Part shown: one piece after another, positions 1 through 64,000 of the stretch
How positions within the stretch are numbered: the stretch's first letter is position 1
How the letters are laid out: every line of letters starts with the position of its first letter
Source of the DNA: Candidatus Atabeyarchaeum deiterrae
Lineage (GTDB): Archaea > Asgardarchaeota > Atabeyarchaeia > Atabeyarchaeales > Atabeyarchaeaceae
Direction of reading: 5' to 3'
NCBI GenBank assembly: GCA_037310415.1
Contig: CP147780.1
Span: 128,001-192,000, forward strand
DNA length: 64,000 nt
Position numbers and translations under genes: made by a program
The notes under the pieces: generated by a model
What the model was told of the DNA's origin: nothing
The model's database searches: none
The model's input: only the letters and a program-made list of their open reading frames with translations

Positions 1-9
1 ATCCTCCCC

Positions 10-882
10 TTGGTCGAAATAGCAATCAGGAGGCGATATCTAAAATCCTACGGCAAAACGCCACGCCAGGGGGCATATAAGGACTTTCACGATCTAGCTT
101 TCAATTTACTGAGGGTTGTCGAGGAAAATCCGAGATGCTTGGCCATAGCCAATCGCCTCTGTAGGGTATTCTGTCACTACATAGAGTTGTCTACTGGCGA
201 GGCGGAGCGCGTCTTAGACGCGCTGAAGATCACTCGGGAGGCTGCTGGAATATTCGTTAGCTACTGTGTGCTCAATCGAACGACGCTTGTCAATCTCGAC
301 GCTCGAGACGACGGCGGAAAATTGGACAAGAGACTCCGTGAGATAATTATCGCCAAAAGTGACAAATATCGTGAACTCCGCGCGAGAATCGTATGGATGA
401 TCTTTCAAGCTCTCGACCAGAACCCATCTGACTTTGACGCATTCAGACCCTACATAGACTTGTGTTTGGAGCAGCAATACAGTACAGAGTTCTACAATAG
501 AATCGAGTTGATTTTAAGTTTTTGGATAAGGAAACGGCCTGATATCTGTATCCATTGGTTCAGATTGATGCTCAAGCAGGTCTCTTACGTAGCGGAGTCT
601 GAGAGTCAAGTAGTTGCTCGAGGCGGCATATGGCTACTCTACGCTGAGAGCATCATTGAGGCAGTAGCTATGGAACGTCCTAGTGAACTGGCAGGGCTAA
701 TGAAAAACCTGGTGACACTTTGGAAAAGCAGAGTGTGGATTGGAGATCTCAGACGATTGTTCGAAAGTTACAGACTGGTATCGGATAAGAAAAGGAGAAC
801 GGAAATCAGGAGCGAGTTTCAGCTCCTTTATGACTCTGTAAATCTGCTGCATCCGAATGCTTGCAAGGTTGACTGGGACTGA
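10..882 (+). CDS. Hypothetical helical protein, probably the 3' part of a gene entering from left of the window
   Basis: 290-aa ORF whose frame is open from base 1; helical, Leu/Arg/Trp-rich; no family motif recognised. Confidence 0.6.
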   Translation: MVEIAIRRRYLKSYGKTPRQGAYKDFHDLAFNLLRVVEENPRCLAIANRLCRVFCHYIELSTGEAERVLDALKITREAAGIFVSYCVLNRTTLVNLDARDDGGKLDKRLREIIIAKSDKYRELRARIVWMIFQALDQNPSDFDAFRPYIDLCLEQQYSTEFYNRIELILSFWIRKRPDICIHWFRLMLKQVSYVAESESQVVARGGIWLLYAESIIEAVAMERPSELAGLMKNLVTLWKSRVWIGDLRRLFESYRLVSDKKRRTEIRSEFQLLYDSVNLLHPNACKVDWD

Positions 883-1144
883 ATGCGCATAGGCGCCCAA
901 CAAGGGATCCGTCAAAAGATTGAAGCCAGTCACTTCAACAAAGAGTAAAGAAAGATATTGAGGCACAATGAATTCTTGAAATCGTAGCAACGTCCGTAAA
1001 AGGGTACCCCGCAAAGAAAGCTTTTCCTGAGAAGAGGCCAGCGTCGGACTCAGGGTTGAGTTTAATGATTCCTTTTTCAACGCCTTTCAATGCTATTCCA
1101 CAAAGAAATGAAGGGGAAATTGTTTCTTCGCTGGCTGCCGCTGT

Positions 1145-3349
1145 CTACTCCTTCTCTAAGAAATCCTCATAGGACGGCGGACGCGGATCCAAACCCCTAC
1201 GCTTCCTAATCTGACCAATAATATCCGCCTGCATACTCTCGGGCACAGGGGCCCAGTGCGAGAATTGGCTAGCCCAGAACGCTCTTCCTTCGGTGGAGGA
1301 TCTGAGTTCTTCTGCGAGTCCGAAGCTTTCGGCTACCGGAATATTGGCTTTCACGATCATCATGTCTTCCTCAGTAGGTATGTCCAAGACATGACCGCGC
1401 CTTTTCTGGATTGTTGACAACACGGGACTGACGAAGTCTGAGGGAACCTTAACTTCAAGCAGCATTATGGGTTCAAGCAGCTTTGGATCACTTAACAGGA
1501 AGCAACACCAAATCGGACGCCAAGTCATAGGCAAAATTTGTGCAGGCCCCCTGTGCACTGGGTCCTCATGAAGTTCTAGGTCTGTTATGTTTACTTTGAG
1601 TCCGTATGCGTGTTCTTTTGTTAGGACGCTGTCGTCTACTGCGTCTCTGAATCCTGCTTTTACTTGTTCTATTACTTCTTCTACGTATTGTCTTCCTTTG
1701 ACTCTGTTGACTAGGATGTTTGTGTCTTCTACTGCTATGACGTTGCGTGCGTCTTCGCTTGGCCAGTTGTATGTTTTTTGGAATATTTGGTGGCGTTCGT
1801 CTTTTGATTGCATGTCGGTTATTTTTTCTTCTTTTATGGCTTGTATGATTTCTTCTGGGAGTTTTTCGATTGTTATCCAGCATCTGTTGTGTTTGTTTGG
1901 TGATTTGCCGAGGATGGGGCGTCCTTCGTAGTTTTTGGTTATGGTTTCTCTGTATATGACTATGGGTTTTGATGTTTTGACTTTTAGTCCTGCTTCTTGC
2001 ATTCTGTATGCGGTTATTTCGAGGTGTAGTTCGCCCATGCCGCTTAGGAGGTATTCGCCTGATTCTTTGTTCATGGTGAATCTTAGGTTGGGGTCTTCGA
2101 GTGTTAGTTTTCTTATGACTTTGTCGAATTTTGGTAGGTCTTGGACGTTTTCTGGTTCTACTGCGACTGTTACTACTGGGTCTGAGACGTAGTGTAGTCC
2201 TTCGAAGGGTTGGACTTCGAGTGTGGGTTCTGATATTGTTTCGCCTACGCGGATTCCTTGTATTCCGCTGATTGCGGCTATGTTTCCTGCGGGGATTTTG
2301 TCGACTATGACTCTGTCGGCTGCCATTGACATGTAGACTTGTTGTATTTTTCCTTCGTTTTTGGATGTGATGAGTTTGATTGGTTTTCCTTTTTCGACTG
2401 TTCCGCTGAAGACTCTTCCGATGGCTATGACGCCGCTTTGGGGGTCTACTTCGATGGTTGATATGCACATTAGGAGTGGGCCTTTGTCATTGACGGTTGA
2501 GAGTGATTTGCCCATTTCGCTTTGTAGGTCTCCTGGCCAGATGACTGGTGCTCTGTAGGATTGGGCTTCTAGCGGATTCGGTAGGTGCTGCACGAACATG
2601 TCTAGTACGGTTTCTTGTAGGGGGGAGCGTTTTGCTAGTTCTTCGAGGCTTCCGCCTTCTTTGTGTGCATCGATTATGTCTTTGAAGGTGAGTTTGTTGG
2701 CTTGCATGTGTGGGTAGTTTGTGCCCCATTTGTAGAGTGCTGCGCCGAATGCGACTCTCCCATCTTCTACCTCGACTTGCCAGTCTTTCTTATGTTCTGG
2801 CGGAGCATATTTCTCTATTAGGGTGTTCACTTTTCTGATGATTTTGGCGAATTTCTCTTGGATGGTTTGTGGGGTAAGTCTGATTTCTTTTATGAGTCGG
2901 TCGACTTTGTTGATGAAGAGAAGTGGTTTCACTCTTTCTCTTAGTGCTTGCATTAGCACGGTTTCTGTTTGTGTCATTGGTCCTTCAACGGCGTCGACGA
3001 CTACGAGTGCGCCGTCGACTGCTCTCAGAGATCTGGTGACGGCCCCAGAGAAGTCGATGTGTCCTGGTGTGTCAATCAGGTTGATGAGATACTCTACCCC
3101 TTTGTAGGTGTGGGCGAGTGAGACGTTGCTTGCAAAGACTGTCATTTGGCGTTTCTGTTCGAGTTCCCACGAGTCCAAGAAGAGTTTCTTTCCGGCAGTT
3201 TCCTGGCTTATTATTCCTGCAGCGGCTAGTAAGCTGTCGGAGAGCGTTGTCTTGCCGTGGTCTACGTGGGCAATGATGCTGGTGTTTCTAATCTTTTGCC
3301 TTTCATTCATTAGTTTTACGATTTCGTCTACTTGCTTGTATCTTCCCAA
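1145..3349 (-). CDS. fusA: Translation elongation factor 2 (archaeal EF-2, probably the aEF-2p paralog)
   Basis: AHVDHGKTT, DTPGHIDF, NKVD, SGMGELHLE, KSPNKHN and diphthamide-loop HRGPAQ; TTG start after GGAGG. Confidence 0.97.
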   Translation of the reverse strand: MGRYKQVDEIVKLMNERQKIRNTSIIAHVDHGKTTLSDSLLAAAGIISQETAGKKLFLDSWELEQKRQMTVFASNVSLAHTYKGVEYLINLIDTPGHIDFSGAVTRSLRAVDGALVVVDAVEGPMTQTETVLMQALRERVKPLLFINKVDRLIKEIRLTPQTIQEKFAKIIRKVNTLIEKYAPPEHKKDWQVEVEDGRVAFGAALYKWGTNYPHMQANKLTFKDIIDAHKEGGSLEELAKRSPLQETVLDMFVQHLPNPLEAQSYRAPVIWPGDLQSEMGKSLSTVNDKGPLLMCISTIEVDPQSGVIAIGRVFSGTVEKGKPIKLITSKNEGKIQQVYMSMAADRVIVDKIPAGNIAAISGIQGIRVGETISEPTLEVQPFEGLHYVSDPVVTVAVEPENVQDLPKFDKVIRKLTLEDPNLRFTMNKESGEYLLSGMGELHLEITAYRMQEAGLKVKTSKPIVIYRETITKNYEGRPILGKSPNKHNRCWITIEKLPEEIIQAIKEEKITDMQSKDERHQIFQKTYNWPSEDARNVIAVEDTNILVNRVKGRQYVEEVIEQVKAGFRDAVDDSVLTKEHAYGLKVNITDLELHEDPVHRGPAQILPMTWRPIWCCFLLSDPKLLEPIMLLEVKVPSDFVSPVLSTIQKRRGHVLDIPTEEDMMIVKANIPVAESFGLAEELRSSTEGRAFWASQFSHWAPVPESMQADIIGQIRKRRGLDPRPPSYEDFLEKE

Positions 3350-3713
3350 AACTGTTCAGCCTCCAGTGTAGAACTAGGAGCTACTGTGTTCTCCCATAAT
3401 TACTACTTGTTAGAATCTTCATCTCAGTCACAATTAGAAGTGATAAGCAACATGGTAGAGCAATGTTTTGAAGTGAAACGATCAAAGTAATGGAGTATAA
3501 AAGTTTTTCTAGGAGCTTTGCAGACAATACCGACCTTTGTGGCTTATTAAAAGTTGTGAGAACTGCTTGACGAATCCGTAATCAGTACCTGTAATGAGGT
3601 AAACACCATCCTGACGTGGGGACCTGTTGAATAGTTTTATAGGATTTGCAATGATAGTGATTGGTGTGAGCCGATGGGTTACCTTCATTCGATGATGTGT
3701 GGCTGAGTCATAG

Positions 3714-4007
3714 TTGAACTCTGAAGGCATTTCGGTAACGCAACTCGTAGATGTTACTGGACAAGGAGTATTCCAATTCAGAGTTGAGGTAGCAACTCCT
3801 TCATCTGACTTCAAGGATATTCCTTTCAGCCATGAGTATATGTTGTTTGGTGTGGATGGGGATGGAAGGAAGCTCTATGCATCTGCGTGGCTTGACCTTG
3901 AGAGTGTCTTGAAAGAAGTTGAACGAATATCGACAGAATTGAAATCGCGGGGCAAGACGGTCCTTGTTTCGAGCAGGGTGAGAAGCAGAGTCGTCGATAC
4001 ACTGTGA
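3714..4007 (+). CDS. Small hypothetical protein
   Basis: 97-aa ORF with protein-like composition, co-oriented just upstream of hypF. Confidence 0.55.
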   Translation: MNSEGISVTQLVDVTGQGVFQFRVEVATPSSDFKDIPFSHEYMLFGVDGDGRKLYASAWLDLESVLKEVERISTELKSRGKTVLVSSRVRSRVVDTL

Positions 4008-4115
4008 TCCTCAGCCATGTTATTCGTTCTTTCGTTTACATACGTGAATTAATCAGCCGAGTGCGCTCATCTGATTGGTGGACTTGAACTAGGGTCAGGA
4101 TGTGTTCTTGCGTTT

Positions 4116-6404
4116 ATGCCAAGGGCTGAGATACTCGTCAAAGGGATCGTCCAGGGAGTAGGCTTCCGCCCATTTATTTACCGAATCGCAGTCAAGAATA
4201 GATTAGCAGGCTACGTCAGAAACCGTGGAGATGCTGGGGTCGAGATTGTAGTCGAGGGAAGAAGAAGTGATATTGACCAGTTTGTGTCTGATATAAGGGA
4301 GGAGAAACCTCCACTTGCCCAGATATATGACATGGACGTCAAGTTCATCGACGGCGTGGACAGTGCTTTTTCCGGATTCTCGATTTCTGAGAGTTCAATT
4401 GAGAGAGAACTTTCAGGATCGGTGGTCCCTCCTGACGTTGCCATATGTGACGAATGTGTGAAGGAACTCAGGAATCCGCATGATAGAAGGCATGATTACT
4501 TCTTCACAACGTGCACGAATTGCGGACCCAGATATACTACGATCCTCGGATTGCCGTATGATAGACCGAATACGACAATGCAGGGTTTTGAAATGTGTGA
4601 TGAGTGCAAGGCGGAGTATGTCGACTCCAAGGATAGGAGGTTTCATGCTCAGACGATCGCTTGCCCTAGGTGTGGACCTAAGGTCTATCTTCTTGAGAAG
4701 GACGGCAGTCGAGTGGAGAGCGAAGATCCTGTTAGAGCTGCGGGAAAACTCATTGAAGAAGGGTACGTGCTGGCTGTCAAAGGTAATGGTGGGTTTCATG
4801 TCGCCACGTCCACTTTGAAGGATGAACCTTTGGATCGACTGAGAAGGGTTAAGCATCGTTCTCAAAAACCATTTGCCATAATGTCGCCGACTATTGGACG
4901 AATACGAGAGTATGCCAGGGTGAATAGATCTGAAGAGGGGCTTCTGACCTCATATATGAAGCCGATAGTTTTACTGGATAAGAGTGAGGATTACCAGCTT
5001 TCAGATCTCGTTGCTCCGGGGTTGCATAATGTCGGGGTTATGTTGCCTTACACAGGCCTTCATATGATGTTGTTTGACGCGGTTGGTGAACCTGCGTTTG
5101 TGATGACAAGTGCCAATCCTTCAGGCGAACCCATAGTTATCGAGGATGATAAGGCACTAAAGGAATTGGGAGGGAACCTTGTTGATTATCTGCTTGTGCA
5201 TAATAGGAGCATTGCGCAGAGATGTGATGATTCGGTCGTCAGAGTATCTCCTGCAGCCACATTGAATATCGTTAGAAGGTCAAGGGGATTCGCCCCTGCA
5301 CCATTACATCTTGAAAGAAGTTCAAAGCTGTGCACGTTAGCCGTTGGCGGCGAGTTCAATGTTACTTCATGCATTCTTCTACGAAACAAAGCATTCATCT
5401 CACAACACGTTGGAGACATAGAAAAGTATGAAACGTTCATGTTCCTCAAACAGGCAACGAGACACCTTGTCAACTTGACGAATGCTAGGGTTGAACTTGT
5501 CGCATGTGATTTACATCCCAAGTTTGCAACTACGATGCTTGCTAGAGCGTTCGGAGAGGAGTTCAAAGCTGATGTGGCACAGGTTCAACATCACCATGCC
5601 CATGTGGCTGCCCTTATGGGTGAACAACTTATCCCAGAAATGATCGGGATCTCATGCGATGGGGCGGGCTACGGAACTGACGGAAATATCTGGGGGGGAG
5701 AGGTGCTTTACTGCACAGAATACGGAAAGAGCTTTGAGAGGCTGGGTCACTTACAGGAACAACCAATGCCAGGAGGGGATTTGGCTGCGCTCCACCCACT
5801 CAGAATGGTTGCAGGTCTGCTTCACGATTACCCTGAGATCGCCGAGCGTCTTCTCAGATCAAGAAGCTCTCGCTTTCCTCATGGCAAGACTGAAATCGAT
5901 GTGGTAATGAAGCAACTGGGGTCCAAGAGAAGCCCTGTCACGTCAAGTTGTGGACGTGTTTTGGACGCCGTTTCATCACTTCTTGGAGTGTGCTATGAAA
6001 GAAGCTATGAGGGTGAACCTGCGATGAAACTTGAGTCGGTTGCTCTGAGAGGAAAGAACAAACTTGATCTCAAGACGGAATTCGTGAACGACAACGTCAT
6101 CCGTACGGACAACCTAGTATTGGCTCTTGTAGAGAACTTGGAAAAGGAAGCTATTCATGATCTTGCTAATTCGGCAGAGGAGTACATTGCAAGAAGCTTG
6201 GCAGATGTTGCGCTGCATGAGGCTGATCGATTGAGCGTCAAATGTATCGGATTTACCGGCGGAGTGGCTTACAATGGTCACATTTATTCCGTGATACAGA
6301 AGGCAGCCACCTCGCACGGATGCAAGTTCTATGGGCATAATGCGGTTCCCCCGGGGGATGGCGGGCTTTCTTTTGGACAGGCAATAGCCACAGGTTTAGG
6401 TTAG
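4116..6404 (+). CDS. hypF: Carbamoyltransferase HypF
   Basis: Acylphosphatase domain GIVQGVGFRPF, two Zn fingers (CDEC/CTNC, CDEC/CPRC), QHHHAH, DGGLSFGQ. Confidence 0.97.
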   Translation: MPRAEILVKGIVQGVGFRPFIYRIAVKNRLAGYVRNRGDAGVEIVVEGRRSDIDQFVSDIREEKPPLAQIYDMDVKFIDGVDSAFSGFSISESSIERELSGSVVPPDVAICDECVKELRNPHDRRHDYFFTTCTNCGPRYTTILGLPYDRPNTTMQGFEMCDECKAEYVDSKDRRFHAQTIACPRCGPKVYLLEKDGSRVESEDPVRAAGKLIEEGYVLAVKGNGGFHVATSTLKDEPLDRLRRVKHRSQKPFAIMSPTIGRIREYARVNRSEEGLLTSYMKPIVLLDKSEDYQLSDLVAPGLHNVGVMLPYTGLHMMLFDAVGEPAFVMTSANPSGEPIVIEDDKALKELGGNLVDYLLVHNRSIAQRCDDSVVRVSPAATLNIVRRSRGFAPAPLHLERSSKLCTLAVGGEFNVTSCILLRNKAFISQHVGDIEKYETFMFLKQATRHLVNLTNARVELVACDLHPKFATTMLARAFGEEFKADVAQVQHHHAHVAALMGEQLIPEMIGISCDGAGYGTDGNIWGGEVLYCTEYGKSFERLGHLQEQPMPGGDLAALHPLRMVAGLLHDYPEIAERLLRSRSSRFPHGKTEIDVVMKQLGSKRSPVTSSCGRVLDAVSSLLGVCYERSYEGEPAMKLESVALRGKNKLDLKTEFVNDNVIRTDNLVLALVENLEKEAIHDLANSAEEYIARSLADVALHEADRLSVKCIGFTGGVAYNGHIYSVIQKAATSHGCKFYGHNAVPPGDGGLSFGQAIATGLG

Positions 6405-6472
6405 ATCCTAATAATGTTCACAATTATCTAGAAGGAGAACATGGAACGCAGAAGAGGCAGGGTAGTGATTGC

Positions 6473-7543
6473 TTGTTTGTTCCAGCGCATACCATCTGGC
6501 TCCTTAGTGATAGCGATGTGAAGGCCCGACTGAGCATCACAAGGGATTTTGTCAAGAGTACCCATGTTGAATCAATTGGCTTTGAAGTTTTGCAGAGAGA
6601 ACAGTCACTCCTAGAGTCAAGGATCAAGACTCAAGTCACAAGGGCGCTTAGGATCAAGAGAGAACTGTCGAGCCTAGGTGTCAAGACGTCTTTATCAGTT
6701 CATACGCCATTCACTCCGATAGGTAGGTTCTGTTTGGCTTCTGAGCGATCCGAGATCAGGAGAAGAGGGATTGAGGCCGTCAAGACATGCGTCGGGCTGG
6801 CGGAACATATTGGAGCACAAGTCGTGAATACTCATCCTGGCGGAATCGTAAAGATCACAAATCGGAACTTCTCGGATCCTGCCGTAAAACGATTGGCGTT
6901 AGCCAATCTGAAAGAGTCGCTAGCTGAGCTAGTCGACTGGATGGAAGGACGCAGTGTAATGCTAGCAGTGGAGAACATTCCTTACCCATTGGAGGAACTG
7001 TTCCAAGGATACTCTCCCCTTGTAGGCATCTTTCCTGAAGACTTTGTGGAAATCTTCAGAGACATTGACTCGAAAGCTCTGGGGTTGACAGTTGATTTCT
7101 GTCACCTTTGGATAACCTTCAAGACGCTGAGGGGATTCAGAGCAATGAAGAAACGCAATTCCTCGGGGCGTGGCACCAACGTCTCTGGCTACCTAGGGTT
7201 GACTTCATATGAATCAGAGGCAATCAAATCCTTTGCAGGTGATCCATTTGAGGCCTTCATGAACAGACTGAACGAGAAAGTGGTTCATGTTCATGCTGCT
7301 GACTCTGACGGTGTTTTCGTTCCAGGAAAGAGTATGGTTTCTGAGGGAATCGCCTTGGGCGAAGGGGATTTGGATCTCAATAGCTTTGCTCGCGCCCTAA
7401 GAGAAATAGAGCGAACAAGAAAGCAAGTTGAGCCCGTAATGATTGTTCTCGAGCCCAAGGAATTGGATTTCGGTAATCCTTTGAATTCATCAAAGAGTCT
7501 ACTCAGACTGGAAGAATTGCTACGGAACAAAGTTGTAGTGTGA
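6473..7543 (+). CDS. Xylose-isomerase-like / AP-endonuclease-2 TIM-barrel metalloprotein
   Basis: SVHTP, NTHPG, VENIP, VDFCHL, HVHAADSDG, LGEGDLD and VLEP metal-ligand pattern. Confidence 0.8.
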   Translation: MFVPAHTIWLLSDSDVKARLSITRDFVKSTHVESIGFEVLQREQSLLESRIKTQVTRALRIKRELSSLGVKTSLSVHTPFTPIGRFCLASERSEIRRRGIEAVKTCVGLAEHIGAQVVNTHPGGIVKITNRNFSDPAVKRLALANLKESLAELVDWMEGRSVMLAVENIPYPLEELFQGYSPLVGIFPEDFVEIFRDIDSKALGLTVDFCHLWITFKTLRGFRAMKKRNSSGRGTNVSGYLGLTSYESEAIKSFAGDPFEAFMNRLNEKVVHVHAADSDGVFVPGKSMVSEGIALGEGDLDLNSFARALREIERTRKQVEPVMIVLEPKELDFGNPLNSSKSLLRLEELLRNKVVV

Positions 7544-7579
7544 CGGCTGACACGCTTCCGTATGTTCTCCACACTCCAA

Positions 7580-7596
7580 ATAAAGGGTTAAATATC
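7580..7596 (+). promoter_or_regulatory. BRE/TATA promoter for hypC-hypB-hypA-hypD
   Basis: AAAGGGTTAAAT about 25-35 nt upstream of the hypC ATG; the same 12-mer precedes the acyl-CoA ligase gene near 21363. Confidence 0.6.
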
Positions 7597-7618
7597 AGAG
7601 GGAGGTTTTGCTTCTATC

Positions 7619-7849
7619 ATGTGCTTAGCGATACCAGCCCGGGTACTGGATGTAAAAGGCGATTCAGCAAGGGTCGACTTTGGCAATGGGACGGTTAAGA
7701 ATGTGAGTGTCGCATTGCTTGAAAGTGTTCGCGTTGGTCAATATGTTATTGTTCACGCTGGATTTGCAATCCAAGTTATGGACAAAAGTGAGGCTAAGAA
7801 AACTTTGGATTTATGGCAGGAGATGCTAGAGATCCCTCAAATGGAGTAG
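7619..7849 (+). CDS. hypC: Hydrogenase chaperone HypC
   Basis: MCLAIPA start and VGQYVIVHAGFAI. Confidence 0.97.
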   Translation: MCLAIPARVLDVKGDSARVDFGNGTVKNVSVALLESVRVGQYVIVHAGFAIQVMDKSEAKKTLDLWQEMLEIPQME

Positions 7850-7983
7850 ATCCCAATCGCGATGTCGATCTGACGTAGGTCTATTCGACTGATTGTCGGT
7901 ATTCTGAGATAATCTGTTTGTGAAGAGTCCTCGTGATATTAGATTCGGTTTTCTTCAAGATTCATTATTGTGGTGAGAGACAT

Positions 7984-8685
7984 TTGCCGAAGGTCATAAA
8001 ATCTGTAGAGGGAGAATCACTCGACATAGAACTTGACGCCGACCTCCTTAGAGAAAATGAGAGGATAGCTGAAGAGAATAAGGAATTTCTGAGAAAACGT
8101 GGAATCGTTGCAATAGATGTTATGGGGTCGGTGGGGTCAGGGAAGACTACTCTAATAGAGCAGATGGTTCAGAGAGTGAAGGGAAAGTACAAAGTGGCTG
8201 CTTTGGACGGAGACTTGAACACTACAATAGATGCTGACTTGATTGAGAGGCATGGGGTTGAAACGATCCAGATCAACACTGGGAAAGAATGCCACTTGGA
8301 CGCTAACTTGGTCAGAAAAGCGCTGAAGGAAATAGATCTTCATAACCTTGATTTGATCATCATTGAAAATGTCGGGAACTTGATTTGCCCTTCAGATTTC
8401 CCGCTGGGTTCATCAAAGAGAATTGTTGTGATAAGCGTAACGGAGGGGCCCTACATGGTTCTGAAGCACCCTATGACCTTTGCACGAGCCGATGTACTCG
8501 TCATAAACAAGATAGAGTTAGCCGATGCGATGGATGTTGATCCAAGCAAGCTGGAGAGTGATGCCAGGAAGGTCAAACCTCAACTCAAGGTTGTAAAAGC
8601 TTCTCTGAGGGCAGGCAAGGGAATTGACGAAGTAATTGATGCATTGGATTTGCCTTCACTAATGAAGGTCAGATCAGGAAGATAG
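7984..8685 (+). CDS. hypB: Hydrogenase nickel-insertion GTPase HypB
   Basis: GSVGSGKTT, ECHLDA, ENVGNLICP, NKIE; start moved to TTG 7984 after a GGTGA RBS. Confidence 0.95.
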   Translation: MPKVIKSVEGESLDIELDADLLRENERIAEENKEFLRKRGIVAIDVMGSVGSGKTTLIEQMVQRVKGKYKVAALDGDLNTTIDADLIERHGVETIQINTGKECHLDANLVRKALKEIDLHNLDLIIIENVGNLICPSDFPLGSSKRIVVISVTEGPYMVLKHPMTFARADVLVINKIELADAMDVDPSKLESDARKVKPQLKVVKASLRAGKGIDEVIDALDLPSLMKVRSGR

Positions 8686-8734
8686 CGGCTCCCGCTTTTC
8701 GTACCTAATAATGATAGTAGGCGATTAACGACAG

Positions 8735-9145
8735 ATGCATGAGTTTTCGGTGGCACAGCAGATCGTCCAGACTGTACTTGAAGAAGCACAGAAACACGGA
8801 GCCAAACGAGTCACCTCGGTTCATCTCATAATCGGCAAGCTCACTTTCTTAGGAGCTGAACAGATCAGATTCTCCTATCGCCTAATAGCTAAAGGGACAA
8901 TATTGGAACGTTCAAAACTAGTAATAGAGCAGAAGAAACCCACGGTTAAATGCGACAGCTGCGGCTACGCTGGTCCAGCTAAGTACATAAATGATCCAGC
9001 ATTTCATTTCTCAATCCCAACATTGACTTGTCCAAAGTGTGGGCACCAAGTCACGATCACATCTGGAAGGGAGTGCACGATTAAGGACATTGGCATAATA
9101 ACGGATGAAGAAGGCAGCAGTTCAGAGAGAACTAATAGGGGGTGA
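8735..9145 (+). CDS. hypA: Hydrogenase nickel metallochaperone HypA
   Basis: MHEFS start, CDSC and CPKC Zn site, SGRE. Confidence 0.97.
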   Translation: MHEFSVAQQIVQTVLEEAQKHGAKRVTSVHLIIGKLTFLGAEQIRFSYRLIAKGTILERSKLVIEQKKPTVKCDSCGYAGPAKYINDPAFHFSIPTLTCPKCGHQVTITSGRECTIKDIGIITDEEGSSSERTNRG

Positions 9146-9149
9146 CGAG

Positions 9150-10271
9150 ATGACAGAGGAGGAGAATATCTCTGGGATGTCGTTGAGCTTCAGAGATAGG
9201 AATGTTGCGCAGCAGGTTGTTCAGCGCATCAAGGAATTCAATCTCGAGATTCAGATCATGCACGTATGTGGGACCCATCAAGATACCATAGTGAAATATG
9301 GACTTGATTCGTTGCTGAAGGAGTGTGGGGTTACGGTGAGACAGGGACCGGGGTGCCCAGTCTGCGTCACGACCCAAAAGGAAATCGAGGAAGGAATAAG
9401 GCTAGCTGAGACTGGCAAGATTGTGGCAACGTACGGAGACATGGTTCGCGTACCTGGGACAAGTAGATCACTTGCTGACATTAGGGCTTCAGGTGGCAAT
9501 GTCCGAATAGTATACAGTATACAGGACGCGGTTTCGATAGCAAGGGAGGCTAAAAACGAAGTTGTATTCGTAGCTGTTGGGTTCGAAACCACTGCGCCCA
9601 GTACTGCAGTCACTTTGCTGGGAGATTTACCCCCAAACTTCTCGATACTTAATTGTCACAGATACGTTCCACCCGCGTTGCATGCTTTACTTAAGTTGGG
9701 AGAGGTGAAGATTCAAGGCTTCATCGAACCAGGACATGTTAGCACCATAATTGGGCTTAAGCCGTACGAGGAGCTGTCATTGGAGTTTAACCTCCCCCAA
9801 GTTGTTTCAGGCTTCGAACCTCTCGATGTTCTGATGTCAGTTTACATGCTCGCGAGGCAAATAAAGAACGGAGAAGCAAAAGTGGAAAACGAGTATAACC
9901 GAGTTGTCAAGTACGAAGGAAATCCGAGAGCGCTTAAGGTATTGGGAGAAGTTTTTGAACACTCTGATTTGAGGTGGAGAGGCTTCCCCATAATAGCGGG
10001 ATCAGGGATGAAGTTAAGAGATAAGTTTGAGCAGTACGACGCTAGAAAAGTCTACGAGGATGAATTGAGGGATGTATCTCAACGTGAATTCGAAGAGCCT
10101 AAAGGGTGCAGATGCAGTGAAGTCTTGAGAGGGCTGATCGACGCAAATGATTGCGTACTTTTCGGAAAGTCGTGCACTCCTCAGCACCCGGTTGGACCAT
10201 GCATGGTTTCCACGGAAGGAACATGCAACATACTGTACAAGTATTCTGGGTTGAGAGAGAAGAAAAGATAG
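9150..10271 (+). CDS. hypD: Hydrogenase maturation protein HypD
   Basis: CGTH, GPGCPVC, GFETT, PGHVS, GPCMVSxEGTC; ATG 9150 after GGGGTGA. Confidence 0.97.
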   Translation: MTEEENISGMSLSFRDRNVAQQVVQRIKEFNLEIQIMHVCGTHQDTIVKYGLDSLLKECGVTVRQGPGCPVCVTTQKEIEEGIRLAETGKIVATYGDMVRVPGTSRSLADIRASGGNVRIVYSIQDAVSIAREAKNEVVFVAVGFETTAPSTAVTLLGDLPPNFSILNCHRYVPPALHALLKLGEVKIQGFIEPGHVSTIIGLKPYEELSLEFNLPQVVSGFEPLDVLMSVYMLARQIKNGEAKVENEYNRVVKYEGNPRALKVLGEVFEHSDLRWRGFPIIAGSGMKLRDKFEQYDARKVYEDELRDVSQREFEEPKGCRCSEVLRGLIDANDCVLFGKSCTPQHPVGPCMVSTEGTCNILYKYSGLREKKR

Positions 10272-10335
10272 ACGGAGACTAATATAACCAAAGTCTATCT
10301 TTTTGGTCTAAGATGGTTTGAGGTGAATTACTTAG

Positions 10336-10887
10336 ATGGGCATCATTAGGATCGGTATGGTCGTTGATGAGGTCAAAGAAGCTTTGTGTTATGACTTGAG
10401 ACACAGTGTAGTTGAAAGGGGAGAACAGAAAAGTAAATGGGATATCACTAGCGAGGACCAGAAAACGGAAATGTGTGGCAAGTGCCCACTGGCCTGGAAT
10501 AATGCAAGCTGTGAGGGAAGATTTGGTCCGAACTATTCAAGCTTGCCCAATTTCGCTAAGAGGTTTGGGTGCGAAATAGTCGCAGGCATTCCAAGGAGTT
10601 ATGATGAGCATAGAATGTTCTCTTCAGATAATGCTCAGAGGCTCCTAGCAGAGGTCAAGATACTCCGTGACAAGTTGAAATTCGAAGAGGATACTGTGTA
10701 TGTGGCACAGGAACAGGAAAATCTTCCTGAAGAAAAGATAGAGCAATGGTTGCTCTACACCGTAGGATTCGAGGGTGTCACAACAAGAAAGATCAATGCT
10801 TCGAGAGTCCATGAAGGAACCCTTAGCCAATTAGAAAAGATGGCGAACACTTCTGACAAGTATCATTGTAGCTTCGTCTTCTTCTAG
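10336..10887 (+). CDS. Hypothetical Cys-containing protein, possibly metal-binding
   Basis: 183-aa ORF with GAGGTGA RBS and a CGKCPLAWNNASCEGRFGPN motif. Confidence 0.75.
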   Translation: MGIIRIGMVVDEVKEALCYDLRHSVVERGEQKSKWDITSEDQKTEMCGKCPLAWNNASCEGRFGPNYSSLPNFAKRFGCEIVAGIPRSYDEHRMFSSDNAQRLLAEVKILRDKLKFEEDTVYVAQEQENLPEEKIEQWLLYTVGFEGVTTRKINASRVHEGTLSQLEKMANTSDKYHCSFVFF

Positions 10888-10907
10888 TGTGTGCCACTGT
10901 TAATAGC

Positions 10908-12017
10908 CTAACATATTCTCGGGATTGGGTCTCCAGCAGGAGGAGGCAGGATTCGCTTTCCACCTACACTAGTCTCAAGTATTACCTGACTGTATGATTT
11001 CGTAGCTTCTCCTATGATTGCAGCGTACTTGCCTTCTTGGGTTTTCTTTAGAGTTTGAAGGACTTCCTCAGCTTTCTGTGGAACAACTGCTATCGCTATT
11101 TTGCCCTCATTGCCTATTTCCAGCGGATCGAGGCCAAGCATTTCGCACGCGGCTCTCACTCCCTCGCTGATGGGGATGTCTTCTTGATTTACGAGTATCC
11201 CTATTCTCGATTTCTCGCTCCATTCATTCAGTAGATTTGCTAAGCCACCCCTAGTTGGATCCTTCATTTTGACTATTCCTCCGACTTGGAGGAGTTTCTC
11301 AGTCAACTTGTTCAATGGCTTGACATCTGACTCAACTTGGCTCTCAAATCCATACCCTTCACGGAATGATAGAATGGCTATCCCGTGATCTCCCATCGTT
11401 CCAGATGCTATGATCTTGTCTCCGTCACCGATGTTTGAATCGACTAGCCATTTTGAATTGAAAGAGGACCTGTATTTCTTGACTGTCCTTATATTCTCGT
11501 CTAAAAACTTACTTCTTTTTCCGATGCCTGAAGTGTTTATTACACATTTCTCAAGAGAACCCTTCTCGACCACTTTGGTGTCTCCGGTTATCACGAATAC
11601 GCCGGCTTCCTTACACGTGTCACCCATGCTCTTTAGGATTCTTTCAAGGTCTTTGATAGAGAAGCCTTCTTCAAGTATGAGCCCCGCAGCCAATGCCATC
11701 GGTTCGGCGCCCATCACGGCTATGTCATTTACGGTTCCAGATATGGAGAGCCTGCCAATGTCTCCACCAGGAAAGAATAATGGTTTGACTGTGTGCGAAT
11801 CTGATTTTAGGACCACACCATCGATGACACCAGAGTCATCAAGAGCCTCGAGTGGAACCTCAGCGTTGCTTCCTCCTAGATATTTCAGCACATAGTTCTT
11901 GATGAGATCCTGCATTGCTGAGCCACCCGCCCCGTGCGAAAGCGTGATATGCTCCAAGTTTTCATTCACCTTGAACTGCTCTCTCATGTTACCAGCATTT
12001 AGCCGGATGAGAAACAA
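10908..12017 (-). CDS. hypE: Carbamoyl dehydratase HypE
   Basis: SHGAGG, FFPGGDIG, GTVND, GDTKVV, DPTRGG and C-terminal PRIC; true start probably about 11987 or later. Confidence 0.97.
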   Translation of the reverse strand: MFLIRLNAGNMREQFKVNENLEHITLSHGAGGSAMQDLIKNYVLKYLGGSNAEVPLEALDDSGVIDGVVLKSDSHTVKPLFFPGGDIGRLSISGTVNDIAVMGAEPMALAAGLILEEGFSIKDLERILKSMGDTCKEAGVFVITGDTKVVEKGSLEKCVINTSGIGKRSKFLDENIRTVKKYRSSFNSKWLVDSNIGDGDKIIASGTMGDHGIAILSFREGYGFESQVESDVKPLNKLTEKLLQVGGIVKMKDPTRGGLANLLNEWSEKSRIGILVNQEDIPISEGVRAACEMLGLDPLEIGNEGKIAIAVVPQKAEEVLQTLKKTQEGKYAAIIGEATKSYSQVILETSVGGKRILPPPAGDPIPRIC

Positions 12018-12139
12018 GACTTCATGAAAGCAAATAACACTTTTCCGAAGATTATGTGAACATTCAGATGGGCATATGCACCTTGTCTGCTGAAAGTCTA
12101 TTGGTTCTGAGAAAAAGAGGGAAGAAGTGACTTAAATGT

Positions 12140-12940
12140 CTAGAGTCTCTTAAGTATGGCTTCACGAGTGAATTTCCTGGAAGCCACTTTGAAGAGTCCA
12201 TAATCAACAACTGCGAATAGGCCCACAATCGTGAGTACAAGGTATATGTTCGTTAGGCCTCCAACTAGGATCGGAACGAAGGCAATGATTAGTACCGGAA
12301 TTACGAACACACCGCCGAGTTGAGTTGCCTCCATTACCTTGTTTGCTCTTGTAGAAACCCAAACATTTGCAAGTATGCCGAAGAACGCCAGCAGAGGATA
12401 GAGCGCAACCAGCTGAATGAATGCAATAGTGTTTGGAAAAATAAGTTGGAAGGTGCCAAATGCCTGCCACCATGAAAGATTCACTATTATTGTCGTTGAA
12501 AGAATACAAAGATATGTCGTTATGATTGTCGGTATGAATGCTGTAAGCATCTTACCAAGGAGTATCTCTGAATCTGTGAGCGGTGTCGACAGAAGCTGCT
12601 GAATTGTCTTCCTCTCCTTCTCACCGACGAAACTATCAGCAGAAATGTATGTTGGCAGAATGACTGGAACCATCAGCAACAATGCTGAAATAATCACGTA
12701 CAGGAAAAACAGATAGGTTCTCTGACCAAGTGAGAAATCGGGGAAGAAGTCTGGTGGGAGTGGCAGGCCAGAAGTACCGCCCGTAGGAGAAGTGCCAATT
12801 AGTATACCAATGAAACCATATAACAGGGGTATCACGAACCCAAACATAAATCCCATTCCCACAAAACTGTACTTTATCATTCTGCTTCTGAATGCTTCAT
12901 GCATTTCCTTTCTAGCTATTATCATTGATCTCTTAAGCAA
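12140..12940 (-). CDS. ABC-2 type exporter permease
   Basis: About 6 TM segments, ADSFVGEKERKTIQQLLSTP motif. Confidence 0.9.
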   Translation of the reverse strand: MLKRSMIIARKEMHEAFRSRMIKYSFVGMGFMFGFVIPLLYGFIGILIGTSPTGGTSGLPLPPDFFPDFSLGQRTYLFFLYVIISALLLMVPVILPTYISADSFVGEKERKTIQQLLSTPLTDSEILLGKMLTAFIPTIITTYLCILSTTIIVNLSWWQAFGTFQLIFPNTIAFIQLVALYPLLAFFGILANVWVSTRANKVMEATQLGGVFVIPVLIIAFVPILVGGLTNIYLVLTIVGLFAVVDYGLFKVASRKFTREAILKRL

Positions 12941-12954
12941 GGCCAGACCTCCCT

Positions 12955-13908
12955 TTAGCTGCTACCTTCCGCCTGTCCAATGATCTTCATATAGACATCC
13001 TCCAGAGTCTTTCTCTCTTCCTGCAGCGTGACTATTCTTCCACCTGATTCAACTATTCTCTGAACGATAAGAGGGTTTACTTTATCTGGTTTATCGGTTT
13101 CATACTGAAGCGTGTTTCTTCTCAACTTCAGATTGTCTATGGAACCGATGTCAGGCAGTCTCTCTATTACACTTTTATCGAATCCAGGAAGTAATGAGAG
13201 TGTAAATACTCTCCTAGTCCATAGTGACTTCTCAAGCTCGCTAGTTTCTCCAATTGTAGCTAGTCGACCCTGGTTGATTATTGCAATTCTGTCGCAGATC
13301 ATGTCTGCTTCTGGCAAGTTGTGAGTGCATAGGAAAACTGTGCGGTTTAGCTGTTTGCAGAGTCTGGCGATGAACTCGCGGAATGATTTTGCAGCCTCAG
13401 GGTCGAGTCCGGTCGTGGGTTCGTCCATGAATAGTATCTTTGGATCGTGGATGATGGCTCGGGCAATGCTAAGCTTCTGGCGCATTCCTCTGCTGAACGT
13501 TGCGACTCTATCATTTCTTCTCCCGTGAAGGTCCATCATGTTCAGAAGTTCTTTGATACGGTCATCGATCTGTCGCTCTGGGAGTCCATACAGTCTAGCG
13601 AAGTAAGTGAGGTTTTCAATAGGCGTCATCCGCTCATATAGGCCTGAAAGTTCTGGCTCAGGAAGTAAGCCAACTATTGATCTAACAACATTTGCTTCCT
13701 GGGCAACATCATGACCGCCGACTGTCGCTTTTCCGTCGTCTGGCTTCAAGAGTCCGCATAATAGTCTCAAGGTCGTTGTCTTGCCTGCTCCGTTCGGACC
13801 TAAGAAGCCGAATATCTCGCCCTCTTTTACCTCTAGGGAAATATGGTCTACTGCAACGATCTTCCCGAAAGTTCGGGTCAGGTTCTCCACGTGAATTATG
13901 CTCGACAT
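12955..13908 (-). CDS. ABC exporter ATP-binding subunit
   Basis: GPNGAGKTT, FSRGMRQ, LFMDEPT, CTH. Confidence 0.95.
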   Translation of the reverse strand: MSSIIHVENLTRTFGKIVAVDHISLEVKEGEIFGFLGPNGAGKTTTLRLLCGLLKPDDGKATVGGHDVAQEANVVRSIVGLLPEPELSGLYERMTPIENLTYFARLYGLPERQIDDRIKELLNMMDLHGRRNDRVATFSRGMRQKLSIARAIIHDPKILFMDEPTTGLDPEAAKSFREFIARLCKQLNRTVFLCTHNLPEADMICDRIAIINQGRLATIGETSELEKSLWTRRVFTLSLLPGFDKSVIERLPDIGSIDNLKLRRNTLQYETDKPDKVNPLIVQRIVESGGRIVTLQEERKTLEDVYMKIIGQAEGSS

Positions 13909-14007
13909 CTTCTGCCTCTCTCCAGATTAGGTTGTTTCAGGACCTGAATGATTTTCTATGATTCCCAATGAGTTCAGGGTCTTAAATCGACTTCAGGCAA
14001 ACGTTTA

Positions 14008-14052
14008 AATAGTTTCATGTATATAACTATTACGGTTGACGTAATCGATTAC
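14008..14052. promoter_or_regulatory. Candidate operator palindromes in the divergent promoter
   Basis: AATAGTT-N10-AACTATT (14008-14031) next to TTTAAAT, plus the perfect 12-bp palindrome GTAATCGATTAC (14041-14052). Confidence 0.45.
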
Positions 14053-14062
14053 AAATGCAGAG

Positions 14063-14698
14063 ATGGTGCCGCATATGGAAGAATCGATGGTTTTGAAGGA
14101 TCCAGATAAGATACGCATTAGTTTGGAGCCGCTGAATAGGAAGATACTTGACCTTCTCATGGACAGGGAAATGACAATCACAATGCTAGCGAACTCCATA
14201 AAGGACAAGGGCAAGAAAGGTGTACCTGCTCCGACAATTCTAAGAAGGGTAAGGAAACTCGTTGAGGCAGAATTAATAGAGCAGACGCGAGTCGGTACGC
14301 CGCCTAAGAGCAAGGCAAAGAATCTTCTCGAGAAGTTCTACAGAACTAAGGCGAGTAAATTCCTAATCGATACTGAGATCAGTAAGATGTTGAAAGGAAA
14401 AGAAAGGGCATCGGAGCCGCCACTATCTCTTGAATCCATTCCAATTATACAATCGTATGGGTATGATGTTCCTGAACGTGCGAAGGAGGATTTCGCTTCA
14501 AAGGTCACTGAGCTTCAACATCTGCTTGAAGAAAAGAGCAGAATTCTGACCACGAGAAAGCTGCCCGTGCAGAAACAGAGTAGCGTAGATGCTAGAACAG
14601 ATGAGGCAATATTCCAGATGCTTCTGTCATTAGAGGGGGCTAAGGACGAAAGAATAAGGAAGCTTGTTGACGAGATAAACCGAAACCTGAAGAAATAG
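14063..14698 (+). CDS. Winged-helix (ArsR-like) transcriptional regulator
   Basis: EPLNRKILDLL..EMTITMLA..PTILRRVRKLVEAELI..EKFYR; divergent from the ABC operon. Confidence 0.85.
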   Translation: MVPHMEESMVLKDPDKIRISLEPLNRKILDLLMDREMTITMLANSIKDKGKKGVPAPTILRRVRKLVEAELIEQTRVGTPPKSKAKNLLEKFYRTKASKFLIDTEISKMLKGKERASEPPLSLESIPIIQSYGYDVPERAKEDFASKVTELQHLLEEKSRILTTRKLPVQKQSSVDARTDEAIFQMLLSLEGAKDERIRKLVDEINRNLKK

Positions 14699-14850
14699 TA
14701 CTCCTAAAGTTTCAGGCCGAAAGATGGACTTCTCAAACTTGTTGAATAACTGGCGAATCTAGTCATAAAGCATGGCTATAGCGTTGTTAGCCGGCCAGAA
14801 CCTCCGATCTGTTTTAGCAGTGAAAGTTTGTGAAGTCAAGGCCCTCTGCT

Positions 14851-15516
14851 TTATTCTATTAGAGTTGCTTCCTGGACGAATTGGTTCATGAACGATCTTA
14901 GGTACTTCGAGCGTTGTTGTATGAGGAGCTTCCCCATTTCGGTGTGTATTGTTTCCGGAAGTCTGAGAAGCTTCGTTTGAAAGTGGTCCAAGACGTATTT
15001 TTCATCGTCAAGCGCTCGGTTTCTTGCGAGTGGATCCTTCTCATCGTATAGCTCGGTGTTTTTTGATCCTCCATAAGCGAAAGTCATTGCGATCCCGATT
15101 GCTCCGCTTATGTCAATTCTATCTGCATCCTGCAGAATCCTTGCTTCGAGCGTCTCAGGTATCCTGTTTCGACTGAACCGATGCACTCTGATGGCATATA
15201 GTATCTGAGGTATTTTGTCTTCGGGGAGCTGGCATTCCTTGAGCAGTTTCTCCCCGATCTCTGCTGATTTCTTAGCGTGGTCTCCCTCGCTATAACTTCG
15301 ACCGATGTCGTGAAGCAATGCGGCGACTTCAAGTATCAGTAGGTCGGCCTTCTCTTTTATGCCTATCATCCTACTGAGTTTATGGACTCTTATGGTATGA
15401 GTCTGATCATGCCCGGCAAAGGAATGTTGCCGAATGTATTCAAGTGCGACTTTCTTGATACGGTCTACAAAAACTGTGTCTTTATTGGGTGTCTTCCTCA
15501 GCAAGTTTTCGATCAA
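14851..15516 (-). CDS. HD-domain phosphohydrolase
   Basis: H..H..RV, LLHDIG, DH, HRFS, QDADRID. Confidence 0.9.
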   Translation of the reverse strand: MIENLLRKTPNKDTVFVDRIKKVALEYIRQHSFAGHDQTHTIRVHKLSRMIGIKEKADLLILEVAALLHDIGRSYSEGDHAKKSAEIGEKLLKECQLPEDKIPQILYAIRVHRFSRNRIPETLEARILQDADRIDISGAIGIAMTFAYGGSKNTELYDEKDPLARNRALDDEKYVLDHFQTKLLRLPETIHTEMGKLLIQQRSKYLRSFMNQFVQEATLIE

Positions 15517-15636
15517 CCTCGCTTAGGTGAAGAATAAGAGGAGACATATAATTGTATTCGAGGATCGCCGATCAGAAAGAGCATTGTTGCCAGTGTTGGC
15601 TGAGATTCACTTCGATAAGGATTTAGTCTACAATTA

Positions 15637-16455
15637 ATGATAAATATGAGAGTTGACCTTGAAAAGGATAAGGAGTTGAGCTCAAGCATGGCACACTTTA
15701 TTTCAAAACTCGTACTTGGACAAGCGGACGACTCAGTGCATTGGAGGCTAGTGAAGTACAGCAAGGGAGAATTTGAAGGAAATGTAATCGAAGTCAAGGC
15801 GAGAGGAAAATCGATCGCAATTGGTGGAAGTCCAGAATATGAAGATCTCATTGGATGGATTCTGTTCCGCTATGCTCCAGCAGAATTGGAGTTTAAGGTT
15901 ACTGGTTCAATTATATCCGCCAAAGACCACACCGACATTCTCCAAGGTGTGGGACTGGATGTCGCCATGAGCAGACCGAAAGGAAAAGCCAGGTATAATG
16001 CAAAGATTGATGGCATAACGGTGCCCGCAAGAACGATGAGAGATGTTTATTCCAGTTTGATGGATGACTGCAACATTCTTTTTACGGCCAAAATTGCATC
16101 TGGTGAAAAGGAATGGAGCCTGACGACGAAGAAGGATTATCCACGACCGTCGACCAAGGGCGAATTGAAGGAGCCTGACACTGACTTCTGCAAAGCCACA
16201 CTGCCAACTAGTAGTGAGGCCATGGAAGGAATTCTATCAGAGGTCGTGCCTGACTTGAGGAGTGAATTTCATGGTCCATTCAAGCAGCTCAGGGTTACGA
16301 ATAGCTATAGGGTCAATGAGATAGTCTTGCCTGAAAGCAAGGGCGAGTCTGATGCTGCCCAAGTCAGGATTCTGGCAAAGAGGAAAGGTGTTTTATCTAG
16401 AAAAGTATTGGTTGATGGCAAGGAGTCTGCGAGGGAGATTGAATTCTGCATCTGA
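15637..16455 (+). CDS. Conserved archaeal hypothetical protein
   Basis: 272-aa ORF; VHxxLVKYSKGEF near the N-terminus and AKRKGVLSR at the C-terminus look like conserved motifs. Confidence 0.75.
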   Translation: MINMRVDLEKDKELSSSMAHFISKLVLGQADDSVHWRLVKYSKGEFEGNVIEVKARGKSIAIGGSPEYEDLIGWILFRYAPAELEFKVTGSIISAKDHTDILQGVGLDVAMSRPKGKARYNAKIDGITVPARTMRDVYSSLMDDCNILFTAKIASGEKEWSLTTKKDYPRPSTKGELKEPDTDFCKATLPTSSEAMEGILSEVVPDLRSEFHGPFKQLRVTNSYRVNEIVLPESKGESDAAQVRILAKRKGVLSRKVLVDGKESAREIEFCI

Positions 16456-16700
16456 CTTGAAGGAAATTGCAGGAGTCTTCTGGATAAATGAGCGTCAGTA
16501 ATAATATCCTCAAAAATATGTTGAATATGAAAAGATTTTTATCCTATTCTTGATAGGAACGACTAACATAACTGTTCAGGTTTCGGAATGCGAATTGCTA
16601 CCATTCTGAATCTGTCAGTAACGACCCGTTAAATTGTTAATAGCATTTTGATGAATTGCTCATAACGATTGGATGAAATTGTAATGTTGGAGTGTTGAAT

Positions 16701-17924
16701 ATGCCTGAACGCAACATCATGGTTGAATCAGTGATGCAGACTCCTGTCGAGAAACAGCATGTTGAGCTGGTTGAGAGGAAAGGAGTTGGCCATCCTGACT
16801 CTATTTGCGATGGATTCGCCGAGGAATTAAGTAGAAAGTTATGTTCTCTCTACAAGGAAAAAATCGGCTATGTGCTCCATCATAATGTTGACAAGCTACT
16901 TCTCACAGGCGGAGTTGCCACGCCGAGGTTTGGGGGTGGCGAAGTAACTAAACCGATAATCATAACGACTTCAGGCAGGGCGACTCAGGAGCATGATGGC
17001 GTGAAGTTCGTTATGGCTGACATAGCTAAGGAGACTCTTTCTGAGTTTATCAAGCGAAACTTCAGGTATCTGAAGTACCCCCCGCACATACAGCTTGACA
17101 TTCTCACAAAGCCTGGTTCACCTGATCTAACGGATCTGTTTATCCGATATCAGAGATCCAAAGAGATACCTGGTGCTAACGACACCAGCTTTGGGATAGG
17201 CTATGCGCCTCATAGTGAGTTAGAGAAAGCCGTACTTGGGATAGAAGCATTAGTTAACTCCAAGGAATTCAAGAGTAGAAAAACAATGTATGGCGAAGAT
17301 GTCAAGGTGATGGGTCACAGAATAGCTGACAAACTCTACTTTACTATGGCGACACCTCAGATCAGTTCGCTTGTACCAGGTCCAAAGCAGTACCTTGAAA
17401 ACAAGGTGAAACTCGTTGAGGAAGTGAAGGGTTTCCTCAAGAAGACCTGCAAGAGGGATTTCCAGACTCAGAACAATACCGCAGATAACGAAAATGATCC
17501 ATTATCATATTACCTCACAGTCACTGGGACTTCGGCAGAGATGGGCGACGACGGAGAAGTTGGAAGAGGTAACCGGGTTAACGGCATCATATCTCCAAAC
17601 AGGCCCATGAGTCTTGAAGCAGCTGCTGGGAAGAATCCTGTTACCCACGTCGGAAAGATATACAACGTGCTAGCCTTTAAGACAGCTAACAGGATCTACG
17701 AAGAGGTCGGTGACGACAGGATCGAGGAAGTATACGTGAGGTTGCTGAGCGCAATAGGAAAAGCCATAGATAAGCCCCAAGTTGCCTCAGCCCAGATGAT
17801 ACTGAGACCAGGGGTTAGGCTTGAGTCGATAAGAAGCAATGTTGAGTCGATAATCGAGGACAATTTGAGAAACATAACCAAGATGACAGATGAATTCATC
17901 AAAGGAACACTGAGGGTCTTTTAG
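16701..17924 (+). CDS. mat: S-adenosylmethionine synthetase, archaeal type
   Basis: [54 protein letters not shown]. Confidence 0.97.
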
Positions 17925-18078
17925 GACCTCCATGCTTTCTTGACCTCTGCGCAGTGGACCAGTCGCGCAGGAAAACCTGAGCCGTGAGAACTTTGGAGTG
18001 GTCATTCTTAACATCTAACTATAGTGACAAAACTTTAAGTACGATAAGTTCGTCGTTGACCCTGAAGGTGAATGTTGT

Positions 18079-18501
18079 TTGGCGAATGATGAAGTAAAGA
18101 AAATCAAACAAAAGAAACTTGATGAGAGAATGAAGAAAATCGACGTTGAAGGAAAGAAATCTTCAGGAACCGAAGATGGCCCACGCCACCTGGGAGACGG
18201 CGATTTCAACGACGTGATCGCAAAAGCAGATCTCGCTTTGGTAGATTTCTACGCAGATTGGTGTGGACCGTGTAAGATGATGGCTCCAATAGTCGAAAAT
18301 CTTGCAAAAGAATACAGCGGCAAAGCCTTGGTAGCGAAAGTCAACGTCGATAAGAATCCGGTCATATCACAGAAGTTCGGCATTGTTTCTATTCCAACAT
18401 TTGGCGTCTTCAAGAAAGGGAAGTTAGCCGGGACGATCATCGGCGCTGTGGGGAAAGAGGCGCTTAAAGGTGCACTTGACAAAGCTGCAAAGTCAGCATA
18501 G
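18079..18501 (+). CDS. trxA: Thioredoxin
   Basis: DFYADWCGPCK and SIPT, with a charged N-terminal extension. Confidence 0.93.
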   Translation: MANDEVKKIKQKKLDERMKKIDVEGKKSSGTEDGPRHLGDGDFNDVIAKADLALVDFYADWCGPCKMMAPIVENLAKEYSGKALVAKVNVDKNPVISQKFGIVSIPTFGVFKKGKLAGTIIGAVGKEALKGALDKAAKSA

Positions 18502-18716
18502 ACACGGAGAAACTGATTTGTGTTTGGTGCATCCATAGTAGCCATTTTTCTTCTACATTTCAAGTTTTCCGACCTAAGTACTATTTCTACTCGTCCGCTT
18601 GGAGCCGTCAAGATGCTTCTTGCTATGAGCACATTATCTGATTCGATTTTTTGGGGGAATCGAAAACTACTTTTCTAAGTTCCCTCCTCAGTAGTGGTTG
18701 TCGGAGGTTATCATAG

Positions 18717-19958
18717 ATGCCTGAGAAGGTTGCGATTGTTGGTTTTGGAGTGACGCCTTTTGCGGCGAGGCATCCTGATGCGACGTACTTTGAGCTTGCT
18801 TTCGACGCAACTAAGGCTGCCCTCGATGACGCTGAACTGACTCCAAGAGATATAGATGCTGCTGTTTACGGGGTCTATAACGATTTGTTCGAACGGCAGT
18901 TTATGCAAGATGTGTTGATCCACGATTATCTTGGTTTGTATGGAAAACCTGGTGTTCGTGTGACGACTGGAGGGGCAACTGGGGGTTACGCTTTCAGAGA
19001 GGCTTACCTGACGGTTGCGTCGGGGCTTCATGATATCGTCTTGTGTTTGGGAACTGAGAAGTGCGCTGATTGCTTTGATTATGTTGTTGGGAAAGCCACG
19101 CCTGAGGTTGTCAAAGCCATAGCGTATTCTGCTGATATGACGTATGAGTTTCCGTCGGGCATGTACGCTGCTTCATCTTATGCGCTCCTTGCTCGCGCTC
19201 ACATGGATAAGTATGGAACCAGTGAAGAACAAGCCGCGAAAGTCTCCGTCAAGAATCATAGGAACGCCAAGTTGAACCCGATTGCTCAAAGTCCAATGGA
19301 TATCACGGTTGAAGAAGTGATGAAGTCAAGAATGATCGCTTATCCTTTCAAGATGCTTGACTGTTGCCTCTACACGGAGGGGTCTGCGGCCCTCGTCCTT
19401 GCTTCTGAGAAGAAAGCGATGGAAATCACAGATACCCCGATCTGGGTAAAGGGAATAGGTGCTGCAAACGACAAAGCATTCACGGGCTTTCGAACGAGCA
19501 ACGACAAACTTGGGAAATATGGAGACATAGCTGACCTAAGAAGTCACTACGCGGCCAGTGAGGCAGCTTATAGAATGGCTGGTATCACAGATCCGGTTCA
19601 CCAACTTGATATAGCAGAGCTGCATGATGCGTTCAGTTTCACTGAACTACAAGCATACGAAGCCATGCGTTTCTGCTCGCCAGGCCAAGGTGGCAAATTC
19701 ATAGATGAAGAGGTACCTGAGAGGAGTGGAGCGCTTCCATGCACAGTATCCGGTGGGTTGATAGGATGCGGTCACGCTGTGGGTGCCACAGGAATAATGC
19801 AGACGGGAGAAGTGGCTATGCAATTGAGGGAAGAGGCAGGGAAGAAACAAGTGCCCATAACTCGGGGAAATGGACTTGTTCACAGCATCGGTGGCCCAGG
19901 CTCATGCTATTGCACAGTTGCAGTTCTGGGTAGGGACAAGGGTAAGGAGGGTAGGTGA
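18717..19958 (+). CDS. Thiolase-superfamily (SCP-x-like) protein lacking the usual nucleophilic Cys
   Basis: KNHRNAxxNP, DCCxxTEGSAA, AELHDAF, GHAVGATG; TTGGATGG in place of ExACASG. Confidence 0.9.
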   Translation: MPEKVAIVGFGVTPFAARHPDATYFELAFDATKAALDDAELTPRDIDAAVYGVYNDLFERQFMQDVLIHDYLGLYGKPGVRVTTGGATGGYAFREAYLTVASGLHDIVLCLGTEKCADCFDYVVGKATPEVVKAIAYSADMTYEFPSGMYAASSYALLARAHMDKYGTSEEQAAKVSVKNHRNAKLNPIAQSPMDITVEEVMKSRMIAYPFKMLDCCLYTEGSAALVLASEKKAMEITDTPIWVKGIGAANDKAFTGFRTSNDKLGKYGDIADLRSHYAASEAAYRMAGITDPVHQLDIAELHDAFSFTELQAYEAMRFCSPGQGGKFIDEEVPERSGALPCTVSGGLIGCGHAVGATGIMQTGEVAMQLREEAGKKQVPITRGNGLVHSIGGPGSCYCTVAVLGRDKGKEGR

Positions 19959-19962
19959 GAAC

Positions 19963-20601
19963 ATGGCAAGCGGCTCAAGAGTTGATAAGGAGAAAGGAAA
20001 GAAGACAGCCATCGAGGAAGCCAAGAGAAAGATTGCCGAGGAGACCAAAGGTGAACCGCTAGAAGTTGAGATAAACAAGATAATTGCTTCAAGGGCTGAG
20101 AAACTGAGTTTTGAGAAAGACAAGTACTTCGAGATATGGGACAAGTATGTGATGTCTTACAAGTATTCGTATGGGAGACAGTCACGGTTCTTCAAGGAAC
20201 TGTATTCGAACCAGAATATCATGGGATCAAAATGCCCTAAGTGCGGTACTGTCTACTGCCCTCCTAGGTCTCATTGTTCAGAGTGCTATGAAGAAAACGA
20301 GTGGGTTATCTTGCCTCAGACTGGGAAAGTTTTGACTTCGGTCGTCTGCTGGTACGTCAGTTCAGAGTTCTTTATAGAGGTCCCCTACGCGTGTGCTTAT
20401 GTTCAGGTTGATCACACTGATACTGGAATGCTACAGCGAATCGTGTCTCGAGATGTAGAGAAGGTTAGACCGGGGATACGTGTTCGAGCTGTGTTCAAGG
20501 AGAAAAGAGAAGGTAAGATGTCGGATTTCTACTTCGTTCCCGAAGGGGAACACGCCTATTGGTCTCAACAAGAAAGGAAAAAGACATTGAATAAGTCCTA
20601 A
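19963..20601 (+). CDS. DUF35 Zn-ribbon/OB-fold protein (thiolase partner)
   Basis: CPKCGTVYCPPRSHCSEC plus OB fold; ATG 4 nt after the thiolase stop. Confidence 0.9.
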   Translation: MASGSRVDKEKGKKTAIEEAKRKIAEETKGEPLEVEINKIIASRAEKLSFEKDKYFEIWDKYVMSYKYSYGRQSRFFKELYSNQNIMGSKCPKCGTVYCPPRSHCSECYEENEWVILPQTGKVLTSVVCWYVSSEFFIEVPYACAYVQVDHTDTGMLQRIVSRDVEKVRPGIRVRAVFKEKREGKMSDFYFVPEGEHAYWSQQERKKTLNKS

Positions 20602-20678
20602 CATCTTCTGCTGGAATTGCCTGGTTGCAGGATCTTCGCCTTTGGGTTTCTAAGTCTAGATCTGGGATCTTTTGAAGA

Positions 20679-21131
20679 TCATTGGGGAACTGGTCCGTCA
20701 AAATTGCTCAACCTAGTCTTCAGTTTCTCTGCTATTTCGTCTAGGGCTGCTCTATCGGCTGGCTGTCTGATCGTGGCCAGTCTGCCACCGACACCCGTAG
20801 CGCCAGTGCGGGGAATGACATGTATGTGAAAGTGATAGATCTTCTGACCTGCCGATACCCCATTGTTTTGCAGAAGGTTGACCCCAGTTACGTCAGTGAG
20901 CGCTGACTTGACGGCAAAAGCCATTTTTCTCGCCAGTCTGAATGTTTCGACTGCAAGATCCTCGGGTATCTCAAAAAGATCAGTGTAGTGAGACTTGGGT
21001 ACGACAAGCACGTGACCATTCGCCAAGGGGAATGCATCCATGAATGCCATAATTGCGGGACCTCGAAAAACGAAACTCGCGGGCAACTCGCCCTTAATTA
21101 TTGAGCAAAATCTGCAACTACTTTCGCCCAT
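20679..21131 (-). CDS. HIT family nucleotide hydrolase
   Basis: CRFC, GHVLVVPK, GQKIYHFHIHVIPR. Confidence 0.93.
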   Translation of the reverse strand: MGESSCRFCSIIKGELPASFVFRGPAIMAFMDAFPLANGHVLVVPKSHYTDLFEIPEDLAVETFRLARKMAFAVKSALTDVTGVNLLQNNGVSAGQKIYHFHIHVIPRTGATGVGGRLATIRQPADRAALDEIAEKLKTRLSNFDGPVPQ

Positions 21132-21436
21132 GATCGACGCCTCGATACCCTTGGATTTCACCGTCCAGCCTATACAAAGCTGTGATGACCCTGGCAAAAA
21201 TCTCAATCTGTTTCCAGCATTCTGTTGACTCCTTAGACGTCGCGAACCTCTTATAGATTACGTGGAACGATATTCTCCATCAAAGTGCGGTGGCCTTGAA
21301 CGATTTCCCGCTGCCCTTACACATAAATAGAAGGGGAGTTTCAACTGACTAAAACTCATGGGAAAGGGTTAAATTGAAGTACAAGGAAACTAACAAGTCA
21401 ATCTAGTGATCGCATTTTGGAGGATCAACAGGAAAA

Positions 21437-23146
21437 ATGAGCAACAAGAGTTGTTATTCAAATAAGCCTTGGCTAAAGAACTACCCCAAAGGCATAAAGC
21501 CGAAAATCGACTATCCAGCAATACCATTGTTTGGTCTCTTGGATATGACTGCCAAAGATTTTCCCGACAATGATGGATTTGTCATGATGGGAAAAACCAT
21601 CAAATATGGAGAATTCAAGACGCTCGTGGACAAGTTCGCAACTGCTCTCGCAGCAATCGGAATCAAGAAAGGAGATACAGTCGCTCTTCATATGCCCAAT
21701 ATTGTCCAATTCCCGCTGGCGTACTATGGTGCCTTGAAGGCGGGCGCGAAGGTGACTTGTTGTAGTGCACTTCTCTCAGGTCCTGAACTAGAATTCCAGC
21801 TAAATGACAGTGGTGCACAGACATTAGTCACATTTGATGACAGACCACGAAAAGGTGGCCAATTCGACACAATCGCAGCAATCAGAAACAAGACGAAGTT
21901 GAAAAATGTCATACTTACGGCTTTGAGAGATTTTCTGCCAGGAAAAACATGGACGCCTCCGGAGACGCCTGGGTTTATACAGCTATTGAACCTGCTCTCA
22001 AAATACGAGGCCAATCCACCGAAAGTGAGCATAAATCCAAAGGAGGACATAGCTGTCCTTCAGTACACGGGTGGAACTACTGGTGTGCCAAAGGGTGCAA
22101 TCCTTACTCATATGAACTTGGTTGCCAATGCGCTGCAATGTGGCGATTGGAATGAGGGATCAGTCAGGGGAAAGGAAATCGCCCTAATTAACTTGCCACT
22201 GTTCCACATTTATGGTCAGACGGTGTGCATGAACTACTGTGTCTACGCAGCGGCAAAGTTGGTGCTTAATGTCGACCCGCGGGATTTTCCCACACTATTC
22301 TCGTTAATAAAGCAGTATAAGCCGACAGTGTTTCCGGGTATCCCGACTCTGTTCATGAGAATGCTGCAATACCAGGATCTGCCCAAGTATGCTGAAGCCA
22401 TGAAGACGATCAGGATAATGAACAGTGGAGCTGCACCTTTGCCGCCTGAGGTTCTTAAGAAATTCGAGGAAGTTACTGGAGGCAAGATAGCTGAGGGATA
22501 CGGGTTGACAGAGTGTAGCCCTGTGACGCATTCTAACCCGCTCATTGGTCTAAGGAAAGTGGGTTCCATAGGTATGCCGTTTCCAGATACCGATGCGAAA
22601 ATCGTTGACATTGAGACGGGCAGCAAAGAGGTTCCGCTTGGTGAGGTCGGTGAACTGGCTATTAGAGGACCTCAGTGTATGAAGGGATACTGGAACAAGC
22701 CAAGTGAAACGGCAAAGCAAATGAGAAGTGAACTCTGCGGCGATAAAGGTCCTTGGGTGCTGACTGGTGACATGGCGAGGATGGACGAAGATGGATACTT
22801 CTATATAGTGGACAGAAAGAAGGACATGATTGATGTAAGTGGCTTCAAGGTCTATCCGCGTGAAGTCGACGACGTCCTTTTCGAACACCCAGCGGTGGCG
22901 ATGGCAGCTGCAGTCGGAGTTCCTGACCCCGAAATCCCAGGAAATGAAAGAGTCAAAGCTTTCGTGGTTCTGAAACAGGGGATTGAGGAGAGCGACAAGC
23001 TGAAAGAAGAAATAAGAGAGTTCTGTAGGAAGAAGTTAGCACCGTACAAAGTGCCCAAGTTCATAGAGTTTAAAAAGGATTTACCTATGACTCTCGTCGG
23101 AAAGGTGCTGAAAAGAAAGATACGTGAAGAAGAAGGCGGAAAGTAG
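21437..23146 (+). CDS. Long-chain acyl-CoA synthetase (AMP-forming)
   Basis: YTGGTTGVPKG, EGYGLTE, TGD, DRKKD, VGKVLKR. Confidence 0.93.
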   Translation: MSNKSCYSNKPWLKNYPKGIKPKIDYPAIPLFGLLDMTAKDFPDNDGFVMMGKTIKYGEFKTLVDKFATALAAIGIKKGDTVALHMPNIVQFPLAYYGALKAGAKVTCCSALLSGPELEFQLNDSGAQTLVTFDDRPRKGGQFDTIAAIRNKTKLKNVILTALRDFLPGKTWTPPETPGFIQLLNLLSKYEANPPKVSINPKEDIAVLQYTGGTTGVPKGAILTHMNLVANALQCGDWNEGSVRGKEIALINLPLFHIYGQTVCMNYCVYAAAKLVLNVDPRDFPTLFSLIKQYKPTVFPGIPTLFMRMLQYQDLPKYAEAMKTIRIMNSGAAPLPPEVLKKFEEVTGGKIAEGYGLTECSPVTHSNPLIGLRKVGSIGMPFPDTDAKIVDIETGSKEVPLGEVGELAIRGPQCMKGYWNKPSETAKQMRSELCGDKGPWVLTGDMARMDEDGYFYIVDRKKDMIDVSGFKVYPREVDDVLFEHPAVAMAAAVGVPDPEIPGNERVKAFVVLKQGIEESDKLKEEIREFCRKKLAPYKVPKFIEFKKDLPMTLVGKVLKRKIREEEGGK

Positions 23147-23220
23147 AGCGCCCACGGAGCGATTTTCCTCATTTTCTTGGGGGGCAGTGCTCCCATCCCA
23201 CTTTTTTCTGAGGTTCTTCA

Positions 23221-23829
23221 TTATATTAGGGATCCGAAGGCCTCGACAACGCCTTTACCATCTTTGGCACTTGTTTCAACGTATTGAGTGGTTTTTCCCA
23301 CTTTTTGCGAGATCACCTTGGCTAGATTCGCTGCCTCCGCATTGCTGACGTTTCTTTTCAGGTCTGCTTTGCAGCCTACGAGTAGATAGGAAACTGGTGA
23401 GTTCCTGCCCGATAGACGTGGGACAACAAGATCATCTATGATTCTGATTAGTTCATTCAGAGACTCTATTCTGCTTAGGTCAATAGTCAGCATGCACTTA
23501 ACTGGAACCGACTTTGTTGGAGGAAACATCGTTTTCTGAATTAGACGATATTCACTGCTTCCAGCATAATCGCAAGTCACAATCTGGTACTGCTTTCCCC
23601 TGACATTCATGCTTGTGCTCTGTCTATCTAGAAATGTCGTGGTGGGATTGGTCGCCTCCCATTTGCCAGTGATTAACCTGCTCACAAGAGAGGTCTTTCC
23701 GCTACCTCTCCCGCCCAAGATCGCAATAACTGTGTAGTCTTTGCCCTTACCCTCTTTCAGACCAGCAAGAACCTGACCTAGGTCCTTCAGATCACCAGCG
23801 CTAAGGCTGCTCGTGCTTGTTACCTCCGT
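23221..23829 (-). CDS. Divergent Ras-superfamily small GTPase, start codon uncertain
   Basis: GGRGSGKT, DYAG, GCKAD, ETSAK; frame is open to 23832 and includes strand beta1 (YTVIAIL), but has no ATG/GTG/TTG upstream of the P-loop. Confidence 0.8.
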   Translation of the reverse strand, partial: TEVTSTSSLSAGDLKDLGQVLAGLKEGKGKDYTVIAILGGRGSGKTSLVSRLITGKWEATNPTTTFLDRQSTSMNVRGKQYQIVTCDYAGSSEYRLIQKTMFPPTKSVPVKCMLTIDLSRIESLNELIRIIDDLVVPRLSGRNSPVSYLLVGCKADLKRNVSNAEAANLAKVISQKVGKTTQYVETSAKDGKGVVEAFGSLI

Positions 23830-24078
23830 TTCTCAACCTCATCATGTTAGAGGAGAGTAGTTTTCGCTTCTCCCGCAAGTAAACAAGTGCCAAGTTTTGT
23901 TATATGCATTTACCTTTTGGCTGGAGTCTTTGAGCTCTTGGGCAGCGTCCATCACCTGCGTTAGTGACTGCAACCTTGATGCTCAAGCTGATTAGATTAT
24001 CTAATTCCTCTATTGCAAACATTAATATGTGACTGGGACTGTGAACTCATAGTTTGTGTGATTGTATGAGGCGAGAAA

Positions 24079-24426
24079 ATGAGTGTTTTCACGGTTGTAA
24101 TCATGGAAGCTCCTTATGGCAGAGAGAGGCCATATACGGCTTTGAGATTCGCGTTAACAGCTACTCTTGAGGGGCATAAGGTCAGGTTATTCCTTATCCA
24201 AGATGGGGTCTTTGTCGCGAGAAAAGCGCAGGCTCCTGATGCTTTTCCGAATATTGCAGGTTTGCTCTCGGACGCGGTGAAGGAAGGCGTGGAGGTCAAA
24301 ACATGTACTCCTTGTTGCAAGGCAAGGGGGCTATCTATCGATGATTTTGTGCAAGGAGTTCAAATGGCGACGATGAGCGATTTAGTGGAGTGGTCTACAA
24401 GTAGTGATAAGGTTCTCACATTCTGA
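24079..24426 (+). CDS. DsrE/DsrF-like sulfur-relay protein
   Basis: APYG, FLIQDGV, CTPCCKARG, DKVLTF. Confidence 0.9.
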   Translation: MSVFTVVIMEAPYGRERPYTALRFALTATLEGHKVRLFLIQDGVFVARKAQAPDAFPNIAGLLSDAVKEGVEVKTCTPCCKARGLSIDDFVQGVQMATMSDLVEWSTSSDKVLTF

Positions 24427-24437
24427 CATATCGAAAC

Positions 24438-24869
24438 TCATGACATCTCTTTCATCGAGGCATAGAAAGCATCTAAGACAACTAGGGCCCTGTCGATAGT
24501 TTCGTTATCTGTTTTTGATCCTTTCTCTAGCCCCTTTAGCACAAAGCACAATCCGAGTGTTTCCTTCAATCTCACTTCGGCGGGGTTTTCATGTGCGTCG
24601 ATTTCAAAGTCATGGATGAATTCGCCAATTCTCAGAACACATGCATCCTTGATGTCGTGTTTCTCGACCAAGACGTCAAAAGTTGTTTTCTTCCCTTCAA
24701 CTGGTTTTATACATGCGTTAGGCAGTGTGAAAGCAATTGCATTCTTGGGGATTGGGTCGTATTTGGAAATGAACTCGAATATGGCATTTTTGTCAACAAA
24801 TCTCTTGATTAGCCATGCTGAGGCGCAGCGATCAGCGTGAGGCCTGTTTCGAGTAACCCACAACATCAC
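24438..24869 (-). CDS. Chromate-resistance ChrB C-terminal-domain protein (copy 2)
   Basis: WVTRNRPHADRCASAWLIKRFVD, TFDVLV, LDAFY. Confidence 0.85.
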   Translation of the reverse strand: MMLWVTRNRPHADRCASAWLIKRFVDKNAIFEFISKYDPIPKNAIAFTLPNACIKPVEGKKTTFDVLVEKHDIKDACVLRIGEFIHDFEIDAHENPAEVRLKETLGLCFVLKGLEKGSKTDNETIDRALVVLDAFYASMKEMS

Positions 24870-24904
24870 AAGATCATCTCGCAGGGAGTCAGGAGAAAAT
24901 CAAC

Positions 24905-25408
24905 TTATTCCTTGAACTTCTGCTTAAGAAACGGTCTTATCTGTTTCTTGTCCATTCTCTCGATTTCAGATTTGTATTTCTCTTTTATGAGTTTGAACTT
25001 GCAGTAGCTGTACAATGCGTCGTATACTGGCGTAGCATTTTGAACTGCTTCAAAGTCGTCTTTCGCGACCATTGATATGCCAGTCATTATTGCACTCAGG
25101 CCGGCTCCTTCGGGTGCCACTTCTGGTTTGTCCGTATCTGCCGCGCGAACAATTTTCGCAAGTTCCAAGATGGGAGGATCCTTGATCTTGTATTTCTCTA
25201 CTATTGCATCAAAACTGCATTGATCAGCGTGATGACCAAGTTCTACATTGGGTGCATCGTAAGGGATTGCTTTCTCTTTCTTAACAGTATAATCTATCCT
25301 CTCAACTGGAACAAAGAAGAATTCGGCCCTTGGGTCGATAAATCGCTTGATCAGCCATGGGCAGGCAGTTCTATCGACATGAACGTATTCTCTTGTCACC
25401 CACTTCAT
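24905..25408 (-). CDS. Chromate-resistance ChrB C-terminal-domain protein (copy 1)
   Basis: MKWVTREYVHVDRTACPWLIKRFID, CSFDA, IVRAADT, YDALY. Confidence 0.9.
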   Translation of the reverse strand: MKWVTREYVHVDRTACPWLIKRFIDPRAEFFFVPVERIDYTVKKEKAIPYDAPNVELGHHADQCSFDAIVEKYKIKDPPILELAKIVRAADTDKPEVAPEGAGLSAIMTGISMVAKDDFEAVQNATPVYDALYSYCKFKLIKEKYKSEIERMDKKQIRPFLKQKFKE

Positions 25409-25469
25409 GGTTTCTCGCCTATCCTCTGAAACTGGAGTAGATATGACTAGTGCCACAATATAAATCTGG

Positions 25470-26669
25470 TCACCCCCCAGAGAGGCGTGAAGTACGGTTG
25501 CCACAAAATGGCTGAAGCTGTCGATGAAAGATTCTTGTCGGTATAAATACAACCATTGCTGCGACGAATGCCAGGACTGGCGCCAGTGCAAAGACAGACT
25601 GATAGCTGTTTGTGAACTGTATAATGATACCGAACATGATTGGACCTATCAGGTTTCCTATATCCAGCCCCATTGTGTAAATGCTAGAAAGAAAACCCCT
25701 GCTGTTTTCGGGGCACCTCATCAAAGCGAGCGTCTGCGAACCAGGCACGTAGATTCCCGTGCCGATTCCGAAGATTGGTGCCGCAAAGTAGAGGTATGGT
25801 GGAACTTGCGTAAAGTAGATGACAACCAGCGCCACAGAAATGATTAGTAAGCCCAGATAGGTCATCATAGCTGGGTGTCTGTCGGCACCCCTGCCTGCTG
25901 CTACCCTGAAAGCGACGCTGAAGCCTGCTTGAGTGAAGAGAAACAGACCAATCTCAAATGCGGCGACAGAGGGCGTAGGTGCGATCGACTCAAGATAGGC
26001 CGACAAGAAAGTGAGCATGCCTGTCCACGCAACTGCATAGATTATCAGACCGGAAAGAGCGAGTACAAAGCCCGTCTCTCCAATACAGCGGACTGGGTGA
26101 GCACTAGCAGATGATTTCCGCTTGGTATCTCTGAATACTACGAGCGGGATTAGGAGCATAAGGAATAGAGATGATATTCCGAATGTAGTTCTGAACTGAA
26201 GGGCCCCTGCCAAAATGCCGCCAAGGGCTGGGCCAACGGTGAATCCGATTCCAATCATCATACTTCGCCATCCAAGCGTCTCTCCAAGCTTTCCTTTGGG
26301 AGCTTGGTCGACTGCACTGGCTATTGAAGATGGGATGAATGAAGCAACTGCAGCACCTTCAATGAGTCTGGCAACCATCACGTGAAGGACGTCTCCAAAG
26401 AAGTAGAGGATGGCGTATGCAACAGACGCAAGAATGGTTCCAATGATCATCAGATTTGACCTTGACCATTTGTCGCTGGCTACTCCGGAGGCTGGTCTGA
26501 GCAGTATAGCTGTGATTGATATGCTTGAGACAGTGAATCCTATGATGAAAGTGTCGGTGGTAATTGTTCGCAGGTATTCCGGTATGAGAGGGACCACGAC
26601 TTGGACGAGTGTGAAGAACAGCATCGTCGCTACGTTCACTCGCCATATGAGTGCTCTCATCTTTTCCAC
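25470..26669 (-). CDS. MFS transporter
   Basis: About 12 TM segments, GVASDKWSR motif A, GPALGG. Confidence 0.9.
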   Translation of the reverse strand: MEKMRALIWRVNVATMLFFTLVQVVVPLIPEYLRTITTDTFIIGFTVSSISITAILLRPASGVASDKWSRSNLMIIGTILASVAYAILYFFGDVLHVMVARLIEGAAVASFIPSSIASAVDQAPKGKLGETLGWRSMMIGIGFTVGPALGGILAGALQFRTTFGISSLFLMLLIPLVVFRDTKRKSSASAHPVRCIGETGFVLALSGLIIYAVAWTGMLTFLSAYLESIAPTPSVAAFEIGLFLFTQAGFSVAFRVAAGRGADRHPAMMTYLGLLIISVALVVIYFTQVPPYLYFAAPIFGIGTGIYVPGSQTLALMRCPENSRGFLSSIYTMGLDIGNLIGPIMFGIIIQFTNSYQSVFALAPVLAFVAAMVVFIPTRIFHRQLQPFCGNRTSRLSGG

Positions 26670-26920
26670 CCGTGGATGGTTTGAGATCTAGCGAACTGAA
26701 ATCGCATTCTGGTTATCCTAATAACGTAGTTCTGAACGAGAATGAAGTCCTATTGCGTGAGCAGCTATTCCAAAGCCGCGCACATTGCACTAACATAATA
26801 GAATTGGGAATCTTGCTCTGCTATAAGTTGGGGACTATTTATACTCTCTGTTGTGAACTGGTGGTTGATTGCAGATCGATTGTACACCTATTAAGAGTGG
26901 TTTGAAGGTGTTGTTTCGCT

Positions 26921-27175
26921 ATGGGAAGTTTCATAATTCCAGTTGCCCTAAAACCATTTCTGGATCTCATGTTTGGCCTTGGCGCCATCGCAATGTTTGG
27001 TGAGATCATCATCGTACTGCATCGCGCTATATCCATCAGATTTACAATTGGACGAATCACCGAGCTTGTAATTTCTAGCTTTCTCTTTGTGATATGTCTA
27101 GATTGGACCACGGGTTTCTACTTCTTCGAAAACACGATTGCCCCGTTAGTTTGGAACACCCTAAACAGTACGTAG
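26921..27175 (+). CDS. Small membrane protein
   Basis: 84 aa, two hydrophobic segments, AAGGTG RBS. Confidence 0.55.
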   Translation: MGSFIIPVALKPFLDLMFGLGAIAMFGEIIIVLHRAISIRFTIGRITELVISSFLFVICLDWTTGFYFFENTIAPLVWNTLNST

Positions 27176-27211
27176 CAAAACTAGGAACGGTTGTTACAAG
27201 ATGCTATTATC

Positions 27212-28489
27212 TCAGGAAAGGAATTCCAAAGCAATCAACGCGTAGATCTTCGAGCACAGGGTCAGGTCTTTTTTCATAACGTACTCATTTGCAGAGTGAG
27301 CCGATTCAGAAACTGGGCCCAATACGACCGTCGGTATGCCTAGCTTGTTTCTTATGAACCGGGCATCTGTTCCCCCAGGCATTATCATGGTTGCCGTTTC
27401 TCTTCCCCACACTTGTGAAACGCATCTCTTGACAAGTTCAACAAAAGGTGCGTTTGGATCTTGGTAAGAGGGTTCGACTTTCTCAAGAGATTCTATCTTG
27501 ATCCCTCCGATACCAGACTTCTTGACGGCATTCTCAATTTGAGCTAAAGCGCTCTCCAGGTCCCCTAAAGGCATGACCCTAACATCTATCTCGGCTTCTG
27601 CATCATCTGGCACAACATTGGATTTTATTCCACCCTTGATCATTCCTGGGCTAAAGGTTAGGTGAGTATAGAGTCTTTCCATCTGATCGATGCTTAGACC
27701 CAATATCTTCGTAAGCATCGAGTAAAACGGTTTTCCAGCGTCAAACAGATTGATCAATCTCTGATCAACTTTGATGTCGGCTTGGCCCAGTTCTTCAATT
27801 CTTGGTATTATTCTGACCAACTTGTCAATCGCGTTTTCTCCCAAGAATGGCATGCTTGCATGAGCCGATCTCCCAGATGCTCTGACCCGGAGTGTAAGGA
27901 TTCCTTTTTCGGCAAGAGCTACCGTCGGACCCCACAGCTGGTTCATCGTTCCTTCTCCAACGACACACGCATCAACATCTGAATAGTAACCCTTGTCGAC
28001 AAGCAGCCCTGTCCCAAACTTACCCATTGTTTCCTCATCCGGCACAAAGTGAAATGTCAAAGTACCATCCAACTCGATATCCTTTTCAGCGATGACGGAG
28101 GCAGCTTGAAGCGCCGATGCTATGGAACCCTTCATGTCTGCGGCGCCCCTTCCAATTATCATGGAGCCTTTAACTACGCCTTCCCATGGATTCGATTTCC
28201 AAGCATCTATTCTCCCTGGTGGAACCACATCCATGTGCCCGTTCCAGACCAGTTTTCTCCTGGCTCCTCTGCTTCGTAACGAGGCGATGAGATTAACCCG
28301 ACCCTTGTCAGAAGAAACAGTTTCGACGGCGAACCCTTTGCCAATCATGTAGTCCTTGATGAATCCTGCTATATCGCCTACGTCCCCAGGAGGATTTTCG
28401 CTCTTGAATTTAATTAAATCGCAGCAAAGTCTAGTTATCGCATCTTCACGGTTCCCTATCTCATTAAGAACATCTTTGCTCATTGTCAA
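27212..28489 (-). CDS. M20 (ArgE/DapE-like) metallo-deacylase
   Basis: NGHMDVVP, GRGAADMKG, DEE, GE, GGTDA, AHSANE. Confidence 0.92.
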   Translation of the reverse strand: MTMSKDVLNEIGNREDAITRLCCDLIKFKSENPPGDVGDIAGFIKDYMIGKGFAVETVSSDKGRVNLIASLRSRGARRKLVWNGHMDVVPPGRIDAWKSNPWEGVVKGSMIIGRGAADMKGSIASALQAASVIAEKDIELDGTLTFHFVPDEETMGKFGTGLLVDKGYYSDVDACVVGEGTMNQLWGPTVALAEKGILTLRVRASGRSAHASMPFLGENAIDKLVRIIPRIEELGQADIKVDQRLINLFDAGKPFYSMLTKILGLSIDQMERLYTHLTFSPGMIKGGIKSNVVPDDAEAEIDVRVMPLGDLESALAQIENAVKKSGIGGIKIESLEKVEPSYQDPNAPFVELVKRCVSQVWGRETATMIMPGGTDARFIRNKLGIPTVVLGPVSESAHSANEYVMKKDLTLCSKIYALIALEFLS

Positions 28490-28552
28490 TCACAACCTCC
28501 TTCTGGTGGCCTGTCGCTCTAATCCGTGATTCAAGTGAGATGAGCATTGTAG

Positions 28553-29533
28553 TCATCTCAGCAATTCCCGCAGGTATAACTTGTGTTTGCCGAGTTTGCC
28601 TCCATAGTTTCCAGCTGAGATTTGAATCACTCCATTCATGTCGAGAACTTTTTCAATGCCAGTCTTCATTGCCATCTTCACTGCATCCAGAGACACTCCA
28701 TCAATGACGATCTCAGGGATAGAATTCACCTCAGGTGGAACTTTGGATCGGTCTTTTAGTCTATCTCTCAAAGTTGGGCAGTACAGGTAGTTTGTGGGTG
28801 GACCTATCGGTGGATAGTCCTCGGTGGCTGACCCAGACGGGCAAGTGTAGAATGGCGTAACAACGCCTTCAACCTGTTTCAAGGCGTCGATCACTCTCCT
28901 CCCAGCTTTTCGTCCAGTTTCGATGCTGTCACAGAGCAACCATAGATTCCCGCCTGAAACACCGATACGACATTGAATGCGTCTGTCGATCTTAAAGTCG
29001 TACCCCATCATCAAAGGAACGTTAACTATATCCCTGTCGTCTTCCGCGGAGAACCATTCATAACCTCCACCGCACTTGCCGACTCGCTCTTCAGTGTCGA
29101 TCACCATGGTTTTCTCCGTTGTCTTGCCGTTTGGATAATCAAACCCGAATACCCTAGTTGTGCTTATAGAGAGAACGTCCTGCCTTATCCTGATTGACAA
29201 CTCTCTGTAGAACTGCTCTATTTGCTTCGCGATTCCATCTTTCTCGTCATACCTACCCCAGAGCTGGACTATAACTCCTTCACGTCCATCTGGAGTCTGT
29301 TTCTTTGCCAACCATTTCTCAATACCACCCTCAACCCTCCCGACAACTACAGATGGGGTTGCCGTACATCTATATGCCGCGAGTCTCAACTCATCATGCT
29401 CAATCTCGGGGCTAGTTCTATCGCTGGGTCTTATGCCCCTATCTCCTGTGATCAGTAGTCTTGTGTAAAGACCTGCAAAAGCTTCAGCATATGTGTCCTG
29501 AACCTTCTCGTAACCTCTCACCTTGTTGGACAT
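28553..29533 (-). CDS. Divergent formylmethanofuran:H4MPT formyltransferase (Ftr-like); candidate GAR formyltransferase
   Basis: DTYAEAF, TPDGR, GVSGGN, TNxxYCPTL, EIVIDG, SAGNYGGKLG; ATG 29533 after GGAGAGG; directly downstream of purD. Confidence 0.9.
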   Translation of the reverse strand: MSNKVRGYEKVQDTYAEAFAGLYTRLLITGDRGIRPSDRTSPEIEHDELRLAAYRCTATPSVVVGRVEGGIEKWLAKKQTPDGREGVIVQLWGRYDEKDGIAKQIEQFYRELSIRIRQDVLSISTTRVFGFDYPNGKTTEKTMVIDTEERVGKCGGGYEWFSAEDDRDIVNVPLMMGYDFKIDRRIQCRIGVSGGNLWLLCDSIETGRKAGRRVIDALKQVEGVVTPFYTCPSGSATEDYPPIGPPTNYLYCPTLRDRLKDRSKVPPEVNSIPEIVIDGVSLDAVKMAMKTGIEKVLDMNGVIQISAGNYGGKLGKHKLYLRELLR

Positions 29534-29630
29534 TGAAACAGGTCCTCTCCTTTTCGGTTTGTCAGTCCGTCGTGCAAGCAAGCACTGACCAGTTTGGAGT
29601 TGGCAAGAGCACGGAAGTCAACTGACAGGT

Positions 29631-31028
29631 TCATTCTGACTTCGGTATCGTCTTCCACCTGGATTGAGTTCTCCTGATCATCTCTGCAGTGTTTCTCCCT
29701 ATGTCACTCCTGTGGCTTAGCGGACCTTTGACGAGTCCGGTGGCTTCCTCTGCTATTCTCTCAGCTTCTTCAAGAGAATCTGACACCCCTAACAATGCAA
29801 TAGCTCTTGATTTAGTCGTAAAGATTCTCCCTTCAATCGTGTTGACGCTCGCCCAATAGTATCTAGCACCGACATTTTTGAGTCGCGCTTCGTCAACCTC
29901 GACTTGTTCCTTATCCCTTGGATTTTCCGGGTATCCCTCTGGCACTAGGTATTTGCAGACAGTTGCCTCGCGGCTGAACTTCACTTTCTTGGCGCTAAGT
30001 GTTTCATCGAATATGCTCCAGTATATTTCCACGGGATCATCATTGTCTAACAAAGGGAGTACGTTGATCGCCTCAGAGTCACCTAGTCGAACATTTGCTT
30101 CTGTCATTATCGTCGATAATTTGCCACTTACTGGGCTTATACCTTTCATCATCTGCGCATAAAGGAACCCATGATATCGTTCTCCAGTATCCTTGACCAG
30201 AGCTGAAGTGATATTGCGAACCATTTGAGCAGTATCTTCATAGTCTTTTCTAGTGATGAATGGCATCAAGTGGTCACTTTGACTGTAGCTTCCCATGCCT
30301 CCAGTATTTGGTCCTTTGTCATCTTCAAAGGCGCGCTTGTAGTCTTGAACGCAAGGGGTGAGGATGACACTCTTGCCATCGGTGAATGTCTGAATAGTTA
30401 CTTCAAGTGGATGGAGCATTTTCTCTTCGACTACGACGGACTGGATCCCTCCGGGTTTCTCCTTGAGGATTGATTCGATGTATGCATTCGTTTCCCGAGA
30501 ATCTTTTAGATGTTCGCCTGTAAGCTTCACACCTTTTCCACCTGTAAGCCCTCCTGGCTTTATCGCAAGGGGGATACCCTTCCTCATCATATCATCCACG
30601 TATTTTGAAGCGTCCGACAGATTTGAGAATGAATTGAATTCTGGATAGTAATGTATATTGTATTTCTTCATTAGGTTTCTGCAAAAGCCCTTGTCCCCTT
30701 CTATCATCGCACACGCTTTGACTGGTCCAACGCAGGCGATCTTCTTGTCTCTCAGCGCATCTGCGACGCCTGAAACCAGCGGGTCTTCAGGCCCCACGAC
30801 TGTTAAGTCGATCCGATTCTCTGTGGCGAACTCAGCAACCAGCCTGGGATTACTTGTAACTCCCTTCGCATCAACCTTGTAGTTCGCCTTGTCGCGGCAT
30901 AGTTTCACAATACTTGGGTTCAATCTATCTGACAGTACGTACAACATAGATGAAGGGCTCTTGCTGACACTTTCTGCAATTGCAGCCTCTCTTCCTCCTG
31001 ATCCTAACAACAGAACCTTTGTTGTCAC
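29631..31028 (-). CDS. purD: Phosphoribosylamine-glycine ligase
   Basis: GSGGRE, VGPEDPL, GGKGV, QDYKR, GPNTGGMGSY, R.GD.E, HRSDIG. Confidence 0.95.
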   Translation of the reverse strand: MTTKVLLLGSGGREAAIAESVSKSPSSMLYVLSDRLNPSIVKLCRDKANYKVDAKGVTSNPRLVAEFATENRIDLTVVGPEDPLVSGVADALRDKKIACVGPVKACAMIEGDKGFCRNLMKKYNIHYYPEFNSFSNLSDASKYVDDMMRKGIPLAIKPGGLTGGKGVKLTGEHLKDSRETNAYIESILKEKPGGIQSVVVEEKMLHPLEVTIQTFTDGKSVILTPCVQDYKRAFEDDKGPNTGGMGSYSQSDHLMPFITRKDYEDTAQMVRNITSALVKDTGERYHGFLYAQMMKGISPVSGKLSTIMTEANVRLGDSEAINVLPLLDNDDPVEIYWSIFDETLSAKKVKFSREATVCKYLVPEGYPENPRDKEQVEVDEARLKNVGARYYWASVNTIEGRIFTTKSRAIALLGVSDSLEEAERIAEEATGLVKGPLSHRSDIGRNTAEMIRRTQSRWKTIPKSE

Positions 31029-31130
31029 ACTCCCTCTCCCTCAAGTTGCCCGTCTTGGTACGAGCGATTAGTTTGTCATTTCTTATTACTCAATGATTAC
31101 ATGACTTCTGGTTCTGGCTGCTGATTGTAT

Positions 31131-32570
31131 CTACTGCGTTCTGCCTCCGAGTGTTGCCTCGAGCAACTCTAGCTGCGGAGGGGCATTCAATGGATATTCA
31201 CCAGTTAGACAGGCCATGCATATCTGGTTGTGCGGCATGCCCATGCTCCTAACGAGTCCGTCTGTATTCATGTATCCCAAGGTGTCTGCTCCAACCTCTC
31301 TCCTGATCTCATCGACTGTTCTAGTGGAAGCGATTAGCTCTCGTCTTGTTGGAAAGTCAATTCCCATGTAGCATGATGCGATGATTGGGGGACAACTAAT
31401 TCTCAGGTGTACTCGTCGCGCTCCGCCGACGGTCTTTAGCAAGTTGACTATGAACTTGGAGGTCGTCGATCTCACTATGCTATCGTCTATTACCACAATT
31501 TCTTTTCCTTCGGTCACAGATCGGATCGGGTTAAGCTTCAGCCTCACCAGAAGCTCACGATCCTCGGCCTTTGGTGTAATGAAGATGCGTCCAACATATC
31601 TGTTCTTCATTAATCCTTCTGCCAATGGTATTCCCGACTCTTCAGAGAAACCAGCTGCAGCTGCTCTGCCTGAGTCCGGAACTGGAATGACGTAATCAGC
31701 CTTAACTGGGTGAAGCTTCCAAAGATACCGACCCAGTCTCTTCCTGACTTCCCAGACGGATTTGCCGTCGATGAATGAATCCGGACGGCTGAAGTATACA
31801 AACTCGAACATACACAGAGCTTTCCGCTGAACATTCACTGCACGTTCTCTCTCGAACCCAGTCTCATCCACTTTTATAATTTCCCCAGGGTGAACGGCGC
31901 TTATCACCTTTCCGCCCACAGCTTCGACAGCAGGCGTTTCTGAGGCAATTACGTGAGCGTACTTGTTTATCGATCCTATGCATAGTGGTTTAAATCCTCG
32001 TGGATCTCTCATTGCATAAAGTTCGCCTTTGTTGTTAAGGAGAACCATTGAGTATGATCCATCGAGGATATTCATGCTTTCTTTGAGCGCTTCAATGTAG
32101 CTGGCAGTCTGTTTTGTATTTGAAGCAATCAATCGAGCGAGAACTTCCGTATCTGTGTCTGTTGCGAAGGTTTCACCCTTCGCCTTGAGTGATTCTCTGA
32201 TTTGCAGGTAGTTGGTTATCGTTCCATTGAATGCCAACGCAAAGTTGGCGTTGGGAGACTTCAGAAAGAAGGGTTGAGCATTAGCGATATTGCTTTCTGA
32301 CGTGGTACTATATCTAACATGACCTATTGACACATTGCCAGATAATGCGTTGAGTATGCTCTTATTGAATACCTGTGTGACCAAACCCATACCCTTATGA
32401 CCCGTCAACTGACCTTGTGAACCATCTTTGAATATGTATATGCCAGCGCTTTCCTGACCGCGGTGCTGCAGAGATACGAGTCCATTATAGGTGTGGTGGG
32501 GAACTTCTTCAGGATACTTCCTAGAGTAGATGCCGAATACCCCACAAGATTCTCTTAGACCGCCACTCAC
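31131..32570 (-). CDS. purF: Amidophosphoribosyltransferase
   Basis: ESCGVFG, QHRGQESAG, GHVRYST, PVPDSG, VIDDSIVR and Fe-S cysteines. Confidence 0.97.
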   Translation of the reverse strand: MSGGLRESCGVFGIYSRKYPEEVPHHTYNGLVSLQHRGQESAGIYIFKDGSQGQLTGHKGMGLVTQVFNKSILNALSGNVSIGHVRYSTTSESNIANAQPFFLKSPNANFALAFNGTITNYLQIRESLKAKGETFATDTDTEVLARLIASNTKQTASYIEALKESMNILDGSYSMVLLNNKGELYAMRDPRGFKPLCIGSINKYAHVIASETPAVEAVGGKVISAVHPGEIIKVDETGFERERAVNVQRKALCMFEFVYFSRPDSFIDGKSVWEVRKRLGRYLWKLHPVKADYVIPVPDSGRAAAAGFSEESGIPLAEGLMKNRYVGRIFITPKAEDRELLVRLKLNPIRSVTEGKEIVVIDDSIVRSTTSKFIVNLLKTVGGARRVHLRISCPPIIASCYMGIDFPTRRELIASTRTVDEIRREVGADTLGYMNTDGLVRSMGMPHNQICMACLTGEYPLNAPPQLELLEATLGGRTQ

Positions 32571-32574
32571 CCTT

Positions 32575-34800
32575 CTAGCAACCTCCCATGGATCTCGGTA
32601 TGGAGTCAGACCATGCTTTGCGCATGATTTCGACAGCGCTATTCAGCACCCTTTTACCGCCTTCTAACATCGCCAATTCTCCCGTATCGGTCACTCTTCC
32701 AATCTCAGCCACTTTCGCTCCAATTCTAGATGCCAAAGAAAGGAACTCATCAAGATTCTTTCTTGAGACAGTCATTATGAACCTTGAGTTACTTTCAGAG
32801 AATAGCAGCTCATCGATCCTCATTCTATCCCTCGGAATATGTGCCAAGTCTATCTCAGCACCCAATCCACTCAGGATGCACATTTCAGCAATTGCGACAG
32901 CTAGTCCGCCGTCAGAACAGTCATGAACGGTCTCAGTGAGACCTCTACTGATTGACTTGTATGCTAATGTGATTGACCGCTTTTCCTCAGATCCGGCGAA
33001 TCTTGGGGGCTGTCCTTCCTGCACATTGTGTATGTAGTTATAGTATTCTGAACCACCTAATTCGCATCTTGTTTTACCCACAATGTAAATTGACTCACCA
33101 TGCTCCTTCCATGGAATGGTAGCCAAGTGATTCATATCTTCGATCAAGCCGAGTACTGCGACAACGGGGCTAGGCTTGATTGCCTTCCCAGTTGTTGAGT
33201 CCTCGTTGTAGAAACTGACTTTCCCACCGATGCATGGCACATCTAGCGCTCTACATGCGTCAGCCATTCCTTTTACTGCTTCTCGGAACTGCCAGAAGAT
33301 GTCAGGTTTTTCGGGGTTTCCAAAGTTGCAGTGATCAACCATTGCTATCGGCTGGGCCCCAACGGCGGCCACGTTGCGACATGCCTCAGCAAGCGCGCTT
33401 GCGCCGCCATGATATGGATCCAAGTAAGTGCGTCTGGAATTGCCATCGACCTTGACAGCAAGCGCCTTGTCGGTCCCGATCAGACGAAGAACTGCGGCGT
33501 CACCATCATTCGGCTTCAGAACAGTTCTGACACCAACTTCAAAATCATATTGCCTAAAGATCCATTCCTTGCTGGCAATGTTCGGTGAAGAAAGAAGTTT
33601 AACCAATGTCTCGGAAAGATCTGATGGGATTTCTGGTTTCTTGTTTTTTCTTGCTCCTGCAAGGTAGTTCGGCTTCTTTGCTTCTCTTCTAGCAACCGGA
33701 ACTTTGGTGATCATTCTCGCTGGTATGTCTGCAACAACGTTTTCGCCATATCTCACTACGACATTGCCTGTATCAGTCACTCTGCCAATCATGGAGTAAG
33801 GTAGTTCATACTTGTCGAGTATTTCGAGGACTTTGCCTAGTCCGGACGGTTCCACGACCAACAGCATTCTTTCTTGCGATTCTGATAGCATTATTTCATA
33901 CGGAGTCATCCCATTTTCTCTTAGCCGCACCTTTGATATGTCTACATCCATTCCTGTCTCTCCGTCAGATGCCATCTCACAGACGCCACATGTCAAACCT
34001 CCTCCACCCAGATCTTTGAGTCCACGAACAAGATCTGTTTCGATCGCTGCCAATGTTGCTTCAATTATGATGTTCTTAAGAAATGGGTCACCAACCTGCA
34101 CCGCTGGTCTATCAGCATCTGATTCTCCACCCAGAATTCTAGAAGCAAACGTGACTCCATGCAAACCATCACGCCCTGTAGAGCCTCCTGCTAGTACAAC
34201 AATGTCTCTGGGATACTTGGCTCCGCCGGCTATGATTCTTTCGCGCTTGGCTATTCCCACACATCCGACTCCTACCAAGCAATTCATTTCAAATGATGGA
34301 TCAAATTCGATTTCCCCTGTAACTGTCGGAACGCCGACACTATTGCCATAGTCTGCAATACCTTTCACAACGTAGTTAAGAAGCCACCTTGATCTCCCAC
34401 TTGTAAGGTAACCAAAGCGAAGTGGGTCCACAAGGGCTATTGGTCTTGTGCCCATGCTTAGAACGTCTCTAAGAACGCCACCTATTCCCGTTCCTGATCC
34501 ATTGTACGGATCGATGGCGCTCGGATGATTGTGAGATTCGATTTTGAGAGTTGCAGCAAGTCCGTCACCTATGTCAACTACACCTGCATCGTACCCTGGG
34601 CCAATAATCACGCGGGGACCAGTCGTAGGAAGAAGTTTGATTATTGGGCGAGACGACTTGTAGCATATGTGCTCGGAGAACATCGTGTCAAACATGCCCC
34701 ATTCCACTTCATTTGGCTCTCGACCCAATGCGCCCCTAATGAACCTGATTTCCTCCTCAGTTAAGTCAACTTTGACTGGGATTGGGGCAGACACGTTCAC
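32575..34800 (-). CDS. purL: FGAM synthase large subunit PurL
   Basis: SEHICYKSS, IESHNHPS, DLGGGG, SESQERM, GGKVSFYN, HDCSDGG. Confidence 0.97.
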   Translation of the reverse strand: MNVSAPIPVKVDLTEEEIRFIRGALGREPNEVEWGMFDTMFSEHICYKSSRPIIKLLPTTGPRVIIGPGYDAGVVDIGDGLAATLKIESHNHPSAIDPYNGSGTGIGGVLRDVLSMGTRPIALVDPLRFGYLTSGRSRWLLNYVVKGIADYGNSVGVPTVTGEIEFDPSFEMNCLVGVGCVGIAKRERIIAGGAKYPRDIVVLAGGSTGRDGLHGVTFASRILGGESDADRPAVQVGDPFLKNIIIEATLAAIETDLVRGLKDLGGGGLTCGVCEMASDGETGMDVDISKVRLRENGMTPYEIMLSESQERMLLVVEPSGLGKVLEILDKYELPYSMIGRVTDTGNVVVRYGENVVADIPARMITKVPVARREAKKPNYLAGARKNKKPEIPSDLSETLVKLLSSPNIASKEWIFRQYDFEVGVRTVLKPNDGDAAVLRLIGTDKALAVKVDGNSRRTYLDPYHGGASALAEACRNVAAVGAQPIAMVDHCNFGNPEKPDIFWQFREAVKGMADACRALDVPCIGGKVSFYNEDSTTGKAIKPSPVVAVLGLIEDMNHLATIPWKEHGESIYIVGKTRCELGGSEYYNYIHNVQEGQPPRFAGSEEKRSITLAYKSISRGLTETVHDCSDGGLAVAIAEMCILSGLGAEIDLAHIPRDRMRIDELLFSESNSRFIMTVSRKNLDEFLSLASRIGAKVAEIGRVTDTGELAMLEGGKRVLNSAVEIMRKAWSDSIPRSMGGC

Positions 34801-35507
34801 TGTGCACCTCCCGCGTAGTCTATCACCGAACGGAGTATTGACAACCCTCCCTCAGTCTTATCAGGGCTGAGGATTGCTTCAGATGATCTTTCAGGATGAG
34901 GCATTAGACCAGCAACGTTGCCCTCTGAATTGCAGACACCAGCGATATTGTCAAGAGAGCCATTCGGGTTAGACGCCTCAGTAAGCTCCCCTGATGTGTC
35001 AGTGTATCTAAACACGATCTGGTTATTCTTCTTCAACTCATCCAGTGTTTCTTCGTCTGTGAAGTATCTGCCTTCTCCGTGCGCAATCGGTAATGAGAAA
35101 ATGGCTCCCTTCGTCAAGCCTCGCGTGAAAGGCGACTTATTGTTTTCAACACGCAGATGTATCCATTTGCAGACAAAAGTGAGACAGGAATTCCTGAGTA
35201 ATGCGCCAGGAAGGAGACCAGCTTCAACGAGGATTTGAAAACCATTGCATATCCCGAGAACAGGTTTGCCAGCTTCAGCCATCTTCTTAACGTTCTTCAT
35301 AGCAGGGCTATAAGCTGCTATGATTCCAGCACGCAAGTAATCGCCATAAGCAAAACCGCCAGGCAGAACTGCGACATCATAATCATCGTCATCAAACTCT
35401 TTGTGCCAAATCAGTTTGGCATCGACTCTCAAAACGTCCTTGAATACGTGAAGTGTATCGTAACGACAATTTGAACCCGGGAAGTCTATGATAGCAACTT
35501 TGAGCAT
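34797..35507 (-). CDS. purQ: FGAM synthase glutaminase subunit PurQ
   Basis: FPGSNC, GGFAYGD, GICNGFQ, MPHPER; 4-nt overlap with purL. Confidence 0.97.
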   Translation of the reverse strand: MLKVAIIDFPGSNCRYDTLHVFKDVLRVDAKLIWHKEFDDDDYDVAVLPGGFAYGDYLRAGIIAAYSPAMKNVKKMAEAGKPVLGICNGFQILVEAGLLPGALLRNSCLTFVCKWIHLRVENNKSPFTRGLTKGAIFSLPIAHGEGRYFTDEETLDELKKNNQIVFRYTDTSGELTEASNPNGSLDNIAGVCNSEGNVAGLMPHPERSSEAILSPDKTEGGLSILRSVIDYAGGAQ

Positions 35508-35599
35508 TGATACTCCCCAACGCCTCTTATTGCAGATACACATTCAGAAGCGCTCAAGACAAGGGAATGCATATGCCAACCACCCGCAGATCTTTTCAC

Positions 35600-35860
35600 T
35601 CACACTCCCTTAACAGTTATCGAGTACGTGTGTGCTACAGGGTTGTATATTCTCAGCTCATTGACCATTTTGAAAATAGCTCTCTTCGCCTCCTCCTCAG
35701 ATGAAGCTTCCACTTTGGCCCTGAGAAGTTTGGCTGATCTAATAGATTTGACAATGTCAAATCCGCCCTTGTTCACAAGATCTCTGAGCACAGTCTCTCC
35801 TTCTGGATCCCTCGCAGCAGGCTTGTTCTCAATAGTTATTTCGACAGTGAATAGAGTCAT
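35600..35860 (-). CDS. purS: FGAM synthase subunit PurS
   Basis: DPEGET and IYNPV; GGAGG RBS. Confidence 0.93.
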   Translation of the reverse strand: MTLFTVEITIENKPAARDPEGETVLRDLVNKGGFDIVKSIRSAKLLRAKVEASSEEEAKRAIFKMVNELRIYNPVAHTYSITVKGV

Positions 35861-36302
35861 ATTTACTCTGCCTCCTGTAGCTCATGATTGAGTGAAGCGC
35901 GTATCAGCACATTTCTACCTATTCCTCAATCAAGTCAGGCACATCTTGCGGCAAAAGTAAGCACTGGATCGCTCTGTTGCCTCGCCCATCGCATAGGGAC
36001 TTGTAATAGAGTCTGCATGGAGCCGGTCCAATTCAGCATTGATGTTATTGCTAGCCAAGATAGGTCGATTGCCAACTTTGTTGTCCTTTCAGGTGACTAT
36101 AGGTGTGACATGCCCTTTTCCTCAGCAATCATTGAGAAGAAAAACCTTTCATATAAGGTATTCTATTCTCTGTGGGCGATATACAAAATCGTGTCCATTT
36201 CGAGCCATTTTTCCGAACTGGGAAACGAAAATAGACGGCAATTTGTATAATACCACTGGGTCCAAGAAGAAACTCAACAATGCTTGCAGTCTACTGAGTT
36301 CT

Positions 36303-37202
36303 TCAGTGACCAAACCTCTGAAGCAACTGGTTGGGCGAGATAGCGTTCTTGGTTAGCCCAAGTTCTTCCTTGCTGAGTCCCATTGTTAACCCAAGCAGTT
36401 GAGTATAGTAGAATACTGGGATGTTGATGTCCTCGGCAAACTGCTTCTTTATGTCAAGTTGACCTCCTTCAAGTTGCATATGACAGAACGGGCAGCAATC
36501 GACTATGCAGTCGGCGCCTGCGGCCTTGATGTTGTTCAGTTTCTCCCGTATCATGTCTATCGCAACTGGCAGATTTGACGAGCGGACACCACCGCCTGCC
36601 CCACAACACATCATCTTGTCTTTGTAGTCCACACTCTTTGCCCCAGTCATTTCCACAAGGTCGTCAAGGAATCTTGGATTCTCAAATACGCCCCATCGCC
36701 TAATGTCACTAGGTTTGACAATGTGACAGCCATAGTGCACTGATGCATGCACTGGAATAGGATTCTCAACGAATTGACTGAGCTTATTAATTCCTATGTC
36801 AACATAAAGTGCCTCGATAAGGTGCTTGACATCGACCGTTCCTCTGTACTCCCTTACCCCAGCTTCTTTGAGTATCTTATTCACCCATTCTCTCGTTGCC
36901 TCATTATGTTTCAAAGTCTCATTGGCTTCTCTCAATGTACCGTAGCAACCATTGCACCCCGTGACTATGTCGCGCCCCATCTCTTCGGCAATTGTTATGT
37001 TTCTGGCGCCTGCAGCCAACCAGAATTTGTTGCTGAAGGATCTAATAGCGCCTGGGGCTGGACAACATGAAGCGCCCTTCATGTCAAGAAGTTCCACTCC
37101 GAGATTCGACATCACATTTCTGATTGATACTTCGATGTTTGGATACCTATCGGGTATCATGCAACCAAGAAATAGTGCGTACGTTGGATTCGAGTCACCC
37201 AT
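36303..37202 (-). CDS. hdrB: Heterodisulfide reductase subunit B
   Basis: FLGC, SCCPAPG, CNGC, HYGCH, CCGAGGG, CPFC. Confidence 0.95.
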   Translation of the reverse strand: MGDSNPTYALFLGCMIPDRYPNIEVSIRNVMSNLGVELLDMKGASCCPAPGAIRSFSNKFWLAAGARNITIAEEMGRDIVTGCNGCYGTLREANETLKHNEATREWVNKILKEAGVREYRGTVDVKHLIEALYVDIGINKLSQFVENPIPVHASVHYGCHIVKPSDIRRWGVFENPRFLDDLVEMTGAKSVDYKDKMMCCGAGGGVRSSNLPVAIDMIREKLNNIKAAGADCIVDCCPFCHMQLEGGQLDIKKQFAEDINIPVFYYTQLLGLTMGLSKEELGLTKNAISPNQLLQRFGH

Positions 37203-37209
37203 TCGAGGC

Positions 37210-37758
37210 TCACTTCCATTCGTATCCTACCAGTTTGTCAAAGTTGGTGAGTTTAGCTATTGCTCGAACTTGCTTCAGAGCTTCATCGGAACTAGCTACT
37301 GTAGGGGGTTTCTCAGGTAATCCTAAACTCTTTCTCAGGGCACCCCATTTGGGGTCGTCAATAGGTACGGCGTGACCGTACTCGATGAGTTTGTGAGCAG
37401 TGGCTCTGTGAGCTGGAAGAATATGCCCTGCCTCACATGCCATGTTACGGATTTCGATTATTGCGTTGACTGTCTCAATCTTGCGTGGACAACGTTCATA
37501 ACAAGTGTAACAAGTAGTGCAGAGCCATATATTCGGATCAGCTAGAAGCTCATCTTTAAGCCCTAAAAGAGCCGAACGTATTATCTGTCGGGTTCTGTAG
37601 GCTGTTCTTCTTCCTGAAGGACATGAAGCTGTACAGGTTCCACACTGGATGCATGCCTTGAGATGCTCAGCACCAGCATCTATTATGCGATTGATGAATT
37701 CCTGGTCAACTTGAGATGGCCTGATGGTTTTCCGTTCAATAACGGTATCGGTCGACAT
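37210..37758 (-). CDS. hdrC: Heterodisulfide reductase subunit C
   Basis: CIQCGTCTASCP, WLCTTCYTCYERCPR, GHAVP. Confidence 0.95.
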   Translation of the reverse strand: MSTDTVIERKTIRPSQVDQEFINRIIDAGAEHLKACIQCGTCTASCPSGRRTAYRTRQIIRSALLGLKDELLADPNIWLCTTCYTCYERCPRKIETVNAIIEIRNMACEAGHILPAHRATAHKLIEYGHAVPIDDPKWGALRKSLGLPEKPPTVASSDEALKQVRAIAKLTNFDKLVGYEWK

Positions 37759-37800
37759 TTCTCTCACTCTCCACAATCAGTCACACTAACGTACAGATTC

Positions 37801-37825
37801 TCAAATTGTAGGTCGTACAATTTGA
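37801..37825. promoter_or_regulatory. Perfect 10-5-10 inverted repeat upstream of hdrC
   Basis: TCAAATTGTA-ggtcg-TACAATTTGA between a minus-strand TATA (GGTTTATATA, 37871-37880) and the hdrC start. Confidence 0.55.
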
Positions 37826-37951
37826 TGTAACAATCACGTCCTACAGCTAGTCTCACTACTTTGATGGGTGTATATAAACCTTAGTCACTTGATTCTCAGA
37901 GTTGACTCGCTTTTATATCTTCGAGCAGAAGCCAGCGCTGAAAACCTGACT

Positions 37952-38953
37952 CTAGAATCCTCGTTCGAATAGACCAGTGATTGCTTTGAGGTATTGATCC
38001 TTAGCCATGTGGATTTCCGTGCGCATCATGAATTCTTTGACAGCCGGAATCGTTGTAAGGCTGATTCCTCTTCTAGCATCTTTCAAGTACCCCTTGCTCA
38101 CACCTTCTATGACTTCTGATTGTAGAAGTGCATCAATCTGTCCAGGTTCTGACACCCTGATTCCAGGTATCTCCTTGAGGTAGTCTCTGGCGCCCTTCAC
38201 TATTATCTCATTCCATCTCTCTGTTTCCGTTTTCGTTGCCCATTGATAGATCTCCTGACCAACAAGGATCACGTTAGAGTAAGATTGGTGCGTGCTCAGC
38301 ATCTTCGGTCCGTGTTCCTCTGGATAGGACGAGCTTCTACTGCAAGAGACCTTTAGCAAAGTGAAAGCGTCCTTGAATGGCGTAAGAACTGTGTTGGCAA
38401 TAAGCCCACGCTCGTAACTTTGCAGAGAGGCCGGGCGGTCAATCATCGAGAGAGGTATCTCAGCAAAGAGGTCATTGAGAACTAGGGCCGAGTCTCCCTC
38501 ATAATCTTTCCTTGCGCCGTGCAACTTCTCCCAGTCTGCCGGTGAGATCAACATGTTCGTGATCTCACGAGAATCCGCAATATACATTCCTTTCTTAACT
38601 GAGAATTCTATCTGGTACAACCCAGGACCTGTCAATAGTATATAGGGAGGAGCAGCTCCGCCCTTTCCCACTATGTTCGCTGAGCTTACAGCTATTATCA
38701 CGAAGTTTCTACTGACTTCTAGCACAGGATTGCCTTGATAGAAATATGACTGCGGTGACAAGCATGATATTTTACTCCAGTCCTTGATCAAAAGAATCTC
38801 GCTGAGGGCAAACCCCAGCGTTCCTTTTCCAAATACTTCAGTCAGCTCCTTGCTGCGCAGTCTCTCCTGGATTTCTCTTAGCCTTCCTCCCACTATGCCA
38901 CTGAGTATTCTCCCTTTCTCTCCTCTGTCCTCACGTGACATTTCTCGTGACAA
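37952..38953 (-). CDS. Hypothetical protein
   Basis: 333-aa ORF with AAGGAG RBS; no motif recognised. Confidence 0.75.
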   Translation of the reverse strand: MSREMSREDRGEKGRILSGIVGGRLREIQERLRSKELTEVFGKGTLGFALSEILLIKDWSKISCLSPQSYFYQGNPVLEVSRNFVIIAVSSANIVGKGGAAPPYILLTGPGLYQIEFSVKKGMYIADSREITNMLISPADWEKLHGARKDYEGDSALVLNDLFAEIPLSMIDRPASLQSYERGLIANTVLTPFKDAFTLLKVSCSRSSSYPEEHGPKMLSTHQSYSNVILVGQEIYQWATKTETERWNEIIVKGARDYLKEIPGIRVSEPGQIDALLQSEVIEGVSKGYLKDARRGISLTTIPAVKEFMMRTEIHMAKDQYLKAITGLFERGF

Positions 38954-39052
38954 CTCTCCTTTCTACTAACAATAAGAGTACTCACCTGTCCCCAATTCTA
39001 CCCACCCAATATCCATCATCCAATGTGATGGAAGAACCTACGATTTATAGGT

Positions 39053-40336
39053 TTAGTATTGTCTGTTTCCAGCCAACGCCTTGCCCAAGAACACAGCCAC
39101 TATTTTTGAGAAAAGGAGGACATCATCCAAATCGACAAACTCATTTGCTGCATGCGTTCCGGATCGAGCACGAGCGACACCCAGCGACATTGTTGGAATT
39201 CCGATCTTGGCGGTATAACATGCGTCGGAACAACCCAGTGAACCTCCAAGGAATGGTGCGACCCCTGTGACTTCGTTATAAGCTTTTGATAACAGTTGAA
39301 TGCCCCAGTTGTTTGGATCTGATTGGTATGACTCATGAAAGTAGCTGTACTCGACTGTCACCAAGAGGTCAGGGTCGCGCTTCTTCAGACTATATATTTG
39401 CTCGATTACTTTCTTGGCTTCCTGCTTGACATCTTCCTCAGGGATAAGCCTTCTGTCAACCAGCATTTCACACCTGTCTGGTACCATGTTCACTTTCAGA
39501 CCTCCTGAGATTACACCTATTGACACGGTTGGTCTGAGACTGGTGACTTCGAAGGATGGATGCGCAGGGATTCTTGACCACACATTTGACAGGCGTTCCG
39601 TGTATTTTGCGAGTGTATTAATCACCTTCCCCATTTTCTCTATCGCATTTACACCCATCCATGGCCTCGAGGAGTGTGCAGCCTTACCGTAAGTTACTAT
39701 CTTGAAGCGCAAACAGCCATTCGAAGCGTATTTGATGCTTTCCATACTGCTGTCGGCAACGAGACAGCAGTCACCTTTTACTAAATGCTCCCTGGCCAGA
39801 TACGAGAGCCCAGTGGCCCCTCCGATTTCCTCGTCTACCGTAACAGCAAACATGACCTTTCCTACTAGATCAGAATCTAGACTTTGTAGCGATTCAAGCG
39901 CGAATACAATCGAAGCGATTGAACCTTTCATATCTGCCGTTCCACGACCGAACATCAGGTTGTTCTTGATCGTTGCTGAGAACGGAGGATATTTCCATCC
40001 GTTCCCAGCAGGCACGACATCAATATGGCCATTCAGCAAAATGCAATGTCCTTGCGAACCCCATTCTCTAGTCGCGATCAGATTGGGTCTCGGACCCCTC
40101 AAAAGATTAGGTTGAATACCATATCTTCTCAACAAGTCTGGGTGGGGCTCGATTACCGTGCAGTCGAAGCCAATTTCCTTCATTTTTCGCTCTATGAAGT
40201 CTATGCATTCTCGGTAATTCTCCCCGGGCGGGACCACTGTCGGTATTTCTACTAAACGTTTCAGGAATGCTACCATTTTCTGCTTTGATTCGTCTATCGC
40301 GCCTTTCAATTTGATGCTACTCAATGGAGCCACCAA
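39053..40336 (-). CDS. M20 (ArgE/DapE-like) metallo-deacylase, second paralog
   Basis: NGHIDVVP, GRGTADMKG, DEEIGG, HAANE. Confidence 0.92.
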   Translation of the reverse strand: MVAPLSSIKLKGAIDESKQKMVAFLKRLVEIPTVVPPGENYRECIDFIERKMKEIGFDCTVIEPHPDLLRRYGIQPNLLRGPRPNLIATREWGSQGHCILLNGHIDVVPAGNGWKYPPFSATIKNNLMFGRGTADMKGSIASIVFALESLQSLDSDLVGKVMFAVTVDEEIGGATGLSYLAREHLVKGDCCLVADSSMESIKYASNGCLRFKIVTYGKAAHSSRPWMGVNAIEKMGKVINTLAKYTERLSNVWSRIPAHPSFEVTSLRPTVSIGVISGGLKVNMVPDRCEMLVDRRLIPEEDVKQEAKKVIEQIYSLKKRDPDLLVTVEYSYFHESYQSDPNNWGIQLLSKAYNEVTGVAPFLGGSLGCSDACYTAKIGIPTMSLGVARARSGTHAANEFVDLDDVLLFSKIVAVFLGKALAGNRQY

Positions 40337-40403
40337 CTATGGGAAGAGAGTCAACGTTCTGGTCGTTTAGTCAGATTTACCAGGGACGAGGTTGTTCGTT
40401 ACG

Positions 40404-40613
40404 TCACATGGGCGAAGGCTCATCCTCGTCGCCTACGGGTGACGTCACCGGACGGGTGGAAGGCTCTTTCTTCTTGGGTGAAGTCTTAGCTTTCCATACA
40501 TTTTTGCATTTGTGGTTCTCCGGAAGCCTATGGTCTATACAGAAGTCTCCCTCACAGAATTGACACCTAAAAGGTAGATATACTTCCTTGTCACAGAACA
40601 GACATTTCACCAA
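40404..40613 (-). CDS. Stand-alone AN1-type zinc finger protein
   Basis: CLFC..LPFRCQFCEGDFCIDHRLPENHKC. Confidence 0.85.
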   Translation of the reverse strand: MVKCLFCDKEVYLPFRCQFCEGDFCIDHRLPENHKCKNVWKAKTSPKKKEPSTRPVTSPVGDEDEPSPM

Positions 40614-40801
40614 TTCCTTCAGTCTCCTAATAGTAGGAATACCAAGATGACAGTTATATTGGGTCTTGCACCCTTTCTTAAATTCTTTGCGAAATAGTTG
40701 GCGAGAGACTAATTCTGTTCGCATAAACGAAAAAGGATAAGTGCTCGGAAATCAAACTATTCTTACTGATCAACTGATCTGAACAACTAAGGTGCACATT
40801 A

Positions 40802-41806
40802 ATGCCTGACGAGTTCATTCCAGCGAGTTCTATGGCGCCAATACCTAATAGCTCATACAGTATAAGAATCGGGAAAATCAAAGATACTTGGGCTATCAGG
40901 GTATTTAGGGGACCGCAAGTTCTTGCAACGCAAATCATTGGCGATCTGGATCCGAGCGTTATTGTTACAGTTGTTCAGTCTTCCATTTCGCTCCCATCAT
41001 ATTCTCCGTATCACATAGTAAGGGCGGTGTCGCCGCTGATAAGGGAGGCGAAGAGTGGCTATACTCAGCCGCCTGAAGTAGCGCCGCTTGCGCAACCAGT
41101 GGTGACTGTTGCTCAACAGAGTGAGAATACGGACAGCGGAACCTCACCTCCCCCGTCTCATTTACCAAGCGGGACAGACGAAGGATCAGAGGTTCAGTAT
41201 CCAGTTGCATCGCATGCACAAGCATCGAGTTCAGCAATAGGTAAACCTCCTTTGCGCGAATTGCGACCTCTGGAGCCATTGGAAACACCACAACCCGTGC
41301 AACATGTTGAGAAATCAAGGATCCAAAAGAGGATCGACTTGAAACCAGTTCAACCTGAGGAAGCAGCTAATCAGATTTACTCGGCGTTGATGTCCAGATT
41401 GGGACTCGTTGTAATGTATATCTCAAGCAACTACGGCGAGAAATCCACTGCAAGACTTTGGCAATACCTGTCAGAAATGGCTGAGCTAAATCAAGGGAAA
41501 AGAAAACGCGAGAGCTTTGAAGAGTTCATCACAAGAAGAGTTCAGGAAGACGTGGTTCTAGGAATCGAACATGAAACAGTTGAATTCTACGAAGACAAGT
41601 TTGCAAGCCGTGTTCAACACTGTGGACCAGTGGAAACCATTGCCGAACTTGAGAAATCGCGTACTTCCGTTCAGCGGGATCTCCCATGCAAGTTGTGCGA
41701 ATCAACCTGGCAAGGTGCCTGCAGAGCCATGGGTTTTCAATTCCAGTACAGAAGAGAGAAAGATGGGTGTACTATCAACGTGGAGAAACTTGAGGGAAGG
41801 AGATGA
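40802..41806 (+). CDS. Two-domain protein with a Pro/Ser/Gln linker and a C-terminal V4R/ATC-hydrolase-like domain
   Basis: C-terminal VQHCGP..LPCKLC..ACRAMG..GCTINV; low-complexity central linker. Confidence 0.65.
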   Translation: MPDEFIPASSMAPIPNSSYSIRIGKIKDTWAIRVFRGPQVLATQIIGDLDPSVIVTVVQSSISLPSYSPYHIVRAVSPLIREAKSGYTQPPEVAPLAQPVVTVAQQSENTDSGTSPPPSHLPSGTDEGSEVQYPVASHAQASSSAIGKPPLRELRPLEPLETPQPVQHVEKSRIQKRIDLKPVQPEEAANQIYSALMSRLGLVVMYISSNYGEKSTARLWQYLSEMAELNQGKRKRESFEEFITRRVQEDVVLGIEHETVEFYEDKFASRVQHCGPVETIAELEKSRTSVQRDLPCKLCESTWQGACRAMGFQFQYRREKDGCTINVEKLEGRR

Positions 41807-41818
41807 CTCCAATCCTCA

Positions 41819-43318
41819 TCACAGTGGTATTCCCGCCAATTTTCCAACCTCCTTGAGATACGCTTGAACAGGCAGAGGAAATCCCATGTCCTTTGCTATC
41901 CTCTTTGTAAAACCTGCTGTTCTGGAGGCTTTATCTAAGATCTTGGCAACACCTGAGCCAAACTGTACAGCGACCTTCCGCTTTGGAAGGATATCAACTG
42001 CAATACCTATTCTGCTAGCGGCTTGACGCAGTATGTGCTTACGGGAGATCGTCGCCATTCCCTTGAACAGTTTCATTTGAGGAGGGATTCCAAGCGAGAA
42101 TTCGACAACTGATGCATCAAGGAATGGAGCGAGAAGTATTGCTGAGTTCATGGTTCCTATCTGGTCAAACTGTGGCATTGTGTTTCCGAGTCCCACTATG
42201 TCATTAAGCATTTCTCTGCACAAGGCAGCATACCCACTGGAAACAAGCTTGGCTTCGTACCTTTCATATCCGCCAAATAGTTCGTCTGCACCTTGTCCAT
42301 GAAGTATTATGTGCTCGCCGCTTCTGACAGCTTCTCTCGTGGCTAGGTAGATAGGCAAGGAAGTGCTGACTGCGATCATCTCAAAACTTTCAATAGACTT
42401 CACAACAGGCAGTAGATAATTGGTGGCTTCATCAGAAGTTATGTTCTTCTCAACGAGTTGCAGACCTAGGGCTGCGGCCACTCTTCTAGCGCTAATCATG
42501 TCTCGTGATGACGATGTTCCAGCGCAGTAAAGAGTGCATTTAATTCCCAGGTCCTTTGAGAGTTTTGAGATAATTGAACTATCCAATCCACCAGAGAAGA
42601 GTATTCCCACGTTCCTGCCAGCGGAAGCGGTCATTTTCTTGACTGCGTTTGTGAGAAGAAGTACTAGTGAGTCAGTGAGCGAATTCTTTTCTGACTTGAT
42701 TGACCCCATCTTTATACCGTGGGTAATTCTCGTGACTTTGCCATCGACTATAATAAGTGGTTGGGGTAAAGCTCTGATGTCTGTCAATCCAGCTTCCCAT
42801 AGTGGTCGTCGCCTCGATGAGAAAACAAACATGTGATCATTTTCGGCAAAATAGAGGGGCTTCACTCCAATGGGGTCTCTCGCAAGGAGGAATGTATCAT
42901 CGCGCCTCAGTGCTAATGCGTATTGTCCATCGAGCGATTTCAGTAAGTTCTTGGCAGCAGATTCCAGGTTCTCAGTTCTGCCAATGTTATCCTCGAACTT
43001 GCCAATCAGTGAAGCGGGAGCATCTGGCATGTTGAATATGCTTCCAATCATGGCGACTGATCCTAACCTTGGATCCTTAGATGCCATGCAATGTTTCCTT
43101 TTCTCGCAAGAGCAGGCCGTACCTAGGACTGCAGTTGAAGAGGAAGATATTGAGTCTTCAATAACACGCATATTGTCTGCCACAAGATATTCTCCCTGTG
43201 AATTGACTACCAGATTCCTAAAATCGGAAGATTCACCATGAGCTGTTCTCAGCAATTGAAGGGCTGTCTTCGACACATCCCTTTTTGCCTTGCCCACAAC
43301 TCCCACTATAATGCACAT
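41819..43318 (-). CDS. Asparagine synthetase-family amidotransferase with degenerate glutaminase domain
   Basis: MC start, ARDPIGVKPLYF, SGGLDSS, GQGADELFGGY, APFLD. Confidence 0.88.
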   Translation of the reverse strand: MCIIVGVVGKAKRDVSKTALQLLRTAHGESSDFRNLVVNSQGEYLVADNMRVIEDSISSSSTAVLGTACSCEKRKHCMASKDPRLGSVAMIGSIFNMPDAPASLIGKFEDNIGRTENLESAAKNLLKSLDGQYALALRRDDTFLLARDPIGVKPLYFAENDHMFVFSSRRRPLWEAGLTDIRALPQPLIIVDGKVTRITHGIKMGSIKSEKNSLTDSLVLLLTNAVKKMTASAGRNVGILFSGGLDSSIISKLSKDLGIKCTLYCAGTSSSRDMISARRVAAALGLQLVEKNITSDEATNYLLPVVKSIESFEMIAVSTSLPIYLATREAVRSGEHIILHGQGADELFGGYERYEAKLVSSGYAALCREMLNDIVGLGNTMPQFDQIGTMNSAILLAPFLDASVVEFSLGIPPQMKLFKGMATISRKHILRQAASRIGIAVDILPKRKVAVQFGSGVAKILDKASRTAGFTKRIAKDMGFPLPVQAYLKEVGKLAGIPL

Positions 43319-43455
43319 ACCAACCACACGACTTGATGAGTCCAACTAGTAAGGTTTTAAACCACGTTAAGCATTTTGATAATGAAATGGCTCCACTGAT
43401 TCACGGTAGCCGTGAAGACTCATGCTCCATTAGCCTAGAAAGGTGTTGATTTCAA

Positions 43456-44769
43456 TTGCTCGAACTAGGGGCACAATATGACAAGAGTCTTGTCAAGGAA
43501 GCTGATATTACCCCAGGGCTATTCAAGCCCAATTATAACCGCGGTATCCACATGGTTCTGCCAACGGCTCTATCATTTCTGGGTTTCAATCTACCTGAAG
43601 TCAAATACCCCTCTTTATCTGATGTCAAGAGCATCAAAAAAACAATGGAGAACAACACTTGTTTTGACGCAGACAAGATCATCATGATTGTCACCGACTC
43701 AGTTGGCATAGAACAATTCCAGAAATTCCGTCTTCTCCCAAAGGCTCATGAGAGCTTGGGAGGGCTCCAGCTTTCATCAGTCTTTCCAACAATAACATCC
43801 ACTGCTTTAGCATCGATACATCTGGCAGCCTCGCCTGGTATTCATGGCGTGTTTGGTCACAAGATCTTCTTCAAGGAACTTGGCGCTGTTGTCGACACAC
43901 TGAAAATGAGTACCTTGTCCTTTCCGTTTAGAGATGCTCTAGTGCGAGTTGGAATTGATGCGCGGGCGTTGACCTATTGTGACTCCCCCTATGATCTTGT
44001 AGAACAACAAGGCATTAGACATGTCGAGCTACTCGAGGATGAGATAGCCGGGACTGGACTGTCGAACATGATTTACAGAAGACAGGTCGCACATGGATTC
44101 AGCAATCTTATTGATGCATTCTCGACAGCGAAAACATTACTGGAGGAGGAAAGCAACAAGAAACTGATTGTGAACCTGTACACAGGTATCCTTGATTCAT
44201 TGAGCCATAAGTATGGCCCTCTAAGTGATGAGTATTCACTTGGCGCTAGGCATTTGGAAGAGAATATGAAAAGATTGATTGTGAGTGTCAGGGATAGTGT
44301 TGCAGAGAGGACGACATTTATCTTTCTCTCCGATCATGGACAGGATACAATTCATCCTGATTTGGAGATTACATTTACCAAAGATGAGTTGGACGAGCTC
44401 GGCAGGTTTCTCAGGGCTCCAATCGGAAAATCTGGCAGAGTTCTTCACTTCTACGCAAAGAAAGGATTCGAAGATCAATTGAGGAGAGCGTTGAATAACA
44501 AGGTCGAAAACCGTGGATACGTGATAACATTCGAAGAAGCCATCAAAAACTTCATCGGCAGAACACCTAACCTAGAAATGAGTAGACTAAGGCTGGGAGA
44601 CTTTCTTTTGGTTCTCAAGAAAGGAGTTAATGCTGAAATCAAAAAGAGCGAACCACCGAACGGATGGAAAGACCAATTCCTTGGCTCACATGGTTCTGCG
44701 ACGCTGAGCGAAATGATAGTTCCATTTATCGCGGTAAGACTATCCAGACTTAAGCAATGCATAACATGA
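43456..44769 (+). CDS. Alkaline phosphatase-superfamily nucleotide pyrophosphatase/phosphodiesterase
   Basis: DSVG, SVFPTIT, DSLSH, SDHG, GSHGS. Confidence 0.88.
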   Translation: MLELGAQYDKSLVKEADITPGLFKPNYNRGIHMVLPTALSFLGFNLPEVKYPSLSDVKSIKKTMENNTCFDADKIIMIVTDSVGIEQFQKFRLLPKAHESLGGLQLSSVFPTITSTALASIHLAASPGIHGVFGHKIFFKELGAVVDTLKMSTLSFPFRDALVRVGIDARALTYCDSPYDLVEQQGIRHVELLEDEIAGTGLSNMIYRRQVAHGFSNLIDAFSTAKTLLEEESNKKLIVNLYTGILDSLSHKYGPLSDEYSLGARHLEENMKRLIVSVRDSVAERTTFIFLSDHGQDTIHPDLEITFTKDELDELGRFLRAPIGKSGRVLHFYAKKGFEDQLRRALNNKVENRGYVITFEEAIKNFIGRTPNLEMSRLRLGDFLLVLKKGVNAEIKKSEPPNGWKDQFLGSHGSATLSEMIVPFIAVRLSRLKQCIT

Positions 44770-44811
44770 TTCTATGATGATGCTGTCCCAGTTCCTTTGC
44801 GCTGGAAGCCA

Positions 44812-45684
44812 CTATTCTTCCTCTTTGTCTTCTTCCTTCTTTGCTCCACCCTTGAATATGTCCATTATCTCACCCAAATGCTTCTCCATTAGGGACTCAA
44901 GCGGTTCTTCAGATGAGACTTCTTCTTGTTTAGAGGATGGCTTTTCTCTTCTCCCCTTCCCTTCAAGTTTGGAAGCTTGACGAAGAAACTCAACAGCGAG
45001 TACGTGGCCATTCTCAATGATTACTCGAGGAGTGTGTTCTTCCGCCATAAAAATACCGTCTTCAAGAGGGTTAGTGACTCTTCCAATCTTATGTTCAACT
45101 TTCTCCTTTCCGAATACCCTAGTCCTAGACACTGAGACCGCAAATATGTCGTGACCAATGACGACCAGTTCTCTCTCGAATCCTTTGGGAACCTCGATTT
45201 GGCTCAGCCGTTCAATCACCCTAGTCTGATCAAGCTCGCCTCTCTGACTAATAGTCTGCGGCTGAACCACGCGCGGCGGTGAAGGGATATTCGGCACGAC
45301 AGCCACTGGTGGTGGTCTGGGCTGAGGTTGAACTCTGGGAGTAGAAACCTGAGGCGCAGAACGTGATTCACTTTTGCCGGAGGCAGAAGGAGGGGCAACC
45401 TGCGGACGACCAAGAGTGAAATTCACACCTGCTTTGAGGAAATCCGGATTCTCAGCTTCGTCGATCTGGACCATTTTGTATGAGAGACCGTGTTCGAGTC
45501 TTAAGCTTGAGGCTAGGCGGGCACCAATGAATTTGCTGCGAGTTCTTGCTTCCTTCCCACACCATAAGATTATCTGCTTCTCGTCGTCGTTGACGAACAG
45601 GTAGACTTTGCCACTATCCACATCTTCTCTTCTGAATAGGATTTCCTTCAACTCGCCGTCCTCAGTGACCTCAAGCATCCTCAT
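44812..45684 (-). CDS. Single gelsolin-domain protein with C-terminal extension (Asgard 1DGelX-like)
   Basis: DSGKVYLF...IILWCGK...KFIGARLA...IDEAENPDF gelsolin core; Pro-rich linker; C-terminal beta domain; acidic tail. Confidence 0.8.
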   Translation of the reverse strand: MRMLEVTEDGELKEILFRREDVDSGKVYLFVNDDEKQIILWCGKEARTRSKFIGARLASSLRLEHGLSYKMVQIDEAENPDFLKAGVNFTLGRPQVAPPSASGKSESRSAPQVSTPRVQPQPRPPPVAVVPNIPSPPRVVQPQTISQRGELDQTRVIERLSQIEVPKGFERELVVIGHDIFAVSVSRTRVFGKEKVEHKIGRVTNPLEDGIFMAEEHTPRVIIENGHVLAVEFLRQASKLEGKGRREKPSSKQEEVSSEEPLESLMEKHLGEIMDIFKGGAKKEEDKEEE

Positions 45685-45722
45685 TTTGAGAATTCCACCT
45701 TTTTGGATGAACGAAAGAGTAT

Positions 45723-45938
45723 CTAAGACAAGTGACCGTTTCTTGCTTCGATTGTCGCTCTCTGCGACTCTAAGTATAAGTTGGATTCAGTATTTATTCT
45801 TTCCATTATCTTTTGAGCCTTGATCTGATCCCTGCCTTCCCGATTGAGCGTCAGATCTGCTTGCTTGTTCACGTTTATAGGTATTGTGAAAACGCCTAAT
45901 ATATTTTTGCCGTCTACTCTGCAATGCCAAAGCGCCAT
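45723..45938 (-). CDS. Small hypothetical protein
   Basis: 71-aa ATG ORF filling the gap between two co-oriented genes. Confidence 0.35.
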   Translation of the reverse strand: MALWHCRVDGKNILGVFTIPINVNKQADLTLNREGRDQIKAQKIMERINTESNLYLESQRATIEARNGHLS

Positions 45939-45981
45939 GCCACTTCCGTCACTACATCCAGCGTATTAACAAAACCATAGT

Positions 45982-46536
45982 TTATCCAATGAACCGCTCC
46001 ATTATTATCTCGTCAACATATTCGCCATTGACGTTGAACTGGCTCTTCTTTCTGCCGACTTTCTTAAAGCCGAATTTGTTGTATAGTTTCATGGCTCTCT
46101 TGTTGTTATGAAAAACGCTCAATTCTATCTTCTTGAAGCCTTTCTTCGGAGCTTCATCAATCGCTGATTCTAAGAGAGCTGCGCCGATTCCAATGCCTCG
46201 AAACTCAGATAGAACCGCTATGCCTAGTTCGCCGACATGCTGAGAGATATCCCAAATCGATTCTTCAATGGTGAGATAACCAACCGTCTTCCCCTGAACC
46301 TGGGCAACCAAGGTAATCAATCTCCTTTTGCCGCTATCACTCAGCAGGGCACGATAGTATGCGTCCAGAGCTGCATTCTCGCGAGCATTTGCAGTGTATC
46401 TTCCTTCCTTCTGAGCACTTCGAAAAACACCCCATATTTCTGCAAAATCGACCTCAGCAGCTTCTCTCACGGTTGCTTCTTGGTTCAATTTGGTTGAAAA
46501 CTGTCTTGGAAGCAAGACGATCCGACACCTTGTCAA
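45982..46536 (-). CDS. GNAT acetyltransferase
   Basis: GELGIAV..FRGIGIG, VFHNNKRAMKLYNKFGF. Confidence 0.9.
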   Translation of the reverse strand: MTRCRIVLLPRQFSTKLNQEATVREAAEVDFAEIWGVFRSAQKEGRYTANARENAALDAYYRALLSDSGKRRLITLVAQVQGKTVGYLTIEESIWDISQHVGELGIAVLSEFRGIGIGAALLESAIDEAPKKGFKKIELSVFHNNKRAMKLYNKFGFKKVGRKKSQFNVNGEYVDEIIMERFIG

Positions 46537-46578
46537 TAGGGTGGATATCCAGACCTCTGAGTTGACCTTTCTTCTCTA

Positions 46579-46950
46579 TTATATCCAATCCGTGGCGAGC
46601 TTTGACAACGGTATGTTCTCAAACTTGCCCCTCGGCAACTTCCTCCGGATTGTTATCGGCAACACGTTTGCTTTAAGTTCAAAATCAGCTATTGCTATTG
46701 GATCCGTTAATCCCGCTGGGATCTCTATCAGTATTGGCGCACCCAACGAGAGTTGGAGAGCCCGCGCCCCAATAATCCTTGACTTTTCATACTTAGTCAA
46801 CGGAAGTCTTAACGGCGTCAGAGGATCGAACTTCATGGATGCAATCATTCCCTTCTCAGAGTTAACTTTCTCCTCGGTCCGTGCTGGAGAGGATGGATCT
46901 GCTCCTTCATCGTTTTTCCCTTGGTTCTCCAACTTGGAGCTACCTTTCAC
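46579..46950 (-). CDS. rpoK: RNA polymerase subunit Rpo6/K
   Basis: LTKYEKSRIIGARALQLSLGAP..LPITIRRKLP. Confidence 0.95.
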   Translation of the reverse strand: MKGSSKLENQGKNDEGADPSSPARTEEKVNSEKGMIASMKFDPLTPLRLPLTKYEKSRIIGARALQLSLGAPILIEIPAGLTDPIAIADFELKANVLPITIRRKLPRGKFENIPLSKLATDWI

Positions 46951-47372
46951 CTAGCTTTTCGCCTCCAGCATTGTATGAGTCACTCATCTTGTGAACTCAT
47001 GCCTTTCCTCCGTAAGACCCGAAAAGACATGTTATGCTTAATTCGATCCCAAATCCAGCGCGTATACTGCTAACTCTCAAATGATACCTGAAAGAACCGT
47101 CTCTCGCGCAAACTTGACACTCAAAAGTAATGCTTAAGATTAAGCTGGTTTCTATTTAAATTTTGCGTTCAGATCTGTCTCTCGTAGCTCTTTCCTAGGT
47201 TTCTTGAACGACGCGAATCTTACCACGCTTCTCTCCTTCTTCCAGCTTAGTTGCTTTAAGCGTTGACAAAGTGTCTCGGACTCTCACTCGCTTCATGCCT
47301 TTTCCCTTTAACTCTCTCCTTATCCCATGCGTCGAGAGCCTGTGGCATTCGAGACAAACAAGCGATGATCAA

Positions 47373-47936
47373 CTATTTGGACTGTTCTTCATCACGTTTG
47401 CTCATAAGGTAGGCATCTTCCCCGTCGCTATAGTAGCCTCTTAGAACCTTGGCATCCGTGAAACCCATTTTTTTGTAAAGTGAGACGGCAGGTGTGTTGC
47501 TCATTCTGACTTCGAGAACGTATTCTGAAGCTCCATAATCATGCATTGCCTCAAGTGATCTTGAGGCAAGATCATATGCTATACCGTTCTTCCTATATTC
47601 GTGCAGGACTGCAACGGAAACTATATGTCCCTTCCGCGTTAATCTAAACCCAAAGTTGGATAGACCTCTCTCTATCCGGCCCATAATGTATCCAACGATT
47701 TCTTTTCTGGACATGTATTCAGATACCAAGAATGACTTTGGGTATCTTTCATAAATATCAACAAAGAAACCGCTAGGATAATTTTCTGGGAGACACTTCT
47801 TGTTTATCATGATCACTTGGTCCAGATCCTTCACAGAGAATCGTCTTGTTCTGAACGAATTGTCATGAGTCGCGTCCATCTCTGGAGCCTCCTGCGTCAA
47901 CGCGAACGAATGCTGGCGTTCTGAAAGATTAGACAT
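47373..47936 (-). CDS. N-terminal acetyltransferase (Ard1/NAA10/RimI-like)
   Basis: CLPENY, KGHIVSVAV, LEVRMSN, YYSDGEDAYLM; start may be at the second Met. Confidence 0.93.
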   Translation of the reverse strand: MSNLSERQHSFALTQEAPEMDATHDNSFRTRRFSVKDLDQVIMINKKCLPENYPSGFFVDIYERYPKSFLVSEYMSRKEIVGYIMGRIERGLSNFGFRLTRKGHIVSVAVLHEYRKNGIAYDLASRSLEAMHDYGASEYVLEVRMSNTPAVSLYKKMGFTDAKVLRGYYSDGEDAYLMSKRDEEQSK

Positions 47937-48021
47937 AAAGCTTTTTAACTTTCCTCTTCACTGGTTGTTAGAAGAATAGTCTGGTCTTCCATTCATTCAA
48001 TCTAACCGGCGAGTCCTCGGG

Positions 48022-49215
48022 GTGGCGCAGCTGAATTCTGGAACAGCACCTTTCTCTTCAAGCAGTGTTTCCCAATCGATTTCTTACGCCGAATTGAGTG
48101 CTATAATCGAAAGGCTGTTCAAGATACAGCAAGGATTCGTGGATAATGTTCACGGGAGCATACCGACATTCTATATCGAGAGAGACGAAAGAACCAAGGT
48201 CAATTTCGGGAGACTGAGGGATCGTCTCGACAGCTACTCGCTCATACCAATGTTAAGAGAAGGAGAAGAGAAATCACAGTATATTCTCAGGATATTTAGC
48301 ATTAGGAATGAACTTGCCGCACAATTGCAGCAACGGAAGAAGAGAAAGATACCAGTGCAACTAATCCTTCTAGTAACAACTTTGGTAACGGTTACTATCG
48401 CTGGATACTTCATATCTGACGCATGGTTCCAATCATTTGGCGGAGGCTCACTGTGGGAAATCCTACCCGCAACTGCTGCGTATGCGGCATCATTGATGGC
48501 AATACTGACTGTGCATGAGCTTGGTCACGTTATCGTCTGCAGAGCCCGTGGGATAAAATCTACGCTACCATACTTTATTCCCGCGCCACCTTGGTTGGGA
48601 GCGGGACTCTACACACCTGGAACCTTCGGTGCCTTGATAGTCGAGAAGAGTCCGCCCACCAACAGGGACGAACTGTTCGATCTAGGAATTGCTGGACCTC
48701 TGTCTGGATTTATTGTGGCCATAATCGTGACAGTTATCGGAGTTTCGCTATCGGTCAATCTGCCCGTCACCGGACCATTAGCGGGCATTTACCCTCCTCC
48801 AATAATGTACCTAGTACTCAGTTTGTTCCCTGGGTTGGCTGTTCCTGGAACATACATTTCACTTCATCCAGTTGCTCAGGCGGGCTTCCTAGGACTCATA
48901 ATCACTTCTCTTAATCTGTTTCCTGTTAGTCAGCTGGACGGGGGACACGTCTCGAGGGCAGTGTTTGGTGTGAGAGGATATAGAAAAGCTTCTGCGGTAT
49001 CTATGATTTTGCTTCTGTTCCTCGCACTGATAAGTGTCTTCTTTCTCCCGTTCGCTATATTGATACTCTTGTTCTCATTTGCTGGGGGGCATCCAGGACC
49101 TCTAGACGATGTATCCGTGATAGGAAAAGGAAGAAAGCTCATCATGGTATTGGGATTTGTCGTACTATTTCTTTCGTTGCCAATGGAGTACCTGAAGCTC
49201 ATATTTCCATCCTAA
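48022..49215 (+). CDS. Site-2 (M50) intramembrane protease
   Basis: HELGH, IAGPLSG, NLFPVSQLDGG. Confidence 0.92.
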   Translation: MAQLNSGTAPFSSSSVSQSISYAELSAIIERLFKIQQGFVDNVHGSIPTFYIERDERTKVNFGRLRDRLDSYSLIPMLREGEEKSQYILRIFSIRNELAAQLQQRKKRKIPVQLILLVTTLVTVTIAGYFISDAWFQSFGGGSLWEILPATAAYAASLMAILTVHELGHVIVCRARGIKSTLPYFIPAPPWLGAGLYTPGTFGALIVEKSPPTNRDELFDLGIAGPLSGFIVAIIVTVIGVSLSVNLPVTGPLAGIYPPPIMYLVLSLFPGLAVPGTYISLHPVAQAGFLGLIITSLNLFPVSQLDGGHVSRAVFGVRGYRKASAVSMILLLFLALISVFFLPFAILILLFSFAGGHPGPLDDVSVIGKGRKLIMVLGFVVLFLSLPMEYLKLIFPS

Positions 49216-49356
49216 TCGCGACAGACTGACACTCCTAATTTTCTCGAATGTTTCTGTTCTCAATCGTTATTACTTGAGGATAACGCTTTTTAGTTTTCTC
49301 AGACCTTCACGTCTTATGTGTCAACAGCATGAGTTTCTCATGGAGGAGATAAGATC

Positions 49357-50046
49357 ATGGATGCATGGAAGAAGGTACTGATTGAGCTCATAGTTGAGAA
49401 GAATGGTCTGTTATTTGGTGAGTTTCAACTCAAGAGCGGCAGAATATCCCCGTATTTCTTCAATTTGGCTTACGTGGTAAGCGACGGACAGGGAATTGCC
49501 AAAGTCTCTGAGGCTTACGCGTTGGCAATGCGCGACCAGATTGGCTTGAATGCCTTCGATTATATTCACGGACCCGCATACAAGGCGATAGCCCTAGCAG
49601 GTTCGGTCGCTTTGGAGCTGTATCGGGAATTCAAGGCGAATAAAAGATGGGGATTCGACAGGAAGCAACCAAAGGAGTACGGTGTTCAGAAGGAAAAGTG
49701 GTTGGTCGGTGAGATCCGAGACAACGATCGGATCTTGATAATCGATGATACTGTTACCACAGGAGAAGCGAAGATGGAGAGCATGGAAAAAATCAATGCA
49801 TTCTCCGAGTGCAAAGGATTGAAGTTCGTAGCAACTCTTGTCATGTTGGATAGAATGGAGAAAAGTGTGCAAGGAGCCTCAGCCTCCTCTGATCTTAAAC
49901 AGAAAGGTTTGGGCCTATACTCAATAGTGAGAATTAGGGACGTGTTTGAATATCTCAAAGAAAGAAAAGTCAAAGGGAAGATCTATGTTACCAAGGAGAC
50001 TTGTGATTCATTTAACCAGTATTTCGAGAAGTACGGCGTCTCCTAG
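49357..50046 (+). CDS. pyrE: Orotate phosphoribosyltransferase
   Basis: FQLKSGRISPYFFN, GPAYK, RKQPKEYG, IIDDTVTTG. Confidence 0.93.
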   Translation: MDAWKKVLIELIVEKNGLLFGEFQLKSGRISPYFFNLAYVVSDGQGIAKVSEAYALAMRDQIGLNAFDYIHGPAYKAIALAGSVALELYREFKANKRWGFDRKQPKEYGVQKEKWLVGEIRDNDRILIIDDTVTTGEAKMESMEKINAFSECKGLKFVATLVMLDRMEKSVQGASASSDLKQKGLGLYSIVRIRDVFEYLKERKVKGKIYVTKETCDSFNQYFEKYGVS

Positions 50047-50231
50047 TCTTCAGCTGACGACATAGGCAAAATGACTTGTTTGTGAACGGTTACCTTACAT
50101 AGGGGCGGAAGACATTTCTGGATATACGAACTCCCCTGATGGCTTGGAGTCATTAACCTTAATAGTGTATTAAACAGAAAGATAATTGAGTGGCATCAGA
50201 TATTCTTATGGGTTTAAAGGGCTGAGAGTCA

Positions 50232-50783
50232 ATGGCATACGACTATCTGTTCAAAGTGATTGCTGTCGGTGATGGAGCAGTCGGAAAGACTAGCATCACC
50301 CTTCGTTTCAGCACAGGAACCTTCAGAGACTCATATATCATGACTATTGGAGTAGACTTTGCGGTAAAGACGATTAATGCGGCTACTTCAGATGGTACGA
50401 AGAATGTGAAGCTGCAGATCTGGGATACAGGTGGGCAGGAAAGGTTCTCTTATGTTCGTCCTCTCTACTATAAGGGAGCGATGGGGGGAATAGTCGTCTT
50501 CGATGTCACTCAGCCAGAGAGTTTTGAGAACGTTCCAAAATGGTTTGAAGAGGTCAGGAAAAACCGGGGCAACATCCCTTTGGTCTTGGTCGGAAACAAA
50601 GTCGACCTTCCCGATCGCAGGATCTCTTCCGAGCAAGCGATCGCAATGGCTGAGAAATACTGCCCAAGGAACCCCAGGTACTTCGAGGCAAGCGCCAAGA
50701 CGGGTGAAAGCGTACAAACAATATTCCTTGAACTATCAAAGATCATGGTAGATTACGCGAAGCAAGTTGAAACAGAAGGATAG
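50232..50783 (+). CDS. Rab-like small GTPase
   Basis: GDGAVGKT, TIGVDF, KLQIWDTGGQERF, YYKGA, GNKVD, EASAK. Confidence 0.95.
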   Translation: MAYDYLFKVIAVGDGAVGKTSITLRFSTGTFRDSYIMTIGVDFAVKTINAATSDGTKNVKLQIWDTGGQERFSYVRPLYYKGAMGGIVVFDVTQPESFENVPKWFEEVRKNRGNIPLVLVGNKVDLPDRRISSEQAIAMAEKYCPRNPRYFEASAKTGESVQTIFLELSKIMVDYAKQVETEG

Positions 50784-50916
50784 CAGAAATCAGCGACTAT
50801 TGGCGGTCACTTGTTAGTCATACATGACTTGCTTGGCTCAATGAATACATCAAACTTAATTGGCCTTGAGCAATGTCGTCTCAGCTTCTGTGATTGTCAC
50901 GGAAAGGCTGGATCAC

Positions 50917-51684
50917 ATGGTCGTATCAGATGGTTACTGTGGCTTTTCTGTTTCTGGTGGAATGAGAAGCTACTATGGGAGATTCGGTTTAGTAGAGATT
51001 CAAAGTACGTTCTACAATGTCCCTCGCCTCGAAACTATTGAAAAGTTGAGAACTGACGCGCCAAACATTTTCGAGTTTGCGCCAAAGATGTTCCAAGGAA
51101 CAACGCATCCGACCTCAAGCCTGACATGGAGAAGGTTTCGAGGAAAACTTTTCAACGTGCACAAAGACAGCGAGAAATACGGGTTCCTGAGACCAACTGA
51201 TGAAGTACTTGACTGTTGGAACATGATGACAGAAATCTGCACAAGACTGAAATCTCAGGTGACATTGATACAGACCCACCCAGCTCCAACTGCTCCCAAA
51301 CCAACATCAAGAACATGGACTCGCTGTTGACGACCGCAGATAGAAAGAAGATTGTTATCTGTTGGGAACCTCGAGGAGGCTGGGATGAGAATCCTGACAA
51401 GATAAGAAAGCATCCGCTCCAAGCTCGACTTGCTTCACGTTATAGACATAATGAAAAGGGAACCACTTTCCTCACATGAGGTGAGTTATCTGAGGTTACA
51501 TGGACTTAACCCTCGTGAGTTTGACCATAGGTATGAGTACAATGATGAGGAACTGCTCGACTTTAGAGAAAAGGTTCTTAAAATCGATGAGAATAGTAGG
51601 AAGGTATACATTCTGTTCAACAATACCAATATGGCTACTGATGCCAGTCGGTTCAAGAAGATGATCCTTCCGGCAAGCAAATAG
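50917..51684 (+). pseudogene. DUF72 family gene broken by two frameshifts
   Basis: VEIQSTFY..K..Q..TH in one frame, PPS..WEPRG in a second, YLRLHG..YILFNN in a third; shifts near 51275 and 51408. Confidence 0.85.
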
Positions 51685-51783
51685 AGAAAGACGAAAATGA
51701 CTCAGAAGCACCAACATATTGACCACTCTCATGGCACTGTGATCTTTGTCTGATACACTGAGCAAATGAGGTGAATCAGTTAC

Positions 51784-53514
51784 TTGAGCAAAAAGGCGAA
51801 GGGCGGAGCACTGCCACATTTGATAAGAAGACATGCTTTGATAAACGCAGTCAAACATGAGGGGAAAGCGGACATAAAGACAGTGATAGGTCGAGTTATG
51901 GCTGACGCTCCGGAGGCAAGAAGTAAGATCACCGAAGTGAACAGGCTGGCTAGCGAGATCGTGTCAGAAGTCAACACGCTTTCGCTCGATGCACAAAAAG
52001 AAATGGTTGAGAGGATAGCTCCAGAGTATCTAGCCGATCGGAAGAAGGCTGGAAAGAAGGAATTACCGCCATTACCTGAAGCAGTTGAAGGAAAGGTTGT
52101 TACAAGGCTGGCTCCAGAGCCCAACGGCTACATGCATCTCGGACACGCAATGTCGTTCTTCTTCAACTATCTGTACGCTGAGAGGTACAAAGGGATACTG
52201 TGGCTGCGCTTTGAAGATACGAATCCCAGAAAAGAGAAGGCTGAATACTACGATGCGATCAGGGAAGACATCTCTTGGCTGGGAATAAAATGGAACAAGG
52301 AGAAAAGCAACTCAGATGACATGCTAACTTTCTACGAGTACGCCAAGAGGCTGCTTGAACAAGGGAAAGCCTATGTTTGCTCCTGCCCCTTGGAGGAGAC
52401 AAGAAAGAATAGGGCTACTGGCGAGATATGTCCTCACAGAGACAGTCCGCCTGAGAATAACCTCAGGCTATGGGAAGGAATGCTAGATAATAAGTTCAAG
52501 GAGGGCGAAGTGGTGTGGAGAGTCAAAGGGGACATGCGGAGCATGAACTACGTGATGCGTGACCCAACACTTTTCAGGATAGTAGACTCTCCTCACGCCT
52601 TCAAGGGTTCCAAGTACGTGGTGTGGCCGACATACGACTTCGCCGTCGCCGTTCAGGATAGCTTATGTGGAGTAACGCATGTCCTAAGAAGCAATGAGTT
52701 CGCTCCTCGAGGCGAACTACAGAACTACATTAGAAAGCTACTTCGTTTGAAAGACCCAATAATAATAGAGTACAGCCGATTCAACTTCGAAGGTACGCCA
52801 ACTGGAAAAAGGCTGATCAGACCGCTCATCGAAAATGGAACTGTCTCTGGGTGGGATGACATAAGACTATCTACAATCAGAGGGATTAGACGCCGAGGGA
52901 TCATTCCAAAAGCGATTGAGGAGTTCACTGTCCAAGTTGGGATCAGCCATGCCCAACCAGTCTTTTCGTGGGAACTGCTCCTTAGCTTGAATCGAAAAAT
53001 ATTGGATCCTCTGGCCAAGAGATACTTCTTTGTCAAAGACCCATTTAGACTAAATGTCGAAGACGCTCCGAGACTTTCAGTAAAACTCAAGCATCATCCT
53101 GAAGCTGACCTCGGATACAGGGAAATTGAGACACGGAGTGTATTCTTCATATCTCGCAATGACTTGCCGAAAATCAATGACCTAATGAGACTAAAAGATC
53201 TCTACAATGTGAAGATAACAGAATTGAGTGACGATGGAATTATCGGCAGATTTGCAGGCAGAGAGATGCAGGAAGGAATTACTAAGGTTCAGTGGACCAC
53301 CGACCAGCACATCGATGTTGAGGTTCTGGTTCCTGATCTCCTTTACAGGGGAAACTCCCTCAACGAAAACAGCTTAACAACCGCCAAGGGTTACGGCGAA
53401 GCCGCATGCAGAAACCTAGAAGTCGGCGATCACATCCAGTTCGAAAGATTCGGCTTCTGCAGAATTGATCAAAAGACTCAGAATAGCGTAATCGCATGTT
53501 TTTCTCACAAATAG
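51784..53514 (+). CDS. gltX: Glutamyl-tRNA synthetase (archaeal type)
   Basis: APEPNGYMHLGH, RFEDTNP, WPTYDF, GWDD, QFERFGF. Confidence 0.95.
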   Translation: MSKKAKGGALPHLIRRHALINAVKHEGKADIKTVIGRVMADAPEARSKITEVNRLASEIVSEVNTLSLDAQKEMVERIAPEYLADRKKAGKKELPPLPEAVEGKVVTRLAPEPNGYMHLGHAMSFFFNYLYAERYKGILWLRFEDTNPRKEKAEYYDAIREDISWLGIKWNKEKSNSDDMLTFYEYAKRLLEQGKAYVCSCPLEETRKNRATGEICPHRDSPPENNLRLWEGMLDNKFKEGEVVWRVKGDMRSMNYVMRDPTLFRIVDSPHAFKGSKYVVWPTYDFAVAVQDSLCGVTHVLRSNEFAPRGELQNYIRKLLRLKDPIIIEYSRFNFEGTPTGKRLIRPLIENGTVSGWDDIRLSTIRGIRRRGIIPKAIEEFTVQVGISHAQPVFSWELLLSLNRKILDPLAKRYFFVKDPFRLNVEDAPRLSVKLKHHPEADLGYREIETRSVFFISRNDLPKINDLMRLKDLYNVKITELSDDGIIGRFAGREMQEGITKVQWTTDQHIDVEVLVPDLLYRGNSLNENSLTTAKGYGEAACRNLEVGDHIQFERFGFCRIDQKTQNSVIACFSHK

Positions 53515-53730
53515 TCGACGAGAAAACCTGTCATCTAGCACTACGTGATTTGATTTGAGAGAGAAAATGTGGGGTCTCATCGCCATCTCGGGAGAGGGAG
53601 GAGGGCGAGGAAGAGGGAATAATTGACCCGAAAAAACTTTTCTGGCTCTACCCCCACATAATAAGATTCTGCCATAGAAGCAATATAAACATTTACCCAA
53701 AAGAAGGGGAGTTTTATAAAGGCCATCACA

Positions 53731-53773
53731 CTTTCTTGCGATTACCGCAGATCTTTGCGAAGATCACAAGAAA
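53731..53773 (-). terminator. Hairpin just past the stop of the convergent gene, possible terminator
   Basis: TTTCTTGCGAT...ATCACAAGAAA with an alternative inner stem GATCT-ttgcga-AGATC, followed by a pyrimidine tract on the minus strand. Confidence 0.3.
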
Positions 53774-54385
53774 TCAATAACGATTGGCTCTATGTCTGCC
53801 TCTCAAAACCTGCCCACAGTTGGAGCAGATCTTAGGGTTCGATTCAAATTCGAAGCCGCATTTGGGGCATCTACTGGGCTTTTCCATAACGGATCCGGAA
53901 GGCAAATCGCCCGCGGTTCGTTCAGCTGTCAATTCTGCCCTAATAGCGCCGCCCAAGGCTCCTGCGAGACCCATAATAAAACCGCATTCAGTTCCGATCC
54001 AGACTTTTTCCAAGATTATGCTGAGTCCACCTGCAGCTAGGATTCCGGGAAAATAGGTTCTTGTAATGTAGAGAGAAAGCAATGAGACTATTATGCCAGT
54101 GGCTATGCCTGCAAAAAGACCATCTCCCCAGCTCTTGAGGAGTAGCAAGGACAAGAGAAAAGTTGCCGGCAAAGCGACTATTAGAAAGCTGGCTGAGAGC
54201 GGAGCATGTAGAAAGATTTCTATGAAAGCAAGAACGTACGCCCGTTCTCCTTGGCTTTGATATGTTTGAAGCAGTTCTTGGTATTGAGCAGACAAGAAAA
54301 AGTAGGATAGTACAGCTAGCAACAGTATTAAGAGGATAGAAGCGCCAATTGAACGAGTCTTGTGAACTGGCAATTCTATGAACAC
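53774..54385 (-). CDS. Membrane protein with C-terminal double zinc ribbon
   Basis: About 4 TM segments, CPKCG...CSNCG. Confidence 0.8.
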   Translation of the reverse strand: MFIELPVHKTRSIGASILLILLLAVLSYFFLSAQYQELLQTYQSQGERAYVLAFIEIFLHAPLSASFLIVALPATFLLSLLLLKSWGDGLFAGIATGIIVSLLSLYITRTYFPGILAAGGLSIILEKVWIGTECGFIMGLAGALGGAIRAELTAERTAGDLPSGSVMEKPSRCPKCGFEFESNPKICSNCGQVLRGRHRANRY

Positions 54386-54458
54386 TACCTAGTAGGAGAG
54401 TTGTGCCGACGCTGCCTCTTATTCATCTTCCTTCGGATTAATGTTACTGTCTGGAAGA

Positions 54459-54983
54459 CTACTCTCTCTTGGGACTTAATGCTCCTCCAAGTGCTCCTCC
54501 TGCTCCGGAAGCAATTACAGCCTGCAGCGCCCGAAATGACGTGAGGAACAAGAGGTACCTGATTGGATCACTTGGGATTTGGATACCAACTGTCGGAAGC
54601 GTGACCCCGATCTGGGGGGAGACCAATGCAATAAGCCAACCAATGATTATGCATATTAAGGCAGCAAGAATGCCAAGAGTGAAACCTTTGGCAACGTGCC
54701 TCGAGAGCAGACCCACAGTTATGCCACATATTAGCCACGGTAGTATAGCAAGGACTATGAACTGAATCAATGAAAGCGCTGACTGGGTGTCTAGCAGGAT
54801 GTTATTTATCAGGAACCAGACCTTGGCCACCCAGGTATATTGAGTGCTGGAGAGAATGCTGACGTAGTTAGTTGTAGCTATGTCTCCGGGCAGTTCACCA
54901 TAGATCAACAGACCCCAAGTTATCCCAAGACACACAGCGAAGCCAACGATGCTACTCACAACTGCACTGCCTTTTGATGCCAA
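54459..54983 (-). CDS. Membrane protein (about 4 TM)
   Basis: Hydrophobic segments; ends in a GALGGA helix like the neighbouring gene; GGAGGT RBS. Confidence 0.75.
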   Translation of the reverse strand: MASKGSAVVSSIVGFAVCLGITWGLLIYGELPGDIATTNYVSILSSTQYTWVAKVWFLINNILLDTQSALSLIQFIVLAILPWLICGITVGLLSRHVAKGFTLGILAALICIIIGWLIALVSPQIGVTLPTVGIQIPSDPIRYLLFLTSFRALQAVIASGAGGALGGALSPKRE

Positions 54984-55045
54984 TAATGAAACCTCCAGCG
55001 AAGATGTGCTGCACGAGGGGGAATGAGATTGCTCTGTGGGTACGT

Positions 55046-56407
55046 CTATATCATCGCTAGTTCTTTAACTTCACTGTAGATCGACTCAACCTTTCTTTGC
55101 CAAGTTGCCAACTTCGCTAAACTCTTTGGGTATGCACTGTAGAGACTTTTCATTTCGCGCATTTTCTTAGAAACGACGTTGAGTTTCTTCAATAATGATA
55201 TTTTTCCTCTTCCTCTGAACAGTCGCTTAGCTTTCTCGCTGACGGAGAGTTTTAGCTCGGCGCCCATGCTCGTTTTGAGAACGTCTTCTTCGGTGATTAT
55301 CTTATTCTTCAGTCCGTAGTTCAAGTCTTCATTTGTCAAGCTCTGAAGAAGTATTCTGAATATGTCAAGGGAAGGCTGCTTGTAGCCGTAAGCATTGATG
55401 AAATCTATATTATACTTCCACAGTGATCGATAGCTATAGTCCTCTTTCTCAAGCGACTTGACCGAGACAGCCCCAGCTAGGTCCCCAGCAATCATCGAAG
55501 AGTGAATCCCGCCTCCGTGAAGAGGATTAACTTGGCAGGCTGAGTCCCCAACAAGTATGAAGCCATTTGCTACAGACGACCAAAGCGGCCGCCTGGTTGG
55601 GACAACTCCGCCTCCTCCTGTAAGCAACTTTGAATCCTTGAACATCTTCTTCTTCAGAACACTTTCATATAGGAGATTCTTCGGGTTTGGATGTCCCTTG
55701 ATCATTCGGACACCTAGACCCACGTTAACATTGTTCCCAGCTTCTGGGAAAAACCAAATGTAACCTCCAGGAGCCTTCTCCTGTTCCAAGTAGATCCTGC
55801 AACAGTCAGCTGGGTCCAGTTGCTCCTTGACGACTCGAATCTCCCGATAACAGATTTCTACATCCTCAGGGCTGACTTCAGTCTCTATTCCGTACTTCTC
55901 CGCAAAGGGCAAAGACTTTCTCAGAGCTGCATAGTACCCGCTTGCATCAATTACGATGTTACCGTAATATTCCACGGTCTCAGAAGAGTCCAAGCTCTTG
56001 GTCCTCACTCCCTGTACCATCTCGCCTTTTGTTATGGGTGCTTGAGCGAGCGTCTTGTCAACCAGACTTGCACCTGCGTCCACAGCTTCATTAACTAGTC
56101 TTTGTCCAAAACTCGATCTGTCAATCGTGAAGCCTTCACCCATTATACGCATGCGTGATTCCTCATCCGGAGAGTAGAGATCAAACCCGTTTATTGGCCG
56201 CTCTAGTTCTTCTCCACTTGGGTACTTCAGTTTCAATTTGTCGAAAGCTTCCTTGGAGACACCGTCCCCACATACTTTTGTACCTATTTCTTTGCGGGGT
56301 TTGCTGTCAATGAGCACAACCTTGTAGCCAGCCTTAGCTATGCGCTTAGCTGCAAGCGTACCTCCTGTACCAGCGCCCACAATTAGGACGTCATATTTCT
56401 CAGTCAA
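55046..56407 (-). CDS. Geranylgeranyl reductase-family flavoprotein
   Basis: VGAGTGG, KVCGDG, PGGYIWFFP, GDSACQVNPLHGGGI. Confidence 0.92.
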   Translation of the reverse strand: MTEKYDVLIVGAGTGGTLAAKRIAKAGYKVVLIDSKPRKEIGTKVCGDGVSKEAFDKLKLKYPSGEELERPINGFDLYSPDEESRMRIMGEGFTIDRSSFGQRLVNEAVDAGASLVDKTLAQAPITKGEMVQGVRTKSLDSSETVEYYGNIVIDASGYYAALRKSLPFAEKYGIETEVSPEDVEICYREIRVVKEQLDPADCCRIYLEQEKAPGGYIWFFPEAGNNVNVGLGVRMIKGHPNPKNLLYESVLKKKMFKDSKLLTGGGGVVPTRRPLWSSVANGFILVGDSACQVNPLHGGGIHSSMIAGDLAGAVSVKSLEKEDYSYRSLWKYNIDFINAYGYKQPSLDIFRILLQSLTNEDLNYGLKNKIITEEDVLKTSMGAELKLSVSEKAKRLFRGRGKISLLKKLNVVSKKMREMKSLYSAYPKSLAKLATWQRKVESIYSEVKELAMI

Positions 56408-56739
56408 GGTAATAACGCCTCTGGAGATGAGTCACCTAATGATTATTGTTAATATATATTTCCATACTTGTCATAATCGGGCTTACGAAGCTCTTGGAAG
56501 GTCGATCGGATCCATTTTGTATCGGTTGACACCCAATGAGGTAGATTCCGCAGATAATGTCTTGGATATCATTAAACCATCGATTGACATTTCTATCAGC
56601 CAAGCCAGCGAGTATTGCCTAAGAGAAGGCAAGATTTGGAAGATCTGCCCGAGAAACTTCGAGAATGAAATAGAAAGATATTTCAGTGTATGGGACGTTT
56701 TCAAGACAGAGTTCTTACGGAAGTCGGAGGTCCTAAACA

Positions 56740-57684
56740 ATGAAGTTAAAGTGCGCTGTCATAGGGGCCGGATGGTTCGGCAGAGCTCATTGCCGGGTCT
56801 ACAGAGATTTGGATAATGCGCAGCTGACGTCCATAGCTGACCCTGATTATTCACGGGCGATGGAAGTCTCCAGTCTGTACGGGTGCAAAGCATATGCTGA
56901 TTTTCATGAGATGCTAGAGAAGGAGAAACTTGACGCCGTAAGTGTCGTCGTGTCTCCTCAAAACTTGTCCAAGGTGGCATCAGAGGCTGTTGAATTTGAC
57001 ATCAAGGCAGTTCTAGTTGAAAAACCTGTGGCCATCAACCCAACAGAGCTTGCGGAGCTCTCGCGCAAGAGCAAGAAGAATGATGTTCCAGTGATGCCAG
57101 GATTCATTGAGCTCTTCAACCCATCCATCCAAAGAATTGAAGAGATGATCCGAAAGAATGGGGAAATCGGGCAACCCTATGTGGCAAGTTCAAAGAGGAT
57201 TGGCAGGAATCCGAAAAGAGGATGGGAAATAGGAGTATTGCTGGATCTTGGTATCCATGAGATCTATGTTCTGCGGAGACTTTTCGGAGCACCTAGAAGA
57301 ATATTCTGCCAGACCAGAAGCTTTGCTGGCGGCAAAACTGAGGACATGGCAAACATACTACTGGAATTCCAAAATGGTGTACTGGGAATGATCGAAACCA
57401 ATTGGCTTACACCCATAGGCATTAGAAACATGATTGTAACAGGTTCTGAAGGGAGTATAGAAACTGATTATGTAACGCAAGAAGTAAGGATAATCAAGAA
57501 AGACCAGACCATTAAACCGCATTCGGTCTTCGAAGAGCCATTGAAACGTGAATTGATGGCGTTTCTCGAAAGTGTGGAGAAAGGTGATGCGCCCCCTGTT
57601 AATCTGAATGACGCCGAAGAGACTCTAAAAATCGCCTCTGCAGCCCTCAGTTCCTCGAAGAAGATGGAAACCATCACAATGTAG
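56740..57684 (+). CDS. Gfo/Idh/MocA family oxidoreductase
   Basis: GAGWFG, LVEKP, FNP, DLGIHE, NWLTP. Confidence 0.92.
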   Translation: MKLKCAVIGAGWFGRAHCRVYRDLDNAQLTSIADPDYSRAMEVSSLYGCKAYADFHEMLEKEKLDAVSVVVSPQNLSKVASEAVEFDIKAVLVEKPVAINPTELAELSRKSKKNDVPVMPGFIELFNPSIQRIEEMIRKNGEIGQPYVASSKRIGRNPKRGWEIGVLLDLGIHEIYVLRRLFGAPRRIFCQTRSFAGGKTEDMANILLEFQNGVLGMIETNWLTPIGIRNMIVTGSEGSIETDYVTQEVRIIKKDQTIKPHSVFEEPLKRELMAFLESVEKGDAPPVNLNDAEETLKIASAALSSSKKMETITM

Positions 57685-57845
57685 TTTGATATCCACCCGA
57701 GCAGAGCATTTGCTTCAATCAACTCCCGAAGGTAGAGGGTGTTGAGTGCTCAAATCGCTTAGTTCATAGCTGCTAAAGAATTTGTCACTTCACAAAATCT
57801 TATATTTGGATGGCGTATATCGTATGTAGGAGGTAGAAATCTCCT

Positions 57846-58058
57846 GTGCTTATCGACGAGAATGACATCCCTCCATCAGCCCGAAAAGTATTCAGAATTC
57901 TGCAAAACAGTGGCCCACTTACACCTAAAGCAATCTCGAATCAGACGACTTTCTCATCACGAACGGTGAGGTATGCACTGAAGATACTTCTGAAGCTTGG
58001 GCTGATAAAGAAACTTCCGAATCTAGAGGATGCAAGGCAGTTTATCTACAAGACTTAG
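57846..58058 (+). CDS. Small winged-helix DNA-binding protein
   Basis: PPSARKVFRIL..GPLT..RTVRYALKIL..GLI..DARQ. Confidence 0.85.
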   Translation: MLIDENDIPPSARKVFRILQNSGPLTPKAISNQTTFSSRTVRYALKILLKLGLIKKLPNLEDARQFIYKT

Positions 58059-58179
58059 AGGCTTTCTGGCTCTAATTTTCTTATTTTCTGACGACCGTCC
58101 TGATTCTCATAGCGCTCCCCCATAAATGGGATTTGAGACAGATCAACGCTTTTATATTTCATAGTCAGATTTAGTAGTT

Positions 58180-58199
58180 ATAAGATATTACAATCTTAT
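58180..58199. promoter_or_regulatory. Inverted repeat downstream of the TATA box of the frhB-like gene
   Basis: ATAAGAT-N6-ATCTTAT, about 25 nt after AACGCTTTTATAT (58145-58157). Confidence 0.4.
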
Positions 58200-58257
58200 C
58201 TCAGCCAAATGGGAATGATAATCCACTATCTGAGAGATTTCGCATGAGGGAACTCAA

Positions 58258-59691
58258 ATGTCAAGCAATGGTGAAGCTGCGTACAAGGAGAGCATTTCGA
58301 ATGCTCAGAGAATACTGAAGGGTAAGAAAGAGAACTTCGCCCGTCTGCAGAGAGAAGTCATTAACACAGGGGCATGCGTTTCTTGTGGAGCTTGTGTCGC
58401 AAGTTGCGACCAGTTGGCTTTTGAAGAAGGAAAGCCCAAGCTCGTCGGCAAGTGCACAGTTTGTGGCGTTTGTTATAATCAGTGCCCTCGCACATCTACG
58501 ATGACAGCCGATCTAGTGGGCAACTACGCTGCTGCCTTCCAAGGCAAATCTAAACTCGACAAAGTGAAAGGGCAAGATGGAGGGGTAGTCACATCCTTGC
58601 TACTTTATGCCCTGGGCAGAAAACTGATCGATGCTGCTGTCGTTACGTCAAGGGATCCTCAACAGCCTTGGAAGCCCGTAGCCAAAATTGCCACATCTGA
58701 GAAAGATATCTTGGAAGGCTCGGGATCGGTATACACCCATAGCCAAGTTGTTCCGGCGCTTAGCAACGCGCTTAAGAAAGGATTCAAATCCATAGCATTT
58801 GTTGGAACACCTTGCAACATCGATGCAATCTACAAGATGCAGTATTCAGACGTTGGGCTCGTTCACCTTTTCAAGGGAGCCACTGTTATCAGAATCGGCC
58901 TTTTCTGCATGGACTCATTCTCCGAAAAGGGTCTGCGGACTTTCTTCGAGAAGAAGAATGGCACTCCACTGGAGAATATCAGTAAAATGAATATCAAGGA
59001 AGGAAAATTCAGAATCACAATCAAGAACAATGGTGAGAAAGAGTTCGTCATTGCAGACCTTGACAATTACAGGTCGAGCAGCTGTGATTTCTGTACAGAC
59101 TTCACTTCTGAGAAAGCTGACATCTCCGTAGGAAGCGTTGGATCCCCGCTGGGTTTGTCGACTATCATCGTCAGAACGAATACCGGTATGGACCTGCTAA
59201 ATGGAGCGGCGAAGAGCGGAAACATCGAATTCAAACCCCTGAGTGAAGAGGATTTGACAAAGGTACTGAACATAGCGAGAATTAAGAAGAATCATCGCTA
59301 CACACCCAAAGAGAAAATCACATACGTGCTGGATTCACCGCCATTGAAAGTTGGGGAGCCCAAGACTGCTGAGCCTCAAGCCAAGTCGCTGATCAAGTCT
59401 GGTGAGACAAAGCTAGTAGGCGCTGAACAAAACCGAGTCAAGATGACCCTTAGAAATGATGCGGTAGACTGCCTCGAAGACTTACGAATCAAGATAACTC
59501 ACAAGGGGGAAGCACCGAAAGACACTGTTGGATGGGAACTCAAGGTTGACGAGTGGGCACCTTCAGAGACGATTGAGCTCGAGTACCCTAGAATCAAGGA
59601 CGACAAGGAGTACAATATTGAAGTTCAAAGTGAAGTGAATGGCACCATGTTCACAAAAAGGATTCTAGCCGCTGAGTTAAACAAGAAGTGA
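58258..59691 (+). CDS. F420-dependent dehydrogenase/hydrogenase beta-subunit family protein (FrhB/FpoF-like) with extra C-terminal domain
   Basis: 2x[4Fe-4S] CVSCGACVASC and CTVCGVCYNQCP, QDGGVVT, GTPC, GLFCM, CDFCTD, ADISVG. Confidence 0.9.
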   Translation: MSSNGEAAYKESISNAQRILKGKKENFARLQREVINTGACVSCGACVASCDQLAFEEGKPKLVGKCTVCGVCYNQCPRTSTMTADLVGNYAAAFQGKSKLDKVKGQDGGVVTSLLLYALGRKLIDAAVVTSRDPQQPWKPVAKIATSEKDILEGSGSVYTHSQVVPALSNALKKGFKSIAFVGTPCNIDAIYKMQYSDVGLVHLFKGATVIRIGLFCMDSFSEKGLRTFFEKKNGTPLENISKMNIKEGKFRITIKNNGEKEFVIADLDNYRSSSCDFCTDFTSEKADISVGSVGSPLGLSTIIVRTNTGMDLLNGAAKSGNIEFKPLSEEDLTKVLNIARIKKNHRYTPKEKITYVLDSPPLKVGEPKTAEPQAKSLIKSGETKLVGAEQNRVKMTLRNDAVDCLEDLRIKITHKGEAPKDTVGWELKVDEWAPSETIELEYPRIKDDKEYNIEVQSEVNGTMFTKRILAAELNKK

Positions 59692-59807
59692 ACGCCAAGC
59701 CAGATCAACTCTTTTTCTATTTTTCAGCATGTTTTTGCTTGCTTCTACTCAGGCTTGGCTTTTCCGTTCAAAGAAAAGAGAGAGGAAAGGACTGACACGC
59801 TCATTTC

Positions 59808-60584
59808 CTAGTGGGACGCAAAGAATATTGACACTAGTTCGACAAAACTTGGCTCGTTGGTCCATACTGAGATCCAGGGACCTTTGTAGTTGCTGATACA
59901 TCCTGAAGAGAGTAATGCCTCTTTCCCGTCAGCTAGAATCATTATGGCAGGGATATCATCCTTTCTTACCAGTTTGATACTCTCATCCATTGTTGGCATT
60001 GCAGCCTCAGGATTGCCTCTTTGACTTACCATGAGTCTGATGCTCACGTTTCGACCTGACGCCTTTTCTATGACGGATTTGATTCGCTCAAGAACTTGGG
60101 TGGGAACTGCAATGAGAAGCCGCTCCTCAGCAGAGCTGATCATTTCCTCGATTTTGTTGATTATGTTGGTTTCGCCTTTCAGAGTCCACAATTCTGCCAG
60201 TGACCGCTCATAACCATATCTTGATGCGAATTCCTCCACGGCAAGTTCCGTTTGCGCTTTCAAACCTTTCTCCAAACGTTCAAAGGCAACTTTAGGCGGA
60301 ACCGCGCGGTAGATTTTAGGTCTTCCCTCTTGCGTCTCAACTAGTCCCTTCGACTCGAGATTGGCCAAGGTATCGTATGCTCTTGGCTGAGGGATCCCAG
60401 CGACTCTGCAGATCTCTCCGACTGAAGCTGACCCAAGCTGCACCAAAGTCGCATATGCTTTTGATTCGTACTCACTTATGCCGTATTTCTTCAACACTTC
60501 ACGTGCACTATCGCTAACACCCAATTCTTGTTCTCCCCCTTGGCTATAAAGTTCAAGAGCCACTCTTGTCTTACGTTGCGACAA
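59808..60584 (-). CDS. TrmB family transcriptional regulator
   Basis: YGISEYESKAY..GIPQPRAYDTL..GRPKIY; effector domain; start overlaps the upstream gene and may lie further downstream. Confidence 0.9.
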   Translation of the reverse strand: MSQRKTRVALELYSQGGEQELGVSDSAREVLKKYGISEYESKAYATLVQLGSASVGEICRVAGIPQPRAYDTLANLESKGLVETQEGRPKIYRAVPPKVAFERLEKGLKAQTELAVEEFASRYGYERSLAELWTLKGETNIINKIEEMISSAEERLLIAVPTQVLERIKSVIEKASGRNVSIRLMVSQRGNPEAAMPTMDESIKLVRKDDIPAIMILADGKEALLSSGCISNYKGPWISVWTNEPSFVELVSIFFASH

Positions 60585-60801
60585 GTGTAGTAGTTTGTTC
60601 GATGTTGGGAAGTCTTCTCACTTTCGTTACAACGGTGTCAAGCTTACCGAAGCTTTCCGTTTGCACGGTCACTACGATATCCCAAGCGCCGTAGCATACT
60701 CTAGCATCGACTACGTCTTCTATCTTCTTAATCTGCTCAGCAACATCATGTTCGCTTCCAGCTGCAGCCAAGGCAAGCACATAGGCGACTACCTTCGGCA
60801 C
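60571..60801 (-). CDS. Stand-alone Lrp/AsnC ligand-binding (RAM) domain protein
   Basis: AYVL..YGAWDIVV..TTTLV; no HTH. Confidence 0.88.
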   Translation of the reverse strand: MPKVVAYVLALAAAGSEHDVAEQIKKIEDVVDARVCYGAWDIVVTVQTESFGKLDTVVTKVRRLPNIEQTTTLVAT

Positions 60802-61000
60802 TTATTTTAACACCTCAAGTTTATTCCAATCTCGTTAGAGTAAACATACTTCAATCTATTCTTATTATATGTAGGCGTTTTGAATCCATTGTTTTCTCTC
60901 TGCAGATTGTTTATTTAAGCCAATTTGATTGTCAGGTCAAGCGTTCTCCGCTCACCGTGACTACTAGTTGGTGTTGAACATCGATAGTGCTTGCGTATAT

Positions 61001-62176
61001 TCACTCGGTTCGTCGGGCGTTCTGACCAAGAGCCTTCAAGTTCTCTACTGGGATTTGTCCATACGCATGCAAAACCAGACCATCAGCTTCGTTAGAAATC
61101 GATTGCATGATTTTCACCGTCTCGCTTGGAGATACAGAAGGACTCATGATGGCGATTGGATAGATTTTCACTTCTCTAAGAACTCCTCCAAGCTTCCGTC
61201 TGAGCGCCCTGAGCTCATTTGTTATAGCGTTTACTCCTTTGTGGACTACAATCTCATCTAATATTGGATATAGGCAATCAAGGTTCTTGCCCAATGCCCT
61301 ATCATCATGCCCTGCGATCCACGACACCTCATCTGGACATAAGTCTATTCCGACCATCGCGTCTGGGTTTGCCTGGCGTGAGGCAATCATGATTCTCCCA
61401 CTTATTTCCGAAACCATGTGTCGTCTATGTTGAAACCATGAGCTTAAGCCCAGCAATTGGGTCCAAGACCTTACCAGTTTTATGTTCATTGAAAACGGAC
61501 TGCTACTGGAAGCTTCCATGATCTTCTGCGGCTGCGCAAATGGTTTAGGAAAGAATCTCAGTCTGCTTTTGACGCCATCTATGTTTATTCCTTGATTGCG
61601 TGCCTCAGCTTTGCAGTATTTGCAGAAGCATGTAAGGTTGCCCGTTTTGAAGGTTGGGGTCACGGAGTAGTGAAGTTTCTCAATCTCGATACCAGCCACC
61701 TCGTAGTTTGAGAGGATGTCTGTTGCCAAACTGAGTATGTATCTCTCAACACTAGGATTAACGAAACACATTAAGGGATAGATCTCATCGCTCTGCGCTC
61801 CACTACTACTCACTTGAGCGTACTCAGGTCTTCTCTTGAGGAGAGCTGGATTAACTAGACAATTCAATACGGCATAGACCTGGATCTCCTTCTTCTTGGC
61901 TTCTTTGCAGACTTCTCCGAGAACATCCATGTCTTTGAACTGCTTTGCTCTCGTTGGTTTGATCTTTGATTTTTCATAGAAGTGGGGATTCGGATTGAAA
62001 GAGAGCGCGCCTTCATCGGTGGAGGAGCTAACAAATGGTGTTGGCTTCTGGAAAGAATCCACCGAAAGATGAATGAATTCGACATGAGAGGAGCTGCTAA
62101 TCTTGGCGACAGCTTCTTTTATTCCCTCACTCGCCAGCGTATCGGAGTAACATCGAATCCCGAAATGCAAGACCAA
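61001..62176 (-). CDS. Glycoside-hydrolase-like TIM-barrel protein (GHL10/DUF187-like)
   Basis: C..NP.V..Y..L..DI..NY.V.GIEIE and CFCKYC motifs. Confidence 0.7.
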   Translation of the reverse strand: MVLHFGIRCYSDTLASEGIKEAVAKISSSSHVEFIHLSVDSFQKPTPFVSSSTDEGALSFNPNPHFYEKSKIKPTRAKQFKDMDVLGEVCKEAKKKEIQVYAVLNCLVNPALLKRRPEYAQVSSSGAQSDEIYPLMCFVNPSVERYILSLATDILSNYEVAGIEIEKLHYSVTPTFKTGNLTCFCKYCKAEARNQGINIDGVKSRLRFFPKPFAQPQKIMEASSSSPFSMNIKLVRSWTQLLGLSSWFQHRRHMVSEISGRIMIASRQANPDAMVGIDLCPDEVSWIAGHDDRALGKNLDCLYPILDEIVVHKGVNAITNELRALRRKLGGVLREVKIYPIAIMSPSVSPSETVKIMQSISNEADGLVLHAYGQIPVENLKALGQNARRTE

Positions 62177-62418
62177 TCACCATGACAATCCAGCAAGTAA
62201 CGAACTATACTACAGTCGATAATCAAGCAGAAACTCAATGTTACCTTAAATACTCTAGTGATTGACCACAACATATCTGAATTCACAAAACGTCTTGGAA
62301 TTGAGTTTTTGTTTCCCCGCTCCGAGGACCACTAGAAGATCTGGCACATCGGTCGACGTCAAAAGAAAATGAGGTTGTTGGGAGAACCACCTTAATCGCT
62401 CAAAATGGAGGAGCTCAG

Positions 62419-62748
62419 CTATTTTCCGCCTTTCTTCTTGTCTTTTTCTTTCCTTGCCCCTTCTTGTTTCTTGCCTATTGTAGCCTTGGGTCGACTTTTC
62501 GGAGCAGCACCTTCTTTCACTGTTTTGAATCCCTGTTCTCGCAAAGCCTTAACATTGAAATCGTGAATACTCCTACGCATTCGATCAATCGGCAAATCTG
62601 CTGACTTCACATCATGAACGGATACTCGAGCTTCTCCAATCTCGCCGTAGCTGAAACCTCTGCCGCGCCTGAGTACACCCACCTTAAGAGAAGTGGATCT
62701 AGGCTTAACCAAAGGAATTCTATTAGCATTATTGTTATCCTGTGACAT
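62419..62748 (-). CDS. rpl13e: Ribosomal protein L13e
   Basis: RRGRGFSYGEI..IDRMRRSIHDFNVKAL, Lys-rich tail. Confidence 0.88.
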   Translation of the reverse strand: MSQDNNNANRIPLVKPRSTSLKVGVLRRGRGFSYGEIGEARVSVHDVKSADLPIDRMRRSIHDFNVKALREQGFKTVKEGAAPKSRPKATIGKKQEGARKEKDKKKGGK

Positions 62749-62921
62749 AGGACCTGACAACTCCATCCAATGACTCGATTGAACCTAGGAATAGCATTGA
62801 AGGGCTTAAAAACCTCTCTCAACAGAAATCGATTGGCCATTACGGAGAAAAAAGAGAAGCATTATTGTGCCTAACCAAAGAATAGAAAAGGGGAGGTTTT
62901 GTAGTCTACGTCCGAGAGAGA

Positions 62922-64000
62922 CTAGCTCTTTTTCTTTCTTTTGCCAGCTTTTTCGAGTTCCTCTATCTCTTTTCTTATCAAATCTGTTTCCTCAACCGGC
63001 TCCAGTTCCTCTTTGGCTCCGAGACTCTCAAGCTCCTTGGCTATTGCATCCACTTCCGATTCGGCCGGCTCAGAAACACCAGCTGGTTCCGCTTCGACTT
63101 GTTTGACTCCTACCGTTCCAGCCTTGGCATCTTGAGCTGCGACTCCCTCGAATTCAATCTTTCCCTTACCAAGTTCTTCTAGCCTCTCCCTTGAGAGTAT
63201 TGACAACTTCGCTTGATAGATGGTTTCAAGTGCTTGAGCTCTGCTTCTCACTGGAATAGGTGACGTGACCTCGCCTCTGCTGATTAGCTTGATGCTCTGA
63301 TCGATCTTCTTGATCACAAAGGGGATTCTAGCTCTCTTGGCGAAAACGTAACCGACGATCAACAGGAATGCCGCCCCTCCGCTGCCTCCCACAGCAAAAA
63401 GGGTGACCATCAAAGGATCCAGAACAGCAACGTTGAAAGAACCCATACTCATATTCCCAGTGTTGCCGGCGTTATCTACCGCGTAGACACGCCAATACCA
63501 CAAACCATTGGCAAGTCCAAAGAAAGGAGTGTAATGAGTCAAGTTCCAGTAAGGCTCCAAGATCATCTGTTCAGAATTGAATGCAGTCGATCTGTCAATC
63601 TCGATCACATAATGACTTACCCCGCTTAGTAGATCAGAGGAGGGATCCCAAATGAGAGTCGGTTTGTCTCCGACCGAGCTTCCTTCGGGAGGGTTTGCAG
63701 GCGCCATCACTGGCGCAGAAGGTCCATGTGAATCATAGATGATCGTGGAATTCACAGGGCCTGCGATTCCCACAGTATTGTTTGCTTTGAAATAGATAAT
63801 CCTGTTTCCATCATTACCAGAACTGAGCGTCCAATTATAGAGTGAGGTTTGATATGGAGACCAACTATAATTCAAATTGTCGTTACTGAAGCCTGCATAC
63901 GACAAACTAGTTCCTGCAGCAGACAATCCTATAGATGTAGTGTTCACGTACCGAGACAACTGCGCAGGCGTGGCGTTCACGGCAGTAGTACGGCCGTATA
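62922..64000 (-). CDS. C-terminal part of a single-pass cell-surface protein (Ig/FN3-like repeats, TM helix, long cytoplasmic tail); 5' end outside the window
   Basis: Many N-x-S/T sequons, YWRVYAVDNAGN, hydrophobic helix, about 140-aa charged tail. Confidence 0.85.
   Translation of the reverse strand, partial: YGRTTAVNATPAQLSRYVNTTSIGLSAAGTSLSYAGFSNDNLNYSWSPYQTSLYNWTLSSGNDGNRIIYFKANNTVGIAGPVNSTIIYDSHGPSAPVMAPANPPEGSSVGDKPTLIWDPSSDLLSGVSHYVIEIDRSTAFNSEQMILEPYWNLTHYTPFFGLANGLWYWRVYAVDNAGNTGNMSMGSFNVAVLDPLMVTLFAVGGSGGAAFLLIVGYVFAKRARIPFVIKKIDQSIKLISRGEVTSPIPVRSRAQALETIYQAKLSILSRERLEELGKGKIEFEGVAAQDAKAGTVGVKQVEAEPAGVSEPAESEVDAIAKELESLGAKEELEPVEETDLIRKEIEELEKAGKRKKKS

Follow-up and report, generated by a model that had tools for sequence, protein, structure and literature searches.

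Strand-asymmetric composition and locally elevated mutation have been described in several settings. The seg and mob genes of phage T4 carry out intron-less homing. Transcription-associated mutational asymmetry makes the non-template strand G+T-rich, and spontaneous deamination strongly favours the loss of C. In vertebrate mitochondrial DNA, the heavy strand is single during strand-displacement replication and undergoes C>T and A>G changes (see also PMC3269012). In Escherichia coli, DSB-proximal, resection-dependent mutation hotspots decay over kilobases (PMC3607216). Strand asymmetry is normally weak and genome-scale, a signal of replication or transcription. At the locus described here it is all-or-none, kilobase-scale and bounded within a codon or two, and different genera keep its edge at one and the same codon of a gene that ranks among the most conserved in the cell.

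The window, a stretch of 64,000 nucleotides of Candidatus Atabeyarchaeum deiterrae (contig CP147780.1, positions 128,001 to 192,000), carries an EF-2 gene on the minus strand (Table 1). The protein scores 875 bits against the NCBIfam aEF-2 equivalog (cut-off 738), and a second full-length EF-2 match is absent from the genome to which the window belongs (G000, 2.76 Mb), so EF-2 is single. The gene contains a saturated run of 305 codons, in which A or C is the last base of all 296 codons other than those for Met and Trp; the G-ending codons of the run are seven ATG and two TGG, with no others. Leu is encoded by CTA or CTC in 20 of 20 cases, both A and C are used within four-fold families, and Arg keeps AGA. 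In blocks of 30 codons, third positions are purely A/C from codon 301 to about codon 595, with the exception of G in ATG and TGG, and the keto share of the plus strand in the saturated tract is 0.68–0.75 over all sites and 1.00 at third positions. Given these codon endings and the restriction of Leu to CTA and CTC, no silent G>A or T>C change remains to be made on the coding strand. About 300 consecutive A/C-ending codons had been reported in the original prediction, and the count bears this out; the limits given there (1566..2468) belong to the shadow ORF, the exact run being that of Table 1, and the weaker continuation, placed up to about 2730, exists but reaches the start codon. In the partly saturated tails, residual T on the coding strand is 0.06–0.08 vs. 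0.26 genome-wide (0.25–0.3 of the genome level) and residual G is 0.11–0.13 vs. 0.21 (0.5–0.6 of the genome level). The depletion of A on the G/T-rich strand is at least as strong there as that of C. The TATA-like box upstream of the gene, read from the sequence, is probably the EF-2 promoter and would mark the distal limit of the tract.

Table 1. Features of the EF-2 locus (window positions unless stated otherwise).
Feature	Position	Strand	Basis and remarks
C-terminal part of 712-aa ORF, without family match	1..882 (genome 126744-128882)	+	ORF list, Pfam search
EF-2 gene	1145..3349	-	ORF, 734 codons plus stop; Pfam GTP_EFTU, EFG_II, III, IV, C
EF-2 codons 691-734 plus stop	1145..1279	-	G/T-ending 3' end
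EF-2 codons 661-690	1280..1369	-	Second short patch, almost only A/C-ending; also in G001, L035
EF-2 codons 593-660	1370..1573	-	Wobble mixed to G/T-leaning
Anchor (switch point)	1562..1579		Sharp upward step in plus-strand keto (G+T) content, D = 0.42
300-aa shadow ORF, frame starting on EF-2 wobble base	1566..2468	-	ORF list
Saturated tract, EF-2 codons 288-592	1574..2488	-	Third-position counts, run scan
Tract tail, EF-2 codons 1-287	2489..3349	-	A/C-ending share from about 0.90 down to 0.77 toward start codon
Putative promoter, TATA-like box AAAAACTTTTATAC	3497..3503	-	About 150 nt upstream of EF-2 start; conserved in relative L035; sequence read directly
hypF, divergent from EF-2	4116..6404	+	Pfam; wobble leans G/T at about 4400-5200 (third-position G/T 0.57-0.67); plus-strand bias as in the tract, gene direction opposite

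The A/C-only run is far beyond chance, the probability of 296 such codons being 0.52^296 (about 1e-84) at the genome mean A/C share and 0.827^296 (about 4e-25) at the A/C share of EF-2 itself. Other genes use mixed wobble bases, as had been noted from the genes inspected at first: third-position A/C across 2085 ORFs is 0.52 ± 0.05. The longest A/C-only runs of the genome comprise 330, 305 and 209 codons, followed by 35; the phenomenon is discrete and not a general trend. The genome contains three tracts (330, 305 and 209–282 codons), which lie in EF-2, atpB and a RuBisCO-like gene. Over the three, Leu TTA is found in 0 of 65 cases, vs. 17.7% genome-wide among TTA, CTA and CTC (p = 3e-6), and CTR in 65 of 65. 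The pattern is the end state of C>T plus A>G on the plus strand (G>A and T>C on the coding strand), including the first-position change of Leu TTR>CTR.

In G000, the switch falls between codons 592 and 593 (1573|1574), and the edge lies within codons 591–595 in all five members of the family (G000, G001, G002, L034 and L035; 82–90% amino acid identity). The edge is situated just 5' of the codons for D-P-V-H-R-G (diphthamide loop). In L034, the tract begins at the gene start and spans codons 2–594, with a fully saturated tail. In L035, codons 593–660 have about 75% G/T at the wobble position, the mirror image of the tract, and the bias over codons 595–734 is turned to the opposite extreme. Exceptions to the tract in G001 are almost all G. 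The tract is absent from the nearest outgroups.

Within the tract, 47 of the 52 synonymous differences among lineages are A<>C, and most of the variants that environmental contigs carry are T<>G on the plus strand. Four-fold transversion divergence among lineages is 35–42%; transversion divergence amounts to 38% in the tract vs. 50% in the 3' part of EF-2 and is thus not raised, which argues against a general hypermutation zone. Since the edge is shared while free sites have been scrambled between A and C, a standing pressure has been inherited and not a particular sequence. A slight shift with the bias is also seen at codon positions 1 and 2, in the five-lineage family only; 46 of 505 changes there go with the bias vs. 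35 of 537 against it (p = 0.13). Variable sites are slightly richer in A/C, and the amino acid ratios I/(I+V), K/(K+R), T/A and others have no clear shift in the tract. This weak directionality is compatible with strong protein constraint and lends no positive support to mutation over selection.

The bias follows the DNA strand, and not the direction of the genes, at atpB and at the EF-2 locus of the sister genus (G001). On the plus strand, the 420-nt spacer lying upstream of atpB consists almost purely of G and T; nearby, a C13 peptidase gene on the plus strand is G/T-ending and a HerA-like gene on the minus strand is A/C-ending. Codons 331–500 of atpB are at the opposite extreme within one mRNA, and the 3' part of the gene has the mirror state of TTG, GAT and AAG. 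In G001, hypF (plus strand, right of the switch) has a whole-gene A/C share of 0.35, and left of the switch a plus-strand gene has 0.65 and minus-strand genes 0.29–0.42. The EF-2-locus domain of this genome is about 15 kb long and includes many transcription units of both orientations. The bias fades within about 2 kb in G000 and within about 5–11 kb in G001. Each strand is G/T-rich on the side on which it runs 5'>3' away from the switch, as at a replication origin. The three tracts are all anchored in protein motifs of the highest conservation: the diphthamide loop region of EF-2, T-M-P-x-x-D-I-T-H-P of AtpB and P-I-M-G-H-M-D of the RuBisCO-like protein.

On balance we favour, with modest confidence, the explanation that the tract originates from a long-lived, site-anchored, strand-asymmetric transition pressure at the DNA level. 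The tract would be the saturated core of a strand-composition domain anchored at a single fixed point inside EF-2, at codons 592–595 (window position about 1570). Rightward of the anchor, toward the EF-2 5' end, the plus strand has lost A and C at every selection-free site; leftward, the bias relaxes in G000 and reverses in relatives. C>T and A>G changes would affect the outward-running strand, and purifying selection on the protein would mask all but the silent sites. We infer that the bias is mutational. A 100:1 mutation bias and per-site selection of 4Nes ~5 are alike at equilibrium, and the fact that the tract of G000 and L034 covers nearly the same stretch as the coding sequence between the start and codon 594 would also suit a transcript-level cause.

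Selection at the nucleotide level, acting on the DNA or the sense transcript against G and T(U) at every free position of the first ~594 codons, is the alternative that survives best, and we consider it rather unlikely. The mRNA or an unwound strand might, for example, be kept free of secondary structure or R-loops, the bias being adaptive and the mutation spectrum normal. The start of the L034 tract at the beginning of the gene and the end of the G000 tract near the start codon agree with such selection, and the nearly undirected changes at positions 1 and 2 and the normal transversion rates are as expected with ordinary mutation input. At atpB, the spacer and the antisense of the plus-strand gene could conceivably be covered by a read-through transcript of the minus strand. 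However, the bias reverses within the same mRNA, both in atpB and at the 3' end of EF-2 in L035, and the G001 domain extends over transcription units of both orientations. The EF-1alpha and thermosome genes, which are usually among the most highly expressed, are without the bias. A selective origin would imply that a strand without G and T serves some function, and we know of none that requires it.

Translational codon preference, by which A/C-ending codons would be optimal in a highly expressed gene through Watson-Crick decoding, is very improbable. EF-2 is presumably highly expressed and A/C-ending codons are mildly preferred genome-wide (four-fold A+C of 0.53), but the A/C share is 0.54 in EF-1alpha (47th percentile) and 0.59–0.61 in the thermosome genes, which disposes of the caveat, raised with the initial observation, that all highly expressed genes might have the same wobble usage. 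The genes with the highest A/C shares include Cas1, an agmatinase-like protein and RadA and not the translation set, and an A/C share of 100% is not general among the ribosomal protein and EF-1alpha genes. The last 142 codons of EF-2 itself are at 0.45. Two codons are used per four-fold family instead of one, TTA is absent, and the strand bias is also found in non-coding DNA and in genes of the opposite direction, among them hypF and the nuclease-like gene of G001.

Recombination of a segment from a strongly skewed donor, proposed as an alternative in the original prediction, is hardly any easier to accept. The EF-2 of the whole family is nearest to the Bathyarchaeia type (72–79% identity) and far from other Asgard EF-2s (34–54%), so the gene may have a foreign history, and its 3' end is an integration site. 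Nevertheless, the four gene segments agree in their affinity, the switch shows no mosaic structure, and the nearest outgroups are without the tract; an edge common to five lineages and maintained after A/C randomisation is beyond a single import. Foreign origin as a feature common to the three tracts was rejected, atpB being vertically Asgard-like.

It is barely credible that the tract is an artefact of assembly or sequencing, or that the shadow ORF is a real overlapping gene fixing the wobble bases: set against the 300-codon length of that ORF, the tract recurs in G001, in G002 and in two JGI contigs obtained from other samples and is covered by contigs from runs of several studies, the EF-2 protein is intact, an open frame requires the avoidance of just TAA, TAG and TGA and not of all G and T, and the shadow product is low-complexity (rich in R, K, T, N, Q, H and P). 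The ORF is open as a by-product, because wobble positions without T give no stop codons. Its product is devoid of F, Y, C and W, as was first noticed; the eight G-starting residues listed then (V, G, E, G, A, D, A and A) are present, with the start V in addition, and they fall on the Met and Trp codons of EF-2. Environmental sequences were checked as assembled contigs, and a contig of 447 nt from run X3, possibly of the same source as the window, bridges the edge with zero differences. A chimera at the boundaries, the other reservation of the original prediction, is contradicted by contigs of other runs that cross the edge and by the same edge in G001, G002, L034 and L035. An Rfam search of window positions 1–7000 gave no matches at E up to 0.1.

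For the site-anchored transition pressure, two routes carry roughly equal weight. In the first (a), the outward strand would be repeatedly single-stranded and then deaminated, the exposure arising from local replication initiation or from divergent or antisense transcription with R-loops. Deamination of single-stranded DNA had been suggested initially, and both transitions on one strand match it; a loss of A at least as strong as that of C does not fit deamination alone, which favours C loss. The R-loop of the gene itself was correctly set aside, as the plus strand is the EF-2 template and such an R-loop would give the opposite sign. In the second (b), an error-prone polymerase making G.T mispairs would resynthesise the outward strand again and again, starting at a site-specific nick or break, and this would produce the same sign and polarity as deamination. 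Route (b) draws support from the A loss, from the position of the three anchors in the most conserved motifs, from the nuclease-fold-like gene flanking the EF-2 3' end in two genera and from the documented DSB-proximal hotspots of E. coli (PMC3607216).

The surroundings of the EF-2 3' end contain mobile and nuclease-like genes. EF-2 residues 694–734 are duplicated 2.5 kb downstream (genome 126475–126597), so the 3' end was provided or exchanged by an inserted element. The 2.5 kb insertion that separates EF-2 from the displaced copy contains a single gene, the 712-aa ORF, whose composition is unskewed. Displaced 3'-end copies exist for EF-2 and atpB and not for the RuBisCO-like gene. In two genera (G000 and G001), an HTH-repeat protein that has a PD-(D/E)xK-like C-terminal domain is encoded near the EF-2 3' end, at 149 nt from the EF-2 stop in G001. 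The best Foldseek matches of the protein are nucleases, including the I-Bth0305I catalytic domain, all of them weak (none with E ≤ 0.001), and its match to Pfam DUF559 has E = 0.09. A general link between HTH-repeat nucleases and skew was rejected, as three other G001 paralogs lie in unskewed DNA and L034 and L035 have no homolog within 6 kb of EF-2. A link to LAGLIDADG genes was also discarded: one lies beside the step at 2,557,576, in a domain that is only moderately skewed, and the other two are in ordinary DNA.

Genome-wide GC skew is weak, and origin-like steps outnumber terminus-like ones among sharp keto steps (12 vs. 4 at D > 0.40; 35 vs. 17 at D > 0.35). No shared DNA motif is obvious among 18 sharp steps; GGCC occurs at a distance of about 24 nt both at the EF-2 switch and at one switch of the RuBisCO-like gene and is absent at atpB. 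The BRE/TATA pattern A[AT]A..TTT[AT][AT]A gave 0 matches within 400 nt of the EF-2, atpB and RuBisCO-like switches in a scan of low sensitivity, the pattern being so stringent that it fits 2.6% of upstream regions. Cdc6_C matches were obtained at 640 kb, 671 kb and 2136 kb only, with no Orc1/Cdc6 gene near the EF-2 switch, and ARAGORN placed none of the 7 tRNA genes that it found near the steps. A cDNA-overwriting (reverse-transcription) model was rejected, as RVT_1 has no match in the genome.

A wider proposal can be put forward tentatively, namely that at fixed sites in the most highly conserved motifs of essential genes of some Asgard archaea a recurrent bidirectional DNA transaction rewrites one strand over kilobases. 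A resident sequence-specific nuclease or mobile element might nick or break the DNA at such sites, or DNA synthesis might be initiated there locally and cryptically; either way, a saturated strand-specific footprint would remain through the history of the whole family. No description of a natural site-directed strand-specific mutator was found in the literature searched. If the bias is mutational, the tract would document a site-anchored process acting on DNA in those prokaryotes that are most closely related to eukaryotes; as far as skew, elongation factor and ATP synthase are concerned, the genome papers on these organisms (PMC11291895, PMC11529989) make no mention of such a process. Whatever its origin, the tract distorts codon-usage statistics, dN/dS and gene finding (long false ORFs), as well as phylogenies from EF-2, AtpB or RuBisCO nucleotide sequences.

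Among the known systems, transcription-associated asymmetry has the same transition pair and the kilobase scale in common with the tract, which ends near the EF-2 promoter. Its sign is reversed, however, the coding strand being A/C-rich in EF-2, atpB and the RuBisCO-like gene, and the EF-2 tract stops at a fixed internal codon and is unlinked to expression class. It would fit only with a dominant antisense transcript starting at the anchor. The heavy-strand gradient of vertebrate mitochondrial DNA involves the same two transitions on one strand, third positions of light-strand genes that are almost only A/C and a gradient with distance from a start point. There, C>T saturates first, whereas here the loss of A is at least as strong as that of C and the domain is two-sided and a few kilobases long in a 2.76 Mb chromosome.

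The skew switch of a replication origin resembles the EF-2 tract in that the outward strand is G/T-rich on both sides of the switch. As at EF-2 and atpB, the bias tracks the strand and not gene direction, and upward sharp steps are commoner than downward ones. Origin skew is weak over a whole replichore, whereas here 100% of silent sites are affected and the bias fades within 2–15 kb; moreover, the EF-2 switch is inside a coding sequence and not in intergenic AT-rich DNA, with no Orc1/Cdc6 gene nearby. The break hotspots of homing endonucleases (I-SceI in E. coli, PMC3607216; T4 seg/mob) differ in that the nuclease assignment at EF-2 is weak, coming from sequence and fold matches, and in that paralogs elsewhere are without skew. 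The literature searched on them described no saturated strand-specific silent-site footprint over evolutionary time. Like the tract, these hotspots are connected with one fixed site that lies in a highly conserved motif of an essential gene, and they are strongest within 1–2 kb and decay over kilobases on both sides. Resynthesis of the outward strand would yield the observed polarity, and nuclease-like and mobile genes adjoin the EF-2 3' end.

The EF-2 gene of Candidatus Atabeyarchaeum deiterrae lies on a closed chromosome of 2,756,679 bp with a GC-content of 46.6%. Over codons 288–592 (window 1574-2488), every third position is A or C, the only exceptions being seven ATG and two TGG codons; the A/C-only wobble usage of the original prediction is thereby borne out and given sharper limits. 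The 300-aa shadow-frame ORF on which it had drawn exists and is a by-product, since without T at the wobble positions that frame can have no stop. Both A and C are used in four-fold families, Arg is encoded by AGA or CGC, and CTA plus CTC account for all 20 Leu codons. This is exactly the end state reached once all silent G>A and T>C changes on the coding strand have been made. The chance of 296 consecutive codons of this kind is ~1e-84 at the genome mean A/C share of third positions (0.52 ± 0.05) and ~4e-25 at EF-2's own share. Towards the start codon the share goes from 0.90 to 0.77, and at the opposite end of the tract it is down to ~0.5 within one codon.

The longest A/C-only runs among 2085 ORFs of the genome were found in atpB (330 codons, codons 1–330), EF-2 (305) and a RuBisCO-like gene (209); the next is 35 codons long. 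The RuBisCO-like tract in effect covers codons 1–282, interrupted by one G. Together the three tracts have 65 Leu codons, none of them TTA (17.7% expected, p = 3e-6). The 3′ part of atpB is in the mirror state (14% A/C), with TTG, GAT and AAG. One close AtpB carries the label Njordarchaeota in NR. The RuBisCO-like gene of G001, the closest closed relative (2,808,651 bp), has an insertion that is absent at that place in Ca. A. deiterrae and may be read as a short intron of the BHB type, as a frameshift or as an error. ARAGORN found only 7 tRNA genes in the whole Ca. A. deiterrae genome (97% complete), a low count that fits reports of heavily interrupted tRNA genes in Asgard archaea.

The bias follows the DNA strand at atpB and at the G001 EF-2 locus. 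The + strand of a 420-nt spacer upstream of atpB is nearly all G/T; beyond it, the codons of a + strand C13 peptidase gene end in G/T, and then those of a − strand HerA-like gene in A/C. In G001, a ~15 kb domain is centred on the point at which the EF-2 tract stops (the switch). To the right of this point, the A/C share is 0.83 in EF-2 (−) and 0.35 in hypF (+); of the eleven genes on its left, those on the − strand are mostly at 0.29–0.42 and one on the + strand is at 0.65. The left side is less clear in Ca. A. deiterrae (step at 129,572), probably because a 2.5-kb element is inserted there. The polarity is of the replication-origin type, each strand being G/T-rich on the side where it runs 5′ to 3′ away from the switch. 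Among sharp steps in + strand keto (G+T) content genome-wide, origin-type and opposite ones number 12 vs. 4 at a step size D > 0.40 and 35 vs. 17 at D > 0.35.

Four relatives have the same tract with its edge: G001 (87% amino acid identity), a further family member, G002 (90%), and, from other samples, the JGI metagenome contigs L034 (82%) and L035 (84%). In all five family members the edge falls within codons 591–595, directly before D-P-V-H-R-G, the diphthamide loop; L034 is saturated from codon 2 to 594, and in L035 the wobble turns to ~75% G/T after codon 594. Of 258 silent third positions of the tract that can be compared between Ca. A. deiterrae and G001, 52 differ, 47 of them by A<>C. 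The four-fold transversion divergence (35–42%) is about equal to that of the EF-2 3′ part. Silent sites have thus turned over many times with G and T still excluded. From this sequence comparison we take the tract to be a standing pressure, not inherited sequence. Environmental contigs from wetland and sediment runs (four studies) carry this stretch or its relatives; most tract variants among them are T<>G as read on the + strand, and one contig, whose run may share the window's source, crosses the EF-2 edge without difference. Ordinary wobble usage was found in the outgroup contigs L036 and L037 (72–79% identity, many such sequences being labelled Bathyarchaeia) and in other Asgard EF-2 genes. 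All four segments of the family's EF-2 are 68–87% identical to EF-2 of MAGs mostly labelled Bathyarchaeia and only 28–54% identical to EF-2 of other Asgard families, a difference that points to an ancient horizontal replacement or to a different paralog having been retained.

What was observed agrees with a transition pressure of at least ~100:1 (C>T and A>G on the strand running outward) that peaks at the switch (the anchor) and fades over kilobases. Nucleotide-level selection, the main rival, is unlikely in view of the flip to the opposite extreme inside one mRNA and of the 15-kb G001 domain covering many genes. With two outgroups to polarise them, changes at the first and second codon positions are only weakly directional (46/505 with the bias vs. 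35/537 against, p = 0.13). The A/C share at these positions is, in this family alone, slightly up in the tract and down in the 3′ part; amino-acid ratios in the tract show no shift. These data suit mutation and selection alike: strong protein constraint would mask either one, because a 100:1 bias corresponds to per-site selection of ~4Nes = 5.

Deamination of persistently single-stranded DNA had been proposed as the cause. The proposal is partly supported: its transitions hold, and so does its strand logic, an R-loop of EF-2 itself being expected to produce the reverse sign, but as a cause it meets two awkward observations. In the tails short of saturation, the G/T-rich strand is at least as depleted in A as in C, which is awkward for plain deamination because C deaminates spontaneously much faster than A; the exceptions in the G001 tract are nearly all coding-strand G. 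A source of single-strandedness was sought at the EF-2 switch and none was identified: no Orc1/Cdc6 gene was found near it in Ca. A. deiterrae, nor, in a motif scan of low sensitivity, a promoter-like motif.

Translational codon preference is ruled out by the A/C shares of EF-1alpha (0.54, 47th percentile) and two thermosome genes (0.59 and 0.61), highly expressed genes without the bias, by the mixed set of genes richest in A/C third positions (including a putative Cas1 and RadA), by the missing TTA and by the mirrored end of atpB. Import from a skewed donor, the alternative in the original prediction, was rejected, as phylogenetic affinity is not mosaic at the switch and one import event could not go on excluding G/T. 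An assembly chimera or sequencing artefact is ruled out by recurrence in other assemblies and an intact protein, and a real overlapping gene in the shadow frame by the fact that an open frame needs no removal of every G and T.

Mobile-type DNA lies in the 3′ flanks of all three tract genes, and displaced copies of the 3′ end number one for EF-2 (its last 41 codons) and four for atpB. A single 712-aa ORF with no Pfam match separates the displaced EF-2 copy from the resident gene end; within the family, no part of EF-2 is less conserved than residues 694–734 (68–80%). The gene adjoining the RuBisCO-like gene is a candidate, by eye, for a type IIG restriction-modification enzyme, which its N-terminus presumably resembles. 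HTH-repeat proteins combine 3–7 HTH repeats with a PD-(D/E)xK-like C-terminal domain (conserved E-L-x-V, Y-x-P-D-F and E-A-x-G). The best Foldseek matches of an AlphaFold model (mean pLDDT 73) were Bax1, restriction enzymes and, from a homing endonuclease, the I-Bth0305I catalytic domain, all weak, with no match at E ≤ 0.001. A member of the family adjoins the EF-2 3′ end in two genera. Three other G001 paralogs lie in unskewed DNA, and no homolog was found within 6 kb of EF-2 in L034 and L035; the link of this nuclease-like gene to the tracts is only a lead. An 893-aa HTH_3 family with three paralogs is possibly a set of mobile genes connected with the skew.

Coordinates of EF-2, its 3′ insertion and the genes discussed (Ca. 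A. deiterrae unless stated)
Feature	Location	Strand	Remarks
EF-2	window 1145..3349	-	sole EF-2, full-length; above aEF-2 equivalog cut-off
Two tandem EF-2 genes	L036:5546-10097		outgroup; full-length, 740 and 734 aa; second without HRG diphthamide motif
RuBisCO-like gene, G001	L027 (G001:2712473-2713661)	-	22-nt insertion; frame broken ~13 codons past A/C-only tract end
Region with insertion, EF-2 3′ end	genome 126475-129144 (L031:6475-9144; window 1-1279)		2.5 kb
Displaced EF-2 residues 694-734	genome 126475-126597		68% identical; core ATTGGTCAGATTAGGAAGCG in common
HTH-repeat gene	genome 123949-124971 (L031:3949-4971)	+	near original EF-2 3′ end
HTH-repeat gene, second copy	genome 2656987-2658372 (L003:1987-3372)	+	5 kb from RuBisCO-like tract
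HTH-repeat gene, G001	L038:1050-2816		149 nt from EF-2 stop
HTH_3 paralog	genome 1024299-1026980	-	strongly G+T-rich + strand; adjoins second-sharpest step, 1,023,744
HTH_3 paralog	genome 939487-941214	-	strongly G+T-rich + strand
HTH_3 paralog	genome 600830-602158	+	just past G/T-rich HerA-like gene domain at 597-599 kb
LAGLIDADG-type ORF	genome 2556090-2557055	-	A/C 0.33 (G/T-ending); ~0.5 kb left of third-sharpest step, 2,557,576
Putative Cas1-like gene (presumed by eye from N-terminal sequence)	genome 2320080-2321051	-	A/C 0.78; just right of sharp step 2,319,704

The transition pressure could arise if a polymerase making G.T mispairs resynthesised the outward strands again and again, starting where the anchor is nicked or broken. 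Extension of 3′ ends across the break would give a new + strand to the right and a new − strand to the left, the same polarity as observed; deamination of resected single-stranded tails would instead give the opposite sign. In all three tracts the anchor sits where the encoded protein has its most conserved motifs, and homing-type nucleases choose sites in conserved motifs. No description of such tracts was found in the papers searched, among them the two genome papers (PMC11291895, PMC11529989). Break-proximal, resection-dependent mutation hotspots in E. coli have their maximum within 2 kb and weaken across tens of kilobases (PMC3607216), and the EF-2 tract resembles them in an effect that is strongest near a site and fades over kilobases.

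Follow-up and report, generated by a model that had tools for sequence, protein, structure and literature searches.

An Ftr-family paralog encoded beside purD is a candidate GAR formyltransferase in Atabeyarchaeia

De novo purine synthesis is textbook biochemistry. For its third step, GAR to FGAR, PurN is a 10-formyl-THF GAR transformylase and PurT is a formate/ATP GAR transformylase. In several major archaeal groups, no gene has been known for step 3 since a 2011 survey (Brown et al., PMC3261824), and the gap was restated in a 2022 comparative study of ANME (PMC9012536). Specifically, PurN and PurT are reported missing from Archaeoglobi, Methanobacteriales, M. kandleri, and ANME-1 (PMC3261824, PMC9012536). 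A protein called 'Ftr2' is reported in these same groups (PMC9012536). Note that neither paper draws a link between absence of PurN and PurT and presence of Ftr2. Similarly, we found no published proposal, in the literature, that Ftr2 is a GAR formyltransferase. The closest described relatives of Ftr2 are canonical Ftr (EC 2.3.1.101; structures 1FTR/2FHJ, 1M5S, and 1M5H, with FhcD in 6S6Y_D) and EhaS, from the Methanothermobacter eha operon. The gene order EhaR-EhaS-EhaT has been described (PMC3087415), and the second Ftr of M. marburgensis was put in the Ftr2 group (PMC9012536). Our assignment of EhaS, and of the Methanobacteriales and Methanopyrus, to the Ftr2 clade rests on literature only, with no Methanobacteriota genome in our comparison.

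The locus studied here lies in a window (the whole stretch of DNA analysed) of 64,000 nucleotides, from the closed 2,756,679 bp chromosome of an Atabeyarchaeia archaeon. The relevant features are as follows.

35600..35860, minus strand: purS, FGAM synthase subunit and first gene of the run (PF02700, 65 bits; NF004450)
34797..35543, minus strand: purQ, FGAM synthase glutaminase subunit (TIGR01737, 316.5 bits, above cut-off)
32575..34800, minus strand: purL, FGAM synthase II, the FGAR-consuming enzyme (TIGR01736, 931 bits)
31131..32570, minus strand: purF, amidophosphoribosyltransferase, step 1 (TIGR01134, 469 bits)
29631..31028, minus strand: purD, GAR synthetase, step 2, the GAR-making enzyme (TIGR00877, 355 bits; GARS_N, GARS_A, and GARS_C domains)
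29534..29630, minus strand: spacer of 97 nucleotides between purD and Ftr2, read from the sequence
28553..29533, minus strand: Ftr2-type formyltransferase paralog of 326 amino acids (P0152), candidate GAR formyltransferase (PF01913 and PF02741)
27212..28489, minus strand: M20 ArgE/DapE-family deacylase, 63 nucleotides downstream of Ftr2 (TIGR01910, 269 bits)

An earlier note on this DNA had described a co-oriented run, purS-purQ-purL-purF-purD, followed by an Ftr-family gene. This is correct; all are on the minus strand and the spacer follows the purD stop codon. A longer open reading frame for the Ftr-family gene starts at a TTG (28553-29581), and the form in the record begins at the ATG at position 29533. 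Reading of the sequence places a ribosome-binding site, GGAGAGG, approximately 8 nucleotides upstream of that ATG. We looked for a T-run and an A/T-rich box in the purD-Ftr2 spacer and neither is present. We infer that purD and Ftr2 share one transcript. A separate promoter for Ftr2 could, nonetheless, be within the spacer. There is also no T-run, by the same reading, in the gap between Ftr2 and the M20 deacylase gene. The deacylase retains its position, behind Ftr2, in the two nearest relatives (L008 and L009). Since such linkage is limited to Atabeyarchaeia, we dropped the deacylase as a possible Ftr2 partner.

The Ftr2 protein contains Ftr domains only, with scores of 95 bits for PF01913 and 151 bits for PF02741. 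Every motif noted previously (DTYAEAF, TPDGR, GVSGGN, YCPTL, EIVIDG, and SAGNYGGKLG) is found in it, and the last of these, at the C-terminus, is identical in canonical Ftr. An AlphaFold model (pLDDT 91.7) has the two-lobe Ftr fold, with TM scores of 0.79-0.88 against 1FTR, 1M5S, 1M5H, and 6S6Y_D. Identity to the solved structures is only 30-33%. The catalytic glutamate, Glu245 in Methanopyrus kandleri numbering, aligns with E274 of Ftr2, which is the glutamate of PEIVIDG. This residue is invariant in alignments of both the canonical Ftr and Ftr2 clades.

Given the retained fold and catalytic glutamate, and matches to both Pfam Ftr domains, Ftr2 could be an ordinary second formylmethanofuran:H4MPT isoenzyme, for example one that is anabolic or differently regulated. 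Adjacency to purD would then be incidental, or reflect shared regulation. Published annotation does list the window gene as ftr of the Wood-Ljungdahl pathway, and PurN co-occurs with Ftr2 in some lineages. However, Ftr2 scores below both NCBIfam cut-offs for Ftr (258.9 against 297 for NF002554, and 181.6 against 292.6 for TIGR03119). It is only 28-38% identical to canonical Ftr. The segments that the earlier note considered divergent, ATPSVVVGRVEGG, RIRQDVL, and GKCGGGY, together with a 13-residue insertion after LLITG, do differ in alignments to 1FTR, 1M5S, and 1M5H. Furthermore, Ftr2 proteins have conserved residues of their own. Across the Ftr2 alignment, C154, C231, R117, Q90, and G152 are invariant, and R66, W92, and W198 show conservation of 90% or more. 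In the canonical clade, the same positions are different or variable. R66 and R117, both conserved arginines, were gained in Ftr2, and a lysine conserved in canonical Ftr has been lost. A phylogenetic tree, proposed as a test by the earlier note, separates canonical Ftr/FhcD from Ftr2 with 99-100% SH-aLRT support. The window gene is on the Ftr2 side of this split, not within the canonical Ftr/FhcD clade. Note that the tree includes no characterised sequence; the canonical side was recognised from the genome's own high-scoring Ftr copy.

This canonical copy, which the earlier note had proposed searching for, scores 415.6 bits with NF002554 and 394.2 bits with TIGR03119. It sits elsewhere in the genome, in a Wood-Ljungdahl cluster (fwdB-mtd-ftr-cdhA), whereas Ftr2 is located in the pur operon. 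Because canonical Ftr is present between fwdB, mtd, and cdhA, the window Ftr2 is not required as the pathway Ftr. Canonical Ftr is usually present alongside Ftr2 in other genomes checked for it. Conversely, four Halobacteriota genomes have kept Ftr2 and Mch but canonical Ftr and FwdA were not found. Hence, Ftr2 is kept where the methanofuran-dependent CO2 pathway was not found. We know of no other consumer, in these four genomes, for formyl-H4MPT generated by Mch. These observations speak against an isoenzyme. Repeated association with pur genes, in several orders, and complete exclusion of PurT, both described below, would not be expected of one. We therefore regard the isoenzyme explanation as distinctly improbable.

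The closed genome encodes purSQLFD, purM, and one purP. The claim that the window lacks purN and purT is true, and extends to the entire chromosome. No PurN (TIGR00639), and no Formyl_trans_N domain (PF00551), was found in the whole closed genome. PurT is also missing, with a top match of 42 bits against a cut-off of 502 bits. In addition, the genome has no PurH or AICARFT domain, and neither FTHFS nor a PurU-type domain was found. Logically, something other than Ftr2 might catalyse step 3, such as an uncharacterised ATP-grasp protein or a promiscuous PurP, with Ftr2 belonging to an unrelated biosynthesis. Two ATP-grasp proteins of unknown role are indeed encoded (C1:1362237-1363526 and C1:1205734-1207002). 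Neither is linked to pur genes, or resembles PurT (25-42 bits against the cut-off of 502), and one is MfnD-like. Both were rejected as a hidden PurT. There are also sixteen PurD-positive genomes, in the survey below, without PurN, PurT, or Ftr2. Even so, an unrelated enzyme would leave both synteny and complementarity unexplained, and we attach very little weight to the idea.

The survey covered 493 genomes from three phyla (Asgard, Halobacteriota, and Thermoproteota), and 115 of these have an Ftr2-type gene. PurT occurs in none of the 115 and, reciprocally, Ftr2 occurs in none of the 54 genomes with a PurT-like gene. PurN is missing from 89 genomes with Ftr2, and present in 26. The latter are 19 from a single Asgard family (f9), two small Halobacteriota genomes, and Methanoliparum and Methanolliviera with three further Halobacteriota whose copies are close to the query (54-60% identity). 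Hence, the suggested anti-correlation is complete for PurT but only partial for PurN. Among PurD-positive genomes lacking both PurN and PurT, Ftr2 is present in 75 of 91 (18/25 for Asgard and 57/66 for Halobacteriota). Either gaps in the assemblies explain the sixteen exceptions, or there is another enzyme not yet known. Note that related genomes are not independent and so these counts exaggerate the number of evolutionary events. Briefly, Ftr2 shares with PurN and PurT a proposed product, FGAR, and an operon position beside purD and purL, with a distribution exclusive of PurT and mostly exclusive of PurN. Unlike these enzymes, to which it is unrelated in sequence and fold, Ftr2 has no Formyl_trans_N or PurT-type ATP-grasp domain. 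Furthermore, its proposed donor is formyl-methanopterin or formyl-furan, rather than formyl-folate or formyl phosphate.

Recurrent pur linkage was a further expectation of the earlier note, and such linkage is seen in distant lineages with differing gene orders. Asgard, Thermoproteota, and Altiarchaeota genomes, together with unassigned metagenome contigs, show at least four arrangements. The order purD-Ftr2 occurs in three Atabeyarchaeia genomes. Asgard family f15, one Thermoproteota genome, and metagenome contigs have purF-purD-HAD-Ftr2-PfkB, and a Bathyarchaeota MAG (L010) carries the purD-HAD-Ftr2-PfkB portion. In L022 and L027, HAD-Ftr2 faces purD, with purF next. An Altiarchaeota genome has Ftr2-purSL-purQ-fae/hps, with Ftr2 immediately before purSL and no HAD or PfkB partner. 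Finally, one Halobacteriota genome has mch-purM-x-Ftr2. In most Halobacteriota, as in Asgard families f2, f9, f20, and f27, the genes around Ftr2 have no connection with purines. Among the forms seen here, the simplest is that of the Atabeyarchaeia locus, with Ftr2 alone after purD and no HAD or kinase partners.

The Ftr2 genes of many lineages show translational coupling to HAD-like ('EhaR') and PfkB-like ('EhaT') genes. The HAD-like neighbour is named 'energy-converting hydrogenase A subunit R' by JGI. Genes of the Ftr2 clade elsewhere are thus flanked, like EhaS, by HAD-like and PfkB ribokinase-like genes. In contrast, the Atabeyarchaeia genome lacks an EhaR-like gene, has no PfkB gene beside Ftr2, and shows no tie between Ftr2 and an Eha hydrogenase. 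No homologue of the HAD partner was detected at E < 1e-4, and the best PfkB homologue (C1:25995-26882) is approximately 130 kb away. Hence, the window gene resembles EhaS in clade but not in flanking genes. The role of the HAD-like and PfkB-like partners is not explained by a single transfer step.

We reasoned that Ftr2 might act in purine synthesis, but as something other than a simple GAR:formyl-H4MPT transferase. One possibility is formylation of glycine, or of another precursor, with FGAR arising via a different order of steps. Alternatively, Ftr2 might release formate for PurP, which needs a formate source in a genome where FTHFS and a PurU-type domain were not found. Note, however, that formate release of the Fhc type requires an FhcA/FwdA-type hydrolase, and the four Ftr2-only genomes have none. 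Lastly, in lineages with the full triad, Ftr2 and its HAD-like and PfkB-like partners might form a multi-step, ATP-dependent formylation system. The triad is tight, often translationally coupled, found inside pur operons, and the counterpart of EhaR-EhaS-EhaT. In addition, in Atabeyarchaeia, an M20 deacylase gene follows Ftr2. Conversely, the Atabeyarchaeia genome lacks the HAD partner and its lone Ftr2 still fills the slot behind purD. The Altiarchaeota gene, directly before purSL, is likewise partnerless. We consider such roles unlikely, though not negligible.

Our comparison of approximately 490 archaeal genomes identifies Ftr2 as the best candidate for step 3. On balance, we favour a model in which Ftr2, a member of the EhaS-like clade, took over conversion of GAR to FGAR in an organism without PurN or PurT. 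The activity has not been assayed, and there are no biochemical or genetic data for any member of the clade. GAR as the acceptor, the formyl donor, and co-transcription with purD are all inferred parts of the model. The proposal of the earlier note, that Ftr2 may be a GAR formyltransferase, is favoured by the computational tests, but a one-enzyme model does not account for the HAD-like and PfkB-like partners elsewhere. In the favoured model, Ftr2 would keep the ternary-complex chemistry of Ftr, with a buried, protonated glutamate steadying the tetrahedral intermediate. GAR would present its own primary aminomethyl group where methanofuran normally offers its aminomethyl group. The predicted reaction is then N5-formyl-H4MPT + GAR -> H4MPT + FGAR. 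The donor is probably N5-formyl-H4MPT, although no biochemistry supports this; formyl-methanofuran, or something else, could serve instead. Likewise, the acceptor could be an amine related to GAR. By analogy with formyl transfer from formyl-H4MPT to methylofuran, quoted as +4.4 kJ/mol (PMC6926001), a near-isoenergetic transfer is expected. FGAR formation would be drawn forward by the ATP-driven PurLQS step, the genes for which lie just upstream.

A broader interpretation is that the Ftr2 clade constitutes a third, non-homologous class of GAR transformylase. N5-formyl-tetrahydromethanopterin would be the direct donor, and the methanopterin C1 pool would supply purine C8. A single family would then explain the missing step 3 in Archaeoglobi, Methanobacteriales (EhaS), Methanopyrus, ANME-1, and the sampled Bathyarchaeia-type, Altiarchaeota, and Asgard genomes. 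We advance this tentatively; the case is close to balanced, but not yet made. If it is true, EhaR, EhaS, and EhaT would be purine enzymes, not hydrogenase subunits. A formyl-methanopterin-dependent GAR formyltransferase would close the archaeal step-3 gap, and be the first formyl-donor role for methanopterin in purine synthesis, contrary to the accepted view quoted in PMC3261824. Annotation would be corrected for thousands of genes labelled ftr or as Eha subunits. Models of carbon flow would also be revised for methanogens, methane and alkane oxidisers, Bathyarchaeia, and Asgard archaea.

The earlier note placed an Ftr-family gene at the end of a purS-purQ-purL-purF-purD run, and both the gene order and the family assignments are borne out by open reading frames and profile matches. 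All five pur genes score well over the NCBIfam cut-offs. The features concerned are as follows.

Features of the purine locus
36303-37776, minus strand: hdrC and hdrB (heterodisulfide reductase subunits), directly upstream of purS
27212-35860, minus strand: head-to-tail run of seven genes, purS, purQ, purL, purF, purD, the Ftr-family gene and an M20 ArgE/DapE-type deacylase gene
28553-29533, minus strand: the Ftr-family gene, here called Ftr2; protein of 326 residues on record, start ATG at 29533
27212-28489, minus strand: M20 ArgE/DapE-family deacylase gene, 63 nt after Ftr2 with no T-run between

The purD stop and the Ftr2 start are separated by 97 nt, with a GGAGAGG ribosome-binding site and without a T-run or A/T-rich box. 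Judged from sequence, this spacer is consistent with co-transcription but is not proof of it. Both of the nearest Atabeyarchaeia relatives share the order hdrC/hdrB-purS. The deacylase, for which the KEGG call is succinyl-diaminopimelate desuccinylase, holds its position after Ftr2 in Atabeyarchaeia only. We considered that it might be a deformylase, without supporting data.

The source genome is a single contig of 2,756,679 bp, estimated to be 97% complete, and its closest public relatives belong to the Asgard group Atabeyarchaeia. In 'Atabeyarchaeia-1' (CP147779), the orthologue of Ftr2 is 74% identical and lies in the same purSQLFD-Ftr-M20 order. In the supplement of the paper describing the genome, Ftr2 is gene 157 of 'Atabeya_2', assigned K00672, the ftr of the Wood-Ljungdahl pathway. 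Ftr and any purine link go unmentioned in the text of that paper.

Step 3 of purine synthesis, conversion of GAR to FGAR, has two known enzymes, PurN and PurT. Their absence, first noted for the window, extends to the whole genome. Six-frame searches of the genome found no PurN (TIGR00639), no Formyl_trans_N domain (PF00551) and nothing resembling PurT; the top match, a carbamoyl-phosphate synthase, scored 42 bits against a cut-off of 502. Two ATP-grasp proteins with weak PurT matches were rejected as a hidden PurT; one is an MfnD-like ligase, the other a generic ATP-grasp protein, and both lie away from pur genes. Also absent from the genome are the AICAR transformylase domain of PurH and formate-tetrahydrofolate ligase. 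The genome does encode a purM and a single PurP, which carries out step 9 with formate and ATP. The 'folate-free' archaeal purine pathway normally uses PurT. The pathway here is the 'folate-free' version, but without PurT. Note that purP and purM lie in a second purine region (G000:C1:20073-26891, or L034:6073-12891), on one strand with a ribokinase-like PfkB gene. Between them and the PfkB gene are genes for proteins of 431 and 389 residues without a family match. A TnpB-like gene is found about 4 kb past the PfkB gene (L034:16666-17997).

Ftr2 could be an ordinary Ftr isoenzyme, and this is one of the main rival explanations. The protein matches both Pfam Ftr domains. Its AlphaFold model is confident (pLDDT 91.7) and, superposed on each of the four solved Ftr/FhcD structures, gives TM scores of 0.79-0.88 at 28-33% identity. 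The catalytic Glu245 of M. kandleri (the E of YEIVING) corresponds to the E of PEIVIDG in Ftr2 and is invariant in both clades of the family. Set against this, Ftr2 scores below cut-off with both NF002554 (258.9 bits vs 297) and TIGR03119 (181.6 vs 292.6). Only 424 relatives were found among 1.8 billion representative proteins searched. In trees of 96-101 sequences, the family divides into two parts at a split with SH-aLRT support of 99-100%. We define the canonical clade as the side with the other two Ftr copies of the source genome, and all remaining sequences as Ftr2; the window protein thus falls outside the canonical clade. It belongs to a well-supported subclade of proteins of about 320 residues, with members from Methanoliparum, an Altiarchaeota genome, Asgard family f15 and contigs labelled Bathyarchaeota. 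Every motif that the earlier note quoted, and every difference from canonical Ftr, was present in the sequence and alignments. Residues C154, C231, R117, Q90 and G152 are invariant across the Ftr2 alignment, and conservation of R66, W92 and W198 is 90% or more. Canonical Ftr has a conserved Phe in place of C154, and a conserved Lys that Ftr2 has lost. We suggest that two conserved Arg gained by Ftr2 suit a phosphate-bearing acceptor, although their location in the active site is not established.

A second, canonical ftr was sought and found. Of the three Ftr homologues in the source genome, the one that lies among fwdB, mtd and cdhA scores 415.6 bits with NF002554 and is the canonical Ftr of the Wood-Ljungdahl pathway's methanopterin branch. 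Hence, Ftr2 need not fill that role.

Another main rival is that Ftr2 has a function unrelated to purines. Linkage to pur genes recurs outside Atabeyarchaeia, in several different gene orders, often with HAD-like and PfkB-like partners.

Arrangements of Ftr2 and purine genes in other genomes
purF-purD-HAD-Ftr2-PfkB: L035 (Asgard f15), L045 (Thermoproteota), L032 and L033 (metagenome contigs)
purD-HAD-Ftr2-PfkB part only: L031, L010 (Bathyarchaeota MAG)
HAD-Ftr2 tail to tail with purD, purF next: L022, L027
Ftr2, 10 nt, fused purSL, then purQ, then a fae/hps fusion: Altiarchaeota genome (L028:7001-12963)
mch-purM-x-Ftr2: Halobacteriota genome G216

Where HAD-Ftr2-PfkB follows purD, common neighbours are purP, purM, purS, purL and purQ; in L031 and L032 the junctions between genes are 4-nt overlaps. 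Methanopterin C1 genes can also neighbour Ftr2, as with the fae/hps fusion above and at L026:6126-7963, where there is a 4-nt overlap between Ftr2 and an Mpt_N (MtdA/B-like) methylene-H4MPT dehydrogenase gene. The remaining Ftr2 loci examined had no informative neighbours.

The window protein served as query for scoring the distribution across genomes. Matches were bimodal: Ftr2-type proteins had 45% identity or more and scores of 235 bits or more, and canonical proteins at most 42% identity and scores under 150 bits. Some lower scores came from a few partial genes at the ends of contigs, which were classed by identity.

Genomes with Ftr2, and PurN or PurT among them
Asgard: 201 genomes, 39 with Ftr2; of these PurN in 19, PurT in 0
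Halobacteriota: 151 genomes, 64 with Ftr2; of these PurN in 7, PurT in 0
Thermoproteota: 141 genomes, 12 with Ftr2; of these PurN in 0, PurT in 0

The predicted anti-correlation holds for PurT, found in none of the 115 Ftr2 genomes, and fails in part for PurN, which coexists with Ftr2 in 26 of them. Conversely, Ftr2 is in 0/54 genomes with a PurT-like gene, and in none of the 13 Halobacteriota genomes with PurT and without PurN. All 16 Ftr2 genomes of Asgard families f1, f2, f15, f20 and f27 lack both PurN and PurT (PurD in 15/16). Family f9 has a separate deep Ftr2 subclade, with PurN alongside in 19/23 genomes; these genes may have a different function. Their neighbours are unrelated, such as Hsp20, transglutaminase-like and PAS/GAF genes (e.g. 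L037, G143:C1:338088-338972). Thermoproteota without Ftr2 have PurN or a PurT-like gene in 85 of 129 cases. PurD is in 149/151 Halobacteriota genomes. Across Asgard and Halobacteriota, where PurD was scored, 75 of the 91 PurD-positive genomes without PurN or PurT have Ftr2, leaving 16 exceptions. Because related genomes do not count as independent cases, these numbers are patterns and not probabilities.

A further main rival is a different role within purine synthesis, possibly multi-step with the HAD and kinase partners. The triad of HAD-like, Ftr2 and PfkB ribokinase-like genes is conserved at L010, L031, L032, L033, L035, L045 and L048, in most of these directly after purD, and the roles of the HAD and kinase are unexplained. 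The JGI name for the HAD-like protein is 'energy-converting hydrogenase A subunit R', and the triad corresponds to EhaR-EhaS-EhaT, the last genes of the eha operon in Methanothermobacter. EhaS has been described as an Ftr look-alike with an unlikely role in methanogenesis (Kaster et al., PMC3087415). The source genome has no HAD homologue, and its best PfkB homologue is about 130 kb from Ftr2, two genes from purM-purP. Hence, Ftr2 alone follows purD.

Others have noted the gap at step 3. No GAR formyltransferase gene was found in Archaeoglobi, four Methanobacteriales (printed as 'Methanomicrobiales') and M. kandleri, and the enzyme was considered still undiscovered; Ftr is not mentioned (Brown et al. 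2011, PMC3261824). The same gap was reported in ANME-1, and a divergent 'Ftr2' in ANME-1, ANME-2a/b, Archaeoglobales, M. kandleri and M. marburgensis, without the two being connected (Chadwick et al. 2022, PMC9012536). Our full-text search, outside whose coverage most subscription journals lie, found no paper connecting an Ftr paralog or EhaS with GAR formylation.

The best-supported explanation is that of the earlier note, in which Ftr2 fills the GAR transformylase slot using formyl-H4MPT or formyl-methanofuran. We infer that Ftr2 is probably, though far from certainly, a GAR formyltransferase. Canonical Ftr is usually also present in the Ftr2 genomes checked. Four Halobacteriota genomes (G216, G238, G292 and G278; loci L041, L043, L044 and L048) have only the Ftr2-type gene, together with Mch; canonical Ftr was not found in them, and FwdA gave no match above noise. 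Mch makes N5-formyl-H4MPT, of which, to our knowledge, Ftr is the only known consumer. Without formylmethanofuran dehydrogenase, the simplest use of the Mch-derived formyl group would be a biosynthetic acceptor. It is mainly because of these four genomes that we favour formyl-H4MPT as donor; this specific mechanism is inferred and stays tentative, a little short of an even chance.

The third Ftr copy of the source genome, outside the window (L019:6694-7608), scores 294.7 bits with NF002554 and forms its own subclade inside the canonical clade. Its neighbours are hutH, hutI and a glnA-like gene, in a histidine-utilisation cluster (L019 is G000:C1:222001-237000). A possible reaction for this copy is transfer of a formimino or formyl group from formiminoglutamate to H4MPT. 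If so, it would be the methanopterin counterpart of glutamate formimidoyltransferase.
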